Source: an uncultured Solirubrobacterales bacterium
Lineage (GTDB): Bacteria; Actinomycetota; Thermoleophilia; Solirubrobacterales; Solirubrobacteraceae
NCBI GenBank assembly: GCA_963696615.1
Contig: CAVOKU010000003.1
Coordinates: forward strand, 537,552 to 601,551
DNA length: 64,000 nt
Reading direction: 5' to 3'
Of this stretch, positions 1 to 64,000 are shown in pieces. A program made the position numbers and the translations under genes. The notes beneath the pieces are model-generated. The model worked only from the letters and a program-made list of their open reading frames with translations. It was not told the DNA's origin and searched no databases. How positions within the stretch are numbered: position 1 is the stretch's first letter; the number at the start of each line of letters is the position of its first letter.

Positions 1-101
1 AGCATCAACACGATCACGACGATGTTCGATACCGACATCTGAAAGAAATGCCAGTGCACGACATGCGCCGGGTGATTCAGATTGGCGATGGCTGCCAGCA
101 T
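1..101 (-). CDS. 5' part of a small membrane protein (MLAAIANLNHPAHVVHWHFFQMSVSNIVVIVLML...), runs off the window start
   Basis: ATG at 101-99 with an open frame to the edge; His-rich N-terminus followed by a hydrophobic stretch; not in the ORF track. Confidence 0.55.
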   Translation of the reverse strand, partial: MLAAIANLNHPAHVVHWHFFQMSVSNIVVIVLM

Positions 102-208
102 GGTCACTGGTGCCACCTCTTCGGTGCAACCATTGAAACGACCCTATACTCGCGCTCGGCACTCCGCGTCCGTAGAACTCCGCAACTGAATCAGAGGCCC
201 CTCATCTC

Positions 209-245
209 CCCGTCGGAATGCCCCGTCGGAATGACCCGTCGGAAT
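209..245. repeat. Three tandem copies of CCCGTCGGAAT with 13-bp period
   Basis: Copies start at 209, 222 and 235 in an intergenic region. Confidence 0.9.
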
Positions 246-295
246 CGATGCGTGGTTGTTTGTGAGACCGACGCAGAGGCGCCGCGAAGCTGGCG

Positions 296-631
296 CTAGC
301 TACCGCGGGCCTGCTGCTCCTCGACGGTACGCTCAGCCGTGGGCAGCGCTTCGAGCCGGGCGTCGGGGATCGGCTCCCCGCTGTCGACGGAGCGGCCGTA
401 CGTGCCTGCGGCGAGCCTCGCCTCGGCGCGCTCGATCGCAGCGAGCTGCTCCGCGAGGTCCTCTGCCAGACCCGTGTCGAGCTCCTTTTCGTAGAGCTCC
501 TCAGAGCCGAGGTCGCCCGGTTCGGGCTGGGCGACCGCGTCCTGCCCGTCGTCCTCGCCGAGGGCGGCGATCGCCTGCTCGATCCGCTCGCGCTCGTGTT
601 CGAGCAGCTCGCGTGCGCGCTCTGAGTCCAT
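296..631 (-). CDS. DksA/TraR-family protein lacking the C4 zinc-finger cysteines
   Basis: Coiled coil plus IERAEARLAAGTYGRSVDSGEPIPDARLEALPTAERTVEEQ, matching the DksA/TraR C-terminal pattern; start moved to ATG 631 (MDSERAR). Confidence 0.85.
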   Translation of the reverse strand: MDSERARELLEHERERIEQAIAALGEDDGQDAVAQPEPGDLGSEELYEKELDTGLAEDLAEQLAAIERAEARLAAGTYGRSVDSGEPIPDARLEALPTAERTVEEQQARGS

Positions 632-804
632 CTCCTGCAGCCTAGCGATGCGACGCTTCGAACGATCGACAGCCCCGCCGGGATGTTCGTCGTCGTGGAG
701 CAGACCCTGCGTGCTCGCCGTCTCGCGCGTTGCGTTCAGAGGGAGTACGGTGCAAGCTGCACCCTGATCTGGACATGTCACCTCCCGAGCACAGGACGGA
801 GCCC

Positions 805-2283
805 ATGAGCACGCAGACGACGATCGACAGCGACGAGCTATTCATCGGGGGTGACTGGATCAAGCCCCAAGGTTCCGGTCGTATCTCCGTGATCGCGGCC
901 AGCACGGAGGAGCTCCTCGGATCGGTTCCGGAGGGCACGAACGCCGACATCGACGTCGCGGTGAGAGCGGCGCGTGCCGCGTTCGAGGACCCGGGCGGAT
1001 GGTCCTCCTGGTCGGCTGAGGATCGCGCGCAGGCGCTCGAGCGACTCGCCGAGGCGCTCGAAGGCCGCGGCGAGGAGACCGCGCGCCGCGTCTCGCTGCA
1101 GAACGGCATGCCGATCTCGCTGGCGAGCGAAGTGGAGGCCGTCTACCCCGCCGTGCTCGCGCGCTTCTATGCCGGGATGATCCGCCAGATGAGCTTGGAG
1201 GAGGATCGCCAGGGGCTGCTCGGGGGGACGATCCACGTGGTCTCAAAGCCAGTGGGCGTCGTGGGGGCCATAGTTCCGTGGAACTACCCCCAGACGCTTG
1301 CGATGTTCAAGCTCGCGCCGCTGCTCGCGGCCGGGTGCACGGTCGTGATCAAGCCGAGCCCGGAGACGGTGCTCGACAGCCTGATCCTGGCCGAGGCGAT
1401 CGTCGAGGCCGGGCTGCCCGCCGGCGTCGTGAACATCGTGCCCGCGGGCCGCGAGGTCGGGGCCTACCTGGTGGAACATCCGGACGTCGACAAGATCGCC
1501 TTCACGGGCTCCAGCGCATCCGGTCGCACGATCGCGCGACGATGTGGGGAGCTGCTGCGCCCCGTGACACTCGAGCTCGGCGGCAAGTCGGCTGCGATCG
1601 TCCTCGACGACGCGGACCTCTCCCAGGCCACCGAGGCCCTGTTCGCCGCCACGCTGCTGAACAACGGCCAGACGTGTTTCAACTGCACGAGGGTGCTCGC
1701 CCCCCGCTCGCGCTATGACGAGGTGCTCGAAGTGTTCAGCGGCCTGGCGGGCGCGCTTCAGGTCGGTGACTCGATGGACCCGAACACGCAGATCGGACCG
1801 ATGGCGAGCGCCCGCCAACGGGACCGCGTCGAGGGCTACATCGAGAAGGGTCGCGCCGAGGGTGGCAGGGTGGTCGCCGGAGGCGGTCGTCCAGCCGACC
1901 AGGACCGCGGCTGGTTCGTCGAGCCCACGATCTTCGCCGATGTGGAGAACAGCTTCACGATCGCCCGCGAGGAGATCTTCGGGCCGGTGCTCGCCGTGAT
2001 TCCCTACGAGGGTGCCGATCAGGCCGTGGCGATCGCCAACGACTCCGAGTTCGGGCTCGGCGGAAGCGTGTGGACCGGGGATCACGAGCGTGGTGAAGCC
2101 GTGGCCAGGCGAGTGCAGACCGGCTCGATAGGGATAAACCACTATGCGATCGACCCCGCCGCCCCGTTTGGTGGGGTCAAGGGGAGTGGGATCGGGCGCG
2201 AGCTCGGCCCCGAGGGCCTCATGGCCTACCTGCAACTGCAGTCGATCTACGAGCTGCCGCCACAGCCTGAGGCGGCTCAGTAG
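805..2283 (+). CDS. NAD(P)-dependent aldehyde dehydrogenase
   Basis: IVPWNYP, FTGS, LELGGKS, GQTCFNC and EEIFGPV motifs; start ATG 805. Confidence 0.95.
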   Translation: MSTQTTIDSDELFIGGDWIKPQGSGRISVIAASTEELLGSVPEGTNADIDVAVRAARAAFEDPGGWSSWSAEDRAQALERLAEALEGRGEETARRVSLQNGMPISLASEVEAVYPAVLARFYAGMIRQMSLEEDRQGLLGGTIHVVSKPVGVVGAIVPWNYPQTLAMFKLAPLLAAGCTVVIKPSPETVLDSLILAEAIVEAGLPAGVVNIVPAGREVGAYLVEHPDVDKIAFTGSSASGRTIARRCGELLRPVTLELGGKSAAIVLDDADLSQATEALFAATLLNNGQTCFNCTRVLAPRSRYDEVLEVFSGLAGALQVGDSMDPNTQIGPMASARQRDRVEGYIEKGRAEGGRVVAGGGRPADQDRGWFVEPTIFADVENSFTIAREEIFGPVLAVIPYEGADQAVAIANDSEFGLGGSVWTGDHERGEAVARRVQTGSIGINHYAIDPAAPFGGVKGSGIGRELGPEGLMAYLQLQSIYELPPQPEAAQ

Positions 2284-2391
2284 GGAGCACGCCCACCGCA
2301 GGTGAGCAGACGCAGCGTCGTACACGGCGCCTGACCGGTGCGCGTCGGGACAGGTCGGCGCCGGCCTGCCCGAGCTGGTAGGTACAGCCTC

Positions 2392-3579
2392 ATGAGGGTC
2401 CTCTACGTCAACCACACCGCCGAGGTCAGCGGATCCGAGCGCTCACTGCTCACCCTCCTGGCCGCATTGCCAGACAGTGTGCAGCCCCAGGTGGCCTCAC
2501 CACCCGGGCGGCTGGCGCAGGCCGTTCAGGAGCTCGGCATCCCTGTCACATCGATCAATGCCACGGCCGGAAGCTTGCGGTTGCACCCCGCCCACACGCC
2601 GCGGGCGCTCGCGCAGATGAGCCGTGCGGCACTGCAGGTTCACCAGGCGGCTCGCCGGCACCGCGCCGACCTGGTTCACGGGAACTCGATCCGGGCGGGA
2701 ATCGAGCTCGGGCTCGCCCGCGTCTCGCCCGCCTCGAGCGTGGTCAACGTCCGCGACTGCCTGCCGCCCGGCAGGGTGACGAGCGCGACCATGCGCCTGA
2801 TCGCAAGGACGGCAACGATCGTGGTCGCCAACTCGCACTACACGGCGAACTCGGTGCGGGCCTCCGCCCCGAACGCGCGTCTCGAGGTCGTATACCCCGC
2901 GCTGGACCTCGCTCGCTTCGACCCCGCCAGTATCGACCGCGCCGCGGCCCGGGCACGACTCGGCGTCGCAGGGACCCGCCGGGTGCTGCTCGGAGTGCTC
3001 GCCCAGCTGAGTCCATGGAAGGGCCAGGACACGGCGATCGAAGCGCTGGGACTGCTGCGCGAGCAGCAGGTGGACGCACATCTGCTGCTGATCGGCTCAG
3101 CCAAGTTCATCGCCAGCTCCACACGTTTTGACAACGAAGCCTACGTCGCCGGTCTGCGTCGGCTGGTCAACGACGCAGGGCTCGATGACCGGGTCTCCTG
3201 GCTCGGCGAGCGCGAGGACGTACCCGAGCTGATACGGGCGCTCGACGTCCTGTTGCTGCCATCCCAGGAGGAGCCCTTCGGGCGGGCGCTGATCGAGGCG
3301 ATGGCGCTCGAGGTGCCGGTGCTCGCGACGAACGTGGGAGGCCCGCCGGAGATCGTCCGGGACGGCCGCGAGGGTTACCTGCTGGCGCCCGGTGAACCCG
3401 ACAAGTGGGCGCAGGCCGTGCGACGCATCGTCGAGAGCCCCGAGCAGGGGCGCGAGCTGGGGCAGGCCGGACGTCGGCGCGTGGCAGAGGCCTTCGACGT
3501 GGAGCACCACGTGGATGCGGTTCTCGCCGTCTACCGGCGAGCGACGGCCTACGACGGTTCCGTCTCCGACGGGGCGTGA
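2392..3579 (+). CDS. Glycosyltransferase family 4 (GT-B)
   Basis: MRVLYVNHTAEVSGSE N-terminus; EEPFGRALIEAMA (E-x7-E) motif. Confidence 0.92.
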   Translation: MRVLYVNHTAEVSGSERSLLTLLAALPDSVQPQVASPPGRLAQAVQELGIPVTSINATAGSLRLHPAHTPRALAQMSRAALQVHQAARRHRADLVHGNSIRAGIELGLARVSPASSVVNVRDCLPPGRVTSATMRLIARTATIVVANSHYTANSVRASAPNARLEVVYPALDLARFDPASIDRAAARARLGVAGTRRVLLGVLAQLSPWKGQDTAIEALGLLREQQVDAHLLLIGSAKFIASSTRFDNEAYVAGLRRLVNDAGLDDRVSWLGEREDVPELIRALDVLLLPSQEEPFGRALIEAMALEVPVLATNVGGPPEIVRDGREGYLLAPGEPDKWAQAVRRIVESPEQGRELGQAGRRRVAEAFDVEHHVDAVLAVYRRATAYDGSVSDGA

Positions 3580-3633
3580 GGGCTCACCACCGCTCGCCGG
3601 CCGCGGCTCGCAGTCCGGAGTCCACCCCGGCGG

Positions 3634-4227
3634 CTACGCGAGCACGGTCGCCATCGCCCGACGGCCGCGCTCGAGCGAACGCACGTCGCCGTGCAGCTGG
3701 TAGTCGCAGTTGGTGCCGACGGCGAGCGCGTTGAGCGTGAACGCGACCTCGGCGGGATCGGTCTCACTCGGGAGCTCGCCGGCCGTCACGGCGGTCGCAG
3801 CCTCGGTATCGAGCACCCGCAGCCATCGGTTGAGCGCGAGCTTCACGGCGTCGTGGACCGGGCCCTCGCGCGCGTCGAACTCGACGGAGGCGGTCGTGAG
3901 AAAGCATCCGCCCGGGAAGCAGGGCTCGCCGATGTAGCGAATCCAGCCGTCGCAGATCGCGAGCAGCCGTGCGCGCCCGGCCGGCTCGATTGCCGCGGGC
4001 TCGTAGACGGCGACTCGGAACATGTCGACCGCGAGGTCGAGCGTCGCAAGCTGCAACCGCTCCTTGTTGCCGAAGCGCCCGACGAGACCACTCTTGCTCA
4101 TGCCAAGCGTCTCGGCGAGCCCGCCGATCGTGAGGCCTTCCAGGCCGACGACGGAGGCGATGTCCACGGCAGTGCGGAGGGTGAGGGCGCGGTCAGCGTC
4201 CACCTGTGAGGCGAGGCGGCGGGACAT
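3634..4227 (-). CDS. TetR/AcrR-family regulator
   Basis: HTH GLEGLTIGGLAETLGMSKSGLVGRFGNKE; GGCF C-terminal motif; start ATG 4227. Confidence 0.92.
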   Translation of the reverse strand: MSRRLASQVDADRALTLRTAVDIASVVGLEGLTIGGLAETLGMSKSGLVGRFGNKERLQLATLDLAVDMFRVAVYEPAAIEPAGRARLLAICDGWIRYIGEPCFPGGCFLTTASVEFDAREGPVHDAVKLALNRWLRVLDTEAATAVTAGELPSETDPAEVAFTLNALAVGTNCDYQLHGDVRSLERGRRAMATVLA

Positions 4228-4249
4228 CGATGGAGACAGCTTACCGAAC

Positions 4250-4261
4250 GAACGATCGTTC
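4250..4261. promoter_or_regulatory. Perfect 12-bp palindrome GAACGATCGTTC, probable TetR operator
   Basis: Lies between the divergent tetR and MBL hydrolase starts. Confidence 0.7.
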
Positions 4262-4330
4262 TGTATATTCTTCTTCGGGCCCCTACTAACCGGACAGTCG
4301 TGCCGTATCGGCGCGCCAAGGAGGCATGAC

Positions 4331-5116
4331 ATGCGCATCAGGTGGCTGGGTTGGGCAGGCGTCGAGGTCGAAGCCGAAGGCGAGCGTGTCGTGGTCGACC
4401 CGCTGGAGGACGCCGGCGCTGTGTTCGCCGCGCTGGGCGAGCGGGCCCGAGAATGCCCGCTGCCGGACGTGGTGGCGCCAGCGCCAGGCGCTGTGGCGGC
4501 AATGGTCACCCACCTACACCGCGACCACGCCGACGCTGGCGCACTCACCGCCGCCGTCACGGCCGGCGCGCCCGTGCTCGAGCCGAGTGGTTACGGCGGT
4601 GCCGGCCTCGAGCAGCTCGCGATCGCCCAGGCGGACCACGAGCTCGGAGCGGCCGGGCTCGAGCGCCGCGCGGCGGCACCGTGGACGAGCACGAGCGTCG
4701 GGCCGTTCACGCTCACCGCGCTCCCAGCCGTCGATGGGGCCGGCGACCCCCAGGTCTCCTGGCTGATCGAGGCCGCCGGCAAGCGCGTGTTGCACCTCGG
4801 CGACACGATGTTCCACTGCTGGTGGTGGCGCTTCAGTGAGCGTTTCGGCGCACCCGACGCCGTGCTCGCACCGATCAATGGCGCCCGCCTCACCTTCCCG
4901 CACCGACAACCGGCCAGTCCCCTGCCGGGAGTGATGGAGCCCGAGCAGGCGGCGCTCGCCGCGGAGCTCTTGCGCGCCGAGCGGCTGGTCCCGATCCACT
5001 ACGACGGCTACGCGCTCGACGGCGTCTACGAGCCGGTGCCCCACGCGCTCGAGCGGGTGACCTGTGCGAGCACACGTGTCGTCGAGGTCGGGCTCGGCGA
5101 CGCGATCGAGGTGTGA
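4331..5116 (+). CDS. MBL-fold metallo-hydrolase
   Basis: MRIRWLGWAG start; THLHRDHAD, HLGDT and PIHY motifs. Confidence 0.9.
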   Translation: MRIRWLGWAGVEVEAEGERVVVDPLEDAGAVFAALGERARECPLPDVVAPAPGAVAAMVTHLHRDHADAGALTAAVTAGAPVLEPSGYGGAGLEQLAIAQADHELGAAGLERRAAAPWTSTSVGPFTLTALPAVDGAGDPQVSWLIEAAGKRVLHLGDTMFHCWWWRFSERFGAPDAVLAPINGARLTFPHRQPASPLPGVMEPEQAALAAELLRAERLVPIHYDGYALDGVYEPVPHALERVTCASTRVVEVGLGDAIEV

Positions 5117-5132
5117 GCGGCGCCCCACCCGC

Positions 5133-6020
5133 TCAAAGGGACGCCAAGAAGTCGCGGATGTGACGATTGACGAGGTCGGGGTGCTCCTCGGCGACCCAGT
5201 GGGACGCGCCGTCGATCTCCTGGAAGAGGAGCTCCGGGACGTACTCATCGAGTCCCGCGTGGGCCGGCGGACGCGTGTAGACATCGGCGGTCGGGTAGAT
5301 CACGAGGGTGGGAGTGCTCACGCGCAGCGAAGCGACCTCGGGGGCATAGTTCCCGCGTGCCGGTGTGCCGTCCTGTGGCGGGCCGAGGCCCTCTCGCCGA
5401 TACCACCGCAACATCCCCTCGACCGCGCCCGGCTGGCGCCAGCTCTCCAGATAATGCTCTAGGTCCCGCTCATCGATGAACGGTTGATCGAGGGTGCTGC
5501 GGAGCGCGGCGAAATCCTCACGAGAGATGAGGGGCGCGATCTCTGGGCGGCGCAGGCCGAGCAGGTACTGACTGGCCTGTTGCTGTTCGGCGTCCTCATG
5601 CAGGGCGCGATCGAACGTCCCTGGGTGGGGGGTGGCGAGAATCACCAGGGCCTGCAGCAGGCCGGGGTGGTGCAAAGCGAATGACCAGGCCGTGGCAGCG
5701 CCCCAATCGTGTCCGACGAGCACGAAGCGCTCGTGATCGAGATGCGCCGCCAGCCCGAGGACGTCGCGCGCCGCGGGCCACGCGCCGTATTCGTGTAGAT
5801 GCTCGGGCTTCGAGGAGAGGCCGAATCCACGCAAGTCGGGCGCAACCGCGAGATGGTCGGCGCCGAAGTGCGAGAGCTGGTGGCGATACATGTACCAGCA
5901 TTGCGGGAACCCGTGCAAGAACACCATCAGCGGGCCGCTGCCGGCGTGTGCGTAGTGCATGCGCACGCCATCCAGATCCGCGAAGTCCTGCTCGATCCCC
6001 AGAGGAGTGCTCATCGTCAC
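5133..6020 (-). CDS. Alpha/beta hydrolase, epoxide-hydrolase-like
   Basis: FLHGFP, GHDWGA (Asp nucleophile) and ASHWVAEE motifs. Confidence 0.92.
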   Translation of the reverse strand: MTMSTPLGIEQDFADLDGVRMHYAHAGSGPLMVFLHGFPQCWYMYRHQLSHFGADHLAVAPDLRGFGLSSKPEHLHEYGAWPAARDVLGLAAHLDHERFVLVGHDWGAATAWSFALHHPGLLQALVILATPHPGTFDRALHEDAEQQQASQYLLGLRRPEIAPLISREDFAALRSTLDQPFIDERDLEHYLESWRQPGAVEGMLRWYRREGLGPPQDGTPARGNYAPEVASLRVSTPTLVIYPTADVYTRPPAHAGLDEYVPELLFQEIDGASHWVAEEHPDLVNRHIRDFLASL

Positions 6021-6150
6021 CTTTCCGTGACCGTCTCGCCGTAGAGCCGGAGTTTGCCGCGAGCGGGCGGCGAAGTCTCGCGCAGATCAGACAGCCACCA
6101 TCGGCCGTCGATGGCCGAAAACCGCTACCTCTTCGGTTCATACTCGAAAC

Positions 6151-7605
6151 ATGAGCACCGAGTTCGACGCCCGATACCGGGCACTGTGTAGCCGTGACCG
6201 GCGCTTTGACGGGCGCTTCTTCGTAGCGGTGAGCTCCACCGGTGTCTACTGTCGCCCGAGCTGCCCGGCGGTCACACCCAAGCGCAGGAACGTCCGCTTC
6301 TATCCAACCGCCGCGGCCGCCCAGAGCGCCGGATACCGGGCATGCCTGCGCTGCCAGCCGCACGCCGCGCCCGGCTCACCAGCATGGAACCAGCGGGGCG
6401 ACGTCGCCGCCCGGGCCGTGGGCATGATCGCCGAAGGAGTCGTCGACCGCGAGGGCGTCGCGGGGCTCGCGCGGCGCCTGGCCTTCAGCGAGCGTCATCT
6501 GCACCGCCAGCTGGTGGCAGAGCTCGGAGCCGGGCCGATCGCGCTCGCCCGTGCGCAGCGCGCCCAAACGGCGCGGCTGCTGATCCAGACCGGCAATCTG
6601 CGTCTGATCGACGTGGCGCACGCCGCCGGCTTCTCGAGCGTCCGCCAGTTCAACGACACGATCAAGGCCACATACGGGCGAACGCCCACCGAGCTGCGCC
6701 GCAAGGCCCACCCGGCACAGGAGAGCGCCGTCGGCGGGGACACCCTCGCGGTGCGCCTCGCATACAGAGAGCCGCTCGACTGGCAGCACATGCTGCGCCA
6801 CCTCGCAGCCCGCGCCATCCCGGGCGTCGAGGAGATCGCCGGCGAGGCCTACAGACGCACCTTGCGCCTGCCCCGCGGGTACGCGGTGGCCGAGCTGGCC
6901 CCCGTCGAGGACCACATCGAGTGCCTGCTTCGCCTTCAGGACCTTCGAGATCTCACCGCCGCGGTACAGCGGTGCCGGCGCCTCCTGGACCTCGACGTCG
7001 ACACGAGCGAGGTGGACGATCACCTGAAGGCAGATTCGCTCCTCGAGCCCCTCGTGCGCACGACACCGGGACTGCGCGTCCCGGGAGCCGTCGACGGCCC
7101 GGAGCTCGCCGTTCGAGCCGTCCTGGGCCAACAGATCTCCGTGGCAGCCGCACGAACGACCGCCGCCCGGCTAACCGGCCGACTCGGCGAGCCGCTACCC
7201 CAAACCGACGGCACGCTGAGCCACCTGTTTCCATCCCCGCATGCCATCGCTGCCGCCGACCCCGAAAGCCTTCCCGGCCCACGCCGCCGCCGCCAGACGC
7301 TGCACATGCTCACCAAGGGACTCGCGAGCCGGGAGATCGTGATAGACGTCGGAAGCGACAGGGAGGAGGTCCGATCCCGACTGGTCGCGATACCCGGCAT
7401 CGGCAGCTGGACCACCGAGTACATCGCGATGCGCGCACTCGCAGACCCCGACGCGTTCCTACCCACCGACCTGGCCGTCAGGCGGACCCTCGCCCAACTC
7501 GGCAAGCCGAGCACGGAGAGACACGCGACCGAAACCGCTGCGCGGTGGCGACCATGGCGCGCCTACGGGCTCCAGCACCTGTGGGCCACCCAACAGACGT
7601 CCTAG
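6151..7605 (+). CDS. alkA: Ada Zn-binding/AraC-HTH fused to AlkA DNA-3-methyladenine glycosylase
   Basis: CRPSC and RACLRC Ada motif; AGFSSVRQFN; HhH IPGIGSWT; DAFLPTD; WRPWR. Confidence 0.93.
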   Translation: MSTEFDARYRALCSRDRRFDGRFFVAVSSTGVYCRPSCPAVTPKRRNVRFYPTAAAAQSAGYRACLRCQPHAAPGSPAWNQRGDVAARAVGMIAEGVVDREGVAGLARRLAFSERHLHRQLVAELGAGPIALARAQRAQTARLLIQTGNLRLIDVAHAAGFSSVRQFNDTIKATYGRTPTELRRKAHPAQESAVGGDTLAVRLAYREPLDWQHMLRHLAARAIPGVEEIAGEAYRRTLRLPRGYAVAELAPVEDHIECLLRLQDLRDLTAAVQRCRRLLDLDVDTSEVDDHLKADSLLEPLVRTTPGLRVPGAVDGPELAVRAVLGQQISVAAARTTAARLTGRLGEPLPQTDGTLSHLFPSPHAIAAADPESLPGPRRRRQTLHMLTKGLASREIVIDVGSDREEVRSRLVAIPGIGSWTTEYIAMRALADPDAFLPTDLAVRRTLAQLGKPSTERHATETAARWRPWRAYGLQHLWATQQTS

Positions 7606-7770
7606 CGCCAGGGGATGTCATCCGCGCCGCACAGGCCGGGGAGACGGCGTGGGTCGCCACCCCTCCAGGAACCTCTACGATCCGCGGCAGATGAGTCCAG
7701 CGCACCAACAGCATGCGATCGAGCGCGGCGTTGCGCCGAGCGTGAGCACAGACGACGATCTCGTGCGGCG

Positions 7771-9006
7771 ATGACGACGGCCGAGAACGACCTGGCCGAT
7801 GTGCTGGTCGGCGAGCGTGAGCTCTGGCAGGACGGCCCACCCGACGAGCTGTTCGCGCGTTTGCGCCGAGAGTGCCCCGTGCACTGGACCGCGCGTGTCA
7901 GCGAGCTGCCCAAGCAGGAGGGGTTCTGGTCTGTGACCACGGCGGAGGATGTGCACGTGGTCAGCCGCGACTGGCGCACCTACTCCTCTGAACGCGCCGG
8001 CGTCAGCATGGGCAGCGCTGCGCCGCTGAGGTTGCGCCAAGCGAACTTCATCAACATGGATCCGCCCAGGCATGACCGCTTGAAGGCTCTCTTCCAGGCG
8101 GGCTTCACCCCCAAGCGGATCGCCGCGCACGAGGACGCAATCCGGGGAATCGTGGCTGGTGTGCTGGGCGGACTGGATGAGCGCGACACATGTGATCTGG
8201 TCGGCGATGTCGCGCAGCCGGTGGTCTCGCGGGTGATCGGCAGCTTCATGGGCATCCCCGAGCAGGACGACGCGGTCTGGGCACGGCTGATAAACGCGCT
8301 GCTCGCCGTGAGCGATCCCGATCTGAACCCGGAGGGCGTCCAGAGGGGCTCGGAGGCCAGGGGTGCGGAGCTGTTCGAGCGCTGCGGCAAGCTCATAGCC
8401 GAGCGCCGCGCCCACCCGACAGATGACCTGACGAGCGTGCTCGTGCACGCGGAGGTCGACGGGCAGAGGCTCGAGGACCACGAGATCGTGATGGGGTTCT
8501 TCCTGCTGATGGCCGCGGGCAACGACAGCACGAAGGCCACCTACTGCTCGGGGATGCGGGCTCTGATGGAAGACCGCGAGCAGATGCAGCTGCTGCTGGA
8601 GGACCCGTCGCTGATCCCGGGCGCGATCGAGGAGTCGCTGCGGATGTTTCCCGCGTTCGCGCACTTTCGTCGCACCGCCACCCGCGACACCGAGCTTCAC
8701 GGGCAGAGGATCAGAGAGGGTGAGAAGGTGGTGATGTGGTACGTATCCTCAAACCGCGACGAGACCGTCTATGAGGACCCCGACCGCTTCGACGTGACCC
8801 GCAACCCCGCACATCAGGCATTCGGCGCAGGCGGCAGGCACTTCTGCCTCGGAACGGCGCTCGCGCGACTGGAGTTGCGCATCCTCTTCGAGGAGACCAT
8901 CAAGCGCTACCCGGCGATGGAGATCGCTGGCGCTCCCACGATGGTCGACTCGATATTCGTCAACCAGCTCAAGACGCTGCCGGTACGGCTCTCGCCGGCG
9001 GCGTAG
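7771..9006 (+). CDS. Cytochrome P450
   Basis: I-helix AAGNDST, EESLR (ExxR), heme motif FGAGGRHFCLG; start ATG 7771. Confidence 0.95.
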   Translation: MTTAENDLADVLVGERELWQDGPPDELFARLRRECPVHWTARVSELPKQEGFWSVTTAEDVHVVSRDWRTYSSERAGVSMGSAAPLRLRQANFINMDPPRHDRLKALFQAGFTPKRIAAHEDAIRGIVAGVLGGLDERDTCDLVGDVAQPVVSRVIGSFMGIPEQDDAVWARLINALLAVSDPDLNPEGVQRGSEARGAELFERCGKLIAERRAHPTDDLTSVLVHAEVDGQRLEDHEIVMGFFLLMAAGNDSTKATYCSGMRALMEDREQMQLLLEDPSLIPGAIEESLRMFPAFAHFRRTATRDTELHGQRIREGEKVVMWYVSSNRDETVYEDPDRFDVTRNPAHQAFGAGGRHFCLGTALARLELRILFEETIKRYPAMEIAGAPTMVDSIFVNQLKTLPVRLSPAA

Positions 9007-9332
9007 CGGTTGAACGCCGAGTACGGGGCTCGAAAAGCGGGTTCCGACGCGTCTCTCGCAGCGAGTCCGGGGCCGTCGTCCGAGACTTAGCCTGGAGGCC
9101 TGGTGGGAGGCCTCGCGATGGACGATGTGGTGCAGACCCGCTCACACCGCGGCGCGCGCTTGGATCGAAGCGCTCTGGACGATACTGGCGTGGCCCCCGA
9201 GAGGGTTCGGGGGCCACGCCTGGTCTGTGGGTCGTGCCTCGGCCTGAACGGAGAGGGAATCCGCGCCGAGGTGCGGAGGACACTCGGGCCTCGCGCGAAG
9301 CGGCAGGACTGTGGCGTCCTCGATCGAAGCAG

Positions 9333-10403
9333 TCAGGCGATCGCGGTCGCCCGGACGTGAGCTAGCAGTGCATCGAAGTTCTCCTGCAGCACTCGGCGCA
9401 CCCGCCCACTCGCGACGCGCATCATCATCGCCTGCCGGCGGCCACCGCGGAGTGCGATCCGCCACTCGATGTGCGTACGTGCGCCGTCATCCAATGGCGC
9501 TAGTGACACCGTCCAAACGCAGGCGCCGGCGGGATTGTGCTCGCGGAAGGTGTAGTGGTGCGGGGGCAGCCAGTCGATGATCTCCTGCTCGATCGTCGTG
9601 CGGCCGTGAACGCAATGGGTGACCGTGCCCACTCCGCGACCGCTCGATGGGTTCTGCTCTTGGATGTCGTCGACCCCGACACGCCAGCGCATCCCGTGTG
9701 CCGGGTCGGTCATCGCGGTCCAGACTTGCTGCGGCGGCGCATCGACGTCTGCCTCGAACAGCAGGGCAGCGTCCTCGCGCGCAACGACGTTACGACCGGT
9801 TGACTGCTCCGCGCGCCAGTGTGCCTCCAGGTCAACCAGCCCGCAGCCCACCTCGCCGATGTCCTCGTAATGCTCCACGTGGGAGAGGAGATCGGAGAGC
9901 CCCAGGACCTCCGCGCAGGTGTTGCTCACGAGCGCGTAGCCACGTAGCCCATGCGTTTCGGTAACCGTGTTCTTGAGCAGTCGATGGACAGTGATCACAT
10001 CGGAGCCGACGAGCTCGCGGCTACCCGCGACATCGTGCTCGACGAAGGAGCCGTAATGCGCCACGAACTTGAGCTCGAGCTCGGGTGTCCGCCTGCATGC
10101 CTCGCAGCTGCAGCTCGACGACAGCGCCACCGTGCGGCGGCGGCGGGCGAACGCTAGGTGGGTCGACTCCAGCGCGCCAAGCAGAGTGGCGCCGTCGATC
10201 GCCTCCCGCCCTGGCGACACGCAGAACACCGCGTCGCCCTCGAGCTTGGCCAGCGCCAGCGGCGGACAGAGCCCATCGGCGACCAGCCCGAGCAGATCGG
10301 CAAGAATGTCGTGGGAATGATCGAGCTCCACACGCGCCAGGAAAGCCGTGTAGCCGCTGATGTCGGCGAGCACTAGAAGGCCCTGTTGAACGGTCTCGGT
10401 CAT
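9333..10403 (-). CDS. DUF2652 (nucleotide-cyclase-like) domain fused to SRPBCC/START-like domain
   Basis: LADISGYT, KLEGDA and VITVHRLLK in the N-terminal half; VDAPPQQVWTAMTDP...IIDWLPPHHYTF in the C-terminal half. Confidence 0.8.
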   Translation of the reverse strand: MTETVQQGLLVLADISGYTAFLARVELDHSHDILADLLGLVADGLCPPLALAKLEGDAVFCVSPGREAIDGATLLGALESTHLAFARRRRTVALSSSCSCEACRRTPELELKFVAHYGSFVEHDVAGSRELVGSDVITVHRLLKNTVTETHGLRGYALVSNTCAEVLGLSDLLSHVEHYEDIGEVGCGLVDLEAHWRAEQSTGRNVVAREDAALLFEADVDAPPQQVWTAMTDPAHGMRWRVGVDDIQEQNPSSGRGVGTVTHCVHGRTTIEQEIIDWLPPHHYTFREHNPAGACVWTVSLAPLDDGARTHIEWRIALRGGRRQAMMMRVASGRVRRVLQENFDALLAHVRATAIA

Positions 10404-10454
10404 GGGACGCGTGCGGAGGCTAGCGCAACCATTTCTCCCGGCAATCGGGCCTGA

Positions 10455-10880
10455 GGGGGACCCGCCCGCGAGATCACGACGCGAGACGTGGAGGCGCTCC
10501 TGGCATCGGTTGCCGCCGAGGGCGTTTCACCAGGCACCGTGAACAAGGTCCGCGAAGTCATCAGCGCGATCTACAGCTTCGGCATGAGGAAGGCCACATT
10601 CGGCCTCTCCGAGAACCCCGCCGCCGAAGCCGACAAGCGCGCAGCTCCGAAGCCCGGCCCGCTCGCGTACTACAGCGCTGAGGAGGTAGAGGTGCTCGCG
10701 CGGGCGATGGAAGCTGGCAGCGGGGGCGCCCGGGACGGAGAGGCTGTCCGTGTATCGCCGCCTCACGGTGGGGCGCGCGCTCAGTGCCGGCGTGGAAACG
10801 TCCACGAAGTCCTGTCGTGTCCGCCAGGTGCCGATGCCTGACCAGACCGCCGCTGCTCTCAACAGCCTCCGCCAGTCCAT
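10455..10880 (+). pseudogene. Degraded tyrosine integrase fragment
   Basis: EITTRDVEALL...TVNKVREVISAIY...NPA...YYSAEEVE in one frame, then RRLTVGRALSAGVETSTKS...VPMP in another; no TGxRxGE motif and no HxxR/Y box. Confidence 0.75.
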
Positions 10881-11062
10881 CGACGCCCCTTTGACGCGCG
10901 CTTCGGCGTCCGGACGAGCAGCCGCGCCAAAACCTTCGTTTTGCCTCGACCTTCTTCGTTCTTCACAGCTTCTCGACTAGCCCGGCCACTAGCCGCAACT
11001 GGCCGAAGTGCTACCCAAAGACCCGCAGAGTCGGCTCGTCGCCGGGCGTCTTAAATCGCCGA

Positions 11063-11086
11063 AAAGGCCCGCATCTGCGGGCCTTT
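11063..11086 (-). terminator. Hairpin AAAGGCCCGC-ATCT-GCGGGCCTTT just downstream of the tRNA-3'-end remnant
   Basis: Perfect 10-bp stem with A/T-rich flanks. Confidence 0.75.
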
Positions 11087-11093
11087 CCGCGAG

Positions 11094-11106
11094 TAGCGGG
11101 GGCGGG
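11094..11106 (-). repeat. 13-bp copy of the tRNA-fMet 3' end (degenerate att site)
   Basis: TAGCGGGGGCGGG is identical to 31547-31559 (15 bp with flank); adjacent to the hairpin and the integrase remnant. Confidence 0.65.
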
Positions 11107-11406
11107 GTCTGTACGCATATCCCCGACGCTCCCAACCACCTCTGCGGCCGCATCTACCAGATCACGGAAGTGCGCAAGCTGCCATAAACACGGCGATTTC
11201 CAGTCTATTTGTGCTGCGAAGGCGTACCTCGGCCGCGGGCAGCGGTGCCGCCCAGTCAGTCGTTTCACGCTCAGTCCCGCGGCCTCTAAGGATTTCCTAA
11301 AGGGACGACGTCGCGATGCGACCACGAACAAGGGGAACGCGAGCGCGCCGGCGCGTGTCCGACCCCGCCAGCCCGGCACTCTCGCATCCGGCGAGTCCGA
11401 GCTGGG

Positions 11407-11730
11407 CTAGCCGCTCGCCTCGGCTTCCGCAATCCGTCCCGCCTCGCCGCGCTTTTCGACCACGACATAACTGGGGTAGACCTCGACAGTCGACTCGACG
11501 GCCGCTTCCTCATGCCCTGGGAGCACGACGAACCGGCGCGGATGGGTTCGGACGCGTGCGTACACGCCGATCGAGAGGTCGAGTACCCCACCGCAATCCA
11601 CGCGGACGCACTCGCATATGAAGGTGTCGGCCAAATCTCCGTTGCGTGGACGCTGATACTCGATCCTGTCGTTTATGCGCCGTGCCAGGGCCTCGTTCTG
11701 CGCCATCCGGCGCTTGCGTCGATTATCCAC
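11407..11730 (-). CDS. Small hypothetical protein with CEC-x4-C and PGHE motifs
   Basis: MDNRRKRRMAQNEALARRINDRI...FICECVRVDC...RRFVVLPGHEE...VVVEKRG; GTG start 11730. Confidence 0.7.
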   Translation of the reverse strand: MDNRRKRRMAQNEALARRINDRIEYQRPRNGDLADTFICECVRVDCGGVLDLSIGVYARVRTHPRRFVVLPGHEEAAVESTVEVYPSYVVVEKRGEAGRIAEAEASG

Positions 11731-11759
11731 TCCGGGATCATTCCACTGCGGGGAAATCG

Positions 11760-12347
11760 CTATCGGTACTGATCGATGAGCTGGCGTGCCATCGACTTGC
11801 CTCGCCGCGCGGCGTCCGCATCGCCCTCGGCTGCTACGACGATAGAGCCCTGCATGAGGATGTGCCACGAGTGCGCGAACGAATCGGTATCGCGCAGGCC
11901 GGCTTCATCGGCTAGGCGGCGTACGATTGCGCGGATCTGCTCGAGATGCCGAACGCTGGCGCCGCCTGCGGGATGGTTAGGGCCGAGTTCGAGCAGTACC
12001 TTGATGAACGAGCCCGCCTCGAAGTCGTCGCGATGGAACCACTCGTCGAGTACATCGAAGATGGCGAGTAGTCGCTCCTCGGGGTTCGAGCCGCGACGCA
12101 TGGCCCCGGCCTCAATGAGGTCTTTGGTCCAGCGCTGTTCGCGGAGGTCGAGGAATGCGAGCACGAGCGCATCCTTTGAGGGGAAGTGCCGGTACAGCGT
12201 CGCTGTCGCGACGCCGGCGCGCTCAGTCACCTCGTTGACCCCAACTGCTTGGATGCCGCTTCGCGAGAACAGCTCGTAGGCGGCATCCAGAATCCGCTCG
12301 CGGGCGCTCACCCCCGGCTCGGCCGGTTGGCGGTGGGTTTCAAGCAT
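11760..12347 (-). CDS. TetR/AcrR-family regulator
   Basis: ARERILDAAYELF...AGVATATLYRHFPSKDALV. Confidence 0.93.
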   Translation of the reverse strand: MLETHRQPAEPGVSARERILDAAYELFSRSGIQAVGVNEVTERAGVATATLYRHFPSKDALVLAFLDLREQRWTKDLIEAGAMRRGSNPEERLLAIFDVLDEWFHRDDFEAGSFIKVLLELGPNHPAGGASVRHLEQIRAIVRRLADEAGLRDTDSFAHSWHILMQGSIVVAAEGDADAARRGKSMARQLIDQYR

Positions 12348-12362
12348 GCATAAGAAGGGTAG
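12336..12362 (+). promoter_or_regulatory. SigF/SigB-type promoter candidate GGTTT-N16-GGGTAG
   Basis: GGTTT at 12336-12340 and GGGTAG at 12357-12362, upstream of the small-protein cluster. Confidence 0.55.
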
Positions 12363-12365
12363 CAC

Positions 12366-12406
12366 TAGAAAGAGCGCTCTCTATGTGATAGAAAGAGTGT
12401 TCTCTC
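12366..12406. promoter_or_regulatory. Two tandem imperfect palindromes (TAGAAAGAGCGCTCTCTA and TAGAAAGAGTGTTCTCTC), probable TetR operators
   Basis: Starts at 12366 and 12389; the first has the perfect core AGAGCGCTCT; both lie upstream of the divergent tetR. Confidence 0.7.
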
Positions 12407-12452
12407 TCCTCGCTTTGTGTGCTGAGGAGCATTCAACGGAATGGAGGGTCGT

Positions 12453-12608
12453 ATGGGGCTCATAGAGCTGCTTTTGATTGTCCTGGTAATCGCAGCCGTC
12501 GCAGGCGGGGTCGGCGTAAGCCCGCTGCTTTGGCTGCTGCTGGTGGTAGCCCTCGTGGTCTTCTTGACGGGCGGCGGATTCGGCTATCGCAGAGGTGGGC
12601 GGGTCTAG
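12453..12608 (+). CDS. 51-aa two-helix membrane peptide (MGLIELLLIVLVIAAVAGGVGVSPLLWLLLVVALVVFLTGGGFGYRRGGRV)
   Basis: GGAGG SD at 12443-12447; ATG...TAG; hydrophobic helices with a basic tail; below the ORF-track cutoff. Confidence 0.75.
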   Translation: MGLIELLLIVLVIAAVAGGVGVSPLLWLLLVVALVVFLTGGGFGYRRGGRV

Positions 12609-12610
12609 CT

Positions 12611-12817
12611 ATGACCCTCGGAACATCGATTTTCCTCATCGCCGTCGGCGCGATCATCCGCTACGCCGTCACATTTCAGGTGTCGGGCGTGTCGCGGCCA
12701 ACGATCGGCCTGATCCTCATCATCGCCGGCATCGTCGGTGTGGTGCTGTCGCTGTTCAATGCGGCCACCGCTCGACGGCGAGTAGCCGGCGGACCTTACG
12801 ACGAACGGCGCCTCTAG
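12611..12817 (+). CDS. DUF6458-like small membrane protein
   Basis: MTLGTSIFLIAVGAIIRYAV...IGLILIIAGIVGVVLSL. Confidence 0.8.
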   Translation: MTLGTSIFLIAVGAIIRYAVTFQVSGVSRPTIGLILIIAGIVGVVLSLFNAATARRRVAGGPYDERRL

Positions 12818-12883
12818 CGTCGTAGTGACTCCCCCTGCGGGCTGCGCCACCGTGCCCGGCAACAACCCAAACCAGGAGGGACT

Positions 12884-13066
12884 ATGACCGACAAGAACAT
12901 CGATCAAGTAAAGGGACGCGTAAAGGAGGCTGCCGGTGCCTTGACCGGAGATCGAGGCCTGAAGAACGAGGGACACGCCGACCAGGCAAAGGCGTCACTG
13001 AAGAAAGCCGTAGACCGGGTCGCCGAGACGGTAAAGGGACACAACCGAAGCAACGAGCGCGGGTAG
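12884..13066 (+). CDS. csbD: CsbD-family general stress protein
   Basis: DQVKGRVKEAAGALTGDRGLKNEGHADQAK; GGAGG SD. Confidence 0.9.
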   Translation: MTDKNIDQVKGRVKEAAGALTGDRGLKNEGHADQAKASLKKAVDRVAETVKGHNRSNERG

Positions 13067-13093
13067 CCATGAACGCGCCAAGTCGATCAAGCG

Positions 13094-13282
13094 TTGGGGG
13101 AGATGACCGTGCTCACCATCCTTCTCGTCCTCATCCTGCTGCTGACCGGCAGCGGGCTCGGTTTGAGACGTCGCGGACTCTCCGCGGCCTTTGGCTCCAG
13201 CGGCACGAGGACCCACCGCGCGCCTTCTCGGGCTAGACGTCTTTGCGTTAGCCACAGGGGCGCCCGGAACCCCGAAAACTAG
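13094..13282 (+). CDS. Possible small membrane protein (may be degenerate)
   Basis: TVLTILLVLILLLTGSGLGLRRR hydrophobic start; the C-terminal half looks like read-through. Confidence 0.35.
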   Translation: MGEMTVLTILLVLILLLTGSGLGLRRRGLSAAFGSSGTRTHRAPSRARRLCVSHRGARNPEN

Positions 13283-13297
13283 CTACAGGAGGAAACC

Positions 13298-13696
13298 GTG
13301 AACACAGGAACGATCATCGGAATTGCAATTGGTGCCGTGGTGGTGCTACTGCTCATCGCGCTCATCGCTCGCGTCGCGAACCGCAGGCGTGACGAACGTC
13401 GTCGTGAGCAGGCCGGCGAGCTTCGCCAGCAGGCCAGAAGCCGTTCGATCCAAGCGGAAAGTGCGCGCGCCTCGGCTGATGAGCAGGCTGCTCAAGCCAA
13501 GCGTGCTCAGGCTGAAGCTGAGGAGCGCGCTGCTCAGGCGCGGCAGGGACATGCGGCCGCAGAGCGACGGGCGGTCGAGGCTGAGCATCTGACCGAGTCT
13601 GCGCGCGATCAGCACGCGCAGGCACGGGCGATCGACCCGGACGCGAGCGACAGCGGCCAAGACGAGGCGCTCGCGATCAATGAACGCACGGCCTGA
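13298..13696 (+). CDS. Single-pass membrane protein with Ala/Gln/Arg-rich coiled coil
   Basis: AGGAGG SD, GTG start, N-terminal TM helix, heptad-like repeats. Confidence 0.8.
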   Translation: MNTGTIIGIAIGAVVVLLLIALIARVANRRRDERRREQAGELRQQARSRSIQAESARASADEQAAQAKRAQAEAEERAAQARQGHAAAERRAVEAEHLTESARDQHAQARAIDPDASDSGQDEALAINERTA

Positions 13697-13928
13697 CTGA
13701 CCGTTCGTGCGCCTGCGCACCCCTATCACACACGGTCTCAAGAAACTGCTTTCGCGGGACGAGCGAGCGTCCGGGCGAGCGCTGCGTTCACGCTCGCCCC
13801 GGACGAGACCCGAAGGGCAAGCACGGCCTTGGCCTGGTCGGGGTATGCGGGGGCCGTTCCCCTCCGACCGTGGCGAGCGAAGTCCGCGCGTGCGCCGCGC
13901 CGACGCAGGCGGCCCTGTCTCAACGGAT

Positions 13929-14549
13929 GTGCCGTTGCTGGGTACGCCGGACTCGCAGCAGGCGCAGGGCGAGACGCGCAACGAGACGCCGCTCGAGCGC
14001 CTCGACCGCAACCTCGAGGAGCTCACCGGCGAGCTGCGCGTCGTTGTGACCGGCGTGCAGGTTCTCTTTGCGTTCCTGCTAATCGTGCCCTTCAACGTCG
14101 GCTTCGCTCACAGCGGGGACTTCGAGCGAGCCGTGTACTTCGTCACGCTCATGCTCGCCGCACTCGCCGCCGTGTGCACGATCGCGCCCTCGGCCGAGCA
14201 CCGCTTCCTGTTCCGTCACGACGACAAGCACCACCTCGTGTTCAGCTCGAACCGCGTCGTGATCGCGGGCCTCGCGTTTCTCGCGCTTGCGATGTGCGGC
14301 TGCCTGCTGCTCGTCACGACAAAGCTATTCGGCGTAACCGCAGGCGCGCTCACGGCGAGCATCGGCGCGATCCCGTTCGCGCTGCTGTGGTTCATCAGGC
14401 CGACCGCTCGCCTGCGCGAGCTCGACGCCGAACAAAGCGACCCTCACCATCATCCTGCCGATATCCGTGCCGCCGGACCTCCGAAGCAGATTTCGAGTTG
14501 TCGCGGGCAGGTATCGGCCGGGCATACCGAAGACGGAAGGAGCCAGTGA
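13929..14549 (+). CDS. DUF6328-family membrane protein
   Basis: ETPLERLDRNLEELTGELRVVVTGVQVLFAFLL; start uncertain. Confidence 0.8.
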   Translation: MPLLGTPDSQQAQGETRNETPLERLDRNLEELTGELRVVVTGVQVLFAFLLIVPFNVGFAHSGDFERAVYFVTLMLAALAAVCTIAPSAEHRFLFRHDDKHHLVFSSNRVVIAGLAFLALAMCGCLLLVTTKLFGVTAGALTASIGAIPFALLWFIRPTARLRELDAEQSDPHHHPADIRAAGPPKQISSCRGQVSAGHTEDGRSQ

Positions 14550-14785
14550 TGGCCAAAAACCACGGCCCGAGCGTGAAGAACGACAAACAGTACGAAGGTC
14601 TACGCGAAAAGGGCATGAGCAAGGAACGGGCCGCCAGGATCGCCAACAGCCCCGGCGCCTCAAAACGCGGCGCCAAGAGTGCGGGTAGCGGCACCAAACG
14701 TCGCGCGGCCAGCCAAGGCGGGACCAAAGCGCAGAAGGCCACCGCGGGGCGCAAGGGCGGAAGGAAGACCGCCGGCAAGAGCTGA
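14549..14785 (+). CDS. Small basic Lys/Gly-rich protein (DUF7218-like)
   Basis: MAKNHGPSVKNDKQYEGLREKGMSKERAARIANS; AAGGAG SD. Confidence 0.8.
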   Translation: MAKNHGPSVKNDKQYEGLREKGMSKERAARIANSPGASKRGAKSAGSGTKRRAASQGGTKAQKATAGRKGGRKTAGKS

Positions 14786-14888
14786 TCCATACCGCGCTTT
14801 CGGGTTGACCGGTCGTTTGGGCACCGGCCCCGCTGGCTTACCCAATGAACGAAAGGCGAGCGTGTTGGAGGGCTGGCCTTCTGGGAAC

Positions 14889-15365
14889 CTAGTCCCCTCG
14901 CGGACTCTGAGAAGCGCCTCCCCGGGCGCGTCGCGCCGATGTCGCACGCGGAAGAGGTGCGGCGGGGTCACGGGCTTGGTGCGAGGCCAATGCGCTGAAG
15001 AGCGCTAGGCGGGCCGGAACCTCAGAGTCCTCGTCAACCAGGCAGGCCGCGCACGTACGGTGGTAGCCGTCTGCGATCTCCAACCTGTCGCGGCCGTCGT
15101 GGATGAGCAGAATCGGCGAGATCGGTGTGCCGTCAGCTATGCGCTCGAGCTTCTCGGCCACCTCACTGCTCTGCTTGCGCTTGAGCAGGGGTAACCGCGC
15201 GGCGCGCAGGATGTCCTTGGCTCGCCAGGCGCCCTCAGGTGCCTTACGCAAAAGTGCCACGGCGTCGCTCACCTCATCGGGCGCCAGCAGGAGCGACAGA
15301 TAGCTTCTCGTCGCCGCATAGTCCTTCTCCTCCGGCTCATCTAGCCACCTCGGCTTCTTCGCCAT
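14889..15365 (-). CDS. Hypothetical protein with a ParB/Sulfiredoxin-like C-terminal motif
   Basis: SPILLIH...LEIADGYHRTCA resembles the ParB/Srx (L/I)xDGxHR box; ATG 15365. Confidence 0.6.
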   Translation of the reverse strand: MAKKPRWLDEPEEKDYAATRSYLSLLLAPDEVSDAVALLRKAPEGAWRAKDILRAARLPLLKRKQSSEVAEKLERIADGTPISPILLIHDGRDRLEIADGYHRTCAACLVDEDSEVPARLALFSALASHQARDPAAPLPRATSARRARGGASQSPRGD

Positions 15366-15532
15366 CGCTCGCACAACGATAGCCCGATTGTGAGACGCAG
15401 CGATGGCCAGTAAAACGGGTCTCACGACTCGCGCGTCGGTGACGCAGCTTTCGCCGTTTGGGGCCCCGAGGCTCGACGGCGTGCTGCGTCTGGCGGCCGT
15501 CGTGCGTTGGTCGAAGCCACCGAGACGGGTCG

Positions 15533-16045
15533 TCATCCTCGTGGTGGTGGTCGTCGGTGCCCGGGTGGTCGGGGCAGTGGCGGGGGTTGCGGGCGTCGCG
15601 GCGGCGGCGCTCCTGACAGGATCGTGGCGACTTGAGGTAGGGCACGCGCGAGCGTGTCGGCCTCGGGGCGCGGGAGATCGGCGAGCATCGTCGACAGACG
15701 CTGGGTCAACAGTCGGTGGGCGGAGGCGAGGGTGTTCTGTCCGCGGGCGGTCAGCGTCAGCGTCTGGCGGCGGCGATCCTCCGTGAGCTCTTGGCGCGCG
15801 AGCAGGCCGGAGTCTGCGAGCCCGGCGATCAGTTGCGAGACGGCCGGTCCTGAGACGCCGGCGCGACGCGCGAGCTCCGAGCCCGACACCCCTTCCTCCG
15901 CGATGGCGCGCAGCGCGAGGAACTGGGCGACGGTGAGCGGCGGCTCGTGGCCAGCGAGCAGCCGCTCGATCCAGCGGCTCGCTAGCGGCGCGACCGTGAC
16001 GAGCGCGTCGGCGGCGGTCTTGGTTGGGCGGCGCAGCGCGGGCAT
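15533..16045 (-). CDS. MarR-family regulator with Pro-rich tail
   Basis: LTVAQFLALRAI...SELARRAGVSGPAVSQLIAGL...DRRRQTLTLT. Confidence 0.9.
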   Translation of the reverse strand: MPALRRPTKTAADALVTVAPLASRWIERLLAGHEPPLTVAQFLALRAIAEEGVSGSELARRAGVSGPAVSQLIAGLADSGLLARQELTEDRRRQTLTLTARGQNTLASAHRLLTQRLSTMLADLPRPEADTLARALPQVATILSGAPPPRRPQPPPLPRPPGHRRPPPRG

Positions 16046-16049
16046 TAGA

Positions 16050-16078
16050 TAAGTAGACTTAACATCTAAGGATGCTTA
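16050..16078. promoter_or_regulatory. Two TAAG-N4-CTTA boxes, probable MarR operator
   Basis: TAAGTAGACTTA at 16050-16061 and TAAGGATGCTTA at 16067-16078; AT-rich patch next to the marR start. Confidence 0.7.
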
Positions 16079-16145
16079 TCAGCGATGTCATTCTTGCATG
16101 CCAGCCTGAGGGCTGTCCTGGGCATCACGCACCGAGGCCCTCGTC

Positions 16146-16691
16146 ATGACCGGCGTGATCGCGCGGTTCGGGGTTCTCGGCGTGTTCCTGCTGATGGTGC
16201 CCGAGAGCGCCTGCATCCCCGTACCCAGCGAGGTCACGCTGCTGTTCTCTGGGTTCGCCGTCGATCAGGGGTGGATGAGCTTCGCGCTCGCAGTGCTCGC
16301 GGCGACCGCTGGGAATCTCGTCGGGTCACTGATCGCCTACGGCGTTGGCGCGACCGGCCACACGCAGCGCGTTCCGTTCGTAGGCGCAGTGCTTGCGCGG
16401 TCCGACGGCCTGTTCGAGCGCCACGGTGCTCGCGCCGTGTTCATCGCGCGCCTGTTGCCGCTCGCGCGCACGTTCGTATCCCTGCCCGCCGGAGCGCGGC
16501 GGACGCCGGTGCTGCCATTCATCGCGCTGACGACAGCCGGGTGCGCGCTTTGGGCACTGGCCTTCGTGCTGGCGGGCATGCTCGCTGGCAGCGCGTGGGC
16601 AACAGTCGGTTCACTCGTCGGACGCGTGCTGCTCGGCGTCGGCCTTCTCGTGCTCACAGCGGGTCTGTTGCGACGCCGCCCGCACCGGTAG
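16146..16691 (+). CDS. DedA-family membrane protein
   Basis: PESACIPVPSEVTLLFSG, GNLVGSLIAY and FIARLLPLARTFVSLPAG motifs. Confidence 0.9.
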   Translation: MTGVIARFGVLGVFLLMVPESACIPVPSEVTLLFSGFAVDQGWMSFALAVLAATAGNLVGSLIAYGVGATGHTQRVPFVGAVLARSDGLFERHGARAVFIARLLPLARTFVSLPAGARRTPVLPFIALTTAGCALWALAFVLAGMLAGSAWATVGSLVGRVLLGVGLLVLTAGLLRRRPHR

Positions 16692-16982
16692 CTCGGCGCA
16701 CGCACGGACCAGCTCCCTACGCGCCGGCCCATTTCCCCTGCCTTGGGATACCGCGAGCACGCACGCGGACGGGCCGTGCGTCCTCCGTTGCGGGTTGCAC
16801 GAGCATCTGGCGCGACGCTGACGCCGTCCCAGTCACGAACACCGACCCGGCGCTGGATGCTGCGCACCGAGCGAGACATTCGACACCGGCAGCGTGGAGC
16901 GGATACCGTTTGACAGCCTGCGGAAATCTCGTCAACCCCGCTACTAACAAACGCTCAAAAAGTGCCTATTTGCAGGGAAAAA

Positions 16983-17024
<42 letters not shown>

Positions 17025-17140
17025 GTCGCCAAAGGGGGTCAGGTGGGACCAGAGGACCCGTGTTTGCTGGGGTTAGCTCGGGTTCGGTGGGGTTGGATTT
17101 GCTCAAAACGGAACCTCGAATGGAACCCTGACAAGCCGGC

Positions 17141-17545
17141 TCACGCGCCGACGAGAACGCGCGCAAGCTCGATGAGCTCAGCTGTCGCCTCGCGCGCTTC
17201 GTCAACGCTGGCCTCCGCTACGAACCCAGCCGCGTAAGACGCCTCGCTTCTTCTCGACCGGGACGCGTCAAGGCGCTCAAGCAGGTCGTCTGTGTCTTGA
17301 TCAATCTCTGCGAGCGCGGCTTCGAGTCGCACGACGTGAGAACCCTCGCCCGAGGTCACCCGCAGGCCGGATGCCTGAAGGATCGCGTCGCACCCGGAGA
17401 TCACGGCGTTGTGGAGCAGCACGGACCGGGATTCCGAGCTGAGTCCTGGCGCGTCCGCGTCGCGCTGAAATTTCTCCGCCTGAGAGAGGAACGTGCGCGC
17501 CCCGAGCCGGTCTGCATGGACTTTCTCCACGCGGGCTTCGGTCAT
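17141..17545 (-). CDS. HEPN-domain protein (putative toxin)
   Basis: All-helical 134 aa with AVISGCDAIL, GSH and RSRRSEASY motifs; ATGA-coupled to the upstream MNT. Confidence 0.7.
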   Translation of the reverse strand: MTEARVEKVHADRLGARTFLSQAEKFQRDADAPGLSSESRSVLLHNAVISGCDAILQASGLRVTSGEGSHVVRLEAALAEIDQDTDDLLERLDASRSRRSEASYAAGFVAEASVDEAREATAELIELARVLVGA

Positions 17546-18135
17546 TGAGTCGCTACGCTCGCCAGGTCACCCACGAGGGACGTTATGGGACCTTCCATCA
17601 CGCGCCGGGCGAAGCTCGAGCGCTCGGCGAGCAAGTGGCGGAACTCGTCGTCTCGCATGACCGTCAGATCTACAGTACGTCCGGTGTCCTTGCCAATTGG
17701 GCGGAGCAGGCGGCGTAGCTCCCTTAGATCAGCGTCGCCAACGACCAGGACATCGATATCGCTGTCCGGTCGGCGGTTGCCGGATGCCCAGGAGCCGTAA
17801 ATCGCCGCAGCATGAACGTCGGGGCGATCGAGGCTTGCGCGCAGTTGGCTCTCCACACCGACTGAGCGTCGCAGCAGCTCGGCGAGCGGTGCGTAGGAGG
17901 CATCATCCGTCGCGGCCGAGAACAGATACGGCCGCGCCCCGTCATCACGACGGATTACGCCTGCTGCCTGCGCCCTAGCCAGCTCACGATGGACTGAGGA
18001 CTGAGGGGCGTCAAGCGCCTCCGCGAGCCCCTGAAGAGTCCAGCGACGCTCGGGCTGCAAAAGCAAGAGCGCGAGCAGTCGCGCCTGCATCTCCGAGCGA
18101 AAGATCGGCAGGAGCGAGGGAGCCGACGTTCGCAT
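17542..18135 (-). CDS. wHTH plus minimal nucleotidyltransferase (MNT), putative antitoxin
   Basis: N-terminal wHTH (LAEALDAPQSSVHRELARA); YGSWASGNRRPDSDIDVLVV (GS-x10-DxD); ATG 18135. Confidence 0.85.
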   Translation of the reverse strand: MRTSAPSLLPIFRSEMQARLLALLLLQPERRWTLQGLAEALDAPQSSVHRELARAQAAGVIRRDDGARPYLFSAATDDASYAPLAELLRRSVGVESQLRASLDRPDVHAAAIYGSWASGNRRPDSDIDVLVVGDADLRELRRLLRPIGKDTGRTVDLTVMRDDEFRHLLAERSSFARRVMEGPITSLVGDLASVATQ

Positions 18136-18664
18136 TACCGAGAAGTATATCCAAGAAAAGCGAAGACATTTGGTTGCGTCTCGGTCCGACGACATGCCTG
18201 CTTTTGGCGACGACCAGGTACGGCGTGATTTGCGCGTCGAGACCCGCATTCGTGTTCCCGCGGGCATGGCGGGCGGGCGCCTTTTCGTGACTGCGTGCGT
18301 CCGGGGAGATCTCAAACTCAGACCGAGACCTGGACTGATCGCCCTCCACCCACGGCGGATTTCATAGGACGGGACGCACGACGAGCATCCCCCGGCTAGA
18401 GACGAGCTGCTCCAAGTCGTCCGCCAAGCGTTGGACGAGTTCGCTCGCCTGTTGCTCGAAGCGATCCACCGAGGCGCAAGCACGGGGCAGCTTAAGGAGG
18501 AAACAACCGGATCCGCGCAGGGAAAGGCCGCGGCAGCCCTCTCGAGGCCTCGGTCAGCTCCGCGGCGCGGTACTTGGGGGCCGATGGCCAGCGGGCGCTC
18601 CGCGGTCATATCCTGCGGGAGCGGCCCGCGACGAAGTTCAGCTGAATTCGATTGGAGGCCCATT

Positions 18665-19282
18665 ATGCGCGGCGACATTGAGGTCGGGGCACGCCTTCCC
18701 GACTATGAACTGCCCGACCAGGACGGCGCCGTGCGCCGTCTGTCGGACCTGCAGGGCTCGAACCCGATGGTGCTCCACCTCTCACGCGGCGGGTTTGACC
18801 CGAAGGAGCATCGTTTCCTTCACCACCTGGTCGACGCATACCTCGACTTCCGGGTCGGGTATACGCGCGTCGCCCTGATCTCGACCGACAACCAGCTCGA
18901 GATCAATGAGTTCCGCGATAGCGTCGGCGCGCAGTTCCCGTTCCTCTCTGACCCGGAGCGAACGGTGCGGAACGATCTCGACATCGTCGAGTACACCGAC
19001 CCCGTCCACGACCCGATGGTCCCGCACACGTTCGTGCTCGCCCCTGGGCTCGAGATCTCCGCGATCTACAACGGCTACTGGTACTGGGGGCGCCCCACGG
19101 TTGAAGAGCTCCACCGCGACTTGCGCGAAGTCATGCGCAATCTACGCCCCGACTTCGATCTGGGCGCACCAGGGCTGCGCGAGGCCTGGGATCGCGGCGA
19201 GCGCGAGCAGTTCCTGGTGACTCCAGTCGAAGGAGAGGCGATTCGCTACACCGAGGGGACTGCGGTGGGAGTGAAGCGATGA
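18665..19282 (+). CDS. AhpC/TSA-like redoxin homolog with no cysteine
   Basis: Aligns by eye along its length with 26448-27050; RGGFDPKE where the paralog has RGNYCPKE. Confidence 0.85.
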   Translation: MRGDIEVGARLPDYELPDQDGAVRRLSDLQGSNPMVLHLSRGGFDPKEHRFLHHLVDAYLDFRVGYTRVALISTDNQLEINEFRDSVGAQFPFLSDPERTVRNDLDIVEYTDPVHDPMVPHTFVLAPGLEISAIYNGYWYWGRPTVEELHRDLREVMRNLRPDFDLGAPGLREAWDRGEREQFLVTPVEGEAIRYTEGTAVGVKR

Positions 19283-19359
19283 GCGATGGTCGGCGTCGTC
19301 ACGACCATCTGAGCGAAGGCCTGACCGAAGAGGTGCCCCCGGCTAGGATCGCGAAGCGA

Positions 19360-19995
19360 TCAGGCCTTACCGGCCAATGACCGTGCCTCTGCAGGGCCGA
19401 CCACGAGGTCGTGAAGATCCCCGCCGACCTCGAGTCGACCCGACTGTTCGATCCCGCCGGCCTTCATCGGTGCGAAGCCGGCTGTTCGGATGAGCCGCTC
19501 GACTTCCTCGCCAGCGCGGTCGTCGTCGGTCACGTAGAAGAGGACCGCCGGCTCCGGTGACCGGTTGCTGGAGGACTCGAAGAGATCGGCCGAGAGGCTT
19601 CCAAACGCCATGGCCAAGTGCGCCCCCGCCGGCAACCACCCGGCTATAACCTCGCCAGAGGATTGCCCTTTCGGCAGTAGACGTGAGACGTTCCCTTGTG
19701 CGTCGATGCCGAGCGGGTTGGTCGGAACAACGACGAGCTTGTCGCCTAGCGGGTCGGCAATTTCGTCTATGACACCCTTCAGCACGGTAAACCGCAGCGC
19801 GAGGACGACGGCATCGGCGCCGCGCAGCGCGTCGCGGTTGTCGACGGCGACGACCGCAGCTCGACCGATCTCGCCAGCCAGCATGCGTGCCGACTCATTG
19901 TCGGCGCTCGAGAGCCGCAGGGTCGCGCCGCCCGAGGCGAGCTGGCGGCAGATGACCGATCCGATCCCCCCAGTGCCGATGATCGCGGTGGTCAT
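19360..19995 (-). CDS. NADPH-dependent F420-reductase-like oxidoreductase
   Basis: TAIIGTGGIG Rossmann motif; VVVPTNPL; AMAFGSL; GDDDR-like/AGFAP region. Confidence 0.85.
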   Translation of the reverse strand: MTTAIIGTGGIGSVICRQLASGGATLRLSSADNESARMLAGEIGRAAVVAVDNRDALRGADAVVLALRFTVLKGVIDEIADPLGDKLVVVPTNPLGIDAQGNVSRLLPKGQSSGEVIAGWLPAGAHLAMAFGSLSADLFESSSNRSPEPAVLFYVTDDDRAGEEVERLIRTAGFAPMKAGGIEQSGRLEVGGDLHDLVVGPAEARSLAGKA

Positions 19996-20156
19996 GCCCT
20001 AAACCTCCGTGTGCGGATCGTGCCGGCGTGGTCTGGCAAGGAACAGTCGGGGAACACGCCGCCTGGTGTGATCTCAGAATGCATGCGCTGGAGGGGCCTC
20101 AGTGGCTGGAGGACTTGCCATCGTCGATGTGTGGGTTTTGCCGGTGATCGCGGCAT

Positions 20157-20618
20157 TCAGTTGGACTCCTCGGCGGGCGTACTCGACAGCCACTGAGGGG
20201 GGGTCCAGTCCCCCTCTGGGTCCGTGGTTTGCCCCACCTCGATCAGATGACCGTCGGGATCGCGGATATAGCAACGGATCTCGTACTGGTGCTGCTTGGG
20301 TGGCGTCACGAATTGAGCCCCCCTACCGCTCCATTCGGCGTAGATGGCCTCGATGTCTTTGACTCGGATATTGAGGAAACTGCTGACCCGGTCGGGATCG
20401 CGTGGCGCCTCCAGGGTGACTGTCGGCTTGTCGTCGGTCGGGCCGCCGCCAACATTGATGATGATACAGCTGTTGGCTAGTGCGACATAGGTCAGCCCTC
20501 CCGGGCCGGAAAAGGCCACCTTGCCGCCGAGCACGTCGGTGTAAAAGCGGCGGGAACGCTCGACATCATCTGAAACGATGAAATGGGCCAAGACGATCTG
20601 CTCGTCGATGTTGCTCAT
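20157..20618 (-). CDS. VOC/glyoxalase-family protein
   Basis: VSDDVERSRRFYTDVLG and YIRDPDGHLIEV motifs. Confidence 0.9.
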   Translation of the reverse strand: MSNIDEQIVLAHFIVSDDVERSRRFYTDVLGGKVAFSGPGGLTYVALANSCIIINVGGGPTDDKPTVTLEAPRDPDRVSSFLNIRVKDIEAIYAEWSGRGAQFVTPPKQHQYEIRCYIRDPDGHLIEVGQTTDPEGDWTPPQWLSSTPAEESN

Positions 20619-20734
20619 GCTGACCTCCGGTGTTGAAATTGACGCCACGGTCGTGCGTTACACTGCGCATAGCGGTCACGATCTCTCGTTCCGAGGAGCG
20701 CGATGGTGTGCGCATTGAGACGCCGGCCTCACGG

Positions 20735-21460
20735 TCAGTGTCCTGCACTTTGGCCGCCGTCGATGTGCAAGACCTCTCCGGTCACGAAAGGCGCCGACTC
20801 GAGATAGAGGACTCCACCGACCACGTCCGCGATCTCGCCCACCCGACCGATGGGGTGCAACGCGCCCATCCCCGCGTAGGAGCTCTCGTCATGTATCGCC
20901 GTTTTGATCACGCCAAGCGACACGGCGTTTACCCGTAGGCCACGCGAGGCGTACTCGATCGCAAGTGATTTGGTGGCCGCAACGAGGCCGCCCTTGGTCA
21001 GGACGGACAGAGCGGCCGGTGTGCTGCTTTCGGCCTGCTCGACGAGCGTCGTGGAGACGTTGAGCACGTGCCCATGGCGCTGGTCGAGCATCTGTTTGAT
21101 CGTGCGCGTCGTCATGTGAAAGAAGCCCGCGAGGTTGACGGCGACCAGGGCGTTGAAGTCCTCGAGGGTGTAATCCGTGAAGGCCTTGCCAATGTAGATC
21201 CCGGCGTTGTTGATCAACGTGTCGATCCGCCCAAAGCGCTCGACCGCCTCCCCGACGACACGCTGAGCCGTCTCAGGGTCGGCGATGTCACCTGCGACGG
21301 TCACGATGCCGGAGTCCTCAGACGGCCCGATCGATAGCGCAGTCGCGATCACGGTGTATCCGAGCTCACGGTATGCCCTCGTTAGGCCCGCGCCAATGCC
21401 CTGCGAGGCGCCGGTGACGATCGCGACCCTCCCATCGTTGCGCTCAGGTGAAGGAATCAT
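20735..21460 (-). CDS. Short-chain dehydrogenase/reductase (SDR)
   Basis: VTGASQGIG, NNAG and RVNAVSLG motifs; catalytic YxxxK appears as LTKGG. Confidence 0.92.
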   Translation of the reverse strand: MIPSPERNDGRVAIVTGASQGIGAGLTRAYRELGYTVIATALSIGPSEDSGIVTVAGDIADPETAQRVVGEAVERFGRIDTLINNAGIYIGKAFTDYTLEDFNALVAVNLAGFFHMTTRTIKQMLDQRHGHVLNVSTTLVEQAESSTPAALSVLTKGGLVAATKSLAIEYASRGLRVNAVSLGVIKTAIHDESSYAGMGALHPIGRVGEIADVVGGVLYLESAPFVTGEVLHIDGGQSAGH

Positions 21461-21930
21461 TCGACGAGGTAGGTCTCGTAGATCACGCCTGCGGGCTGGC
21501 GGCCGCCGACGCTGATGAACACGCCCTTGTTCAGCCAGTCGAGCTGGGGCGCGGCGGTCTCGATCTGGGTTGAGGTGCGGAGCGTGTACTCGCCGGCGTC
21601 GACGTCCTCGCCGCGTCCTAGACGTGCGAGCACCTCGGTGCTGCCGTGCCGGATGCTTGGAGATCGCACGTAGAGCAGATTGCCGTCGTCGGTCTGCAGC
21701 GTGTGGCGGATGTCGCCGAGTGCGGTCCCGTCCGCCAGGAGGATCTGCCAGTCGGCGCTGGCGCCGGGGAGCAGCTTGCCGCTGATCTCGGGTCCAGTGA
21801 ATGCTCCGCCGGTCAGGGGAACGATACGCCGGCGACCTCGCGCGGTGTCGCCGAGATCCAGTGGTCGTGCGAGGGTCGCCTCCAAGCGATAGACCTTGCG
21901 CAGGCGAGGAACTGGAAGTTCGTTGCTCAT
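21457..21930 (-). CDS. DUF3237-family protein
   Basis: GRRRIVPLTGGAFTG, GASADWQ and DWLNKGVFISVG motifs. Confidence 0.88.
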   Translation of the reverse strand: MSNELPVPRLRKVYRLEATLARPLDLGDTARGRRRIVPLTGGAFTGPEISGKLLPGASADWQILLADGTALGDIRHTLQTDDGNLLYVRSPSIRHGSTEVLARLGRGEDVDAGEYTLRTSTQIETAAPQLDWLNKGVFISVGGRQPAGVIYETYLVE

Positions 21931-22357
21931 GGCTGCTCCTGTCAGGGCTTGCCCGTGCCGCGACTGTGTGTCGAGCAAACGGTACGCCGCATTGGACCTG
22001 CCGTCTTCCTGGGGCCAGGCTTCGAGATCTCGGGCTTGATTTCCACTCGGATGAGAGCAAGATGTCTGCCACCCGACGGGAGCGTCCCCGGTCGGAGCAC
22101 TCCCGGGGGGGCGACCAGGAAAGGGCGCGTGCCTATGTCCCCCGTGCAGCGCAGGCTTGAAGCGTCGGTCTTCTGGCTGTCGTCGCTGCCCGCCACGTCC
22201 GGGAGGCGAGACCGCGGCTCCGTGTCTGCGCGCCACCGACGGATTGAGACGAGATGGGCAGCGTCGAGGTGGACAGCGAAAGCGCGACAGGCACGGCACT
22301 GGTAAGGCCGGGGAGTTTGAGCTCGAGGTGGTGGTATTGCGCTGAAAGGAGAGGCTG

Positions 22358-22525
22358 ATTGCCACGACGTATGAGTCCGTGGAAGATCTCGCCGACGCGC
22401 TCAGGCGCGCGGAGGAGGCACACGGCAAACACGAGCAGCGAACGGGCCGGGCGGACCCGGACTGGCCGGACTGGTATGCGCTATTCATGGTGCGTGAGCG
22501 CGCGGGCGAGGAGCTGCCGACATGA
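22358..22525 (+). CDS. 55-aa protein ([55 protein letters not shown]) with a non-canonical start
   Basis: AAGGAG SD followed 6 nt later by ATT; ATGA overlap with the next gene; recognisable AHGxHE...WPDWYA motif. Confidence 0.7.
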
Positions 22526-23892
22526 GCAGCGACTATGACGTGATCGTGCTTGGCGGCGGCTCGCCGGGCGAGCACTGCGCGGGCGCCCTGGCGGACGGCG
22601 GCCTGCGTGTGGCGGTCGTCGAGCGCGAGCTCGTGGGAGGGGAGTGCTCTTACTGGGCTTGCGTTCCGTCAAAGACGCTGCTGCGGCCGGGCGAGGCGGT
22701 CCATGGGACGCGCGAGGCCGCCGCGAGCGCCGAGGTCGACGTCGAGGCGGCGCTCGCCTGGCGTGACTTCATGGTCTCCAACTACTCCGACGCCGGCCAG
22801 GAGCGCTGGCTGGCCGATCGCGGCATCGACCTGTTGCGCGGCAGCGGCCGGCTCGCCGGCCCGGGGGTCGTCGAGGTCGACGGCGTGCCCCACACCGCAG
22901 ACCACGTGGTGCTCGCAAACGGTGCCGATCCGGTCGTGCCGCCCATAGCAGGCCTTCGCGAACTCGACGGCGTTTGGAGCAACCGCGAGGTGACATCCAT
23001 GAAGGCCATTCCGCGCCGGCTGCTGATCCTCGGTGGCGGGCCGGTCGGCGTGGAGATGGCACAGGCCGTCCATCGACTCGGCGCCGAGACCGTGATCGTC
23101 GAGATGTCCGAGCGCGTGCTCGCGCACGAGCCGGCGCCGCTGGGTGAGGCGCTCGGTGAGGTTCTACGCCGCGAGGGCATTGAGCTGGTGCTTTCTGCCA
23201 ACGCGACCGCCGCACGACGCAAAGGCAAGGACTACGTGCTCGAGATCGACGATGGGCGCGAGCTACGCGGTGACCGGCTGCTCCTCGCCACCGGCCGGCA
23301 TCCACGCGTGCAGGGACTCGGCCTTGAGACCGTCGGCGTCGAGGCAGACGCACACGGAGTTCCGGTCGACGCGCACCTGCGCGCGGCCGAGCACCTGTGG
23401 GCGATCGGCGACGTAAACGGCCTCTGGCCGCTAACCCACGTCGGCAAGTACCAGGGCGAGGTGGTTGCCGCGAACATCCTCGGCGAGCCGCGAAAGGCCG
23501 ACTACGAGGCCGTTCCCCGCGTGGTTTACACGGACCCGCAAGCCGCGGCAGTTGGCGCTGGCGCTGGTCGTTTCAGCGCCATGGTCCCGCTGTCCCAACT
23601 GGCGAAGACCGCCACCTACACACGCGCGTCCGCCGACAGCAACGGCTTCCTAATGCTTCTCAGCGACGGCGACCGGCTGACGGGCGCCTACGCGCTCGGC
23701 CCCGAGGCAGAAGAGTGGCTGCAGCAGGCCACGCTGGCGATCCGCGCCCACGTCCCACTCGACGTTCTCACCGACACGATCCAGCCGTTCCCGACCTTCT
23801 CGGAGATCTATGTCGCCGCGCTGAAGAAGCTCCACAGCGAGATCGCGGCAGCGTCCAAGGCGGTGGGCGCGGGACCGCCGATGGCCAGCTGA
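22522..23892 (+). CDS. Pyridine nucleotide-disulfide oxidoreductase (dihydrolipoamide dehydrogenase/mercuric reductase-like)
   Basis: GGGSPG, redox [26 protein letters not shown] and IQPFPT motifs. Confidence 0.93.
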
Positions 23893-23983
23893 GCCGACCC
23901 AGACCTCGACCTCAGTCTCAGGGCAGCATAGGAAGGCCCCAGCGCGAGCGGTTGGACGGCACTCACGAGGATTGTGAAACGCT

Positions 23984-25012
23984 TTGCGAATGCCGTTCGC
24001 CCCCGAGCTATTTTCCGGGCCGGCGCTCGCGCGGCTGGAGGACAAGCGCCAGCGCGAGCTCGTACGCGTCCCCTCCTTCGACGGCTTGATGGCTGCGGAG
24101 CCTGATGCGCTGGTCAAGTCGTTCGCCGTCGTGCCCGAGCTGCACGACCCCATCCGCGGGCGTGTCAAGGGCATACGGGCCTTCGAGGCATTCGCCTCCG
24201 AGATGAGCTCGTGGCTCCGGCAGCACAACTTCTCGGTCGAGGACGTGGGGCACGTCGTCACTGAGCGAAACGGCTTCGAGGAGGTCATTCTCCATTTCGA
24301 CGGCCAGCGCGGACGAGTCGATCTTCCTGTCGCGATCGTGGCCGACTTCCGGTCCGACGGGCGGATCGAAGAGCTGCGGATCTACTTCAGCAACTGGCCG
24401 CTCGCCGGCCACCACGCCCACCGTCCACCGCTCCTGCAACCCGATCCCGAGTTGCGCGAGTCAGACGTCGTGGGCGACTATCAGCGTGCGCTCGCGGCGG
24501 GCGACGTCGACGCGATCGTGGCGGCATTCGAACCGGACGGCTACGCCCGCGAGCCTGCGGGCGGCCGGCATGTCCACAGAGGGCGCGAGGGCTTGCGCTC
24601 GTTCTACGAGCTGCTGTTCTCGAGCGGCGGCGGCATCCCGCTTGAGCATTGTGCAGTGATCGATGACGGGCGCTCGTGCGCGCTGGAGTACAACGTGGTG
24701 CGATGGGGCAAGACGGAGCTACCGCCGCAGGCCGGGGTCGCTGTCTACGTGTGCGGTCAGAGCGGCAAGCTTGCTGCGGCCCGCATCTACGACGACACCG
24801 ACCCCCCGCTCGCTCTCTACGCGAGTAGCGACGGGCCCTCTGTGGCCGCGATGGCCTGGCGGCACCTTGGCGTTGAGGGCGGCCCGCGTGCATACGCGCC
24901 TCAGCCAGAGTTCGGTTCGCGTGCGGCGTCGCCGAGTGCTGCGCCGGTCGCCGACAGCGTGAGCTCCGACGCTCTGCCCTCACTGGCCTGTCGGGCCGGG
25001 GTTGCGAGGTAG
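23984..25012 (+). CDS. Tandem NTF2/SnoaL-like domain protein
   Basis: Two related halves, ending ...LRIYFSNW and ...AARIYDD; start and C-terminal tail uncertain. Confidence 0.75.
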   Translation: MRMPFAPELFSGPALARLEDKRQRELVRVPSFDGLMAAEPDALVKSFAVVPELHDPIRGRVKGIRAFEAFASEMSSWLRQHNFSVEDVGHVVTERNGFEEVILHFDGQRGRVDLPVAIVADFRSDGRIEELRIYFSNWPLAGHHAHRPPLLQPDPELRESDVVGDYQRALAAGDVDAIVAAFEPDGYAREPAGGRHVHRGREGLRSFYELLFSSGGGIPLEHCAVIDDGRSCALEYNVVRWGKTELPPQAGVAVYVCGQSGKLAAARIYDDTDPPLALYASSDGPSVAAMAWRHLGVEGGPRAYAPQPEFGSRAASPSAAPVADSVSSDALPSLACRAGVAR

Positions 25013-25288
25013 GTCCGATGCAGCATCGCTACGTCGCCCAAGCGCTCGCGCGGCGCCAGCGGGAGGAATGATCAAAGCGGTCGTCCCGCTGCCCGCTTCA
25101 CGTCTGGCAGCGCGTTCACGCGCCGGGTTCCAACGGGTGATCCACGGCTGCTACTTGAACAAGATCGGGGTGGCGCGCGCGGGCAGATGCTGCTTCGCCC
25201 CGGCGGTGCGCGAGTCGCTGCGCGTCGACGCGGACGGGGCCCTGGACTGGGAGCGGCTCCGCGAGGCGAAGCCTTGACCTGGGTGGGG

Positions 25289-26248
25289 CTACAAGCGTGA
25301 GACGAGTTCGTTCACGATTTCAGCGGCGGGCTGGGGCTGTTTGGCGAGCGCGACGCTTTGTCCGGCCCACAGCGATAGCGCCTCGATCTCGCCGGTTGTT
25401 CCAACGAGCGGGGGCGCGGGGGAATAGCGAACGATGGGTTCGCCCGAAGCGAAGTGCGCTATGACGTCCCCTTCTCCCGGCCGACGACCCGGCGGCGGCC
25501 GACCCGCGGCCTCCCACCTCTCGGCTGTTGAGTTGTGGACGGCGCGGTGGGGGGCATCCGGCCACCCCACCTCATAGAGGTTGGCGTACCACTCTGCATC
25601 GGTCTCGGTCGCGGCGATCAGTCGGCGCCGGTACTCCTCGTGGATCGGCATCTCGTCGGCCAAGAGAAAGCGGGTGCCCAGCAAGGCGGCCTGTGCGCCG
25701 AGCACGAGCACGGCCGCGACTCCTCGGGCGTCGGCGATCCCGCCGGCCGCGATGACCGGCACCGGTGTCACCGCGTCGACTACTGCTGGCACCAACGGGA
25801 GCGTTGCCACGCCACCCCATACGTGCCCGCCAGCCTCCCAGCCCTGCGCAACGACGATGTCCACTCCACATGCGGCTGCGCGCCGTGCTTCCTCGGCGCT
25901 CCCGACCGTGTGCATCACAAGCCCTCCGGCGTCATGCACCGAGCCGACATAGCCTTCGGGATCGCCCGCGAAGAGCAACACGATCCGCAGACCAGCGGAA
26001 AGTGCCTGATCGAGTCGGTGGTGCTGATCCGGGCGGCTAAGAACGAAGTTGCCGGCAAAGGGCCGGTCGGTGAGTGCTGCCGTTTCGCGAACCAGCTCTC
26101 CGGCGTCATCGGTCCACGCCAGCGCCACGCTGCCGAGAGCGCCGGAGTTGGAGACCGCGGCGGGCAGGCGGGGATCCGCAGATATCGGCGCCTGGACGAT
26201 CGGGTGCTCAATCCCCAGCAACTCGCACACCGGCGTGTGCGTACTCAT
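25289..26248 (-). CDS. Nitronate monooxygenase (NAD(P)H:FMN TIM barrel) family
   Basis: PIVQAP, QGWEAGGH, IAAGGIADARG, LGTRF and WAGQSV motifs. Confidence 0.92.
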   Translation of the reverse strand: MSTHTPVCELLGIEHPIVQAPISADPRLPAAVSNSGALGSVALAWTDDAGELVRETAALTDRPFAGNFVLSRPDQHHRLDQALSAGLRIVLLFAGDPEGYVGSVHDAGGLVMHTVGSAEEARRAAACGVDIVVAQGWEAGGHVWGGVATLPLVPAVVDAVTPVPVIAAGGIADARGVAAVLVLGAQAALLGTRFLLADEMPIHEEYRRRLIAATETDAEWYANLYEVGWPDAPHRAVHNSTAERWEAAGRPPPGRRPGEGDVIAHFASGEPIVRYSPAPPLVGTTGEIEALSLWAGQSVALAKQPQPAAEIVNELVSRL

Positions 26249-26447
26249 TGGGATGGTCCCCTTTCTGGCGTCCGCGGCGCCGGTTGACTAGGCTCAATGT
26301 TGACCCGAAAGCCTCCGCTGGCCCAGGTTACCGCTGGTTCATGCCCGTGCCGCGGACCGGAGTCCGGACCCGTGGACCACCGGGCGTGAGTGGGCGGGAC
26401 GGCGGCCATCGTCCTCGTCACTCCTCAACCATGGACAGGAGCAGATC

Positions 26448-27050
26448 ATGCGCAGCGACATCGTCCCAGGCGGCACGTTCCCCGACTACGAGTTGCCCGA
26501 TCACACCAAAACCGCGCGTCGGCTCAGCGAGCTGCAAGGCGAGGATCCCCTGATCCTGACGCTCGCGCGAGGGAACTATTGCCCCAAGGAGCACCAGCAG
26601 CACCTCGAACTCGCCGCCAACTACCCCAAGATCGCTGTCGCCTACACGCACGTGGCCACGATCGCGACCGACGACGACCACGTGCTCAAAGAGTTCAGGG
26701 CGTCTCTGGGCGCGGAGTGGACGTTCCTGTCTGACCCCGGACGGATCGTCCAGAAGGACCTCGACATCCAGGAGTTCACCGATCCCGAGCACAACCCGAT
26801 GATCCCCCACACGCTCGTGCTGAAGCCCGGCCTGATCATCCACAGCATCTACAACGGTTACTGGTTCTGGGGGCGCCCCTCGTTTGTCGATCTCTGGCAC
26901 GACCTGCGGGCCGCAAGCAGCGAGATCCGCCCCGACTGGGATCTAAGCAAGCCCGGGCTGCACGAAGCATGGGATGCCGGCGACTACTCGCCATTTCACG
27001 GGTGGAACAAGCGCTCCCCCAAGTCGACGCCGTCGTCTTACTCTGCTTAA
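26448..27050 (+). CDS. AhpC/TSA-like redoxin with a single Cys
   Basis: PDYELPD, RGNYCPKE, FLSDPGR and YNGYWFWGRP motifs. Confidence 0.88.
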   Translation: MRSDIVPGGTFPDYELPDHTKTARRLSELQGEDPLILTLARGNYCPKEHQQHLELAANYPKIAVAYTHVATIATDDDHVLKEFRASLGAEWTFLSDPGRIVQKDLDIQEFTDPEHNPMIPHTLVLKPGLIIHSIYNGYWFWGRPSFVDLWHDLRAASSEIRPDWDLSKPGLHEAWDAGDYSPFHGWNKRSPKSTPSSYSA

Positions 27051-27375
27051 CACCGCCCTTGCCACGATGGCTGGCCGCGGGGGCACCCCAGAGGGTGCCC
27101 CGGGGGCGTGCTCGTGCCGGGTCGTCCGTCGTACGGTCCCGATTCCGGCCGCACCGATGCTGACCACCCCGGGTGGGGGGCGCGCACGCCAGACGAAGGA
27201 CGTCGCCGCTCTGCGCGTCGGCTCCTCCAGCTACGACCGCGGTGGTGATCCCCGCGGTGATGAGGTCGCCGCGTCGCCCGATGAGCGTCCCGCTGCCAGC
27301 TAGCGCCGCCAGGCCGAGGGTGTAGAACAGAAGTATCAACCGCACCTTCTGTGGCCGCCGCGGGTGCGACGGCAG

Positions 27376-27642
27376 CTAGTCGATCCGCTCGTCGATCCGG
27401 ACGTGCACCGTGTCGCCCGCCTCCTTGCCGATGGTCTTCCGCAGCGCCACCTTAACCGGGAGCCGGTGTGTGCCGTCGCCCTGCGCCATCAGCGCGCCCG
27501 TAAACGGCTCGCCATCGATCGCACCCCGGATCTTGACAAGCCCGCGGGTACCGAAGAGCTCGCGCACGTCGTCGATCACCACGCACGTCCAGGCACCTGG
27601 GTTGTCGCCCTTCTGAAGTTGGGCGTCGAACTCTCTCAACAT
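27376..27642 (-). CDS. DUF1905-family small protein
   Basis: FGTRGLVKIRGAIDGEPF...LPVKVALRKTIGKEAGDTVHV. Confidence 0.85.
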   Translation of the reverse strand: MLREFDAQLQKGDNPGAWTCVVIDDVRELFGTRGLVKIRGAIDGEPFTGALMAQGDGTHRLPVKVALRKTIGKEAGDTVHVRIDERID

Positions 27643-27773
27643 GACTCTTCAGACTTTGGCACGCAGCCGAACTCACCGCCGAGCGGGCTGCGCGCTCTCG
27701 CTTTCGGTCTGCGACGAGCATCTCGACGTCGTCGACGAGGAACCTGCGGTGCGCGGCAAGCAGAGCGCAGTCC

Positions 27774-28184
27774 CTAATGGGAGCCTGGCGTCTCGAGCAC
27801 TTGCTTGACAAGGTCGGTGTCGTTGTACTCGGTGAGCTCGTACACCTTTCCGTCGGCTAGCCGGAAGACATAGCAGTAGGTCTGGTGGTAGGGCTTGCCC
27901 GCCTTCGTTGTCGCCTGGCCACGAGCCTCGACGACCACGACGTCGTCCTCGGCGACGATACGCTCAGCGTGGGCCGTGTAGCGGTCGGCGAACTGACGAA
28001 AAAGCGGACGCATGAGCTCGTCGACGATCGCCTTCTTGCCTTCATAGGTGCGTGACCACGGCGAGCTACCGATCACGGTCCAGCGAGCTTCATCCGACAA
28101 GGCATCCAGAAACGGACGTCCATCCCCGTTCGCCAAGGCGGCGAAGACGTTCTCCAATAGTCGCTTGTTTCGTTCCACAGCCAC
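27774..28184 (-). CDS. NTF2/SnoaL (ketosteroid-isomerase-like) protein
   Basis: IVAEDDVVVVE...YHQTYCYVFRLADGKVYELTEYNDT; GTG start. Confidence 0.88.
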   Translation of the reverse strand: MAVERNKRLLENVFAALANGDGRPFLDALSDEARWTVIGSSPWSRTYEGKKAIVDELMRPLFRQFADRYTAHAERIVAEDDVVVVEARGQATTKAGKPYHQTYCYVFRLADGKVYELTEYNDTDLVKQVLETPGSH

Positions 28185-28401
28185 GCCCCCAACCTTACGC
28201 GAGCAACGACCGAGACCGCATCGCGTGTGCGACAGGCAGTCCGACCCACCCGGCCCTCTGGTCCTGCCTAGCGCGGAAGACGCAGCCTGACCATCGTTGC
28301 CTCGGATGGCAGATTCGTCGGCCGCTGATTTCGACGTGGCCAGGCTCACCGGGGAGCGCCATGCGAGGGCGCGACTCGCTTCCACCTTAGACTCGCGATT
28401 T

Positions 28402-28752
28402 ATGTCGTTGCACCTCTTCGCGGGTCTGCGCGTCCGGGACTTCCAAGCAGCTCGAACCTGGTACGAGCGGTTGCTCGGCGAACCGACGTTCTTCCCTCAC
28501 GCGACCGAGGCAGTGTGGACGCTTGCTGACGACCGGTCGGTCTATGTCGTTGAGCACCCCGACGGCGCCGGAAACTCCGTGGTGACCATCTTCCTCGACG
28601 ATCTCGATGCCCAGGTAGTGGCAATCGCTGGCCGCGGGCTCCAGCCCGACGAGCGGGAGACGTACTCAAACGGTGTCCGCAAGGTGATCTACCGCGACCC
28701 CGACGGCAACCAGCTGGGGTTCGGCGGCGCGCCGCTCGATACCGGTTCATAG
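28402..28752 (+). CDS. VOC/glyoxalase-family protein
   Basis: VRDFQAARTWYERLLG and YRDPDGNQLGF motifs. Confidence 0.88.
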   Translation: MSLHLFAGLRVRDFQAARTWYERLLGEPTFFPHATEAVWTLADDRSVYVVEHPDGAGNSVVTIFLDDLDAQVVAIAGRGLQPDERETYSNGVRKVIYRDPDGNQLGFGGAPLDTGS

Positions 28753-28980
28753 GCCTGACACCGTTCTTTCGGACGGCCGGTCCTGCATTGGTCGCGGCAC
28801 GTGCCTCTCAAGCGCACCGGCGACAGACCACCTTCGCGCGGAAACGAAGGCACGGGTAACGGCGCGAGCAGACCGAGACCGTCGATCCGAGAGCGTCGAT
28901 CGTGCGGCGGCTGCCAAGCGGCGCGTCTTGCGGAACCTGGTTGAATCGCTGACGAAGCACGAGCCAAACGAGGAGGTGGC

Positions 28981-29400
28981 ATGAACATCGAGTTCCTCTC
29001 GACCGTGGCGGTGATCGCGCCCGATCCGCCCGCCAGCCGCAATCTGTACGTCGAGACGCTTGGGCTACCGCTCGAGGGCCACGGCGGCGACTATCACCAC
29101 AGCGAGCAGATTGCGGGCTGCAAGTCCTTCGGCATCTGGCCGCTGTCCCAGGCCGCCGAGGCGTGCTTCGGGACGGCGCAGTGGCCGGTTGAGCGGACGG
29201 TGCCGCAGGTCAGCATCGAGTTCGACGTCGCGGACGCCGCGACGGTGGGCCCGGCGGCGCGGGAGCTCGAGCAGACCGGCTACGAGCTGCTGCACCCACC
29301 ACGCGAGGAGCCGTGGGGTCAGACGGTGGCCAGGCTGCAGTCACCAGAGGGCGCGATCGTCGGGATCTCGTACACGCCTGTGCTGCACGACGAGGACTGA
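28981..29400 (+). CDS. VOC/glyoxalase-family protein
   Basis: GGAGG SD; EPWGQTVARLQSPEGAIVGISYTP. Confidence 0.88.
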   Translation: MNIEFLSTVAVIAPDPPASRNLYVETLGLPLEGHGGDYHHSEQIAGCKSFGIWPLSQAAEACFGTAQWPVERTVPQVSIEFDVADAATVGPAARELEQTGYELLHPPREEPWGQTVARLQSPEGAIVGISYTPVLHDED

Positions 29401-29577
29401 CTGAGACCGCGACCTGCTCAATTGACGCGATGAGCATCTCGAACGCTCCGGCTCGAGTCTCGAAAAGCGCCTACGAGCGCCAAGCTGCGTAGCTGACCAA
29501 GTTCCTGAGCGGCACGTGCCGGACCGTAGGGGTACGGCTCGACAGGCTGGTTGGTGTCCCACGCGCACCCGCTCGAG

Positions 29578-30135
29578 TCAGGCGCTGTCCGACGGAGCTT
29601 GGTCTCCGCTGCCAAACGCCCGTTCGACGAACGCCGCCCCATTGGACGGGTCGGGCGCGTAGTGCCGATAGATCTCGGTCGTCTTGGCGTCGGCGTGGCC
29701 CATCCACTCCTGGATCGCGCGCAGCGGGGCGCCGGCGGCGGCCATCTGCGTGCCGAAGGTGTGGCGGAGCTCGTGGAAGGTGATCTCGTGCACGCCTGCC
29801 TCGGCGAGAGCGTCCTTGAAGCGCTTGCGCATCTTGGAAGGGTCGAGGACATGCCCGGTGTCGGGGTGGCAGAAGACGAGATCCCTGTCTGCGGGGAAGC
29901 GCGAGCGTCGCCGTAGCTGATCGAGCTCGTGGGCGAGCCGTGCGGCCATCGCGACCGAGCGGCCTTCGTGGGACTTGGGGGTGTCCATCTGCCCGCGCGT
30001 GAAGTTGTCCGCCACGCGCACGCGCCCGACCTGCCAGTCGATGTCGAGCCACTTCAGCGCGAGCAGCTCGCCCTGGCGTAGGCCGGTGAGCGCGGCGGCC
30101 AGATACAGCGGCCGCTCGACGCCGCCGAGGGTGTC
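29578..30135 (-). pseudogene. Catalytic domain of a tyrosine integrase, N-terminus deleted
   Basis: DTLGGVERPLYLAAALTGLRQGELLAL...PKS...FHELRHTF...MGHAD...TEIY; in-frame TGA directly upstream at 30138-30136. Confidence 0.88.
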
Positions 30136-31305
30136 TCAGGACCAACGAAGTCCGGCAAGACGGTGCTGGTCGAGCGCACCCTTCCCCGAGATGAGGCGAT
30201 CTGGGTCGAAGGGCCAGACCTCACGTCAGTGGATGTGCTCTGGGACGCGATCGTAGACTGGCTCGGCCTGTACGACCTGGTGGAGGTCACCAGGACCGAG
30301 ACCGAGGGCAGCGGCAGAAAGCTCGGCATGAACGTCGGCGTGCCAAAGCTCGCCAGCATCGAGGCGAGCAAGAAAGACGACACGGGCACCGCTCGCGGCG
30401 TTCGGAAGACCCGAGCGCAGGCCGTCACAACCGTGGCCCGCCGGGGTGTCGAAGAACTCGGCGTCTCGATCGTCATCGACGACTTCCACTACGTCGGCGA
30501 GGATGCCAAGGTTGACCTTGCTCGGGCGGTCAAGACGATCATCCCCTTCACGAAGGTGGTGCTGGTCGCCGTCCCTCACGAGGCCTTCGATGTGGTGCGC
30601 AGCGAGTCCGACATGGGCGGCCGGGTCAGCCTGGTGGCGATCGAACTGTGGACGGTCGAGGAGCTGGAGTTCATCGCCCACAAGGGGTTCGAGGCACTCA
30701 ACATCGAGGACCAGCACGGCGTCGCGACGAAGCTTGCCGAGAACAGCTTTGGCGCGCCCTTCCTGATGCAGGACCTCTGCTACCAGTACGCGGTCTCGAT
30801 CGGCGTCCTGCGAACAGCCGACGAGCCGGTGTCCACCGTCGAGCCGTACGACTGGGAGGACTTCTTCCGCCGCATCGCAAACCGCACTCCGCCGGTGATC
30901 TTCGACCACCTGCTGAGGGGACCGAAAATGCGCGGCCAGAAACGCATCCCCCGAGTCTTCAAGACCGGCGAGAAGACCGATATCTACGGAGCGCTGCTAT
31001 TCGCGATCGCCAAGGCGGGGAAGACGAGCGTCACGTATCAAGAGCTGGCGATGATCTTGGAGCGCGAGTTCGCTGATGCGATTCCAGGGCAGCAGATCGC
31101 CGCGGCGCTCGGCCATATGGCGACGATCGCCGTCGAAAACCGGGGCACCGGCGACGCAGCCGTGGCATACAAGAACGACGAGCTGCACGTGCTCGACCCG
31201 TTCCTACTGTTCTACCTGACCTTCGGCACATGGTCGGTCGACAAGGACGTCTTGGAGAACCCGGAGCAGGACCAGTTGCCTCCCATTACGCCGGCGACCG
31301 CGTAG
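30133..31305 (+). pseudogene. 5'-truncated P-loop ATPase with C-terminal winged-helix-like region
   Basis: Walker A GPTKSGKT (30139-30162) lies upstream of the first available start codon (GTG 30163); Walker B SIVIDDFH. Confidence 0.7.
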
Positions 31306-31514
31306 AGCCGCAGATGTGCTTCTACGCGGTCAGTCCTAGCCGTCGCGCAGCCACTAGCCCGGCACGTCAAGCGCAGCGGCGAGATTGCGAGCGTTGGTGT
31401 CCGCGGCCCGGAGCCTGTCTGCGCGTACTCCGATGACTCAGGCTGGGCGCGAAGATCACCCAAACGGAACCCTATTGGAACCTTGGCCGTCCCCCTCCAC
31501 CCCACTACTCCACG

Positions 31515-31542
31515 AAAAAACCCCGCGTGAGCGGGGCTTTTT
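31515..31542 (-). terminator. Intrinsic terminator after tRNA-fMet
   Basis: Minus strand CCCCGC-TCAC-GCGGGG followed by T6. Confidence 0.9.
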
Positions 31543-31546
31543 CAAG

Positions 31547-31620
<74 letters not shown>

Positions 31621-31769
31621 TCGCGTCTCTAGGTTTAGCAGATAGGACTCCGGGTCGCCAACCGAGGCCGGCCATGCAACTGAGCCGCCGAGCCCCGCCC
31701 CAGGCCCCCCAAAGGAGCCGCCGCACGAAGCCGCCAGCGGGCAACTGCAGCCGCCCCGCCCAGCACGCC

Positions 31770-32486
31770 TCAGAACGCGATCGGTTTGCCGTCGCGGAAG
31801 AACCCGCCGGTGGGACCGTCGTCGGGGAGGGTCGCCAGCCAGACGATCCCCGAGGCGCCGTCCTCGACGGGCTTCTTGGCTCCGAACTGGGAGCCCATGT
31901 CGGTGTTGACGAACCCCGGGCAGGCGGAGTTGACGAGCACTCCGTCGTCCTTGAGCTCGGTGGAGAGGATGCGGGTCATCGCGTTCAATGACGCCTTCGA
32001 GACACGGTAGCCGGGCGACCAGCCGCCCATCTCCGCCACGCCCCCCATGCCGCTGGACACGTTGACCACCCGGGGATGGTCGCTCGCCCGCAGCAGCTCG
32101 AGCAGCGCCACGGTGAGGCGCCAGGCGCCGTAGAGGTTGGTCTGCAGCGTGCGATCGATCGCCTCGAAGTCGGGGTCGGTCCCGCTCACGCCCCAGTCCG
32201 CGCCGATGCCGGCGTTGTTGACCAGCACGTCGAGCCTGCCGGGGCTCTGCTTCACGGCCGCGGCGGCGGCGGCGATGCTCTCCGGATCCGATACGTCGAG
32301 CGTCAGCGGCGTGACCCTCCCGCCGGTCTGAGCCGCGATCTCCTCGGCGGCCTGTGCGGCCTTCGCCCCGTCGCGGGCGCTCAGGATCACCTCATAGCCC
32401 TCCGCGGCCAGCTGGCGGGCGACCTCCCGACCGATGCCGCGGTTCGCGCCCGTGACCAGTGCGATGCCCTTGCCGTTCTCGCTCAT
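31770..32486 (-). CDS. SDR oxidoreductase (carbonyl-reductase-like)
   Basis: VTGANRGIG, NNAG, YRVSK and ACPGFVNTDM motifs. Confidence 0.93.
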   Translation of the reverse strand: MSENGKGIALVTGANRGIGREVARQLAAEGYEVILSARDGAKAAQAAEEIAAQTGGRVTPLTLDVSDPESIAAAAAAVKQSPGRLDVLVNNAGIGADWGVSGTDPDFEAIDRTLQTNLYGAWRLTVALLELLRASDHPRVVNVSSGMGGVAEMGGWSPGYRVSKASLNAMTRILSTELKDDGVLVNSACPGFVNTDMGSQFGAKKPVEDGASGIVWLATLPDDGPTGGFFRDGKPIAF

Positions 32487-32572
32487 CCCATCCCTCGCTC
32501 TCTGCCATGCCAACGCCGTGGTCGCAGAAACCTACCGACCTCGCCGTGCCGGCTCGATCTAGGATCTCCTCC

Positions 32573-33511
32573 GTGCGGGCGGCGGTGGTGGACATCGGAA
32601 CCAACTCGACTCGTCTGCTGATCGCCGACGTCGCCTCCGACGGCGCGATCACCGAACTGGTGCGGCGGTCGGTGGTGACGAGACTCGGCGACGGCGTCGA
32701 CTCGAGCGGAGCCCTCTCCGAGGAGGCTGCCTCGCGGGTGTTCGCCGCGCTCGACGGGTTCGTCCCCGAGATCGACCGTCTGCGGCCCGAGCGCAACCTC
32801 GCCGTGCTCACCTCCGCCGTGCGAGACGCGTCCAACGGGTCGGACTTCGCCGCCAGGATCCGCGCCGACTACGACCTCGACGCCCGCGTTCTCTCCGGCG
32901 ACCAGGAGGCCCGGCTCACCTTCCTCGGCGCGATGTCCGGCCAGACCCACACGGACGTCGCCTCCGCCGAGGAGCCGACCGTCGTGATCGACATCGGTGG
33001 AGGGTCCACCGAGTTCGTCGTCGGCGTTGGGGGAACGCCCGGATTCCACGTGTCACTGCCTGCGGGGGTGGTGAGGATGAGCGAGCGCCACATCCACACC
33101 GACCCCCCGGCTCCGGCAGAGCTGCAACAGCTCGCCGCTGACACCCGCTCGATCTTCCTCGGCGGACTGCCCGCGGGCGAGCGCTCGCGCGTGAGGCGTG
33201 GCATCGCCGTTGCCGGCACCGCAACCTCGGCCGCCGCGATCGACCAGGAGCTCGACCCGTACGACCCCGCGCGGGTTCACGGCTATCAGCTGCTGCTGGC
33301 GACCGTGGAGCTGCTGCTGGCACGCCTCGCGGACGTGAACGAAGAGCACCGCCGCGCCACCGTCGGCCTCGATCCCGCTCGCGCGCCCACGATCGTGGCG
33401 GGGATGGTGCTCCTGTCAGAGGCGATGCGGGCGTTCGATCTCGAGGAGGTGGAGGTGTCCGAGCACGACATCCTCCACGGTGGCGTCATCTCGCTCGCAG
33501 GCCTCGCCTGA
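32573..33511 (+). CDS. ppx: Ppx/GppA exopolyphosphatase
   Basis: DIGTNSTRL, SAVRDASN, DQEARLTF, DIGGGSTE and SEHDILHG motifs; GTG start. Confidence 0.93.
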   Translation: MRAAVVDIGTNSTRLLIADVASDGAITELVRRSVVTRLGDGVDSSGALSEEAASRVFAALDGFVPEIDRLRPERNLAVLTSAVRDASNGSDFAARIRADYDLDARVLSGDQEARLTFLGAMSGQTHTDVASAEEPTVVIDIGGGSTEFVVGVGGTPGFHVSLPAGVVRMSERHIHTDPPAPAELQQLAADTRSIFLGGLPAGERSRVRRGIAVAGTATSAAAIDQELDPYDPARVHGYQLLLATVELLLARLADVNEEHRRATVGLDPARAPTIVAGMVLLSEAMRAFDLEEVEVSEHDILHGGVISLAGLA

Positions 33512-33541
33512 ACAATTCCGGTCGCCCCCCCAGTTCTGCTA

Positions 33542-33550
33542 TGTGATACT
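33542..33550 (+). promoter_or_regulatory. Extended -10 element TG-T-GATACT
   Basis: Lies 4 nt before the structured region; the same GATACT hexamer precedes the gene at 39927. Confidence 0.55.
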
Positions 33551-33554
33551 CTCA

Positions 33555-33750
33555 CCGTAGTGGGGGTGGAGCTGTGCTGGGTCGCGTGTCTTCCCGGTCG
33601 GTGACAGACCCGGGCTTTCGTCGAACCCCCGACCTCGACGTGTCCCTCTGCCCGGGTCGCACTCCCACTGCGGTCCCTGGTGACGTACCCCTCGATGTTT
33701 CGCCGGAGACCACCCGAGGAAGCCGCCCCGTGGGCGGCTTCCTCCTTTCC
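33555..33750 (+). ncRNA. Candidate structured small RNA, family not recognised
   Basis: 14-bp helix 33555-33568/33660-33673 with two G-U pairs; 9-bp helix 33607-33615/33650-33658; two C-rich-loop hairpins; flanked by promoter and terminator. Confidence 0.6.
33716..33750. terminator. 13-bp perfect hairpin GAGGAAGCCGCCC-CGT-GGGCGGCTTCCTC followed by CTTTCC
   Basis: Direct inspection; sits between the candidate sRNA and the convergent TPP-enzyme stop. Confidence 0.85.
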
Positions 33751-33757
33751 GTGCCGG

Positions 33758-35419
33758 TCAGGCGAGGTTGGACTTGCGGGGGTAGACGACGTCTGGGTCG
33801 GTCAGCACGTTGACGAGCGCCGGCTTGCCCGAGGAGAACGCCCGCTCCAGCGCGGGAACCACGTCCCCGGGACGCTCGACGAGCTCCCCATGGGCGCCCA
33901 GCGCCTGCACGACCTCGTCGTAGCGGGTCGCGGGCCGCAGCTCGGCGGCCACCGAGTAGCCGTACAGGAACTCCATCGGGTGCTTCTCCAGCGCCCAGAT
34001 GCCGTTGTTGCCCATCACCCCCACCACCGCCACGCCGTGACGGGCGAGGGTGTCGAACTCCATCCCGGAGAAGCCGAAGGCGCCGTCTCCCAGCAGCAGC
34101 ACGACCTGACGCTCGGGATGGGCGAGCTTCGCCGCCAGCGCATACCCGGGACCGGCGCCCAGACAGCCGAACGGCCCCGGATCCAGCCAGCAGCCGGGCT
34201 GGTAGCTGTCGATCACGCGGCCGGCGTAGGAGACGTAGTCGCCGCCGTCGCCGATCACGATCGCATCGCGGTCGAGCACCTTGCCCAGCTCGGCGTACAG
34301 GCGCATCGGGTGAAGCGGAGCGCGGTCGTCCTGCAGCTCGGACCGCTCGGCCTCGCGACGCTCGGTCTCGGCGGCCCGCAGCTGCTCGATCCAGGGGCCG
34401 CTCGACAGCGGACGGTTGCCGGCGGCGATGCGCACGTCAGCGAGCGTCTGGGTCAGCGCGCCATAGAGCTCGGCGGCGACCGCCCGGGGATGGCGCCGCT
34501 GTGATTCGGCGACATCCACCACCACGATCTCGGTGTCCTCTCCGAACGATCCGCCAAAGCCGAGCCTGAAGTCCATCGGCACTCCCACCACCAGCGCCAC
34601 GTCGGCCTCCTTCAACGCCTGGGAGCGGCTGCGGGAGAAGAACAGCTCGTGGTCGGCCGGCACACAGCCGCGGGCCAATCCGTTCAGGTAGACGGGCACC
34701 CGCAGCGTCTCTGCCAGCGCCAGCAGCTCCTGCTCGCCGTGTCCCCAGTAGAGGTCGGTCCCCGCCATGATCACCGGACGCTCCGCCGCCGCCAGCAGCT
34801 CCCCGGCCCGTTCTACCGGCCCCTCGCCGGCGCCCCGCTGCGCGCGCGCGGGCGGGCCCTCGAGCACGTCCTCGGACTCGGCGGCCTCCATGAAGACGTA
34901 GTCCAGCGGAAAGTCCACGAAAGCGGGGCCGCCGTGCGGAGCCAGGGCAGCCAGGAAGGCCTCGTCCACCAGACCGGGGATCTCCTCGGTGCTCTCCGGC
35001 GTCACCGCCAGCTTGGTCAGGGGGCGCACGAACGGGACGTGGTCTATCTCCTGCAACGAGCCCATCCCCCATCGGCCGGCGGGCGCCCGGCCGCCGAGGA
35101 TCACCATCGGCGAGTGGTTGGCCTGGGCGCTGGCCATGGCGCTCATCCCGTTGGTCACGCCGGGCCCCGCCGTCAGGGCGCACACGCCCGGCTGGCGCGT
35201 GACCTTCGCCCAGCCCTCGGCGGCGAACGCGGCGGTGGACTCGTGACGGACGTCGACGATGTCGACACCCTCTTTCAGGCAGCCATCGTAGATCGAGAAG
35301 AGATGCCCACCGGACAGCGTGAACAGCTTGCTGACGCCATGGGCCCGCAGCCGGCGCGCGACCAGGCGCCCGCCGTGAAAGGTCTCGGCGCTCTCCTCCG
35401 TGCCCTGCTCGACGGCCAT
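33758..35419 (-). CDS. TPP-dependent enzyme, acetolactate synthase/2-hydroxyacyl-CoA lyase superfamily
   Basis: [21 protein letters not shown] and the GDGAFG...NNGIW TPP motif. Confidence 0.93.
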
Positions 35420-35506
35420 CGAGGCGACTCTATCCACTGCGGTCGGCATCTGCCCCCCGGGGCGGGATCCCGGGCACCCGTCGCGGCCCCGAGAGGGGGC
35501 CGATCA

Positions 35507-35590
35507 GACCCGGGACGGGATTCGAACCCGCAAGCTCTTGCGAGCGGCGGATTTTAAGTCCGCTGACTTTGCCAGTTTGTCCACCCGGGT
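35507..35590 (-). tRNA. tRNA-Leu (TAA) with long variable arm
   Basis: ACCCGGGTGGACAAACTGGCAAAGTCAGCGGACTTAAAATCCGCCGCTCGCAAGAGCTTGCGGGTTCGAATCCCGTCCCGGGTC; all stems pair. Confidence 0.92.
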
Positions 35591-35748
35591 ATCACGATCG
35601 TACCGGCCCGAGGAGCCGGGAGAGCGGTCCCTGCGGACGCTCGCCAACCGCCGCCAAACTAGCGCAACGGTGCTATTACGAGCGCAACTCCACGGTTGCT
35701 ACGGTGTATTTCAGGGTAGATAACCAGCTGAAGGGACCGAGGTTTGCC

Positions 35749-37314
35749 GTGGAGGTCTCAGCACTAACACACAAGGGGATGCCGGGCCTCACGGGCCCGT
35801 CCCCGCTGCTTCGACTGCAGTCGGATGAGCGTCTGATCGCGCTCACCCGCCGCGGTCAGCAGGCCGCCTTCGAGGTGCTGTTCTCCCGCTACCAGTCGCG
35901 GTTGCTCGCGTTCTGCAGGCACATGCTGGGGTCCAAGGAGGACGCCGAGGACGTGCTGCAGGAGGTCTTCACCGCCGCCTTCAACGCGATCCTCGCCGAC
36001 GAGCGCGCGATCAACGTCAGGCCGTGGCTGTACCGAATCGCTCGCAACCGCTCGCTCAACCACCTGCGCCGCGCCACCGCGATCGGCGTCGACTCGATGG
36101 ACGTCCACTTCGCCGACCACGGCATGTCCACCAGCGAGCGGGTGATGCGGCGGGAGAGCTTCAGACAGCTTCTCGGGGATGTCAACGAGCTTCCCGAGAC
36201 GCAGCGCACGGCGCTGCTGCTGCGGGAGATCGACGCGCTCTCCTATGACCAGATCGCCGACGCGATGGAGACCACCGTGCCCTCGGTGAAGTCTTTGCTC
36301 GTTCGCGCCCGGATCTCGCTCGCGGAGGCCGCCGAGGCGCGCCAGCTCAGCTGCGACGAAGTGAGGCTGCAGCTCGGCGAAACGGCCGAGGGGCTCGGCA
36401 AGCTCACCTCGCCCGCTCGCCGCCACGTGCGCGGATGCGAACGGTGCCGCGGCTTCAAGAAACAGCTCAAGGCCAACAACCACGCGCTCGCTGCGATCTT
36501 CCCCGTGGGGACGCTGTTCCTCGCCAAGAAACTGCTGCTCGCCAAGCTCGGCTCGACCGCGTCGGCGGGCAGTGCGCACGTCGGCGCCGGCGCCGGAGCG
36601 ACCGCGGCTGGCACCGCGGGAGCGGGTGCGGCCGCGAGTGCGGGCAGCGCGGCCGGCGGCATCCTCACGGCTGGCGCCGGAGCGATCGCCACGAAGGCCG
36701 TCGCCGGGCTCGCCGCCGCGGCGATCGTCACCGCCGGTGCCGTGGAGGCCGGTCACACGGGCAGGGCCCGCCATCATCACGCACCGCTGGCCAGCGCCGC
36801 CGTGGCGGTCCACGCGGCGACCCCCGAACCTGTAGTGGTGGGCACGCACATCCAGCCGGTGACCACCGTGGTGCACCACCGCACGCCGCTGGCCTCGGCC
36901 CACCGCCTCTCCGCCGCCGCCAAAGCCGCCGTGCCGGTCACGAGCAACCCCTCGACGACCGCCCCGACCGATCCGACCGCGGTCAGGCCGACCCTCGCGC
37001 CTGCGCCGAAGGTGCCCGTCAGCCAGGTCACCCAGGTCACCGCAGAGACGACCGTGCTGCCCACCACAGCGACCAGCGACACCGCTGCGCCGCCTGCGCC
37101 CACCGCCGAAGCAACCGATCCAGCTGCGAGCACCGGCGGCACGCCCTCGCCGCCCGCCGAAGCCGCCGCTCCGCCGACCGAAGCCCCGCCCACCGAACCC
37201 GTCCCGACCCCACCGGTCGAACAGGGCACGAGCCCGGGGTCGCCGCCATCGGGTGGCACGGGCGGTGCACAGGAACAGCCGGCCGGCGTGACGGACCCCG
37301 AAGGCGGCGAATAG
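35749..37314 (+). CDS. ECF sigma-70 factor fused to a ZAS (Hx3Cx2C) motif, a TM helix and a Pro/Thr-rich tail
   Basis: Region 2 DAEDVLQEVF...PWLYRIARN; region 4 LPETQRTALLLRE...VKSLLVRAR; RHVRGCERC. Confidence 0.9.
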   Translation: MEVSALTHKGMPGLTGPSPLLRLQSDERLIALTRRGQQAAFEVLFSRYQSRLLAFCRHMLGSKEDAEDVLQEVFTAAFNAILADERAINVRPWLYRIARNRSLNHLRRATAIGVDSMDVHFADHGMSTSERVMRRESFRQLLGDVNELPETQRTALLLREIDALSYDQIADAMETTVPSVKSLLVRARISLAEAAEARQLSCDEVRLQLGETAEGLGKLTSPARRHVRGCERCRGFKKQLKANNHALAAIFPVGTLFLAKKLLLAKLGSTASAGSAHVGAGAGATAAGTAGAGAAASAGSAAGGILTAGAGAIATKAVAGLAAAAIVTAGAVEAGHTGRARHHHAPLASAAVAVHAATPEPVVVGTHIQPVTTVVHHRTPLASAHRLSAAAKAAVPVTSNPSTTAPTDPTAVRPTLAPAPKVPVSQVTQVTAETTVLPTTATSDTAAPPAPTAEATDPAASTGGTPSPPAEAAAPPTEAPPTEPVPTPPVEQGTSPGSPPSGGTGGAQEQPAGVTDPEGGE

Positions 37315-37317
37315 CAC

Positions 37318-37968
37318 CTATTCGATCGTGAACGTCTCCAGGGGACGTTCGAGCACGCCCGCCGTCCCCACCTCCACCGGTGCGTTGACCTGGGAGTTCG
37401 CGCCCGGCGAGGTGAGCATCACGATGCGCACCCCCGCACGGGGATGGGGCCGTTCTGGGAGGAGCAGGATGTCCCGTCCGAAGACCCTGCGGCCTTCGAT
37501 CCGGGCGCTGTAGAAGATCGTGTAGGCGGGAACGGTGTTCACGCGCGTCTTGCCCTCGCCGCGCAGCACGAAGCCCGCATAGCGGCGGCGCAGACCTTCG
37601 ATGTATGCGCTGGCGTACAGCGGGAGCTCGCCGTTGACTGCGCCCGAGTAGGGCGGCAGCAGCAGCGGCCCGACAGCGAAGGAGTCCTTCAGATGCCCGT
37701 TGTGGTCCAGGCGGTGGACCCGCACGAACTCGCCCGGTGCCGGCGTGGTGCGGTAGAGGTCGCGATAGCTGAAGCTGAACGGAGCCGGCCCGCCGTGGGA
37801 GTAGTGGGCGTTCTCGAGCGTGAGCGCCGCGCCGACCACCACCGCCAGCAGCGCGATCGCGGCGGCGATGATCAGCATCCGTATCGGCCGTCGTGCCTCG
37901 CGCCAGCGGGGCGCTAGCACCTGGCCGAGCGTCGGGCCGTACTGCGGCTTGAGCGGGATCGCGGCCAT
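37318..37968 (-). CDS. Hypothetical membrane-anchored protein
   Basis: Single N-terminal TM helix; GC3-rich frame; operon context. Confidence 0.75.
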   Translation of the reverse strand: MAAIPLKPQYGPTLGQVLAPRWREARRPIRMLIIAAAIALLAVVVGAALTLENAHYSHGGPAPFSFSYRDLYRTTPAPGEFVRVHRLDHNGHLKDSFAVGPLLLPPYSGAVNGELPLYASAYIEGLRRRYAGFVLRGEGKTRVNTVPAYTIFYSARIEGRRVFGRDILLLPERPHPRAGVRIVMLTSPGANSQVNAPVEVGTAGVLERPLETFTIE

Positions 37969-37974
37969 CGCGGC

Positions 37975-38256
37975 CTACTCGCCGAGTGAGAAGAGCGCTT
38001 CCAGGTCGTGGCGGGAGTAGGCAGCGAAGGCGACCATCGTCTGTGTGCGACTGACGCCCGACAGCCCACCGATCTCGCCCGTGACCACGTCCGCCAGCTG
38101 CTCGTGGTCGGGGACCCTCACGATCGCCACGAAGTCCCACTCGCCGGTGACCGAGTACGCCTCCGCCACCCCCTCGATGTCAGCCAGCGCCCCACCGAGG
38201 TCAGACAGAGCGTCGCGCTCGGCCTCGATCAGCACCACCGCGTTGGTCATCGTCAT
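37975..38256 (-). CDS. Lrp/AsnC ligand-binding (RAM) domain protein
   Basis: EAYSVTGEWDFVAIVRV...GVSRTQT. Confidence 0.9.
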   Translation of the reverse strand: MTMTNAVVLIEAERDALSDLGGALADIEGVAEAYSVTGEWDFVAIVRVPDHEQLADVVTGEIGGLSGVSRTQTMVAFAAYSRHDLEALFSLGE

Positions 38257-38933
38257 GGCGAGTGTCGCTCCCCGGGATCCAGCACCACGACCTCGCTGAC
38301 TCCGGCCGACTCCACGTCGCGCTTGAACGCCTGGGCGTCGGTCTCGATCAGCGGAAAGGTGTCGTAGTGGCAGGGGATGATCTGCCTGGCTCCGATCAGG
38401 CGAGCGGCCTCGACGGCGTCGTGGCGGTCCATCGTGTAGTGGCCGCCGATGCACATCAGCGCCACGTCGATCCTCCCCGCGCGCCTGGCGATCAGCTCCA
38501 GGTCGGAGAACAGCGCGGTGTCGCCGAGGTGGTAGATCGTCTTGCCGGCGTACTCGACGATCAGACCCGCCGGAACGTTGACGGCCCCTTTCGGGGTGGT
38601 CGATGTGTGCCAGGCGGGCACGAGCTTGACCGAGCCCCAGTCGAAGGACACGGTGCCGCCGAGGTTGGGGTCGTGCACGCTCTGCACCCCGTCGGCGGAG
38701 AGCTCGTTGGCGATCTCCACGATCGCCACCACGTCGCTGGAGGCGCGGGTGGCGATCGCGACGGTGTCGCCGATGTGGTCAGCGTGACCGTGGGTGAGCA
38801 GGATCGCCTGCGGGCTCAGCTCCTCGGCAGCGGCGGCTGCACGCGGGTTGCCTGTGAGGAACGGGTCGATGAGCACCGTGCTCGAGCCCTCGCTGAGCTC
38901 GAACGCCGCATGGCCGAGGAACCTGATCTCCAT
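38253..38933 (-). CDS. Metal-dependent hydrolase, MBL fold (UPF0173-like)
   Basis: FLGHAAF, IDPFL, LTHGHADH, YHLGDT and IPCHY motifs. Confidence 0.93.
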   Translation of the reverse strand: MEIRFLGHAAFELSEGSSTVLIDPFLTGNPRAAAAAEELSPQAILLTHGHADHIGDTVAIATRASSDVVAIVEIANELSADGVQSVHDPNLGGTVSFDWGSVKLVPAWHTSTTPKGAVNVPAGLIVEYAGKTIYHLGDTALFSDLELIARRAGRIDVALMCIGGHYTMDRHDAVEAARLIGARQIIPCHYDTFPLIETDAQAFKRDVESAGVSEVVVLDPGERHSP

Positions 38934-39033
38934 CGTGGCTGCTCCTGTGATCGAGGGTGGCTGGGGCCTGGCAGGCACAATCATATGAGCCTCGCGCCGG
39001 CGGACCGCCGGACCCGGATGCGGCTCGCTGCGG

Positions 39034-39831
39034 CTAGACCTCGGGCGCGTCGGTCAGGTGCAGGCCCAATCCGAGCACGAGGCCGACGGCCAGCCCCGTC
39101 ACACCCGCCAGCCAGCTCACCTCGGGGCGGGCGTAGGGGATCAGCAGCAGCGTGAACGCGATCGCTCCCGCGCCGAGCAGGTCGCCCTCGTAGTAGCAGC
39201 CCCGCCGAGCCGACTGGAGATCCGGTACGGCCCATGCCCCGAGCAGGGCAAGTGCCGCCCCGTTGGCCCCGCTGACGACGGGCAGCGGATATGCGGCGAG
39301 TGCCGCTAGCGCGCCCGTAACGCCTCCGCCGAAGAACACCACCAGCGTGACCGCCAGGCCCCGGCGGCGCTCGAGCAGCCAGCCGAACAGCGCGGTGGCG
39401 AGCAGCGCGACGAACGCGTAGATGCCGTTGTGGTAGGCGAACTGGCTCGAGATCAGCCGCCACCAGTCGCCGTGCAGCGGCCCGATGATCGCGAGTTTCG
39501 CGAAGCTCACGTAGCCGGCCCACACCACTCCCCAGGCGCCCGCGCCGGCGGCCACCAACGCGATAGTCGCATACGGCGGATGCTCACCGCGCACGCGATC
39601 TGAACGGCGCGAGAGCAGTCCGTTCTGCCTGCGCCCGACGGACACCTTCGAGCGCGACAGCACCGGGCGGCGCACGAGCCGACTGAGCGCGCCGCCACGG
39701 CTGCGGGCGCGCGGCAGCTTCGGCGCACGCTGGCGGAGACGATGGCCGCAGTAGGGGCACTCGGTGATGTACGGGCTGACCTCCGACCCGCACTGCTTGC
39801 ACACCACGAACAGGTCCGCTCCGGGAGGCAT
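39034..39831 (-). CDS. Zinc-ribbon plus rhomboid-fold membrane protein lacking the catalytic dyad
   Basis: CKQC...CPYC; WWRLISSQF; GANG instead of GASG; SWLAG instead of S-x-x-AH. Confidence 0.8.
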   Translation of the reverse strand: MPPGADLFVVCKQCGSEVSPYITECPYCGHRLRQRAPKLPRARSRGGALSRLVRRPVLSRSKVSVGRRQNGLLSRRSDRVRGEHPPYATIALVAAGAGAWGVVWAGYVSFAKLAIIGPLHGDWWRLISSQFAYHNGIYAFVALLATALFGWLLERRRGLAVTLVVFFGGGVTGALAALAAYPLPVVSGANGAALALLGAWAVPDLQSARRGCYYEGDLLGAGAIAFTLLLIPYARPEVSWLAGVTGLAVGLVLGLGLHLTDAPEV

Positions 39832-39926
39832 CGTCCCCATTCTAAGGACCCCCCGCTCACCCCCTGGCGAGTCGCCCCGCCCCGGCTGGCGTAGCTGGGC
39901 GAACCAGGCTTTGGGATACTCAGGCC

Positions 39927-40853
39927 ATGACACCAGGCTACGACCAGAAGCTGTACATCCTCGCGTTCGACCACCGCGGCTCGTTCCAGAAGAAGTTCTT
40001 CGGCATCGAAGGCGATCCCGACGGCGAGCAGACGGCGATGATCGCCGACGCCAAGCATCTGATCTTCGAGGGTCTCGCCCAGGCGGTGACGGCGGGCGCA
40101 GATCCGGCCGTGACCGGGGTGCTGGTCGACGAGCAGTTCGGTTCGACCGTCCCCCAGGAGGCTCGCGAGAAGGGCCTGAAGCTGGCGATGCCGGCCGAGC
40201 GATCGGGCCAGAGCATGTTCGACTTCCAGTACGGCGATGACTTCGCCGCACACATCGAGAAGTTCGACCCCGACTTCACGAAGGTGCTCGTGCGCTACAA
40301 CCCCGACGGATCCACCGAGGACAACGAGGGGCAGCTGACGCGACTGAAGCGGCTGTCCGACTGGCTCGTGCGCCACGACCGCAGGTTCCTGTTCGAGCTG
40401 CTGGTGCCCGCCGAGGAGGACCAGCTGCGGGCCGTCGGCGGGGACGCCGCGCGCTACGATGCCGAGCTGCGTCCCGAGCTGATGCGTCGCGCGATCGCCG
40501 AGATCCAGGACGCGGGCATCGAGGTGGACATCTGGAAGATCGAGGGGGTCGACGAGCGTCCGGACTGCGAGATGCTGGTCGCCCAGGCACGTTCGGGCGG
40601 GCGCGAGCAGGTCGTCTGCGTCGTGCTCGGCCGCGGCGCCAACGACGAGAAGGTCGACCACTGGCTCAGACAGGCCGCCCCGGTCGACGGCTTCGTCGGC
40701 TTCGCGATCGGCCGATCGATCTGGTGGGACCCGCTGAAAGCGTACGTCGACGGCAAGATCGAGCGCTCCGCCGGCGCCCGCAAGGTCGCCGAAAACTACC
40801 TCCGGTTCGTCAAGGTCTACGAGGGCGCCGAGACCGAGGCGCCGGTCGGCTAG
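39927..40853 (+). CDS. DUF2090/IolC-C-terminal-like class I aldolase fold
   Basis: LYILAFDHRGSF, KVLVRYNP, IWKIEG, VLGRG and GFAIGRSIW motifs. Confidence 0.85.
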   Translation: MTPGYDQKLYILAFDHRGSFQKKFFGIEGDPDGEQTAMIADAKHLIFEGLAQAVTAGADPAVTGVLVDEQFGSTVPQEAREKGLKLAMPAERSGQSMFDFQYGDDFAAHIEKFDPDFTKVLVRYNPDGSTEDNEGQLTRLKRLSDWLVRHDRRFLFELLVPAEEDQLRAVGGDAARYDAELRPELMRRAIAEIQDAGIEVDIWKIEGVDERPDCEMLVAQARSGGREQVVCVVLGRGANDEKVDHWLRQAAPVDGFVGFAIGRSIWWDPLKAYVDGKIERSAGARKVAENYLRFVKVYEGAETEAPVG

Positions 40854-40868
40854 GGGGCGGGCTCATTC

Positions 40869-41108
40869 ATGAAAATGCGCCAGAGCCTCGCCGAGCTGGA
40901 GCATGCGTTCGCGAAGGAGATCTCGCTCGACCGTCACCGGCGGGAGTCGCTGCGACGGACGACCGAGCAGCGCGCGCACAAACGCGAGGTCGACCGTCGC
41001 CACAAGCGTGGCTCGGTGCGGTTCATCCTGCTCGTGCTGGCGCTGATGCTGACCGCGGCGGTCGTCACCGTCGTGATGTTCCGCACCCTCTACCTGCTGC
41101 TGGGCTAG
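40869..41108 (+). CDS. Small hypothetical protein with C-terminal TM helix
   Basis: Charged helix followed by FILLVLALMLTAAVVTVVMF. Confidence 0.7.
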   Translation: MKMRQSLAELEHAFAKEISLDRHRRESLRRTTEQRAHKREVDRRHKRGSVRFILLVLALMLTAAVVTVVMFRTLYLLLG

Positions 41109-41116
41109 CGACGTCA

Positions 41117-41380
41117 CTAGTCGGCGTCGCTGCGCTCGGGGGGGCGCTGATGGGTGCGGGTGGTCGGCTCGCGCCGGCTCGCCGGGGTCGTCCTCTCGCC
41201 CCCAGCCTCGGCGTCCCCGTCGCGATGTATCTCGAGGTAGATCTCGGTGCGAAACACGGGAACGTCCTGCGGCGCCCGAATGCCGATGCGCACCTTGTCG
41301 CCCATGACCGACAGCACCGAGACCTCGACGTCGTCCCCGATCATGATGCTCTGATTGGACTTGCGTGTCAGCACCAGCAT
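41117..41380 (-). CDS. csrA: Carbon storage regulator CsrA
   Basis: [23 protein letters not shown]...[18 protein letters not shown]. Confidence 0.95.
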
Positions 41381-41574
41381 GCCGCGCACCTTCCTCTTTA
41401 GAACAAGCACCCCGCGGAATGGCCGCAGCCGCGCAAGTTGGAGCAAGCATAGTCGCAGTGTCGGTCGAACGCGACACCGGTCTCGAGGCGGGGTTCGATG
41501 CCGACGCCAGCAATCCTTGCGCGGATCCACGCGACCTGCGCGGGTCCCGTATGCGCTAGTCTCCCGGACCGTCG

Positions 41575-42147
41575 ATGGCCCGCAAGTCGCTACGTCCGCA
41601 CCTCAATCAGATCCGCCTCTGGGTTCGCCAGGGTCGCACCGACGCATGGGTGGCTCATCAGCTCGAGGTCACCGTCCGCGACATCGAGCACTTCAAGCGC
41701 GAGAACGATCTCGTCAGCGACGGCAAGTCCCTGGAGGGCGCGACACAGGCCGACTTCCAGGATGAAGTCGACCTGCGTGCCGAGGATGACGCGCTGATCG
41801 CCGCCGAGCTGGAGGCGGCCGAGCTCGAGGCCGCCGAAGCCCGCGCCGAGCGCGAGAAGGAGCGCGAGGAGGATCAGGAGGAGGAACCGGACGAGGAGGG
41901 CGACGGCGAGGAGGATCGTCCCCGCTCGCGCCGTCGGGGTCGACGCGGCGGACGGCGCCGCTCCTCTCGCAGCTCCGGCCCCCTGGAGGGCACGTTCGAC
42001 CACGGCGAGGAGGGCTACGGCCTGTGGCTGGACCCGGCCGTCCAGGACAACCCGATATACGCCGAGCATTGGGCCGGACACCGCCCCGTCGAGGTGGCGA
42101 TCGAGGAGGACCAGATCGTCATCCGTCGCGTCGACGACGAGACCTAG
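41575..42147 (+). CDS. Hypothetical protein: HTH-like N-terminus, acidic/Arg-rich linker, beta-rich C-terminal domain
   Basis: [17 protein letters not shown]; E/D-rich then R-rich stretch; GYGLWLDP...[14 protein letters not shown]. Confidence 0.75.
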
Positions 42148-42198
42148 CGCCGGAGCACAGCGCCCGGCCTGGCGTGCCCGAAGGCCGCAGCGCGGGCT

Positions 42199-42528
42199 CT
42201 ACGCCTCGCTCAGGGCACGCTTGCCGCCGGCGAAGTCGGCGGCCTCCCGCAGGTAGCGACCGAACGCGGCGTCGACCACCACGCGCGACTCCCACGCCCA
42301 TGGCGCGTCGGGCGCCAGCGTCATCGCGATCTGCATGCACCACCCTGTGCCCGCGGCGTACAGCTCGAGCAGCTCCGCCACCGTGAACCGTCCTCCCAGG
42401 CGTCTGCGGAGCTCGCCCACGAGCTCGCCGACGACGCGCTCGAGCGCGGCGACCCGCTCCGATGGGGCTTCCCGCAGAAGCTGCTCACCGCGGCGCCACT
42501 CATAGATCGCGTTCTCGAACGCCGTCAC
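42199..42528 (-). CDS. Hypothetical protein
   Basis: GC3-rich frame; TAGCCT -10 element 7 nt before the GTG. Confidence 0.75.
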   Translation of the reverse strand: MTAFENAIYEWRRGEQLLREAPSERVAALERVVGELVGELRRRLGGRFTVAELLELYAAGTGWCMQIAMTLAPDAPWAWESRVVVDAAFGRYLREAADFAGGKRALSEA

Positions 42529-42561
42529 CGGGGCGAGGCTAGCAGCGTGCGCAGGAGCGCT

Positions 42562-42903
42562 TCAGTTGCTCGGCAGCCCGGCGACGACGTAGGGCTGCTC
42601 GCCGGGGTTCATCATGTTCAGCTGCCGCGCCTCCCCTTCGACGGTACCCTGCCGGGCAAGCGCTTGGTGACGGCGCTGCAGCTGCGTGTGTTCGTGCTCC
42701 AGAGCCACCAGCTGAGCGCTGTCGCCTCGCGCCTCACGCCAGGTCTCGAACAGCCGCACGCCCGCGCTGAGGTACAGGTACAGCAACGCGGCAAGCACGC
42801 ACAGCATCGCGACTCTGCCGATCCGGTCCCAGCGCACGCGGCCGATCGAGCCGGCGCCGGAGACCGGCGCTCGCCGGGACGCGGAGGCTTGAGCGGGAGC
42901 CAT
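42562..42903 (-). CDS. Septum formation initiator (DivIC/FtsB-like)
   Basis: TM helix, coiled coil, EARQLNMMNPGE; directly downstream of eno. Confidence 0.85.
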   Translation of the reverse strand: MAPAQASASRRAPVSGAGSIGRVRWDRIGRVAMLCVLAALLYLYLSAGVRLFETWREARGDSAQLVALEHEHTQLQRRHQALARQGTVEGEARQLNMMNPGEQPYVVAGLPSN

Positions 42904-42983
42904 CGCTGGTCCTTTCGCGTCCCGGACCGCGATCCCTGCACGCACGCCCGGTCGGCCGATCGCGGCTTGTCGGCCGGCGCCGC

Positions 42984-45468
<2,485 letters not shown>

Positions 45469-45557
45469 GACGCGGGCACTCTAGCGGAAAACGCTGTACC
45501 CGTGGTTAAGGAGTTTCTGAAGGCAGCCACAGCCCCTGGAGCGCCGGGACCCCGGCC

Positions 45558-48500
45558 TCAGGCCGCCTCGCGCGCGAGCGAGAGCAGCACGTCGGCTGCC
45601 TTCACGACCGTCGGAAAGCGAGCCGGACCCTCCCGTGGCACCCGCACGGAGACCTGCGAGCGGCCGGACTCGTACAGCGCCTCGGGGAGCTGCTCGCGCA
45701 GTCGCCGCGCCCGCGCCGCGTCGAGCTCGATCGGCGTCACCGCGAGCCGGTCACCGCGGAAGCTGACCGCCGAGGCGCCCGCCTGGCCGAACTTGATCCG
45801 AGCCCGCTGCAGCGCCAGCAGGTTCGACAGCGGCTCGGGCACCGGGCCGAACCGATCCTCCAGGTCCTCGGCCAGGCGCTGCACTTCGGCGACCTCCAGC
45901 GCCCCCGCGATACGACGGTGGATCTCGATCTTCGCCTGCTCGTAGGGGACGTAGTCGGCGGGCACGTAGGCGTCCACGTTGACGTCCAGTCGCACCGGCT
46001 CGGGCAGCTCCGCCTCGCCCGCGCCGTCCTCGCCGGCGCGTGTCTCGGCCGCGGCCACGGCCTCGTCGAGCATCTGCATGTAGAGCTCGAAGCCAAGCGC
46101 GGCGACGTGGCCGGACTGCTCGTCGCCGAGCAGGTTGCCGGCGCCCCGCAGCTCGAGGTCGCGCATCGCGATCTTGAATCCCGCACCGAGCTCGGTGTAG
46201 TCCGACAGCGCCGCCAGGCGCTGGGCGGCATCGGGGGTGAGCGCGGCGGCGGAGTCGTACAGCAGGTAGGCGAACGCCCGCTCGCGGCTGCGCCCCACCC
46301 GACCGCGGATCTGGTAGAGCTGGGACAGGCCGAAGCTGTCGGCGTGCTCGACCAGCAGCGTGTTGGCCTGGGGGATGTCGATCCCCGACTCGATGATCGA
46401 CGTGCACACCAGCACGTCCGATCCTCCACGCAGGTAATCCATCATCACCGCCTCGAGCTCCCCCTCGGCCATCTGACCGTGCGCCACCGCGAAGCGCACC
46501 GCAGGGCACAGCGCCCGCAGCCGCTCGGCCGTCTCGTCGATCGACTCGACCCGGTTGTGCAGGAAGAACGCCTGCCCGTCACGTTCGTGCTCGCGCATGA
46601 TCGCGCGCTTGACCAGCTCCTCCTCGTACTCGCCCACGTAGGTGCGCACCGGCTTGCGTCCTTCCGGCGGCGTCTCGATCACAGAGATCTCCCGCAGGCC
46701 CGCGAGCGACATCTGCAGCGTCCGCGGAATCGGCGTGGCGGACATCGAGATCACGTCCACTCTGAGCTTCAGCTGGCGCAGCAGCTCCTTCTGCTTGACG
46801 CCGAACCGCTGCTCCTCGTCCACCACCAGCAGCCCCAGATCCTTGGCCCGCACGTCGCGCGAGAGCACACGATGGGTGCCGATCAGGATGTCCACCCGCC
46901 CCTGGGCGAATCCCGCGATCGCCTCCCGCTGCTCGGCCTGGGAGCGAAAGCGCGACACGTGGTCGACGTTGATCGGGTAGTCAGCGAGACGCTCGGCGAA
47001 GGTGCCGTAGTGCTGCTGGGCGAGGATCGTGGTGGGCGCTAGCATCAACACCTGCTTGCCCTCGCCGGCGGCCTTGAACGCGGCGCGCAGAGCCACCTCG
47101 GTCTTGCCGTAGCCGACGTCCCCGCAGATCAGCCGGTCCATCGGGCGGGGGGCTTCCATGTCGGCCTTGACGAGTTCGATCGCCTCCAGCTGGTCGGCGG
47201 TCTCGTTGAACGGGAAGCGAGCCTCGAACTCCCGCTGCCAGTCGGAGTCGGGCTCGAACGCGTGGCCGGCCCGCCGCCGGCGCTCGGCATACAGGCTCAG
47301 CAGCTCCCCGGCGAGCTCCTGGGCGGCGCGCCGGGCGCGCGACTTCATCGTCTCCCAGCGGGTGCCGCCGAGCTTGGACAGGGGCGGGTGCTCGGCGCCC
47401 GCTCCGAGGTAGCGCGAGATCTTCGCCAGCTGCTCGGTGGGCACGTAGACGCGATCGTCGCCCTGATATTCGAGGTACAGGTAGTCCCGCGTGACCGACG
47501 CAACGGTGCGGGTCTCGAAGCCCGCGAAGCGTGCGACGCCGTGATCCTCGTGCACGACGATGTCGCCGGTACGCAGGTCGCTGAACGAGCGCAGCGCCCC
47601 CCGGCGCAGGCGCGCCGATCGGCGGTCCGCGCCCGCCGGCGCATCCGCGCCCCCGCCACGCTGGGTGCGGCGGCGACGCAGCAGGCGATGCTCGGGGAAC
47701 ACCGCGAGGCCGAGCTGCGGAGCGATGAAGCCCTCCCGCAGCGACGCCTCGGCGAAACGCAACGAGGACTCCAGCGGGACCGCGCCGGCGTCGAGGTCCT
47801 CGCCGAGCCAACCGGCTTTCAGACGTCCGAGGTTGTAGGCGGTGCGTTCCCCCTCGCCGCGGCGGGGGAACGTGACGATCGTGCGGTAGCCCGACCGCAC
47901 GAGCTTCTCGAGCTCCGGCTCAGCCTCGGCCAGCGAGCGGGCGGCGGTGTCGGCCGCCTGGGCGCGAAGCTCGATCGCCTGATCGCTCGCGAGCGACGAG
48001 AGCCAGATTCGCGCACGATCGGCGAGCGCCGACTCGATCTCCTGCGGGCTCACGTACAGGTGATCGGCGTCGGCGTCGGCGAACGCGGCGGTGACGTCGC
48101 TCCAGTGATCGCCGAGCGCCGGCGCGAGCTCCTCCTCGGCCGCCACCAGCAGCTCGGTGGCGTCCCCCACGAGGTCCAGCAGCGCGCCGAAGCGCTCGAC
48201 CGGCAGCAGCTCGGCGATGTCCGGGCGCTCGCGGCGCGCTCGATCCTGCCCCGCCGCCCGGTCGTGCGAGCGGGGTGGATCCTCACGGGTGGAGCCGAGA
48301 TCCAGAGCGGCCAGCTCGGCGAGCTCGCGATGCTCCAGCGCAAGCTCTGCGGCGGGGGCGATCTCGACCTGCTCGACATCGCCCAGCGAGCGCTGCGTGA
48401 ACGTCGAGAACCACCGCAGCGACTCGATCTCGATGTCGAACATGTCGACCCGCACCGCGTGATCCTCGGTCGCGGGAAACACGTCCAGGAGGCCTCCCCG

Positions 48501-49040
48501 CACCGCGAACTGTCCGCGGTCCTCGACCTGGTCGACGCGCTCGTAACCGGCTGCGATCAGCTCGGTGGCGCACTCTTCCAGGTCCAGCAGCTCCCCCCGA
48601 CGCAGGGTGAAGGAGCGAGGGCGAAGCTGCGGGTCGGGAACCTTCTCGGACAGCGCCACCGCGCTGACCACGACGACCGGCGGCTCCTCGTCGGAGTCGG
48701 TGGTGGTCGCCAGCAGCGCGTCCAGTGCCGCCACCCGCAGGCCCACCAGGTGCGCCGGCGGAGCGAGGTGAGACTCGTAGGCGACGCCCCTGGACGGGTA
48801 GTAGCGCACCCGCCGCGGAGCCAGCCAGGCGCGCAGGTCGCTCGCCAGGTCCCGAGCGGCGCGATCGTCGCCCACCACCACCAGGGTCGGCCGCACGCCC
48901 GCCGCGGAGCCGCGGTCGGTCAGCGCCGCGACCATGTAGGGGCGCAGCGAGGCCGACACGAACGCCCGACCGCCGTCGCGGGCGAGACCGCTGGCGGCGG
49001 GATCGTTCTCGATCAGCCCGAGCAGCGAGCGCAGCGACAT
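45558..49040 (-). CDS. mfd: Transcription-repair coupling factor
   Basis: VVHEDHGV (CarD-like), CGDVGYGKTEVA, DEEQRFG, LYQIRGRVGR and TRCF domain; ATG 49040. Confidence 0.97.
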   Translation of the reverse strand: MSLRSLLGLIENDPAASGLARDGGRAFVSASLRPYMVAALTDRGSAAGVRPTLVVVGDDRAARDLASDLRAWLAPRRVRYYPSRGVAYESHLAPPAHLVGLRVAALDALLATTTDSDEEPPVVVVSAVALSEKVPDPQLRPRSFTLRRGELLDLEECATELIAAGYERVDQVEDRGQFAVRGGLLDVFPATEDHAVRVDMFDIEIESLRWFSTFTQRSLGDVEQVEIAPAAELALEHRELAELAALDLGSTREDPPRSHDRAAGQDRARRERPDIAELLPVERFGALLDLVGDATELLVAAEEELAPALGDHWSDVTAAFADADADHLYVSPQEIESALADRARIWLSSLASDQAIELRAQAADTAARSLAEAEPELEKLVRSGYRTIVTFPRRGEGERTAYNLGRLKAGWLGEDLDAGAVPLESSLRFAEASLREGFIAPQLGLAVFPEHRLLRRRRTQRGGGADAPAGADRRSARLRRGALRSFSDLRTGDIVVHEDHGVARFAGFETRTVASVTRDYLYLEYQGDDRVYVPTEQLAKISRYLGAGAEHPPLSKLGGTRWETMKSRARRAAQELAGELLSLYAERRRRAGHAFEPDSDWQREFEARFPFNETADQLEAIELVKADMEAPRPMDRLICGDVGYGKTEVALRAAFKAAGEGKQVLMLAPTTILAQQHYGTFAERLADYPINVDHVSRFRSQAEQREAIAGFAQGRVDILIGTHRVLSRDVRAKDLGLLVVDEEQRFGVKQKELLRQLKLRVDVISMSATPIPRTLQMSLAGLREISVIETPPEGRKPVRTYVGEYEEELVKRAIMREHERDGQAFFLHNRVESIDETAERLRALCPAVRFAVAHGQMAEGELEAVMMDYLRGGSDVLVCTSIIESGIDIPQANTLLVEHADSFGLSQLYQIRGRVGRSRERAFAYLLYDSAAALTPDAAQRLAALSDYTELGAGFKIAMRDLELRGAGNLLGDEQSGHVAALGFELYMQMLDEAVAAAETRAGEDGAGEAELPEPVRLDVNVDAYVPADYVPYEQAKIEIHRRIAGALEVAEVQRLAEDLEDRFGPVPEPLSNLLALQRARIKFGQAGASAVSFRGDRLAVTPIELDAARARRLREQLPEALYESGRSQVSVRVPREGPARFPTVVKAADVLLSLAREAA

Positions 49041-49666
49041 CAGAGGGCCTCTTCGCCGAGGACGATTCGCTGCACCTCGTCGGCGGCGGCGCTCACCAGC
49101 TGGCGCACGTCGGAGCGATCCTCGCGAAAGCGCCCGAGCACGTGGGCGGAGACGATCTCCGGGTCGCTCGAGGAGGGTCTTCCGACGCCGACGCGCACCC
49201 GCGCGAAGTCGGCGCCTCCCAACTCGCGCTTGAGCGACTTCAGCCCGTTGTGGCCCGCCAGCCCACCGCCGAGGCGGGTGCGAATCTCCCCGAAGGGCAG
49301 GTCGATCTCGTCGTGCACCACCAGCACGCGCTCGAGCGCCAGCTTCAGCGCACCCCGGGCGGGGCCGACCGAGCGCCCGGCGTCGTTCATGTACGTCTGC
49401 GGCCACAGCACCGCCACGCGGGGGCCCCGGACGAGCGGGTCAGACGCCGCGGAGCGATCCTCGGCTCGACCCTCCGCGAGCCTGCCGCGAAAGCGCACAC
49501 GGGGCCTGCCCAGATGCCAGCGCTCGGCGAGCTCGTCGGCCACCATGAAGCCGACGTTGTGGCGCGTATCGGCGTGCTCGTGGCCGGGATTGCCGAGCCC
49601 CACGATCAGCCACTCGGCGGCCGCGCCCGCGCCGCCTGCCTGACCGCGACGAAACGGCCGCCGCAG
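49040..49666 (-). CDS. pth: Peptidyl-tRNA hydrolase (probable CTG start; first canonical start is GTG 49603)
   Basis: LIVGLGNPG, TRHNVGF, PQTYMNDAG, VVHDEID and GHNGLKS motifs. Confidence 0.95.
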   Translation of the reverse strand: MRRPFRRGQAGGAGAAAEWLIVGLGNPGHEHADTRHNVGFMVADELAERWHLGRPRVRFRGRLAEGRAEDRSAASDPLVRGPRVAVLWPQTYMNDAGRSVGPARGALKLALERVLVVHDEIDLPFGEIRTRLGGGLAGHNGLKSLKRELGGADFARVRVGVGRPSSSDPEIVSAHVLGRFREDRSDVRQLVSAAADEVQRIVLGEEAL

Positions 49667-49672
49667 TGGGAG

Positions 49673-50356
49673 CTACTCCCCGCCCGAGCCCTCGGAAGGG
49701 GAGCCCTCGCCGTCCTGGGCCTGCTCGGCGTCCTCGCCCTCGCCCTCACCGACGAGCTCGGTCTCGGACTCGATCTCCTCCTCGGCCTCCGTCTGCAGGC
49801 GCGGCGGCGAGAGGGTCGCGATGACCGTGTCGCTCTCGTCGAGCAGCGTCACGCCCTCGGGGGCCGCCACCACCGACAGGGTGAGCGTGTCGCCGATCTG
49901 CATCTCGCCGATCTCGTACGCGATCGACTCGGGGATCGCGGTGGGCAGTGCCTCGACGTTCAGCTCGCGCACGATCTGCTCGAGCACGCCGCCTTCCTTG
50001 ACCCCCGGCGCCTCCTCGATGCCCGTCAGCTCGAGCGGGACCACGGCGTGGATCGCCTCGTCGAGGCGCACCCGCAGCAGGTCCACGTGGACCGTCTCGC
50101 CCCGAACCGGGTCGCGCTGGGCCTCCTTGAGGACGACCGGCGTCGCCTTGCCGCCGTCGACGCTGAGGTCCAGCACGGCTCCCGACCCCGCCAGCGCCAG
50201 GCGCAGCTCGCGAGCATCGGCGTCGAAGCTGACCGACTCGCCGCCGCCTCCATACAGCACGCCGGGCACGCGCCCGCCGCGGCGCAGGCGCCGCGCCTCG
50301 CGCGAGCCTCCCGCGGTGCGGGTCTTGACCTGGAGCTTGGTTGCGGCGTCTGCCAT
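49673..50356 (-). CDS. rplY: 50S ribosomal protein L25/Ctc
   Basis: RRLRRGGRVPGVLYG, HVDLLRV and GVKEGG motifs. Confidence 0.96.
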   Translation of the reverse strand: MADAATKLQVKTRTAGGSREARRLRRGGRVPGVLYGGGGESVSFDADARELRLALAGSGAVLDLSVDGGKATPVVLKEAQRDPVRGETVHVDLLRVRLDEAIHAVVPLELTGIEEAPGVKEGGVLEQIVRELNVEALPTAIPESIAYEIGEMQIGDTLTLSVVAAPEGVTLLDESDTVIATLSPPRLQTEAEEEIESETELVGEGEGEDAEQAQDGEGSPSEGSGGE

Positions 50357-50370
50357 CGCGGCGGAAGACT

Positions 50371-50890
50371 CTAGCAATCCGCTTCGCCCGCGATCGGCGC
50401 GCTCAGCGACTGCAGCTGCACATCGATGCCCTTGAGGAAGTTTCCGCTGCGACGAACGGCCACGCACTGGACCACCGGCAGCGTGCCGATCACGATCCAC
50501 GCGACGCGCGTCGTGCCGGTCGCCGTCGTGAGCGCGTAGGCGGTCGGTGATTTGATCGAGAGGATCTTCACGGGACCGGGTCGGCGCAGCTTTGCAGCGC
50601 TCGCGCGCACCGTGGCCGCGCAGGAGGGTCTCGTGCGGCAGCTGTGCAGCAGCGCCAGCTCGCGCGCCCAGTCTCCCCTTGCCTGGGCCTGCAGCACGGC
50701 GAGGATGTCGTCGCGTTCGGCATTCTCGGCGGACAGGTATCGCGCCAGCAGGCCGCCGATCACGACCAGCGCCACCAGCGTGCCGACCACGCTGAGAACA
50801 CGCGTGCGTCGCGGCAGCGCCCGCCACCACAGCCGCGGGCTGCGTTCGGGGGGCGATACCTGGGGAGACGGTCGGGAGGGGATGACGCTC
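50371..50890 (-). CDS. Hypothetical single-pass membrane protein, start unresolved
   Basis: RLWWRALPRRTRVLSVVGTLVALVVIGG TM helix and a periplasm-like domain with four Cys; sits between prs and rplY. Confidence 0.6.
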
Positions 50891-50918
50891 GCGAGGTTCG
50901 GCGATGGTGCGCCGGCGC

Positions 50919-51950
50919 CTAGAACAGCTGGTTCTCGCCGCCGAAGACTTCGCTGACGGAGTCGTCCACGAAGATCCGCCGGATCGAGTCGGTCAGCAGC
51001 TCCGCGCACGGCAGCACCCGCACGTTGGCGGGGCGGTCCGGTCCGATCGGGATCGTGTCCGTGACAACGATCTCCTCCAGGCCGGAGTCTTTGAGGTTCT
51101 CATACGCATTGCCCGAGAAGACCGCATGGGTGGCGGCCGCATACACCCGCGCGGCGCCCTCGTCGAGCACGGTGCGGGCGGCCGCCTTGAGCGTGCCGGC
51201 GGTGTCGATCATGTCGTCGACGATCACGGCGGTCTTGCCCCGCACATCGCCGATCACGTAGCCGATCTCCGCGACCTGCTGGGCCGGGCGCTCCTTGTCG
51301 AGGATCGCCAGCTCCGCGCCGATCTTGGAGGCGAACTTCTTGTTCAGCTTGACCCTGCCCGCGTCCGGGGCGACCACGACGAGATCCGACAGGCCGAGGT
51401 CGGTGAAGTACTGGGTCAGCATGAACAGCGCGGTCATGTGGTCGACGGGCTTCTGGAAGAAGCCCTGGATCTGTCCGGCGTGGAGGTCCATCGTCAGCAC
51501 CCTGTCCGCCCCGGCTGCCTCCAGCATCCGCGCCACCATGCGAGCGGAGATCGGCTCACGGGGCGCGGACTTCTTGTCCTGCCGGGAGTAGCCGAACCAG
51601 GGCGTCACGGCGATCACACGGTGCGCGGATGCACCGACGGCCGCGTCGATCATGAACAGCAGCTCCATCAGCGAGTCGTTCGCGGTGACACCGGTCTGGG
51701 GATTGCCGCAGGTGGACTGCACGATGAACACGTCCGCGCCCCTGATCGACTCCTCGTAGCGGCAGTACACCTCGCCGTTGGAGAACGTCTTCAGCTTGAC
51801 CGGACCGATCTCCACACCCAGCTTCACGGCGATGTCGCGCGCCAGCTGCGGGTTCGCGCGGCCGCTGAACAGCATCAGCCGCTTGTTGTAGTCGATCGGC
51901 AGGCTCGTCTGCGCGGCCTGTTGCGCGCGGGTATCCGTCGCGCTGCTCAT
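50919..51950 (-). CDS. prs: Ribose-phosphate pyrophosphokinase
   Basis: FSNGE, YSRQDKK, DLHAGQIQGFF and VDDMIDTAGT motifs. Confidence 0.98.
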   Translation of the reverse strand: MSSATDTRAQQAAQTSLPIDYNKRLMLFSGRANPQLARDIAVKLGVEIGPVKLKTFSNGEVYCRYEESIRGADVFIVQSTCGNPQTGVTANDSLMELLFMIDAAVGASAHRVIAVTPWFGYSRQDKKSAPREPISARMVARMLEAAGADRVLTMDLHAGQIQGFFQKPVDHMTALFMLTQYFTDLGLSDLVVVAPDAGRVKLNKKFASKIGAELAILDKERPAQQVAEIGYVIGDVRGKTAVIVDDMIDTAGTLKAAARTVLDEGAARVYAAATHAVFSGNAYENLKDSGLEEIVVTDTIPIGPDRPANVRVLPCAELLTDSIRRIFVDDSVSEVFGGENQLF

Positions 51951-52023
51951 CTCGTCTCGCAGTGTAAACGGCGATCGCGATGGGCCCGCCGCCGATCTGC
52001 GCGCGCCCCGGCCGCGGACAGCC

Positions 52024-53397
52024 TCACGACTCGGTCTCCGCGGCTCCGGGCTCGCCGGACTGCTGCTCGAGCCGCTCGGCGTAGCCCTCGACGTTGCGTT
52101 GTCTGGCCCGTGCCACCGCGAGCGCGCCCTCGGGGACGTCCTCGGTCACGACCGACCCCGCGGCGGTGTACGCCCCGTCCCCAACCGTCACCGGCGCGAC
52201 GAACGAGGTGTCCACGCCGCCGTGCACGTGACTGCCGATCGTGGTGCGGTGCTTGGCCCGGCCGTCGTAGTTGGCCGTGATCGTGCCCGCGCCGAGATTG
52301 GTCCGCTCGCCCACGTCGGCGTCGCCCACGTAGGAGAGGTGCGGCACTTTGCTCGCCTCGCCGATATCCGAGTTCTTGACCTCGACGAAGGTGCCCACCT
52401 TCGCGCCGGCGCGCAGCACCGAGCCGGGACGCAGGTAGGCGAACGGCCCGACGGTGGCGCCGTCCTCGAGCACGCAGTCGATCAGATATGAGTGCCGGAC
52501 CAGACATCGCTCGCCGATCCTGGTCGAGCCCTTGATCGTGGTGAACGGCTCGATCGTGGTGTCCTGGCCGATCTCCACGTCGGCGTCGATCACGGTTGCG
52601 GCAGGATCGACGATGGACACGCCCGCGGCCATGTGGCGGGCGTGGATCGCCGCCTGGGCGAGCTCCCGCACACCGGCCAGCGCCGCACGGTCGTTCACAC
52701 CGAGCACCAGACGGCGGTCCGCCACGGGGTGGGCGAGCACCTCGCCGCCGCCGTCGAGGATCAGCTCGAGCGTCTGGGGCAGGTAGAGCTCTCCCTGGGC
52801 GTTGTCGCTGCCCAGCCGTCCGAGCACAGCTCGCAGGGTGTCCTGGGCGAACACGTAGATACCCGTGTTCACCTCCGGTATCTGAAGCTCCTCGGGCGTG
52901 GCATCCCCCCGGGACTTGGACTCGACCACGCGCCTGAAGGCGCCGCCCGCGTCGCGAACGATTCGCCCGTAGCCGGTTGCGTCTTCCAGCACCGTGGTGG
53001 CCATCGTGGCCTGGGCGCCGCTGCGTTCGTGCGCCCGCACGAGCTCGGCGATCGCCTCGGCGCTGACCAGCGGCACGTCGCCGCTGAGCACGAGCACCGG
53101 CGCGGTTCGGTCCGCCCCCTCGGCGTCGAGCTGGGCGATCGCCGCGATCACCGCGCCGCCGGTGCCGTCCGGCCGGGGCTGCACGGCCAGCCCCACCTCC
53201 TGCGGCAGCACGCCGGCAAGCGCCCGCTCGGGGGAATCGACCACCACCACCCGGCCGACGCCGGCAGCGAGGGCCGCGCGCACCGGCCACAGCACCATCG
53301 GCAGGCCGCACAGCTCGTGCAGGCCCTTCGGCGTGCGCGAGCGCATGCGCGTGCCCTTCCCCGCGGCGAGGATCAGGACCGTCGGAGCCGCCGTCAC
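52024..53397 (-). CDS. glmU: Bifunctional UDP-GlcNAc pyrophosphorylase/glucosamine-1-P acetyltransferase
   Basis: LAAGKGTRM, hexapeptide repeats, PHLSYVGDA and NYDGRAK motifs. Confidence 0.97.
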   Translation of the reverse strand: MTAAPTVLILAAGKGTRMRSRTPKGLHELCGLPMVLWPVRAALAAGVGRVVVVDSPERALAGVLPQEVGLAVQPRPDGTGGAVIAAIAQLDAEGADRTAPVLVLSGDVPLVSAEAIAELVRAHERSGAQATMATTVLEDATGYGRIVRDAGGAFRRVVESKSRGDATPEELQIPEVNTGIYVFAQDTLRAVLGRLGSDNAQGELYLPQTLELILDGGGEVLAHPVADRRLVLGVNDRAALAGVRELAQAAIHARHMAAGVSIVDPAATVIDADVEIGQDTTIEPFTTIKGSTRIGERCLVRHSYLIDCVLEDGATVGPFAYLRPGSVLRAGAKVGTFVEVKNSDIGEASKVPHLSYVGDADVGERTNLGAGTITANYDGRAKHRTTIGSHVHGGVDTSFVAPVTVGDGAYTAAGSVVTEDVPEGALAVARARQRNVEGYAERLEQQSGEPGAAETES

Positions 53398-53420
53398 TCC
53401 GAAGATGCTAACGCCGAAGG

Positions 53421-53491
53421 CTGGGGGGCAGGGATTCGAACCCCGATTCCCAGGACCAAAACCTGGTGTCCTGCCATTGGACGACCCCCCA
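53421..53491 (-). tRNA. tRNA-Gln (TTG)
   Basis: TGGGGGGTCGTCCAATGGCAGGACACCAGGTTTTGGTCCTGGGAATCGGGGTTCGAATCCCTGCCCCCCAG; U1-A72 pair; upstream of glmU. Confidence 0.96.
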
Positions 53492-53622
53492 ACGGGGCGC
53501 TACATCCTCGCACGCAACCCGACCGTCACGGGGCAATCGATACTCCGGCCGCACCCGCGACGTCGAGCCGCATTGCGAGGGCCTTCGGTTGCATATCGAC
53601 ACACGCCTCGGCGTCTGCAAGT

Positions 53623-54237
53623 ATGCGTGCGCTCTTGCAGGCAAAGAAGCTGAGAAGCCAGGTGCGCATCGGCGCGGCGCTTGCAACCGCACTGCCGGCG
53701 CTCGCACTCGGCGCGAACCCGTCCGTCGCCGGTGCCGGCGGTTCGACCCGTGCCCGCACGCCCTCGGGGCCGTGCGCGGGCGAAGGCCTGCGTCCCAACC
53801 GCGCGAACGCCGCGAGGGCCGACGCGGCCACGCTCTGCCTGATCAACGTGATCCGCCGCGCAAACCATCTCGGCTCACTGAGGGCGAACCCCCAGCTGCA
53901 GGCGGTGGCGACGGCGCAGGTGAAGGACATGGTCCGCCTGGATTACTTCGCCGACATCCGCCCCTCCGGGATCACCCCCGCGACGCTGGTCGCCGCCACC
54001 CCCTACGGCCGGCACGCGCGGAGCCTCGCGGTCGGGGAGAACATCGGCTGGGGCACCGGCCGCGCCTCGACGCCGGCGCGCATGGTGCAGGGGTGGATGG
54101 AATCGCCCCCCCATCGCGAACTGCTGCTCACCGCCGAATACCGCGACGCCGGCGTCGGCACCCTGGGTGCAGCGCCTCCGCGGCTGGCCGAAGGCGAGGC
54201 CGGCGCCACCTACGCCCTCGAGCTGGCGCGACGGTAG
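53623..54237 (+). CDS. Secreted CAP/SCP-domain protein
   Basis: Signal peptide; CLINVIR, GENIGWG and WMESPPHRELLL motifs. Confidence 0.88.
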   Translation: MRALLQAKKLRSQVRIGAALATALPALALGANPSVAGAGGSTRARTPSGPCAGEGLRPNRANAARADAATLCLINVIRRANHLGSLRANPQLQAVATAQVKDMVRLDYFADIRPSGITPATLVAATPYGRHARSLAVGENIGWGTGRASTPARMVQGWMESPPHRELLLTAEYRDAGVGTLGAAPPRLAEGEAGATYALELARR

Positions 54238-54244
54238 CGAGTCC

Positions 54245-55465
54245 TCAGCCGCGCCGCCCGGAACGCCCCGGCACGCGCCCGCCTTCGGCGCCTGCCTCCG
54301 AGGCGGGGCCTCCGGCTGCGGAGATGCCGAGCACCCGCATCGACTTCAGGCCGAGGCTGAGCTTCTCGCGGCCGTCGCTGGAGCTGACGTCGAGCCCGGA
54401 GAGCTCGCGCACCCGCTCGAGGCGGTAGTAGATCGTGTGGCGGTGGGTGAACAGTCGCTGCGCGGTGCCGGCCACGTTGCCGTCAGCCTCCAGGAACGTC
54501 GCCAACGTGCGCACCAGCTCGGTCTCGTACTGCTCGTCGTAGGCGACGAGCGGCTCGACCGTCTCCTCGTAGAAGCGCTGCAGCTCGGCCGGGTTCTCGC
54601 TCATCGCGCTCAGCAGCAGCCGGTAGGCGCCGGTCTGCTCGAACGCCAGGGCGACGCCGTCGGCATCGCCCTCGGCGACGTTCGCCGCGAGCAGCGCCTC
54701 GCCGGCCGCCCGGGGCAGGTCGGCGGGGTCCTCGGCGATGCGGCTACGTCCCAGCGCGAACGTGTAGCCGGCGAGGCTCGCCTCCATCTCGCGCAACACC
54801 GCCTCGAACGCGCGGGCGGCCGCCGCCTCGTCCGCGCCGGGCACCAGCAGCACCACCTCGGCCCCCGTTGCGCTGGCACCCTCGCGCTCGGACAGGGCCG
54901 CGATCGAGCGCCCCACGGCAGCCCGGGCGCCGCGCTCGGCGACGGCGCGAACGCGGGCACGCCAGCCCTCGTCGGTCGGTGCCTGGGGATGGGCGCGGGC
55001 GACGATCACGCTGACGCCGTCGCCGAGCTCCAGCGACAGCTCGCGGGCACGCGCGAGCAGCTGCTCGCGCTCGGTCAGCTCACGCGAGAGGATCGCCCGC
55101 AGGAAGTCAGCCGCCGCCGACTCCGAGGCCCGCTCCGGGGCGCGTACACGCTCGACCTCCGAGGCGATCATCGTGACCAGCAGACGCTTCATCTGGGGCG
55201 TGGGCTCGCTGCGAGCGCGCATGTGCAGCGTCCCCACTGCGGTGTCGGCCACACGCAGGCTGATGCTGCTCACGCCGTCGGCCTGCGACAGCAGCGCCCG
55301 CTCCTCCGCGGGCGAGCGCGCCGCCACGGCGAGGGTCGCGCCCCAGGCGTCGGCCACCGCGAGGCTCGCGTCCAGCGCCTTGGCGGCGGCGCGCACCACC
55401 TCCGGCAGCCCGGCACCGGACTCGACCGCCTCGGTGACGGCTTCGAGTGCGGCGAGATCGGACAC
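54245..55465 (-). CDS. PucR/CdaR-family regulator
   Basis: GRSR...GAYRLL...LVRTL...GNVAGTAQRLFTHRHTIYYRLERV; GTG 55465. Confidence 0.92.
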   Translation of the reverse strand: MSDLAALEAVTEAVESGAGLPEVVRAAAKALDASLAVADAWGATLAVAARSPAEERALLSQADGVSSISLRVADTAVGTLHMRARSEPTPQMKRLLVTMIASEVERVRAPERASESAAADFLRAILSRELTEREQLLARARELSLELGDGVSVIVARAHPQAPTDEGWRARVRAVAERGARAAVGRSIAALSEREGASATGAEVVLLVPGADEAAAARAFEAVLREMEASLAGYTFALGRSRIAEDPADLPRAAGEALLAANVAEGDADGVALAFEQTGAYRLLLSAMSENPAELQRFYEETVEPLVAYDEQYETELVRTLATFLEADGNVAGTAQRLFTHRHTIYYRLERVRELSGLDVSSSDGREKLSLGLKSMRVLGISAAGGPASEAGAEGGRVPGRSGRRG

Positions 55466-55470
55466 GGCGG

Positions 55471-55683
55471 CTAGCCCCAGAAGTAGACGACGGCCAACGC
55501 CCCCGCCACACCGACGCCGACGAGCACGGCGAGCACGTACAGCGAGAGGATCCCAGCCGCGACCCGCTCCCACAAGCGCGAATAGCTGGTCCAGGCCGGC
55601 ACGAGGATCAGCCCGGTGTACAGCGCCAGTCCGAACACTCCCGCACAGACGGCCACCAGGTCGTTGACAGCTGTCTTGCTCAT
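55471..55683 (-). CDS. 70-aa two-TM membrane protein
   Basis: Two hydrophobic helices; CACAAT -10-like element 8 nt before the ATG. Confidence 0.75.
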   Translation of the reverse strand: MSKTAVNDLVAVCAGVFGLALYTGLILVPAWTSYSRLWERVAAGILSLYVLAVLVGVGVAGALAVVYFWG

Positions 55684-55710
55684 CGGAGGTGATTGTGACG
55701 CACCGAGATG

Positions 55711-56676
55711 TCACTCGCTCGCAGCCGCGGCGGCCGAGCCCACCGCGGCGGGGAGGCCGAACGCACCTCCGACCGGCTCACCGCAGACCGGCGCCGGGCG
55801 CAGGTGGGAGAGCTCGATCGCCGCACGCTTGGCCCTCGCGCGACCCTCCCCCCCCATGAACAGGCCGATCACGGTCGGGCCCGAGCCGCTCACGAAGGCG
55901 ACGTCGGCGCCCGCATCGCGTGCACGGCTCAGCGTCTGCTCGATCTGGGGACGGAGGGCGATCGCGGCGGCCTGCAGATCGTTGTGCATGAGGCCCGCCT
56001 GCCCGGGGACGGGCGCGCCCTGCTCGAGCGCACCGCGCATGCGGGCGGCGATCGCGGTCAGCTCCGCGGGCTTGCGCAGCCTCCCTTCCCGGTCGGCCTG
56101 CGCATAGACGGTTGCGGTGGAGAGCTCGCTCGCGGCGGGGAGCACCAGCACCCCGAAGGACGCACGTGGTGCGGCCAGCGCCCGCAGGCGCTCGCCGGCG
56201 CCGGTCGCCAGCCAGCGCCCGGGTTGCATCTGGGCGGGCACGTCGGCGCCCAGGCGGGCGGCGAGCTCGAGCAGCAGCTCACGCGAGCCCAGCCCGGACG
56301 CCGCCGCGGCCAGGCGCAGCGTGGCCGCCGCATCGGCGGAGCCACCGCCGAGGCCGGCAGCCACGGGAATCCGCTTGAGGATGTCAACGCGCAGCGCCCC
56401 GCCGTGCCAGCCGGTGGCGTCGCGAAACAGCGCCAACGCCCTGGCGGCGAGGTTCTCGGCGGGATCGCCTGGCACGCCGGGGCAGATCACGAGATCCGCG
56501 CCGGCGCGATCGGGCGAGGCCTGCAGCGTCAGCTCGTCGGCGAGTGAGATCGCCTGCATCACGCTCGCCAGCTCGTGGCGGCCGTCGTGCGGGCGGACCG
56601 GCCCGACGAACAGCCCGAGATTGATCTTCGCCGGCGCCAGTGCACGCAGGCGCCCGTGCTCGCGTGGCCCGCTCAT
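55711..56676 (-). CDS. ispE: 4-diphosphocytidyl-2-C-methyl-D-erythritol kinase
   Basis: APAKINLGL, KRIPVAAGLGGGSADAA, GADVP and SGSGPT motifs. Confidence 0.96.
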   Translation of the reverse strand: MSGPREHGRLRALAPAKINLGLFVGPVRPHDGRHELASVMQAISLADELTLQASPDRAGADLVICPGVPGDPAENLAARALALFRDATGWHGGALRVDILKRIPVAAGLGGGSADAAATLRLAAAASGLGSRELLLELAARLGADVPAQMQPGRWLATGAGERLRALAAPRASFGVLVLPAASELSTATVYAQADREGRLRKPAELTAIAARMRGALEQGAPVPGQAGLMHNDLQAAAIALRPQIEQTLSRARDAGADVAFVSGSGPTVIGLFMGGEGRARAKRAAIELSHLRPAPVCGEPVGGAFGLPAAVGSAAAAASE

Positions 56677-57515
56677 GTCCCGAGCAGACGCCCCAGCTCG
56701 CGAAACTCTTGCGGCGAGAGCCGCTCGGCGCGCACGTCCACCGGATGGCCGAGCTCGCTCAGGGCGTGTTGGATCTCCTCTCGCGAGAAGCCCCCGCCGT
56801 CGCGGGCGGACAGTCGCAACGAGCCGGCGAGCGTCTTGCGCCGGTGGGCGAACGCTCCCGCCACGAGGGCGCGCAGCGCCGGCGAGGGGGCGGCGGCGCG
56901 GCGGCGCATGCCCACCAGTGCCGAGTCGACGTTCGGCTCGGGGAAGAACACGGTGCGGGGGATCGTCCGCAGGACCCGCACATCGCACGCCAGCTGGGCG
57001 ATCACCGAGCTGACCCCGTACTCGCCGCCTCCCGGCGCCGCCGCGAGACGGACGCCCACCTCGCGCTGGACCATCGCGACCCAGCTGCCCACGCCCGGGA
57101 GCTCCTCGATCGTGCGCAGCAGCACCCCCGCGGCGATCCCGTAGGGGAGGTTCGCGACCACCTTGCTGGGCGCCGGACGCAGCCCCGCGAGATCGACCCG
57201 CATCGCGTCCCCCCAGTGGAGGCTCACGTTCTCGTGCGGGGCGGTGGCGTCGAGCAGCGCCTCGCGCAAGCGGGTGTCGAGCTCCACCACGTGCACGGCT
57301 CGAACCCGCTGTGCGAGGTACTCCGAGAGCACGCCCAGGCCGCCCCCGATCTCCAGCACGACGTCGGCGTCCGTCAGCTCGGCCGCGCGACCGATCACGC
57401 CGAGGATGTTGGAGTCCACGAGGAAGTTCTGGCCCAGCTCGCGATCGGGACGCACACCGAAGCGACGCATGCGTTGCAGGCTGGGCTGGCGCGGAGCGTC
57501 CACCGTGGCGCTCAT
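56673..57515 (-). CDS. rsmA: 16S rRNA dimethyladenosine transferase
   Basis: LGQNFL, EIGGGLG, VANLPY, MVQREV and HRRKTL motifs. Confidence 0.96.
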   Translation of the reverse strand: MSATVDAPRQPSLQRMRRFGVRPDRELGQNFLVDSNILGVIGRAAELTDADVVLEIGGGLGVLSEYLAQRVRAVHVVELDTRLREALLDATAPHENVSLHWGDAMRVDLAGLRPAPSKVVANLPYGIAAGVLLRTIEELPGVGSWVAMVQREVGVRLAAAPGGGEYGVSSVIAQLACDVRVLRTIPRTVFFPEPNVDSALVGMRRRAAAPSPALRALVAGAFAHRRKTLAGSLRLSARDGGGFSREEIQHALSELGHPVDVRAERLSPQEFRELGRLLGT

Positions 57516-58264
57516 CGCCAGCCGAACACCCGCGCCGCGGTGCGTTCCACGGCCGCATCGAGCTCGCCGACGGCGACCCCCCGCAGCTGCGCGACGAACG
57601 CCGCCGTGTGCGTCACGAACGCCGGCTGGTTGCGGTGCTTGCGGACCGCTTGAGCAGTCAGGTAGGGAGCGTCGGTCTCGAGCAACAGCCGCTCGTCTGG
57701 CACCTCCCGCGCCGCCGCGGCGAGCTCGGGGGCGTTCTTGTAGGTGACGTTGCCGGCGAACGAGATGAAGTACCCGCGGTCGAGGCACTCGGACAGCTGC
57801 TCGGGCATCGAGAAGCAGTGCAGCACCACCGTCACCCCGGCGGCTTCGTCGGCGAGCTGCGCGAGCGTCTCGGCGGCGGCGTCGCGGCAGTGGATCACCA
57901 GCGGCTTTCCCGTCTCCCGGGCGAGCTTGATCTGGGCCGCGAACGCGCTCCGCTGGTCACCGCGGGAAGCGCCGTCGCGATAGAAGTCAAGGCCCGTCTC
58001 GCCGATCGCCAGGCAGCGCTCATGCGCGGCCACGCTGCGCAGGTCCGCCAGGTCGGCATCCCCGAAGCCACTCGCAGCATTCGGATGGCGGCCGATCGCG
58101 GCGTACACCTCTGGAAAGGACTCGGCGGCCGCCAGCGCCGCGCGGCAGGACTCCGCATCGATGCCCACCGTCAGCATCCGCGTGACCCCGGCGGCTGTGG
58201 CGGCGGCGACGAGCTCGGCGTCGGGCGGCTCGCACAGGTCGAGGTGGGTGTGGCTGTCGATCAC
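57512..58264 (-). CDS. tatD: TatD-family DNase
   Basis: IDSHTHL, IGETGLD, IHCRDA, LHCFS and LETDAPYL motifs. Confidence 0.95.
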   Translation of the reverse strand: MIDSHTHLDLCEPPDAELVAAATAAGVTRMLTVGIDAESCRAALAAAESFPEVYAAIGRHPNAASGFGDADLADLRSVAAHERCLAIGETGLDFYRDGASRGDQRSAFAAQIKLARETGKPLVIHCRDAAAETLAQLADEAAGVTVVLHCFSMPEQLSECLDRGYFISFAGNVTYKNAPELAAAAREVPDERLLLETDAPYLTAQAVRKHRNQPAFVTHTAAFVAQLRGVAVGELDAAVERTAARVFGWR

Positions 58265-59775
58265 GCCGGCTCGGGCTCGGCGCTCTTCGGGAACAGCGGT
58301 GCGATCGTCTGCACCGCGCCGACCGCGCCCGCGCCCAGTCGTGCGGCGTCGAGCGTCACCTCGGGCGCCCCCAGCGCCGCCAGCAGTGTCTCGCTGCTCG
58401 CGGGCACGAAGGGCCACAGCAGCACCGAGACCACCCGCAGTCCCTCCGCGAGCGTGCGCAACACGCGATCGAGATCCTCGGCTCGGGCGGGGTCCTTCGC
58501 CAGCTGCCACGGGGCCTGCTCCTCCACGTAGCGGTTCAACCGGCGCACCCGCTGCCAGATCTCATCGAGGGCGAGCGTGACCTCGATCCCGTCGACGAGC
58601 GACGCCACACGCTCTGCCAGCCCCTCGAAGTCGCGCTCGAGCAGGGGATCGGGGGCGCCGGCGGGAACCGTCCCGGCGCGGTAGCGCACCACCATCGCCA
58701 GCGTGCGGCTGGCGAGGTTGCCGAGCTCGTTTGCCAGCTCACTCTCGTAGCGCTGCTCGAAGGAGGCGGTCGAGACCGAGCCGTCCTGTCCGAAGGAGAC
58801 GTCGCGCAACAGGTAGAACCGCAGCGCGTCGGCGCCGAAACGCTCGATCACGGCGAACGGGTCGAGCACGTTGCCGAGCGACTTGGACATCTTCTCGCCT
58901 TCCATCAGCAGGTAGCCGTGCACGAACACGCGCCTGGGCAGCGGCAGCTCGGCGGCCATCAGCAGCGCAGGCCAGTAGACGGTGTGAAAGCGCAGGATGT
59001 CCTTCGCGATCACGTGTACGTCCGCGGGCCAGAACGTATCGGTCAGATCATCGCCCGGGCGTGCGTAGGAGAGCGCGGTGTAGTAGTTCAGCAGCGCGTC
59101 GAACCAGACGTAGAACACGTGCTCTTCATCCCACGGCACGCGCACGCCCCAACTCAGCTTGTGGCGGGTGAGGGGGACGTCGCGCAGCCCCGAGCGAATG
59201 AACGACAGCGCCTCGTTGCGCCGGGTGCGCGGCGTGACGAAGGACTCCTGCTCGGCATACAACGCTTCCAGGCGCTCCTGGAAGGCGGAGAGCTTGAAGA
59301 AGTAGTTCTCCTCCTGCTCGCGGGTCAGCTCGATGTGGTGAATCGGACAGCGATTGCCCTCGTCGACCTCGTTCTCGCTCTTGAAGTCCGCACAGCGGGG
59401 GCAGTACCACCCTTCGTAGGTGCCCTCATACACGAACCCGTTCTCGTGCACCCGCGCGAGCACCTCGCGTACGCGCTGCATGTGCTCGGGGTCGGTGGTG
59501 CGGATGAAGAAGTCGTTCGTCGCCTCGATCAGGGGCGCCAGCGCCTTGAATCGCTCGGCGTTGCGGTCCGCCAGCTGCTGGGGCTCCACCCCGAGCGCGT
59601 GGGCGGCGTCCGCGACGGGCTCGCCGTGCTCGTCGGTGCCGGTGAGGAAGAACACCTGCTCGCGCCGCTGGCGGTGGTGGCGGGCCAGCACATCGGCTGC
59701 GATCGTCGTGTAGGCGTGCCCGAGGTGGGGCGCCGCATTGACGTAGTAGATCGGCGTTGTGACGTAGAAGGACAC
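58261..59775 (-). CDS. metG: Methionine--tRNA ligase (short form)
   Basis: TTPIYY, HLGH, TGTDEHG, CPRC...CPIH, YVWFDAL and KMSKS motifs. Confidence 0.98.
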   Translation of the reverse strand: MSFYVTTPIYYVNAAPHLGHAYTTIAADVLARHHRQRREQVFFLTGTDEHGEPVADAAHALGVEPQQLADRNAERFKALAPLIEATNDFFIRTTDPEHMQRVREVLARVHENGFVYEGTYEGWYCPRCADFKSENEVDEGNRCPIHHIELTREQEENYFFKLSAFQERLEALYAEQESFVTPRTRRNEALSFIRSGLRDVPLTRHKLSWGVRVPWDEEHVFYVWFDALLNYYTALSYARPGDDLTDTFWPADVHVIAKDILRFHTVYWPALLMAAELPLPRRVFVHGYLLMEGEKMSKSLGNVLDPFAVIERFGADALRFYLLRDVSFGQDGSVSTASFEQRYESELANELGNLASRTLAMVVRYRAGTVPAGAPDPLLERDFEGLAERVASLVDGIEVTLALDEIWQRVRRLNRYVEEQAPWQLAKDPARAEDLDRVLRTLAEGLRVVSVLLWPFVPASSETLLAALGAPEVTLDAARLGAGAVGAVQTIAPLFPKSAEPEPA

Positions 59776-59787
59776 CTTTCGTGCAGG

Positions 59788-60642
59788 CTACTGCTCCCCA
59801 CCGGTCAGCTCGCGGTAGAGCTCGTTCGCGCCGAGGCCGGTCAGCTTGGCGACGACGGCGGCCGCGGGCCTCGGCCTGGCGCCGGCCGCCACCAGCTCGC
59901 GCAGAGCCTCGCCGGCGGCGGCGCGACTGCCCGTCCCGGGCGGGGCCGCGCCCACCACCAGCACGATCTCGCCCTTCGCGGACGTCTGCGCGTAGTGCGC
60001 CGCCAGCTCCTCGGCGCTCCCGCGGCGCACCTCCTCGTGCAGCTTGGTCAGCTCGCGGCACACCGCCACCGCTCGCAGCGGATCCAGACGGGCCAGAGTC
60101 CCCAGTGCGCCCGCGAGCCGGCGTGGAGACTCGAACGCCACGAGGGTCTCCTGGGCTCCGATCAGCATCCGTTCCAGCTCACCCCGCTTGCGGGGTAGGA
60201 AGCCGGCGAACCGCCAACGCTCGGCGGGCAGCCCCGATGCGACTAGCCCGGCGATCGCGGCGGTCGGTCCCGGCAGCACGAGCACCGGTGAGCCCTGATC
60301 CAGGCAGGCGTGCACGAGGGCGAACCCGGGATCGGAGATCAGGGGCGTGCCCGCGTCGCTGAGCAGGGCGACGGTGTCACCCGCGCGCACCCGCGCCGCC
60401 AGTGCTCTGGCCTGGCCGCGTTCGTTGTGCTCGTGCAGGCTGGTGAGCTGGGACGCGACGATGCCGTGGCGGTCGAGCAGTATCCGTGTGCGGCGGGTGT
60501 CCTCGCACGCCAGCACGTCGGCCGAGCGCAGGCCGTCCAGGACCCGCAACGTCACGTCTCGGAGATTCCCGATCGGGGTGGCGCAGACGAGCAGGCGTCC
60601 TTGCCGCGAGGGGGCATGCGGAGGGTTCTCGGCGTCGATCAC
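59788..60642 (-). CDS. rsmI: 16S rRNA C1402 2'-O-methyltransferase
   Basis: ATPIGNL, CEDTR, SDAGTPLISDPG, FESPRR and RELTKLHEE motifs; start uncertain. Confidence 0.95.
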   Translation of the reverse strand: MIDAENPPHAPSRQGRLLVCATPIGNLRDVTLRVLDGLRSADVLACEDTRRTRILLDRHGIVASQLTSLHEHNERGQARALAARVRAGDTVALLSDAGTPLISDPGFALVHACLDQGSPVLVLPGPTAAIAGLVASGLPAERWRFAGFLPRKRGELERMLIGAQETLVAFESPRRLAGALGTLARLDPLRAVAVCRELTKLHEEVRRGSAEELAAHYAQTSAKGEIVLVVGAAPPGTGSRAAAGEALRELVAAGARPRPAAAVVAKLTGLGANELYRELTGGEQ

Positions 60643-60663
60643 GCAAATATAGGTTTCCCGCCC

Positions 60664-61770
60664 ATGCCACCCGACCCCGGTCAACCACCCGAGTACACGC
60701 GCTACCGCGCGGGACGCAGGCTGCGCCCGCGCAGCGAGCGCGCCAGCTTCGACGCGGCCGTCGGCGCCGCCGGTGCGGGTACGGGCGGGAGAATCCCCGG
60801 CGAGACCGCAACCGCGGGTGGCTGGCGGGCGCGGATCACGCCCAAACGGGTCGTCCTCGGCGTGCTCGGGCTGATCGTCGCGTGGCTGGCGCTGTCGCTG
60901 CTGCTGTTCCTGGTCAGCTCCCACCTCCAGCGCACGTCCCCACCGTCTGACGTGGCGGCGGTGCTCGATCCGGCCGGCAACCCGCTCACGTCCGCGAACA
61001 ACATCCTCGTGCTCGGGTCCGACCGCCGGCAGAAGGACAGCAAGGAACCCGGGGCGAACACCTCCGGCCCGAGCCGCTCGGACACGATCATGCTGCTCCG
61101 CGCCGGGGGCGGTCACTCCGCCCGGCTCTCGATCCCGCGCGACACGCTGGTGCAGATCCCAGGGCACGGACTGCAGAAGATCAACGCCGCCTACGCCTTC
61201 GGCGGGCCCGCGCTGTCGATCTCGGTGATCAAGCACTGGCTGGGCATCCCGATCAACCACCTGGTGGAAGTGAACTTCGAAGACTTTCCCGCACTGATCG
61301 ATGCGATGGGCGGCGTCACCTATACCGGCGGCTGCGTGATCTCGCGCCTGGATGGCGGCTTCAGCAACGGCGGCTACACCCTGCGGCTGCCCAAGGGCAC
61401 CCATCACCTCGACGGCGAGCAGGCGCTGGCGCTCGCCCGTACGCGCGAGAACCTGTGTGCCCCGAGCGAGACCGACATCCAGCGCGAGCAACACCAGCAG
61501 GCGCTGTTCTCGGACATGAAGGGCGCCCTGCTCTCGCCCTCGAGCTTCCTGCGTCTGCCCTGGATCGCCTGGAACGCGCCGCCGGCGATCATCTCCGACA
61601 TGAGCGGGCCGACCCTGCTGGGGCTGTTCGGCGCGCTGGCGTTCTCCGGCACGCCGCCCACCCGGGTGCTCACACCGTCGGGCGTGCTGACCCTGCCCGA
61701 CGGCGAACAGGGGCTGACGGTCTCAGAAGCCGAGCGCCGCACGGCGGTCGCCCGCTTCATGGCGGGCTGA
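60664..61770 (+). CDS. LCP (LytR-CpsA-Psr) family protein
   Basis: TM helix; NILVLGSD, RSDTIML, SIPRDT, KINAAY and ALALARTR motifs. Confidence 0.93.
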   Translation: MPPDPGQPPEYTRYRAGRRLRPRSERASFDAAVGAAGAGTGGRIPGETATAGGWRARITPKRVVLGVLGLIVAWLALSLLLFLVSSHLQRTSPPSDVAAVLDPAGNPLTSANNILVLGSDRRQKDSKEPGANTSGPSRSDTIMLLRAGGGHSARLSIPRDTLVQIPGHGLQKINAAYAFGGPALSISVIKHWLGIPINHLVEVNFEDFPALIDAMGGVTYTGGCVISRLDGGFSNGGYTLRLPKGTHHLDGEQALALARTRENLCAPSETDIQREQHQQALFSDMKGALLSPSSFLRLPWIAWNAPPAIISDMSGPTLLGLFGALAFSGTPPTRVLTPSGVLTLPDGEQGLTVSEAERRTAVARFMAG

Positions 61771-61792
61771 CCTCAGGGGGCTCTCGCGGATC

Positions 61793-62164
61793 TCAGCTGC
61801 CCGTGGCGACGGGCTTTGAGCCCTTGGACTTCGCCTGGTCCTTGGCGGGCGCCTGCTTGTCCTTGACCTTGCCGTCCCCGCCTGCGTCCTTGGCCGAGGA
61901 TTCCTTCGCGTTCGAGGAGTCCTGCGCGGCGGCCGACTCCGAGGAGCCCTCCGCGGCGCCGGCGCCGGCGGTCTCGCGCTGGCGCTTGCGGGTGCCGTAG
62001 TCGGTGTTGTAGAAGCCCTTGCCCTTGAAGTGCACCGCAGGCGGGTGCAGCACCCGCTGCACCGGCACGCCGCTCTCGGGGTCGCGCTCGAGCGGATCGT
62101 CGCTGAAGGACTGCACCATCTCGAACGTGGTGCCGTCTGGTCGCCTGTACTCGTAGATCGGCAT
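61793..62164 (-). CDS. FmdB-family protein lacking the zinc-ribbon cysteines
   Basis: MPIYEY...FE...QSFSDDPL...P..G...FKGKGFYNTDY; TATAAT 10 nt upstream. Confidence 0.85.
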   Translation of the reverse strand: MPIYEYRRPDGTTFEMVQSFSDDPLERDPESGVPVQRVLHPPAVHFKGKGFYNTDYGTRKRQRETAGAGAAEGSSESAAAQDSSNAKESSAKDAGGDGKVKDKQAPAKDQAKSKGSKPVATGS

Positions 62165-62249
62165 TGGCACTCCGATTATAAGAGTGCCAGCATTCGCGCC
62201 CGCCGCAGCACCGGTGCTGCGGGAGCCGGGCCCTTCCCGCGGTCTGCGT

Positions 62250-62867
62250 TCAGTCGGCGAGCAGCGCGCGAGCACAGGCGATTCCGGCCTGCACCGTCGC
62301 GCCGAAGTCGCGGTCGGGCTCGGTCAGCATCCGCAGCGCGAAGCCATCGCCGAGGGAGAAGAGGATCTCGGCGACCGCGTCGGGCCGGGCGTGCAGGCGC
62401 ACGACCCCTTCCTGCTCGGCGATCGTGAGCATCTGGGCGACGTGTTCGCGCATTCCCCTCATCAGCTCCGCGTACTCGGCGGCGATGTCCTCGTTGCGGC
62501 GTGAGAGGGTGAACAGCTCGAACAGGAGCGTCACGAAGTCGGGATCCTCGCGCACTGTCTCCTGCAGGTTCTGCGCCATCAGGTCGATGAAGTCCTCCGC
62601 TGTCCGCGCCCCGGACAGCCGCTGCTCGAGCAGCTCCATGCGCAGCTCGCAGTCGCGCCGCACCGCCTCGACGAGCAACTGCTCCTTCGTACCGAAGTAG
62701 TAGTGGAGCAGGCCCCGCGACACGCCGGCTTCGCGTGCCACGTGATCGAACGTCGAGGCGGCGGTCCCGCGCTGGGCGACGCTGCGGCGCATCGCCTCGA
62801 CGATGCGCCGTGCCTTCTCGCCGTCAGCCGTCCTTGACGCCCTCGCGCCCTGCGCCGCCGCCGCCAT
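62250..62867 (-). CDS. TetR/AcrR-family regulator
   Basis: VAREAGVSRGLLHYYFGTKEQL. Confidence 0.92.
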   Translation of the reverse strand: MAAAAQGARASRTADGEKARRIVEAMRRSVAQRGTAASTFDHVAREAGVSRGLLHYYFGTKEQLLVEAVRRDCELRMELLEQRLSGARTAEDFIDLMAQNLQETVREDPDFVTLLFELFTLSRRNEDIAAEYAELMRGMREHVAQMLTIAEQEGVVRLHARPDAVAEILFSLGDGFALRMLTEPDRDFGATVQAGIACARALLAD

Positions 62868-62899
62868 GCCTCGCGCCTGGGTTCCCGCTCGCGCCGGGC

Positions 62900-63388
62900 T
62901 CAGGAGGCCGACGGGACCGCCGGCGCGGGCTCGGCCGGCGTGGTGGTCGAGCTGTACTCGAACTCGTCCTCGGCGCCGAACATCAGGTCGAGCACCTTGC
63001 TGCGCAGATCCTCGCTCAGTACGAGCGCCAGCACGGCCCCGACGAACAGCAGGGCCAGCATCCTGCCCGGTCCGCGCCGCCGCCGGCGGCGTGGCTTCGC
63101 CGAGGGCTCACGCAGCGTGGTCGCCGCGTCGCGCAGCGCCTCGCTTGCTTCGCGCAGGTCGTTCTGCAGCTTGGAGTCCTCGAACAGGGCCTTGCTCGCG
63201 GGCTTGCCGTTGTTCATGCGCCCGTAGGCACTGCGGGCCGCGCTGTAGGCCGAGAGCAGGTTGGTGCGCAGTTCTTCGTCCTCGATCAGCCGCTGCACGT
63301 ACTTGTTGCGCAGGGCGGCCGAGCGCAGGTCTGCCAGCGCAGCCTCACCGCCCTTGCCGAGTCCCTTGCCACGATCTTTCGCCGACAT
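62900..63388 (-). CDS. Hypothetical protein with C-terminal TM helix
   Basis: NKYVQRLIEDEELRTNL helix; RRRRRR followed by MLALLFVGAVLALVL; ATG 63388. Confidence 0.75.
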   Translation of the reverse strand: MSAKDRGKGLGKGGEAALADLRSAALRNKYVQRLIEDEELRTNLLSAYSAARSAYGRMNNGKPASKALFEDSKLQNDLREASEALRDAATTLREPSAKPRRRRRRGPGRMLALLFVGAVLALVLSEDLRSKVLDLMFGAEDEFEYSSTTTPAEPAPAVPSAS

Positions 63389-63467
63389 CTGAGCCACCGC
63401 CTCTGAGAGAGCTTTCAGGTCCGCGATCCAATATACGCCCCTCCGACGGGCAAGGGAGAATGGGCCC

Positions 63468-64000
63468 GTGCCCTCGTTCCAGGCGACCGCCACGGCGCTG
63501 GGCCTGCTGCTGATCGCGGGCGCGCTCGCCTCCGGCCTGGCACGGCGCTCGTTCCTGTCCCTCACCGCGATGTTCGTGCTGGCCGGGTTCGTGCTGGGGG
63601 CGGGCGGCTTGGGCTGGGTCGACTTCCGCGCGCAATCGGGCTTCGTCGAGGATCTGGCGTTCACCGCGTTGATCGTGATCCTGTTCCGGGACGGCCTCGA
63701 GGTCGAGGGCGAGATGCTTCAGCGGGCGTGGCACCTGCCCGTGCGCAAGCTCGTGCTGGCAATGCCGATCACCGTGGGGATCGTCGCGGCGGCGGCTCAT
63801 GTCCTGATCGGCTTCTCCTGGACCGAGTCCTTCCTGATCGGCTCCCTACTGGCTCCCACCGACCCGGTGCTGACCTCGAGCATCGTCACCAACCCACGGG
63901 TTCCACGTCTGATCAGACATTCGCTGAACCTCGAGTCGGGGCTCAACGACGGCCTGGCGCTGCCGGCGGTGCTTGCCTTCCTGGCAGCCCTCAGCGTGGA
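63468..64000 (+). CDS. Cation:proton antiporter (NhaP/CPA1), 5' part
   Basis: GTG start; LAPTDPVL...ESGLNDG CPA1 motif; runs off the window end. Confidence 0.9.
   Translation, partial: MPSFQATATALGLLLIAGALASGLARRSFLSLTAMFVLAGFVLGAGGLGWVDFRAQSGFVEDLAFTALIVILFRDGLEVEGEMLQRAWHLPVRKLVLAMPITVGIVAAAAHVLIGFSWTESFLIGSLLAPTDPVLTSSIVTNPRVPRLIRHSLNLESGLNDGLALPAVLAFLAALSV

Follow-up and report, generated by a model that had tools for sequence, protein, structure and literature searches.

A structured small RNA family between ppx and a convergent TPP-enzyme gene in Solirubrobacterales, with a possible base-pairing function

Does the DNA between a ppx gene and a convergent TPP-enzyme gene of an uncultured Solirubrobacterales bacterium encode an RNA of its own and, if it does, how might that RNA act? 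Solirubrobacterales are abundant in soils and, to our knowledge, almost unstudied at the RNA level. We analyzed a 64,000-nucleotide stretch of contig CAVOKU010000003.1, referred to throughout as the window, for which an original prediction made from the letters alone had proposed a structured small RNA between these two genes; all seven features listed in that prediction are literally present in the window. The comparative data described here leave little room for doubt that this intergenic stretch is a genuine gene for a structured small RNA that had not been catalogued before, located at 33559-33744 on the plus strand and about 185 nt in length. The window's copy is a divergent member of a family of RNAs about 150-190 nt long that is restricted to part of the order Solirubrobacterales. 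The statement taken as a whole, namely an uncatalogued structured RNA family with its own transcription unit, the fold given below and a mechanism of base pairing in trans, has in our estimation slightly less than an even chance of being correct.

The locus and its covarying fold

The ppx gene lies upstream of the RNA gene in the same orientation and ends with a stop codon 33 nt short of the -10 region. As had been claimed from the window, no plus-strand gene follows the RNA, and at about 180 loci the gene beyond it runs convergently. The coordinates of the flanking genes, of the promoter region and of the elements of the RNA are collected in Table 1.

Table 1. Positions in the window of the RNA elements, the promoter region and neighboring genes
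Feature	Position	Strand	Observation
ppx (Ppx/GppA family exopolyphosphatase)	32459..33511	+	Pfam PF02541, E = 4.8e-48; NCBIfam best match TIGR03706
Promoter region, block AGTTCNGNYATNTGATACYYT	33532..33552	+	Conserved throughout the window's class
H1, family 5' hairpin	33564-75 with 33584-95	+	12/12 pairs vary on both sides
J1/2 linker	33596..33606	+	GGUCCAUAG in the family; GGUCGGUGACA in the window
P2 domain	33607..33658	+	
P2	33607-15 with 33650-58	+	9/9 pairs vary on both sides
P3, inside P2	33619-24 with 33635-40	+	6/6 pairs vary on both sides
C-rich 3' internal loop of the P2 domain	33641-49	+	
J2/4 linker	33659..33671	+	(A/G)CCCUACC in most relatives; GCACUCCCACUGC in the window
P4 hairpin	33672-80 with 33703-11, spanning 33672..33711	+	9/9 pairs vary on both sides
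T, 13-bp GC-rich hairpin, GAGGAAGCCGCCC-CGU-GGGCGGCUUCCUC	33716-28 with 33732-44	+	Conserved in the covariance-model alignment
TPP enzyme gene, acetolactate synthase-like, convergent	33758..35449	-	Best NCBIfam match NF004516, 885 bits
tRNA genes (three)	31546-31620, 35507-35590, 53421-53491	all -	Rfam scan

A covariance model (R1) was built from a hand-annotated MAFFT seed (A2), 44 sequences were realigned (A4) to give a second model (R2), and R2 was used to produce an alignment of 100 distinct sequences (A5), all by iterative use of Infernal. The window scored 58.9 bits with R1 and 82.8 bits with R2 (E = 1e-18). Within A5, 92.5% of the cells are standard pairs, compared with 36-52% when the partners are slid by 1-3 columns, 40 of the 49 pairs vary on both sides, and none of 500 column shuffles matched any of the observed measures, although these pair statistics are somewhat inflated because A5 was fitted to the model. 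A structure-independent measure, mutual information, ranks the same helices at the top. The consensus consists of H1, P2 enclosing P3, P4 and T, arranged as separate hairpin domains. The original prediction had called for conservation and covariation in relatives, and both are strong across the 100 sequences; the P2, P3 and P4 helices that it drew are present in the window, conserved and covarying at every pair (Table 1). It did not describe H1, a hairpin that the window has in weak form only, with standard pairing at 9 of 12 positions. A search of J2/4 for a trinucleotide that could extend P2 as a UAG/CUA pairing found no complement, and the family mutual information contains no sign of a pseudoknot or of tertiary covariation.

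The strand on which the RNA folds is also apparent. The plus-strand fold of the window has an energy of -103 kcal/mol and a z-score of -4.45 relative to dinucleotide shuffles, none of 200 of which folded as well, while the minus-strand fold is unremarkable (z = -1.94). Pairs in the family include 412 G-U and U-G combinations against 93 A-C and C-A combinations, and this excess identifies the plus (ppx) strand as the folding strand, in agreement with the earlier claim of a plus-strand structured RNA. Matches to the model on the reverse strand were limited to the palindromic hairpin T. It could be argued that the region is non-functional as an RNA, either because high-GC DNA folds well by chance or because it belongs to a small-protein gene, and ORFs of 79 aa (+) and 53 aa (-) do overlap it in the window. 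This reading is refuted by covariation that lies far above both controls, and it also runs against the plus-strand z-score and the absence of a conserved reading frame, the lengths of the family members falling in all three classes modulo 3 instead of being multiples of three and no frame being consistently open; we regard its probability as practically negligible.

Only two unpaired motifs are at least 90% conserved, namely G..CAUAG in J1/2 (GGUCCAUAG) and ACCCCUGCC in the P4 loop. Partition-function folding of the 100 sequences gave unpaired probabilities of 0.8-0.9 for the CAUA of J1/2 and the CCCC of the P4 loop, and the P2 internal loop (UCCC), J2/4 (ACCC..) and J4/T (CCCC) are also predicted to be single-stranded. 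The window deviates at both motifs, with GGUGACAG in J1/2 and, in place of the near-invariant P4 apical loop of the family, ACCCCUCGAUG, which places ACCCCU at 33687-33692. This window-like variant (ACCCCUC...) was found in the P4 loop of the RNA in no other genome; three Solirubrobacterales loci returned for it carry ACCCCTC elsewhere in the RNA. The alignments inspected also revealed one class in which CCCCGAGG is found both in the 5' arm of P4 and before T, so that an alternative pairing is possible. The repeat is missing from a second class and from the window, its conservation being limited to the one class, which tells against an attenuator based on it.

Other parts of the original prediction proved to be peculiar to the window's copy. 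The helix P1 does exist there as 14 contiguous bp (33555-33568 with 33660-33673) with two G-U pairs, J2/4 of the window being able to pair with 33555-33568, and a fold with P1 gains about 8 kcal/mol over one with H1. P1 is not conserved, however, the corresponding family duplex between the 5' region and J2/4 having an energy of -7.1 kcal/mol, equal to that obtained with shuffled J2/4 sequences (-6.8 kcal/mol). Four of its nucleotides lie upstream of the predicted transcription start, and its last two nucleotides are the first two of P4. The proposed kissing loop has a similar history: GGUCGG (33596-601) is complementary to CCGACC (33629-34) in the window, but the interaction of J1/2 with the P3 loop across the family (-1.3 kcal/mol) is no better than with shuffled sequences (-1.4 kcal/mol), and no pseudoknot emerges from the mutual information. 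Of the two C-rich loops to which attention had been drawn, that of P4 is conserved and that of P3 (ACCCCCGACC) is unique to the window, the P3 loops of the relatives being short, variable and often GNRA-like. With deviations from the two invariant motifs and a weaker H1, the window's copy could work differently from the rest of the family or be decaying.

Distribution, promoter and terminator

A search with the ppx protein yielded the 80 nearest loci, all in Solirubrobacterales MAGs and with 62-77% protein identity. A single-sequence nhmmer search followed by a profile search showed that 36 of these 80 loci have a full-length homologue of the 200-nt stretch, immediately behind ppx and in its orientation. 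Pattern scans, two over species-representative genomes and one over metagenome contigs, the second and third requiring the arms of T, brought the total to 113 distinct copies in genomes and 70 in metagenomes, all from Solirubrobacterales. The carriers, among them the MAGs OY970168.1 and OY970204.1, are without exception MAGs or metagenome contigs. The RNA is common to well over 100 soil Solirubrobacterales genomes, with more than 100 species-level members. All confirmed copies sit between ppx and the convergent TPP gene, and the linkage of RNA and ppx is unbroken in about 180 copies. The order thereby gains a well-supported RNA family whose helices covary strongly, whose promoter and terminator are defined and whose place in the genome is constant, one that is suited to deposition in Rfam and to better annotation of MAGs.

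The remaining 44 of the 80 nearest relatives are without the RNA. The spacing of ppx and the TPP gene in these relatives ranges from -28 to +165 nt and hairpin T is absent as well, so that the whole element is present or absent as a unit. Since the two genes abut or overlap there, their 3' ends must either overlap or have very short terminators in common. When presence of the RNA was placed on a neighbor-joining tree of the TPP protein it was clustered, with 8 parsimony changes over 72 taxa, a pattern that fits vertical inheritance with a few losses. Some of the RNA-less ppx/TPP junctions (a subset of L004-L080, 44 loci) carry unrelated small hairpins.

Pattern matches in other phyla were rejected as family members, as they had no match to the RNA profile and both flanking genes were missing. 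The arms AGGAAGCCG...CGGCTTCCT recur in Rhizobium, Paenibacillus, Halomonas and Bacteroidales without the rest of the RNA (non-actinobacterial loci L118, L121, L123, L129, L159, L178 and others), and these look-alikes are probably terminator hairpins of independent origin.

An extended -10 had been proposed from the window, and the conserved box is indeed there, TGTGATACT being present at 33542-33550, but the register given was off by 2. Comparison with a sister class that lacks the TG fixes the hexamer as TACTCT at 33547-33552, with the TG of the extended -10 at 33544-33545. Conservation of the promoter block in the window's class reaches as far as the start of the RNA, and the motif is unique in the window. 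The sister class instead has TTGCAT-N17-TAC(A/T)CT, and comparison of the aligned classes shows the classic trade-off between -35 quality and the extended TG, a good -35 box standing in where the TG is missing. From the spacing to the hexamer, transcription is likely to start at approximately 33558-33560, and with the corrected register this predicted start falls inside P1 as originally drawn.

The existence of an own promoter and terminator, as the original prediction had claimed, is supported by the comparative evidence of a conserved -10 box and a conserved T. A scan of 33000-34300 for consensus sigma-70 promoters and terminators found nothing; its rules demand a -35 box and a U-tract, and the promoter and terminator of the window are without them. 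A search for RNA sequencing runs containing the sequence of the window or of a relative (L034) found none, returning only soil DNA runs with partial matches, and the scan of metagenomes yielded no short, metatranscriptome-like contigs, all those recovered being 1.2 kb or longer and having the usual genomic context. In a Solirubrobacteraceae MAG (L196; DAINCW010000018.1, 4114-4293) the RNA gene is inverted relative to both of its neighbors (TPP +, RNA +, ppx -) and retains a GATACT box of its own, and this inverted copy argues for the RNA as an autonomous transcription unit.

The region upstream of the RNA differs again in two more classes, where a GGAC-N4-GTYC palindrome is present. In these classes, which are without the TGATACT box, the palindrome takes the form TGGACGGATGTCC or TGGACATCCGTTCGA and is conserved 50-90 nt upstream of the RNA (examples of class B/C are L060 at approximately 3975-4000, L134, L199 and L156), and in L086 part of it is C-terminal coding sequence of ppx. 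This palindrome could be a transcription-factor operator. The promoter block of class A contains an inverted repeat, TCAGA-N2-TCTGA, which overlaps the extended -10, reads TCAGATATCTGA in some relatives and is degenerate in the window (TTCTGCTATGTGA), and about 18 nt upstream of it is an ATTCAGG box. The inverted repeat and the box may be sites for a repressor or another regulator.

At the other end of the RNA, the predicted 13-bp terminator hairpin T is nearly invariant in the family. It is a perfect palindrome that forms the same hairpin on both strands, and its distance from the TPP stop codon is 14 nt in the window and 3-30 nt across the family. The central 10 bp of T are invariant in the 36 homologues that were found without reference to it; in the large set its invariance is partly a matter of ascertainment, since the later scans required the arms. 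Compensatory changes are found in the most divergent member, L067. In L196 the hairpin is followed by U7, the only canonical U-tract among the copies inspected. A palindrome so close to the TPP stop codon probably terminates both convergent units, that is, T would end the RNA and the TPP transcript alike, and this double constraint may explain the invariant central 10 bp.

The same facts raise the question of whether the element is local and cis-acting, a structured 3'UTR of ppx combined with a bidirectional terminator or insulator for the convergent transcripts, or, in a variant of this idea, whether it could be an antisense partner of TPP read-through transcripts. Its constant position between the two convergent genes, with T always within 30 nt of the TPP stop, the ability of T to form on either strand and the fact that ppx and the RNA have no terminator between them in the window's class are what would be expected of such an element. 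A terminator, however, would have no need of four further covarying helices or of invariant loop motifs, more than half of the nearest relatives (44/80) do without the element, and the conserved promoter together with the inverted copy argue for an autonomous gene. We therefore consider a purely local role rather improbable and return to the reading in which the RNA is a gene in its own right.

Known RNAs and possible modes of action

Searching the whole window against Rfam 15 at gathering scores returned three tRNAs only, and a search at E values of up to 10 with the window region and three relatives (L007, L060 and L134) gave nothing consistent, so that the claim of novelty relative to Rfam 15 holds. 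A literature search likewise found no description of this RNA or of any small RNA from Solirubrobacterales. One resemblance was considered and rejected. The P3 hairpin of the window, CGUCGAACCCCCGACCUCGACG, resembles over 21 nt one hairpin of the M. tuberculosis F6 sRNA (RF01791), but the match, at 15.6 bits and E = 6, is far below the gathering score of 46 and extends over 21 of 57 model positions and, since the family does not conserve the P3 loop, the resemblance is coincidental.

The original prediction had offered an RNAP-binding RNA as an alternative, and 6S RNA (RF00013) and Ms1 are indeed similar in size and rich in secondary structure. These two properties, a length of about 185 nt and a high degree of structure, are the only ones that favor such an assignment. 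No match to 6S was obtained at E values of up to 10 with the window or with three diverse relatives, and the consensus is not an end-to-end rod with a central bubble, but four separate hairpin domains, with no stem in which the 5' end would pair with the 3' end, the only long-range helix, P1, being specific to the window. An RNA of the 6S or Ms1 type is thus very improbable.

The gene arrangement recalls that of the enterobacterial small RNAs MicL and DapZ, which are embedded in 3'UTRs, have their own promoter, share a terminator with the upstream gene, require Hfq and, the terminator aside, have little structure. The Solirubrobacterales RNA likewise has its promoter at the very end of the gene before it, whose strand it shares, and provides the sole terminator available to the upstream mRNA. 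It differs from them in being highly structured, and in one relative (L196) it is inverted.

The closest parallel is with 6C RNA (RF01066; B11/6C in M. tuberculosis, 6C in C. glutamicum), which consists of two adjacent hairpins with loops of at least six Cs each and is found across the Actinobacteria. Both are actinobacterial, high-GC, independent small RNA genes, and both have exposed C-rich hairpin loops as a conserved feature. The differences are nonetheless substantial. There is no match in sequence or model at the gathering score or at E values of up to 10, the Solirubrobacterales RNA is about twice as long and has another architecture (H1, P2/P3, P4 and T), and it has a single invariant C-rich apical loop with four Cs as opposed to six or more. 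It also carries a second invariant motif, GGUCCAUAG, that is not C-rich, and it is confined to Solirubrobacterales.

The 6C RNA of M. tuberculosis binds G-rich mRNA sites through its C-rich loops, independently of a chaperone and of Hfq (PMC6486639). By analogy, we tentatively propose, at odds clearly below even, that the RNA described here is a chaperone-independent, trans-acting regulator that base pairs through the C-rich loop of P4. According to this proposal the RNA would be transcribed from its own promoter, with TGnTACTCT as the extended -10, just past the stop codon of ppx, would fold into H1, the P2 domain enclosing P3, P4 and T, and would end at the very stable 13-bp hairpin T. The exposed P4 loop (ACCCCUGCC) would then pair with G-rich sites in mRNAs, for example Shine-Dalgarno-like sequences, and other C-rich single strands (the P2 internal loop, J2/4 and J4/T) may help. 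The candidate seed has the conservation (at least 90%) and, in its CCCC, the predicted accessibility noted above. The complement of the P4 loop was not enriched at the TPP start, in the ppx 5' region or in neighboring DNA, and a search of the same limited DNA for bipartite targets of the 'SD plus AUG clamp' type found nothing. If the C-rich loop mechanism is true, chaperone-free G-C pairing of the 6C type reaches the deepest-branching Actinomycetota.

Conservation that extends across the junctions, and the equal invariance of GGUCCAUAG, which is not C-rich, weaken a pure seed model; junction-wide conservation suits a fold that binds a protein or ligand at least as well as it suits a seed. The RNA might instead act through its fold, by binding or sequestering a protein or as a ligand-responsive 'orphan riboswitch-like' element, perhaps tied to ppx, a tie that might mean polyphosphate or (p)ppGpp metabolism. 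That the helices covary freely and the conserved nucleotides are those of junctions and internal loops, that P3 is often capped by a GNRA-type tetraloop, that every one of the approximately 180 copies is linked to ppx and that the stem of T is conserved in sequence beyond the needs of a terminator all speak for this possibility. It is countered by the lack of detectable tertiary or pseudoknot covariation, of a match to any Rfam aptamer, of a candidate partner protein and of a co-oriented downstream gene for the RNA to regulate, the RNA being outside the 5' leader of any co-oriented gene across about 180 loci, and the link to ppx may merely reflect vertical inheritance. We judge a fold-dependent mode of action to be on the unlikely side. 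A narrower form of it, in which the RNA is a fold-dependent sensor or a component of a ribonucleoprotein tied to ppx, for instance through polyphosphate or (p)ppGpp, would explain the ppx linkage, the conservation of the junctions and the sequence-invariant terminal hairpin, and is in our view distinctly improbable. If the fold does bind a ppx-linked protein or ligand, the family represents a new class of regulatory RNA.

Several minor observations were made in the surroundings of the RNA gene. An element, CCCCCGCTATGGACCCATTAGCGAC, is conserved near the locus (L010 at approximately 4053, minus strand; L059 at approximately 4810, minus strand; L087 at 6201, plus strand); it occurs in genomes with and without the RNA and contains the exact complement of GGUCCAUAG. 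On the minus strand of the window, a conserved (G)ATAGAGT box, of which TAGAGT occupies 35432-35427, precedes an in-frame ATG of the TPP gene at 35419 by 7 nt, and this TAGAGT/ATG arrangement recurs in most of the TPP upstream sequences of relatives that were inspected. The gene read from this ATG encodes 553 aa, the size of the ORFs of the relatives, and 563 aa when read from 35449. The true start of the TPP gene is probably 35419, and, judged from the position of the box, its mRNA appears to be leaderless. The tRNA genes of the window comprise a tRNA-Met (CAT), a tRNA-Leu (TAA) and one more tRNA, and the tRNA-Leu gene is directly upstream of the TPP gene and co-oriented with it, an arrangement that is shared by many relatives.
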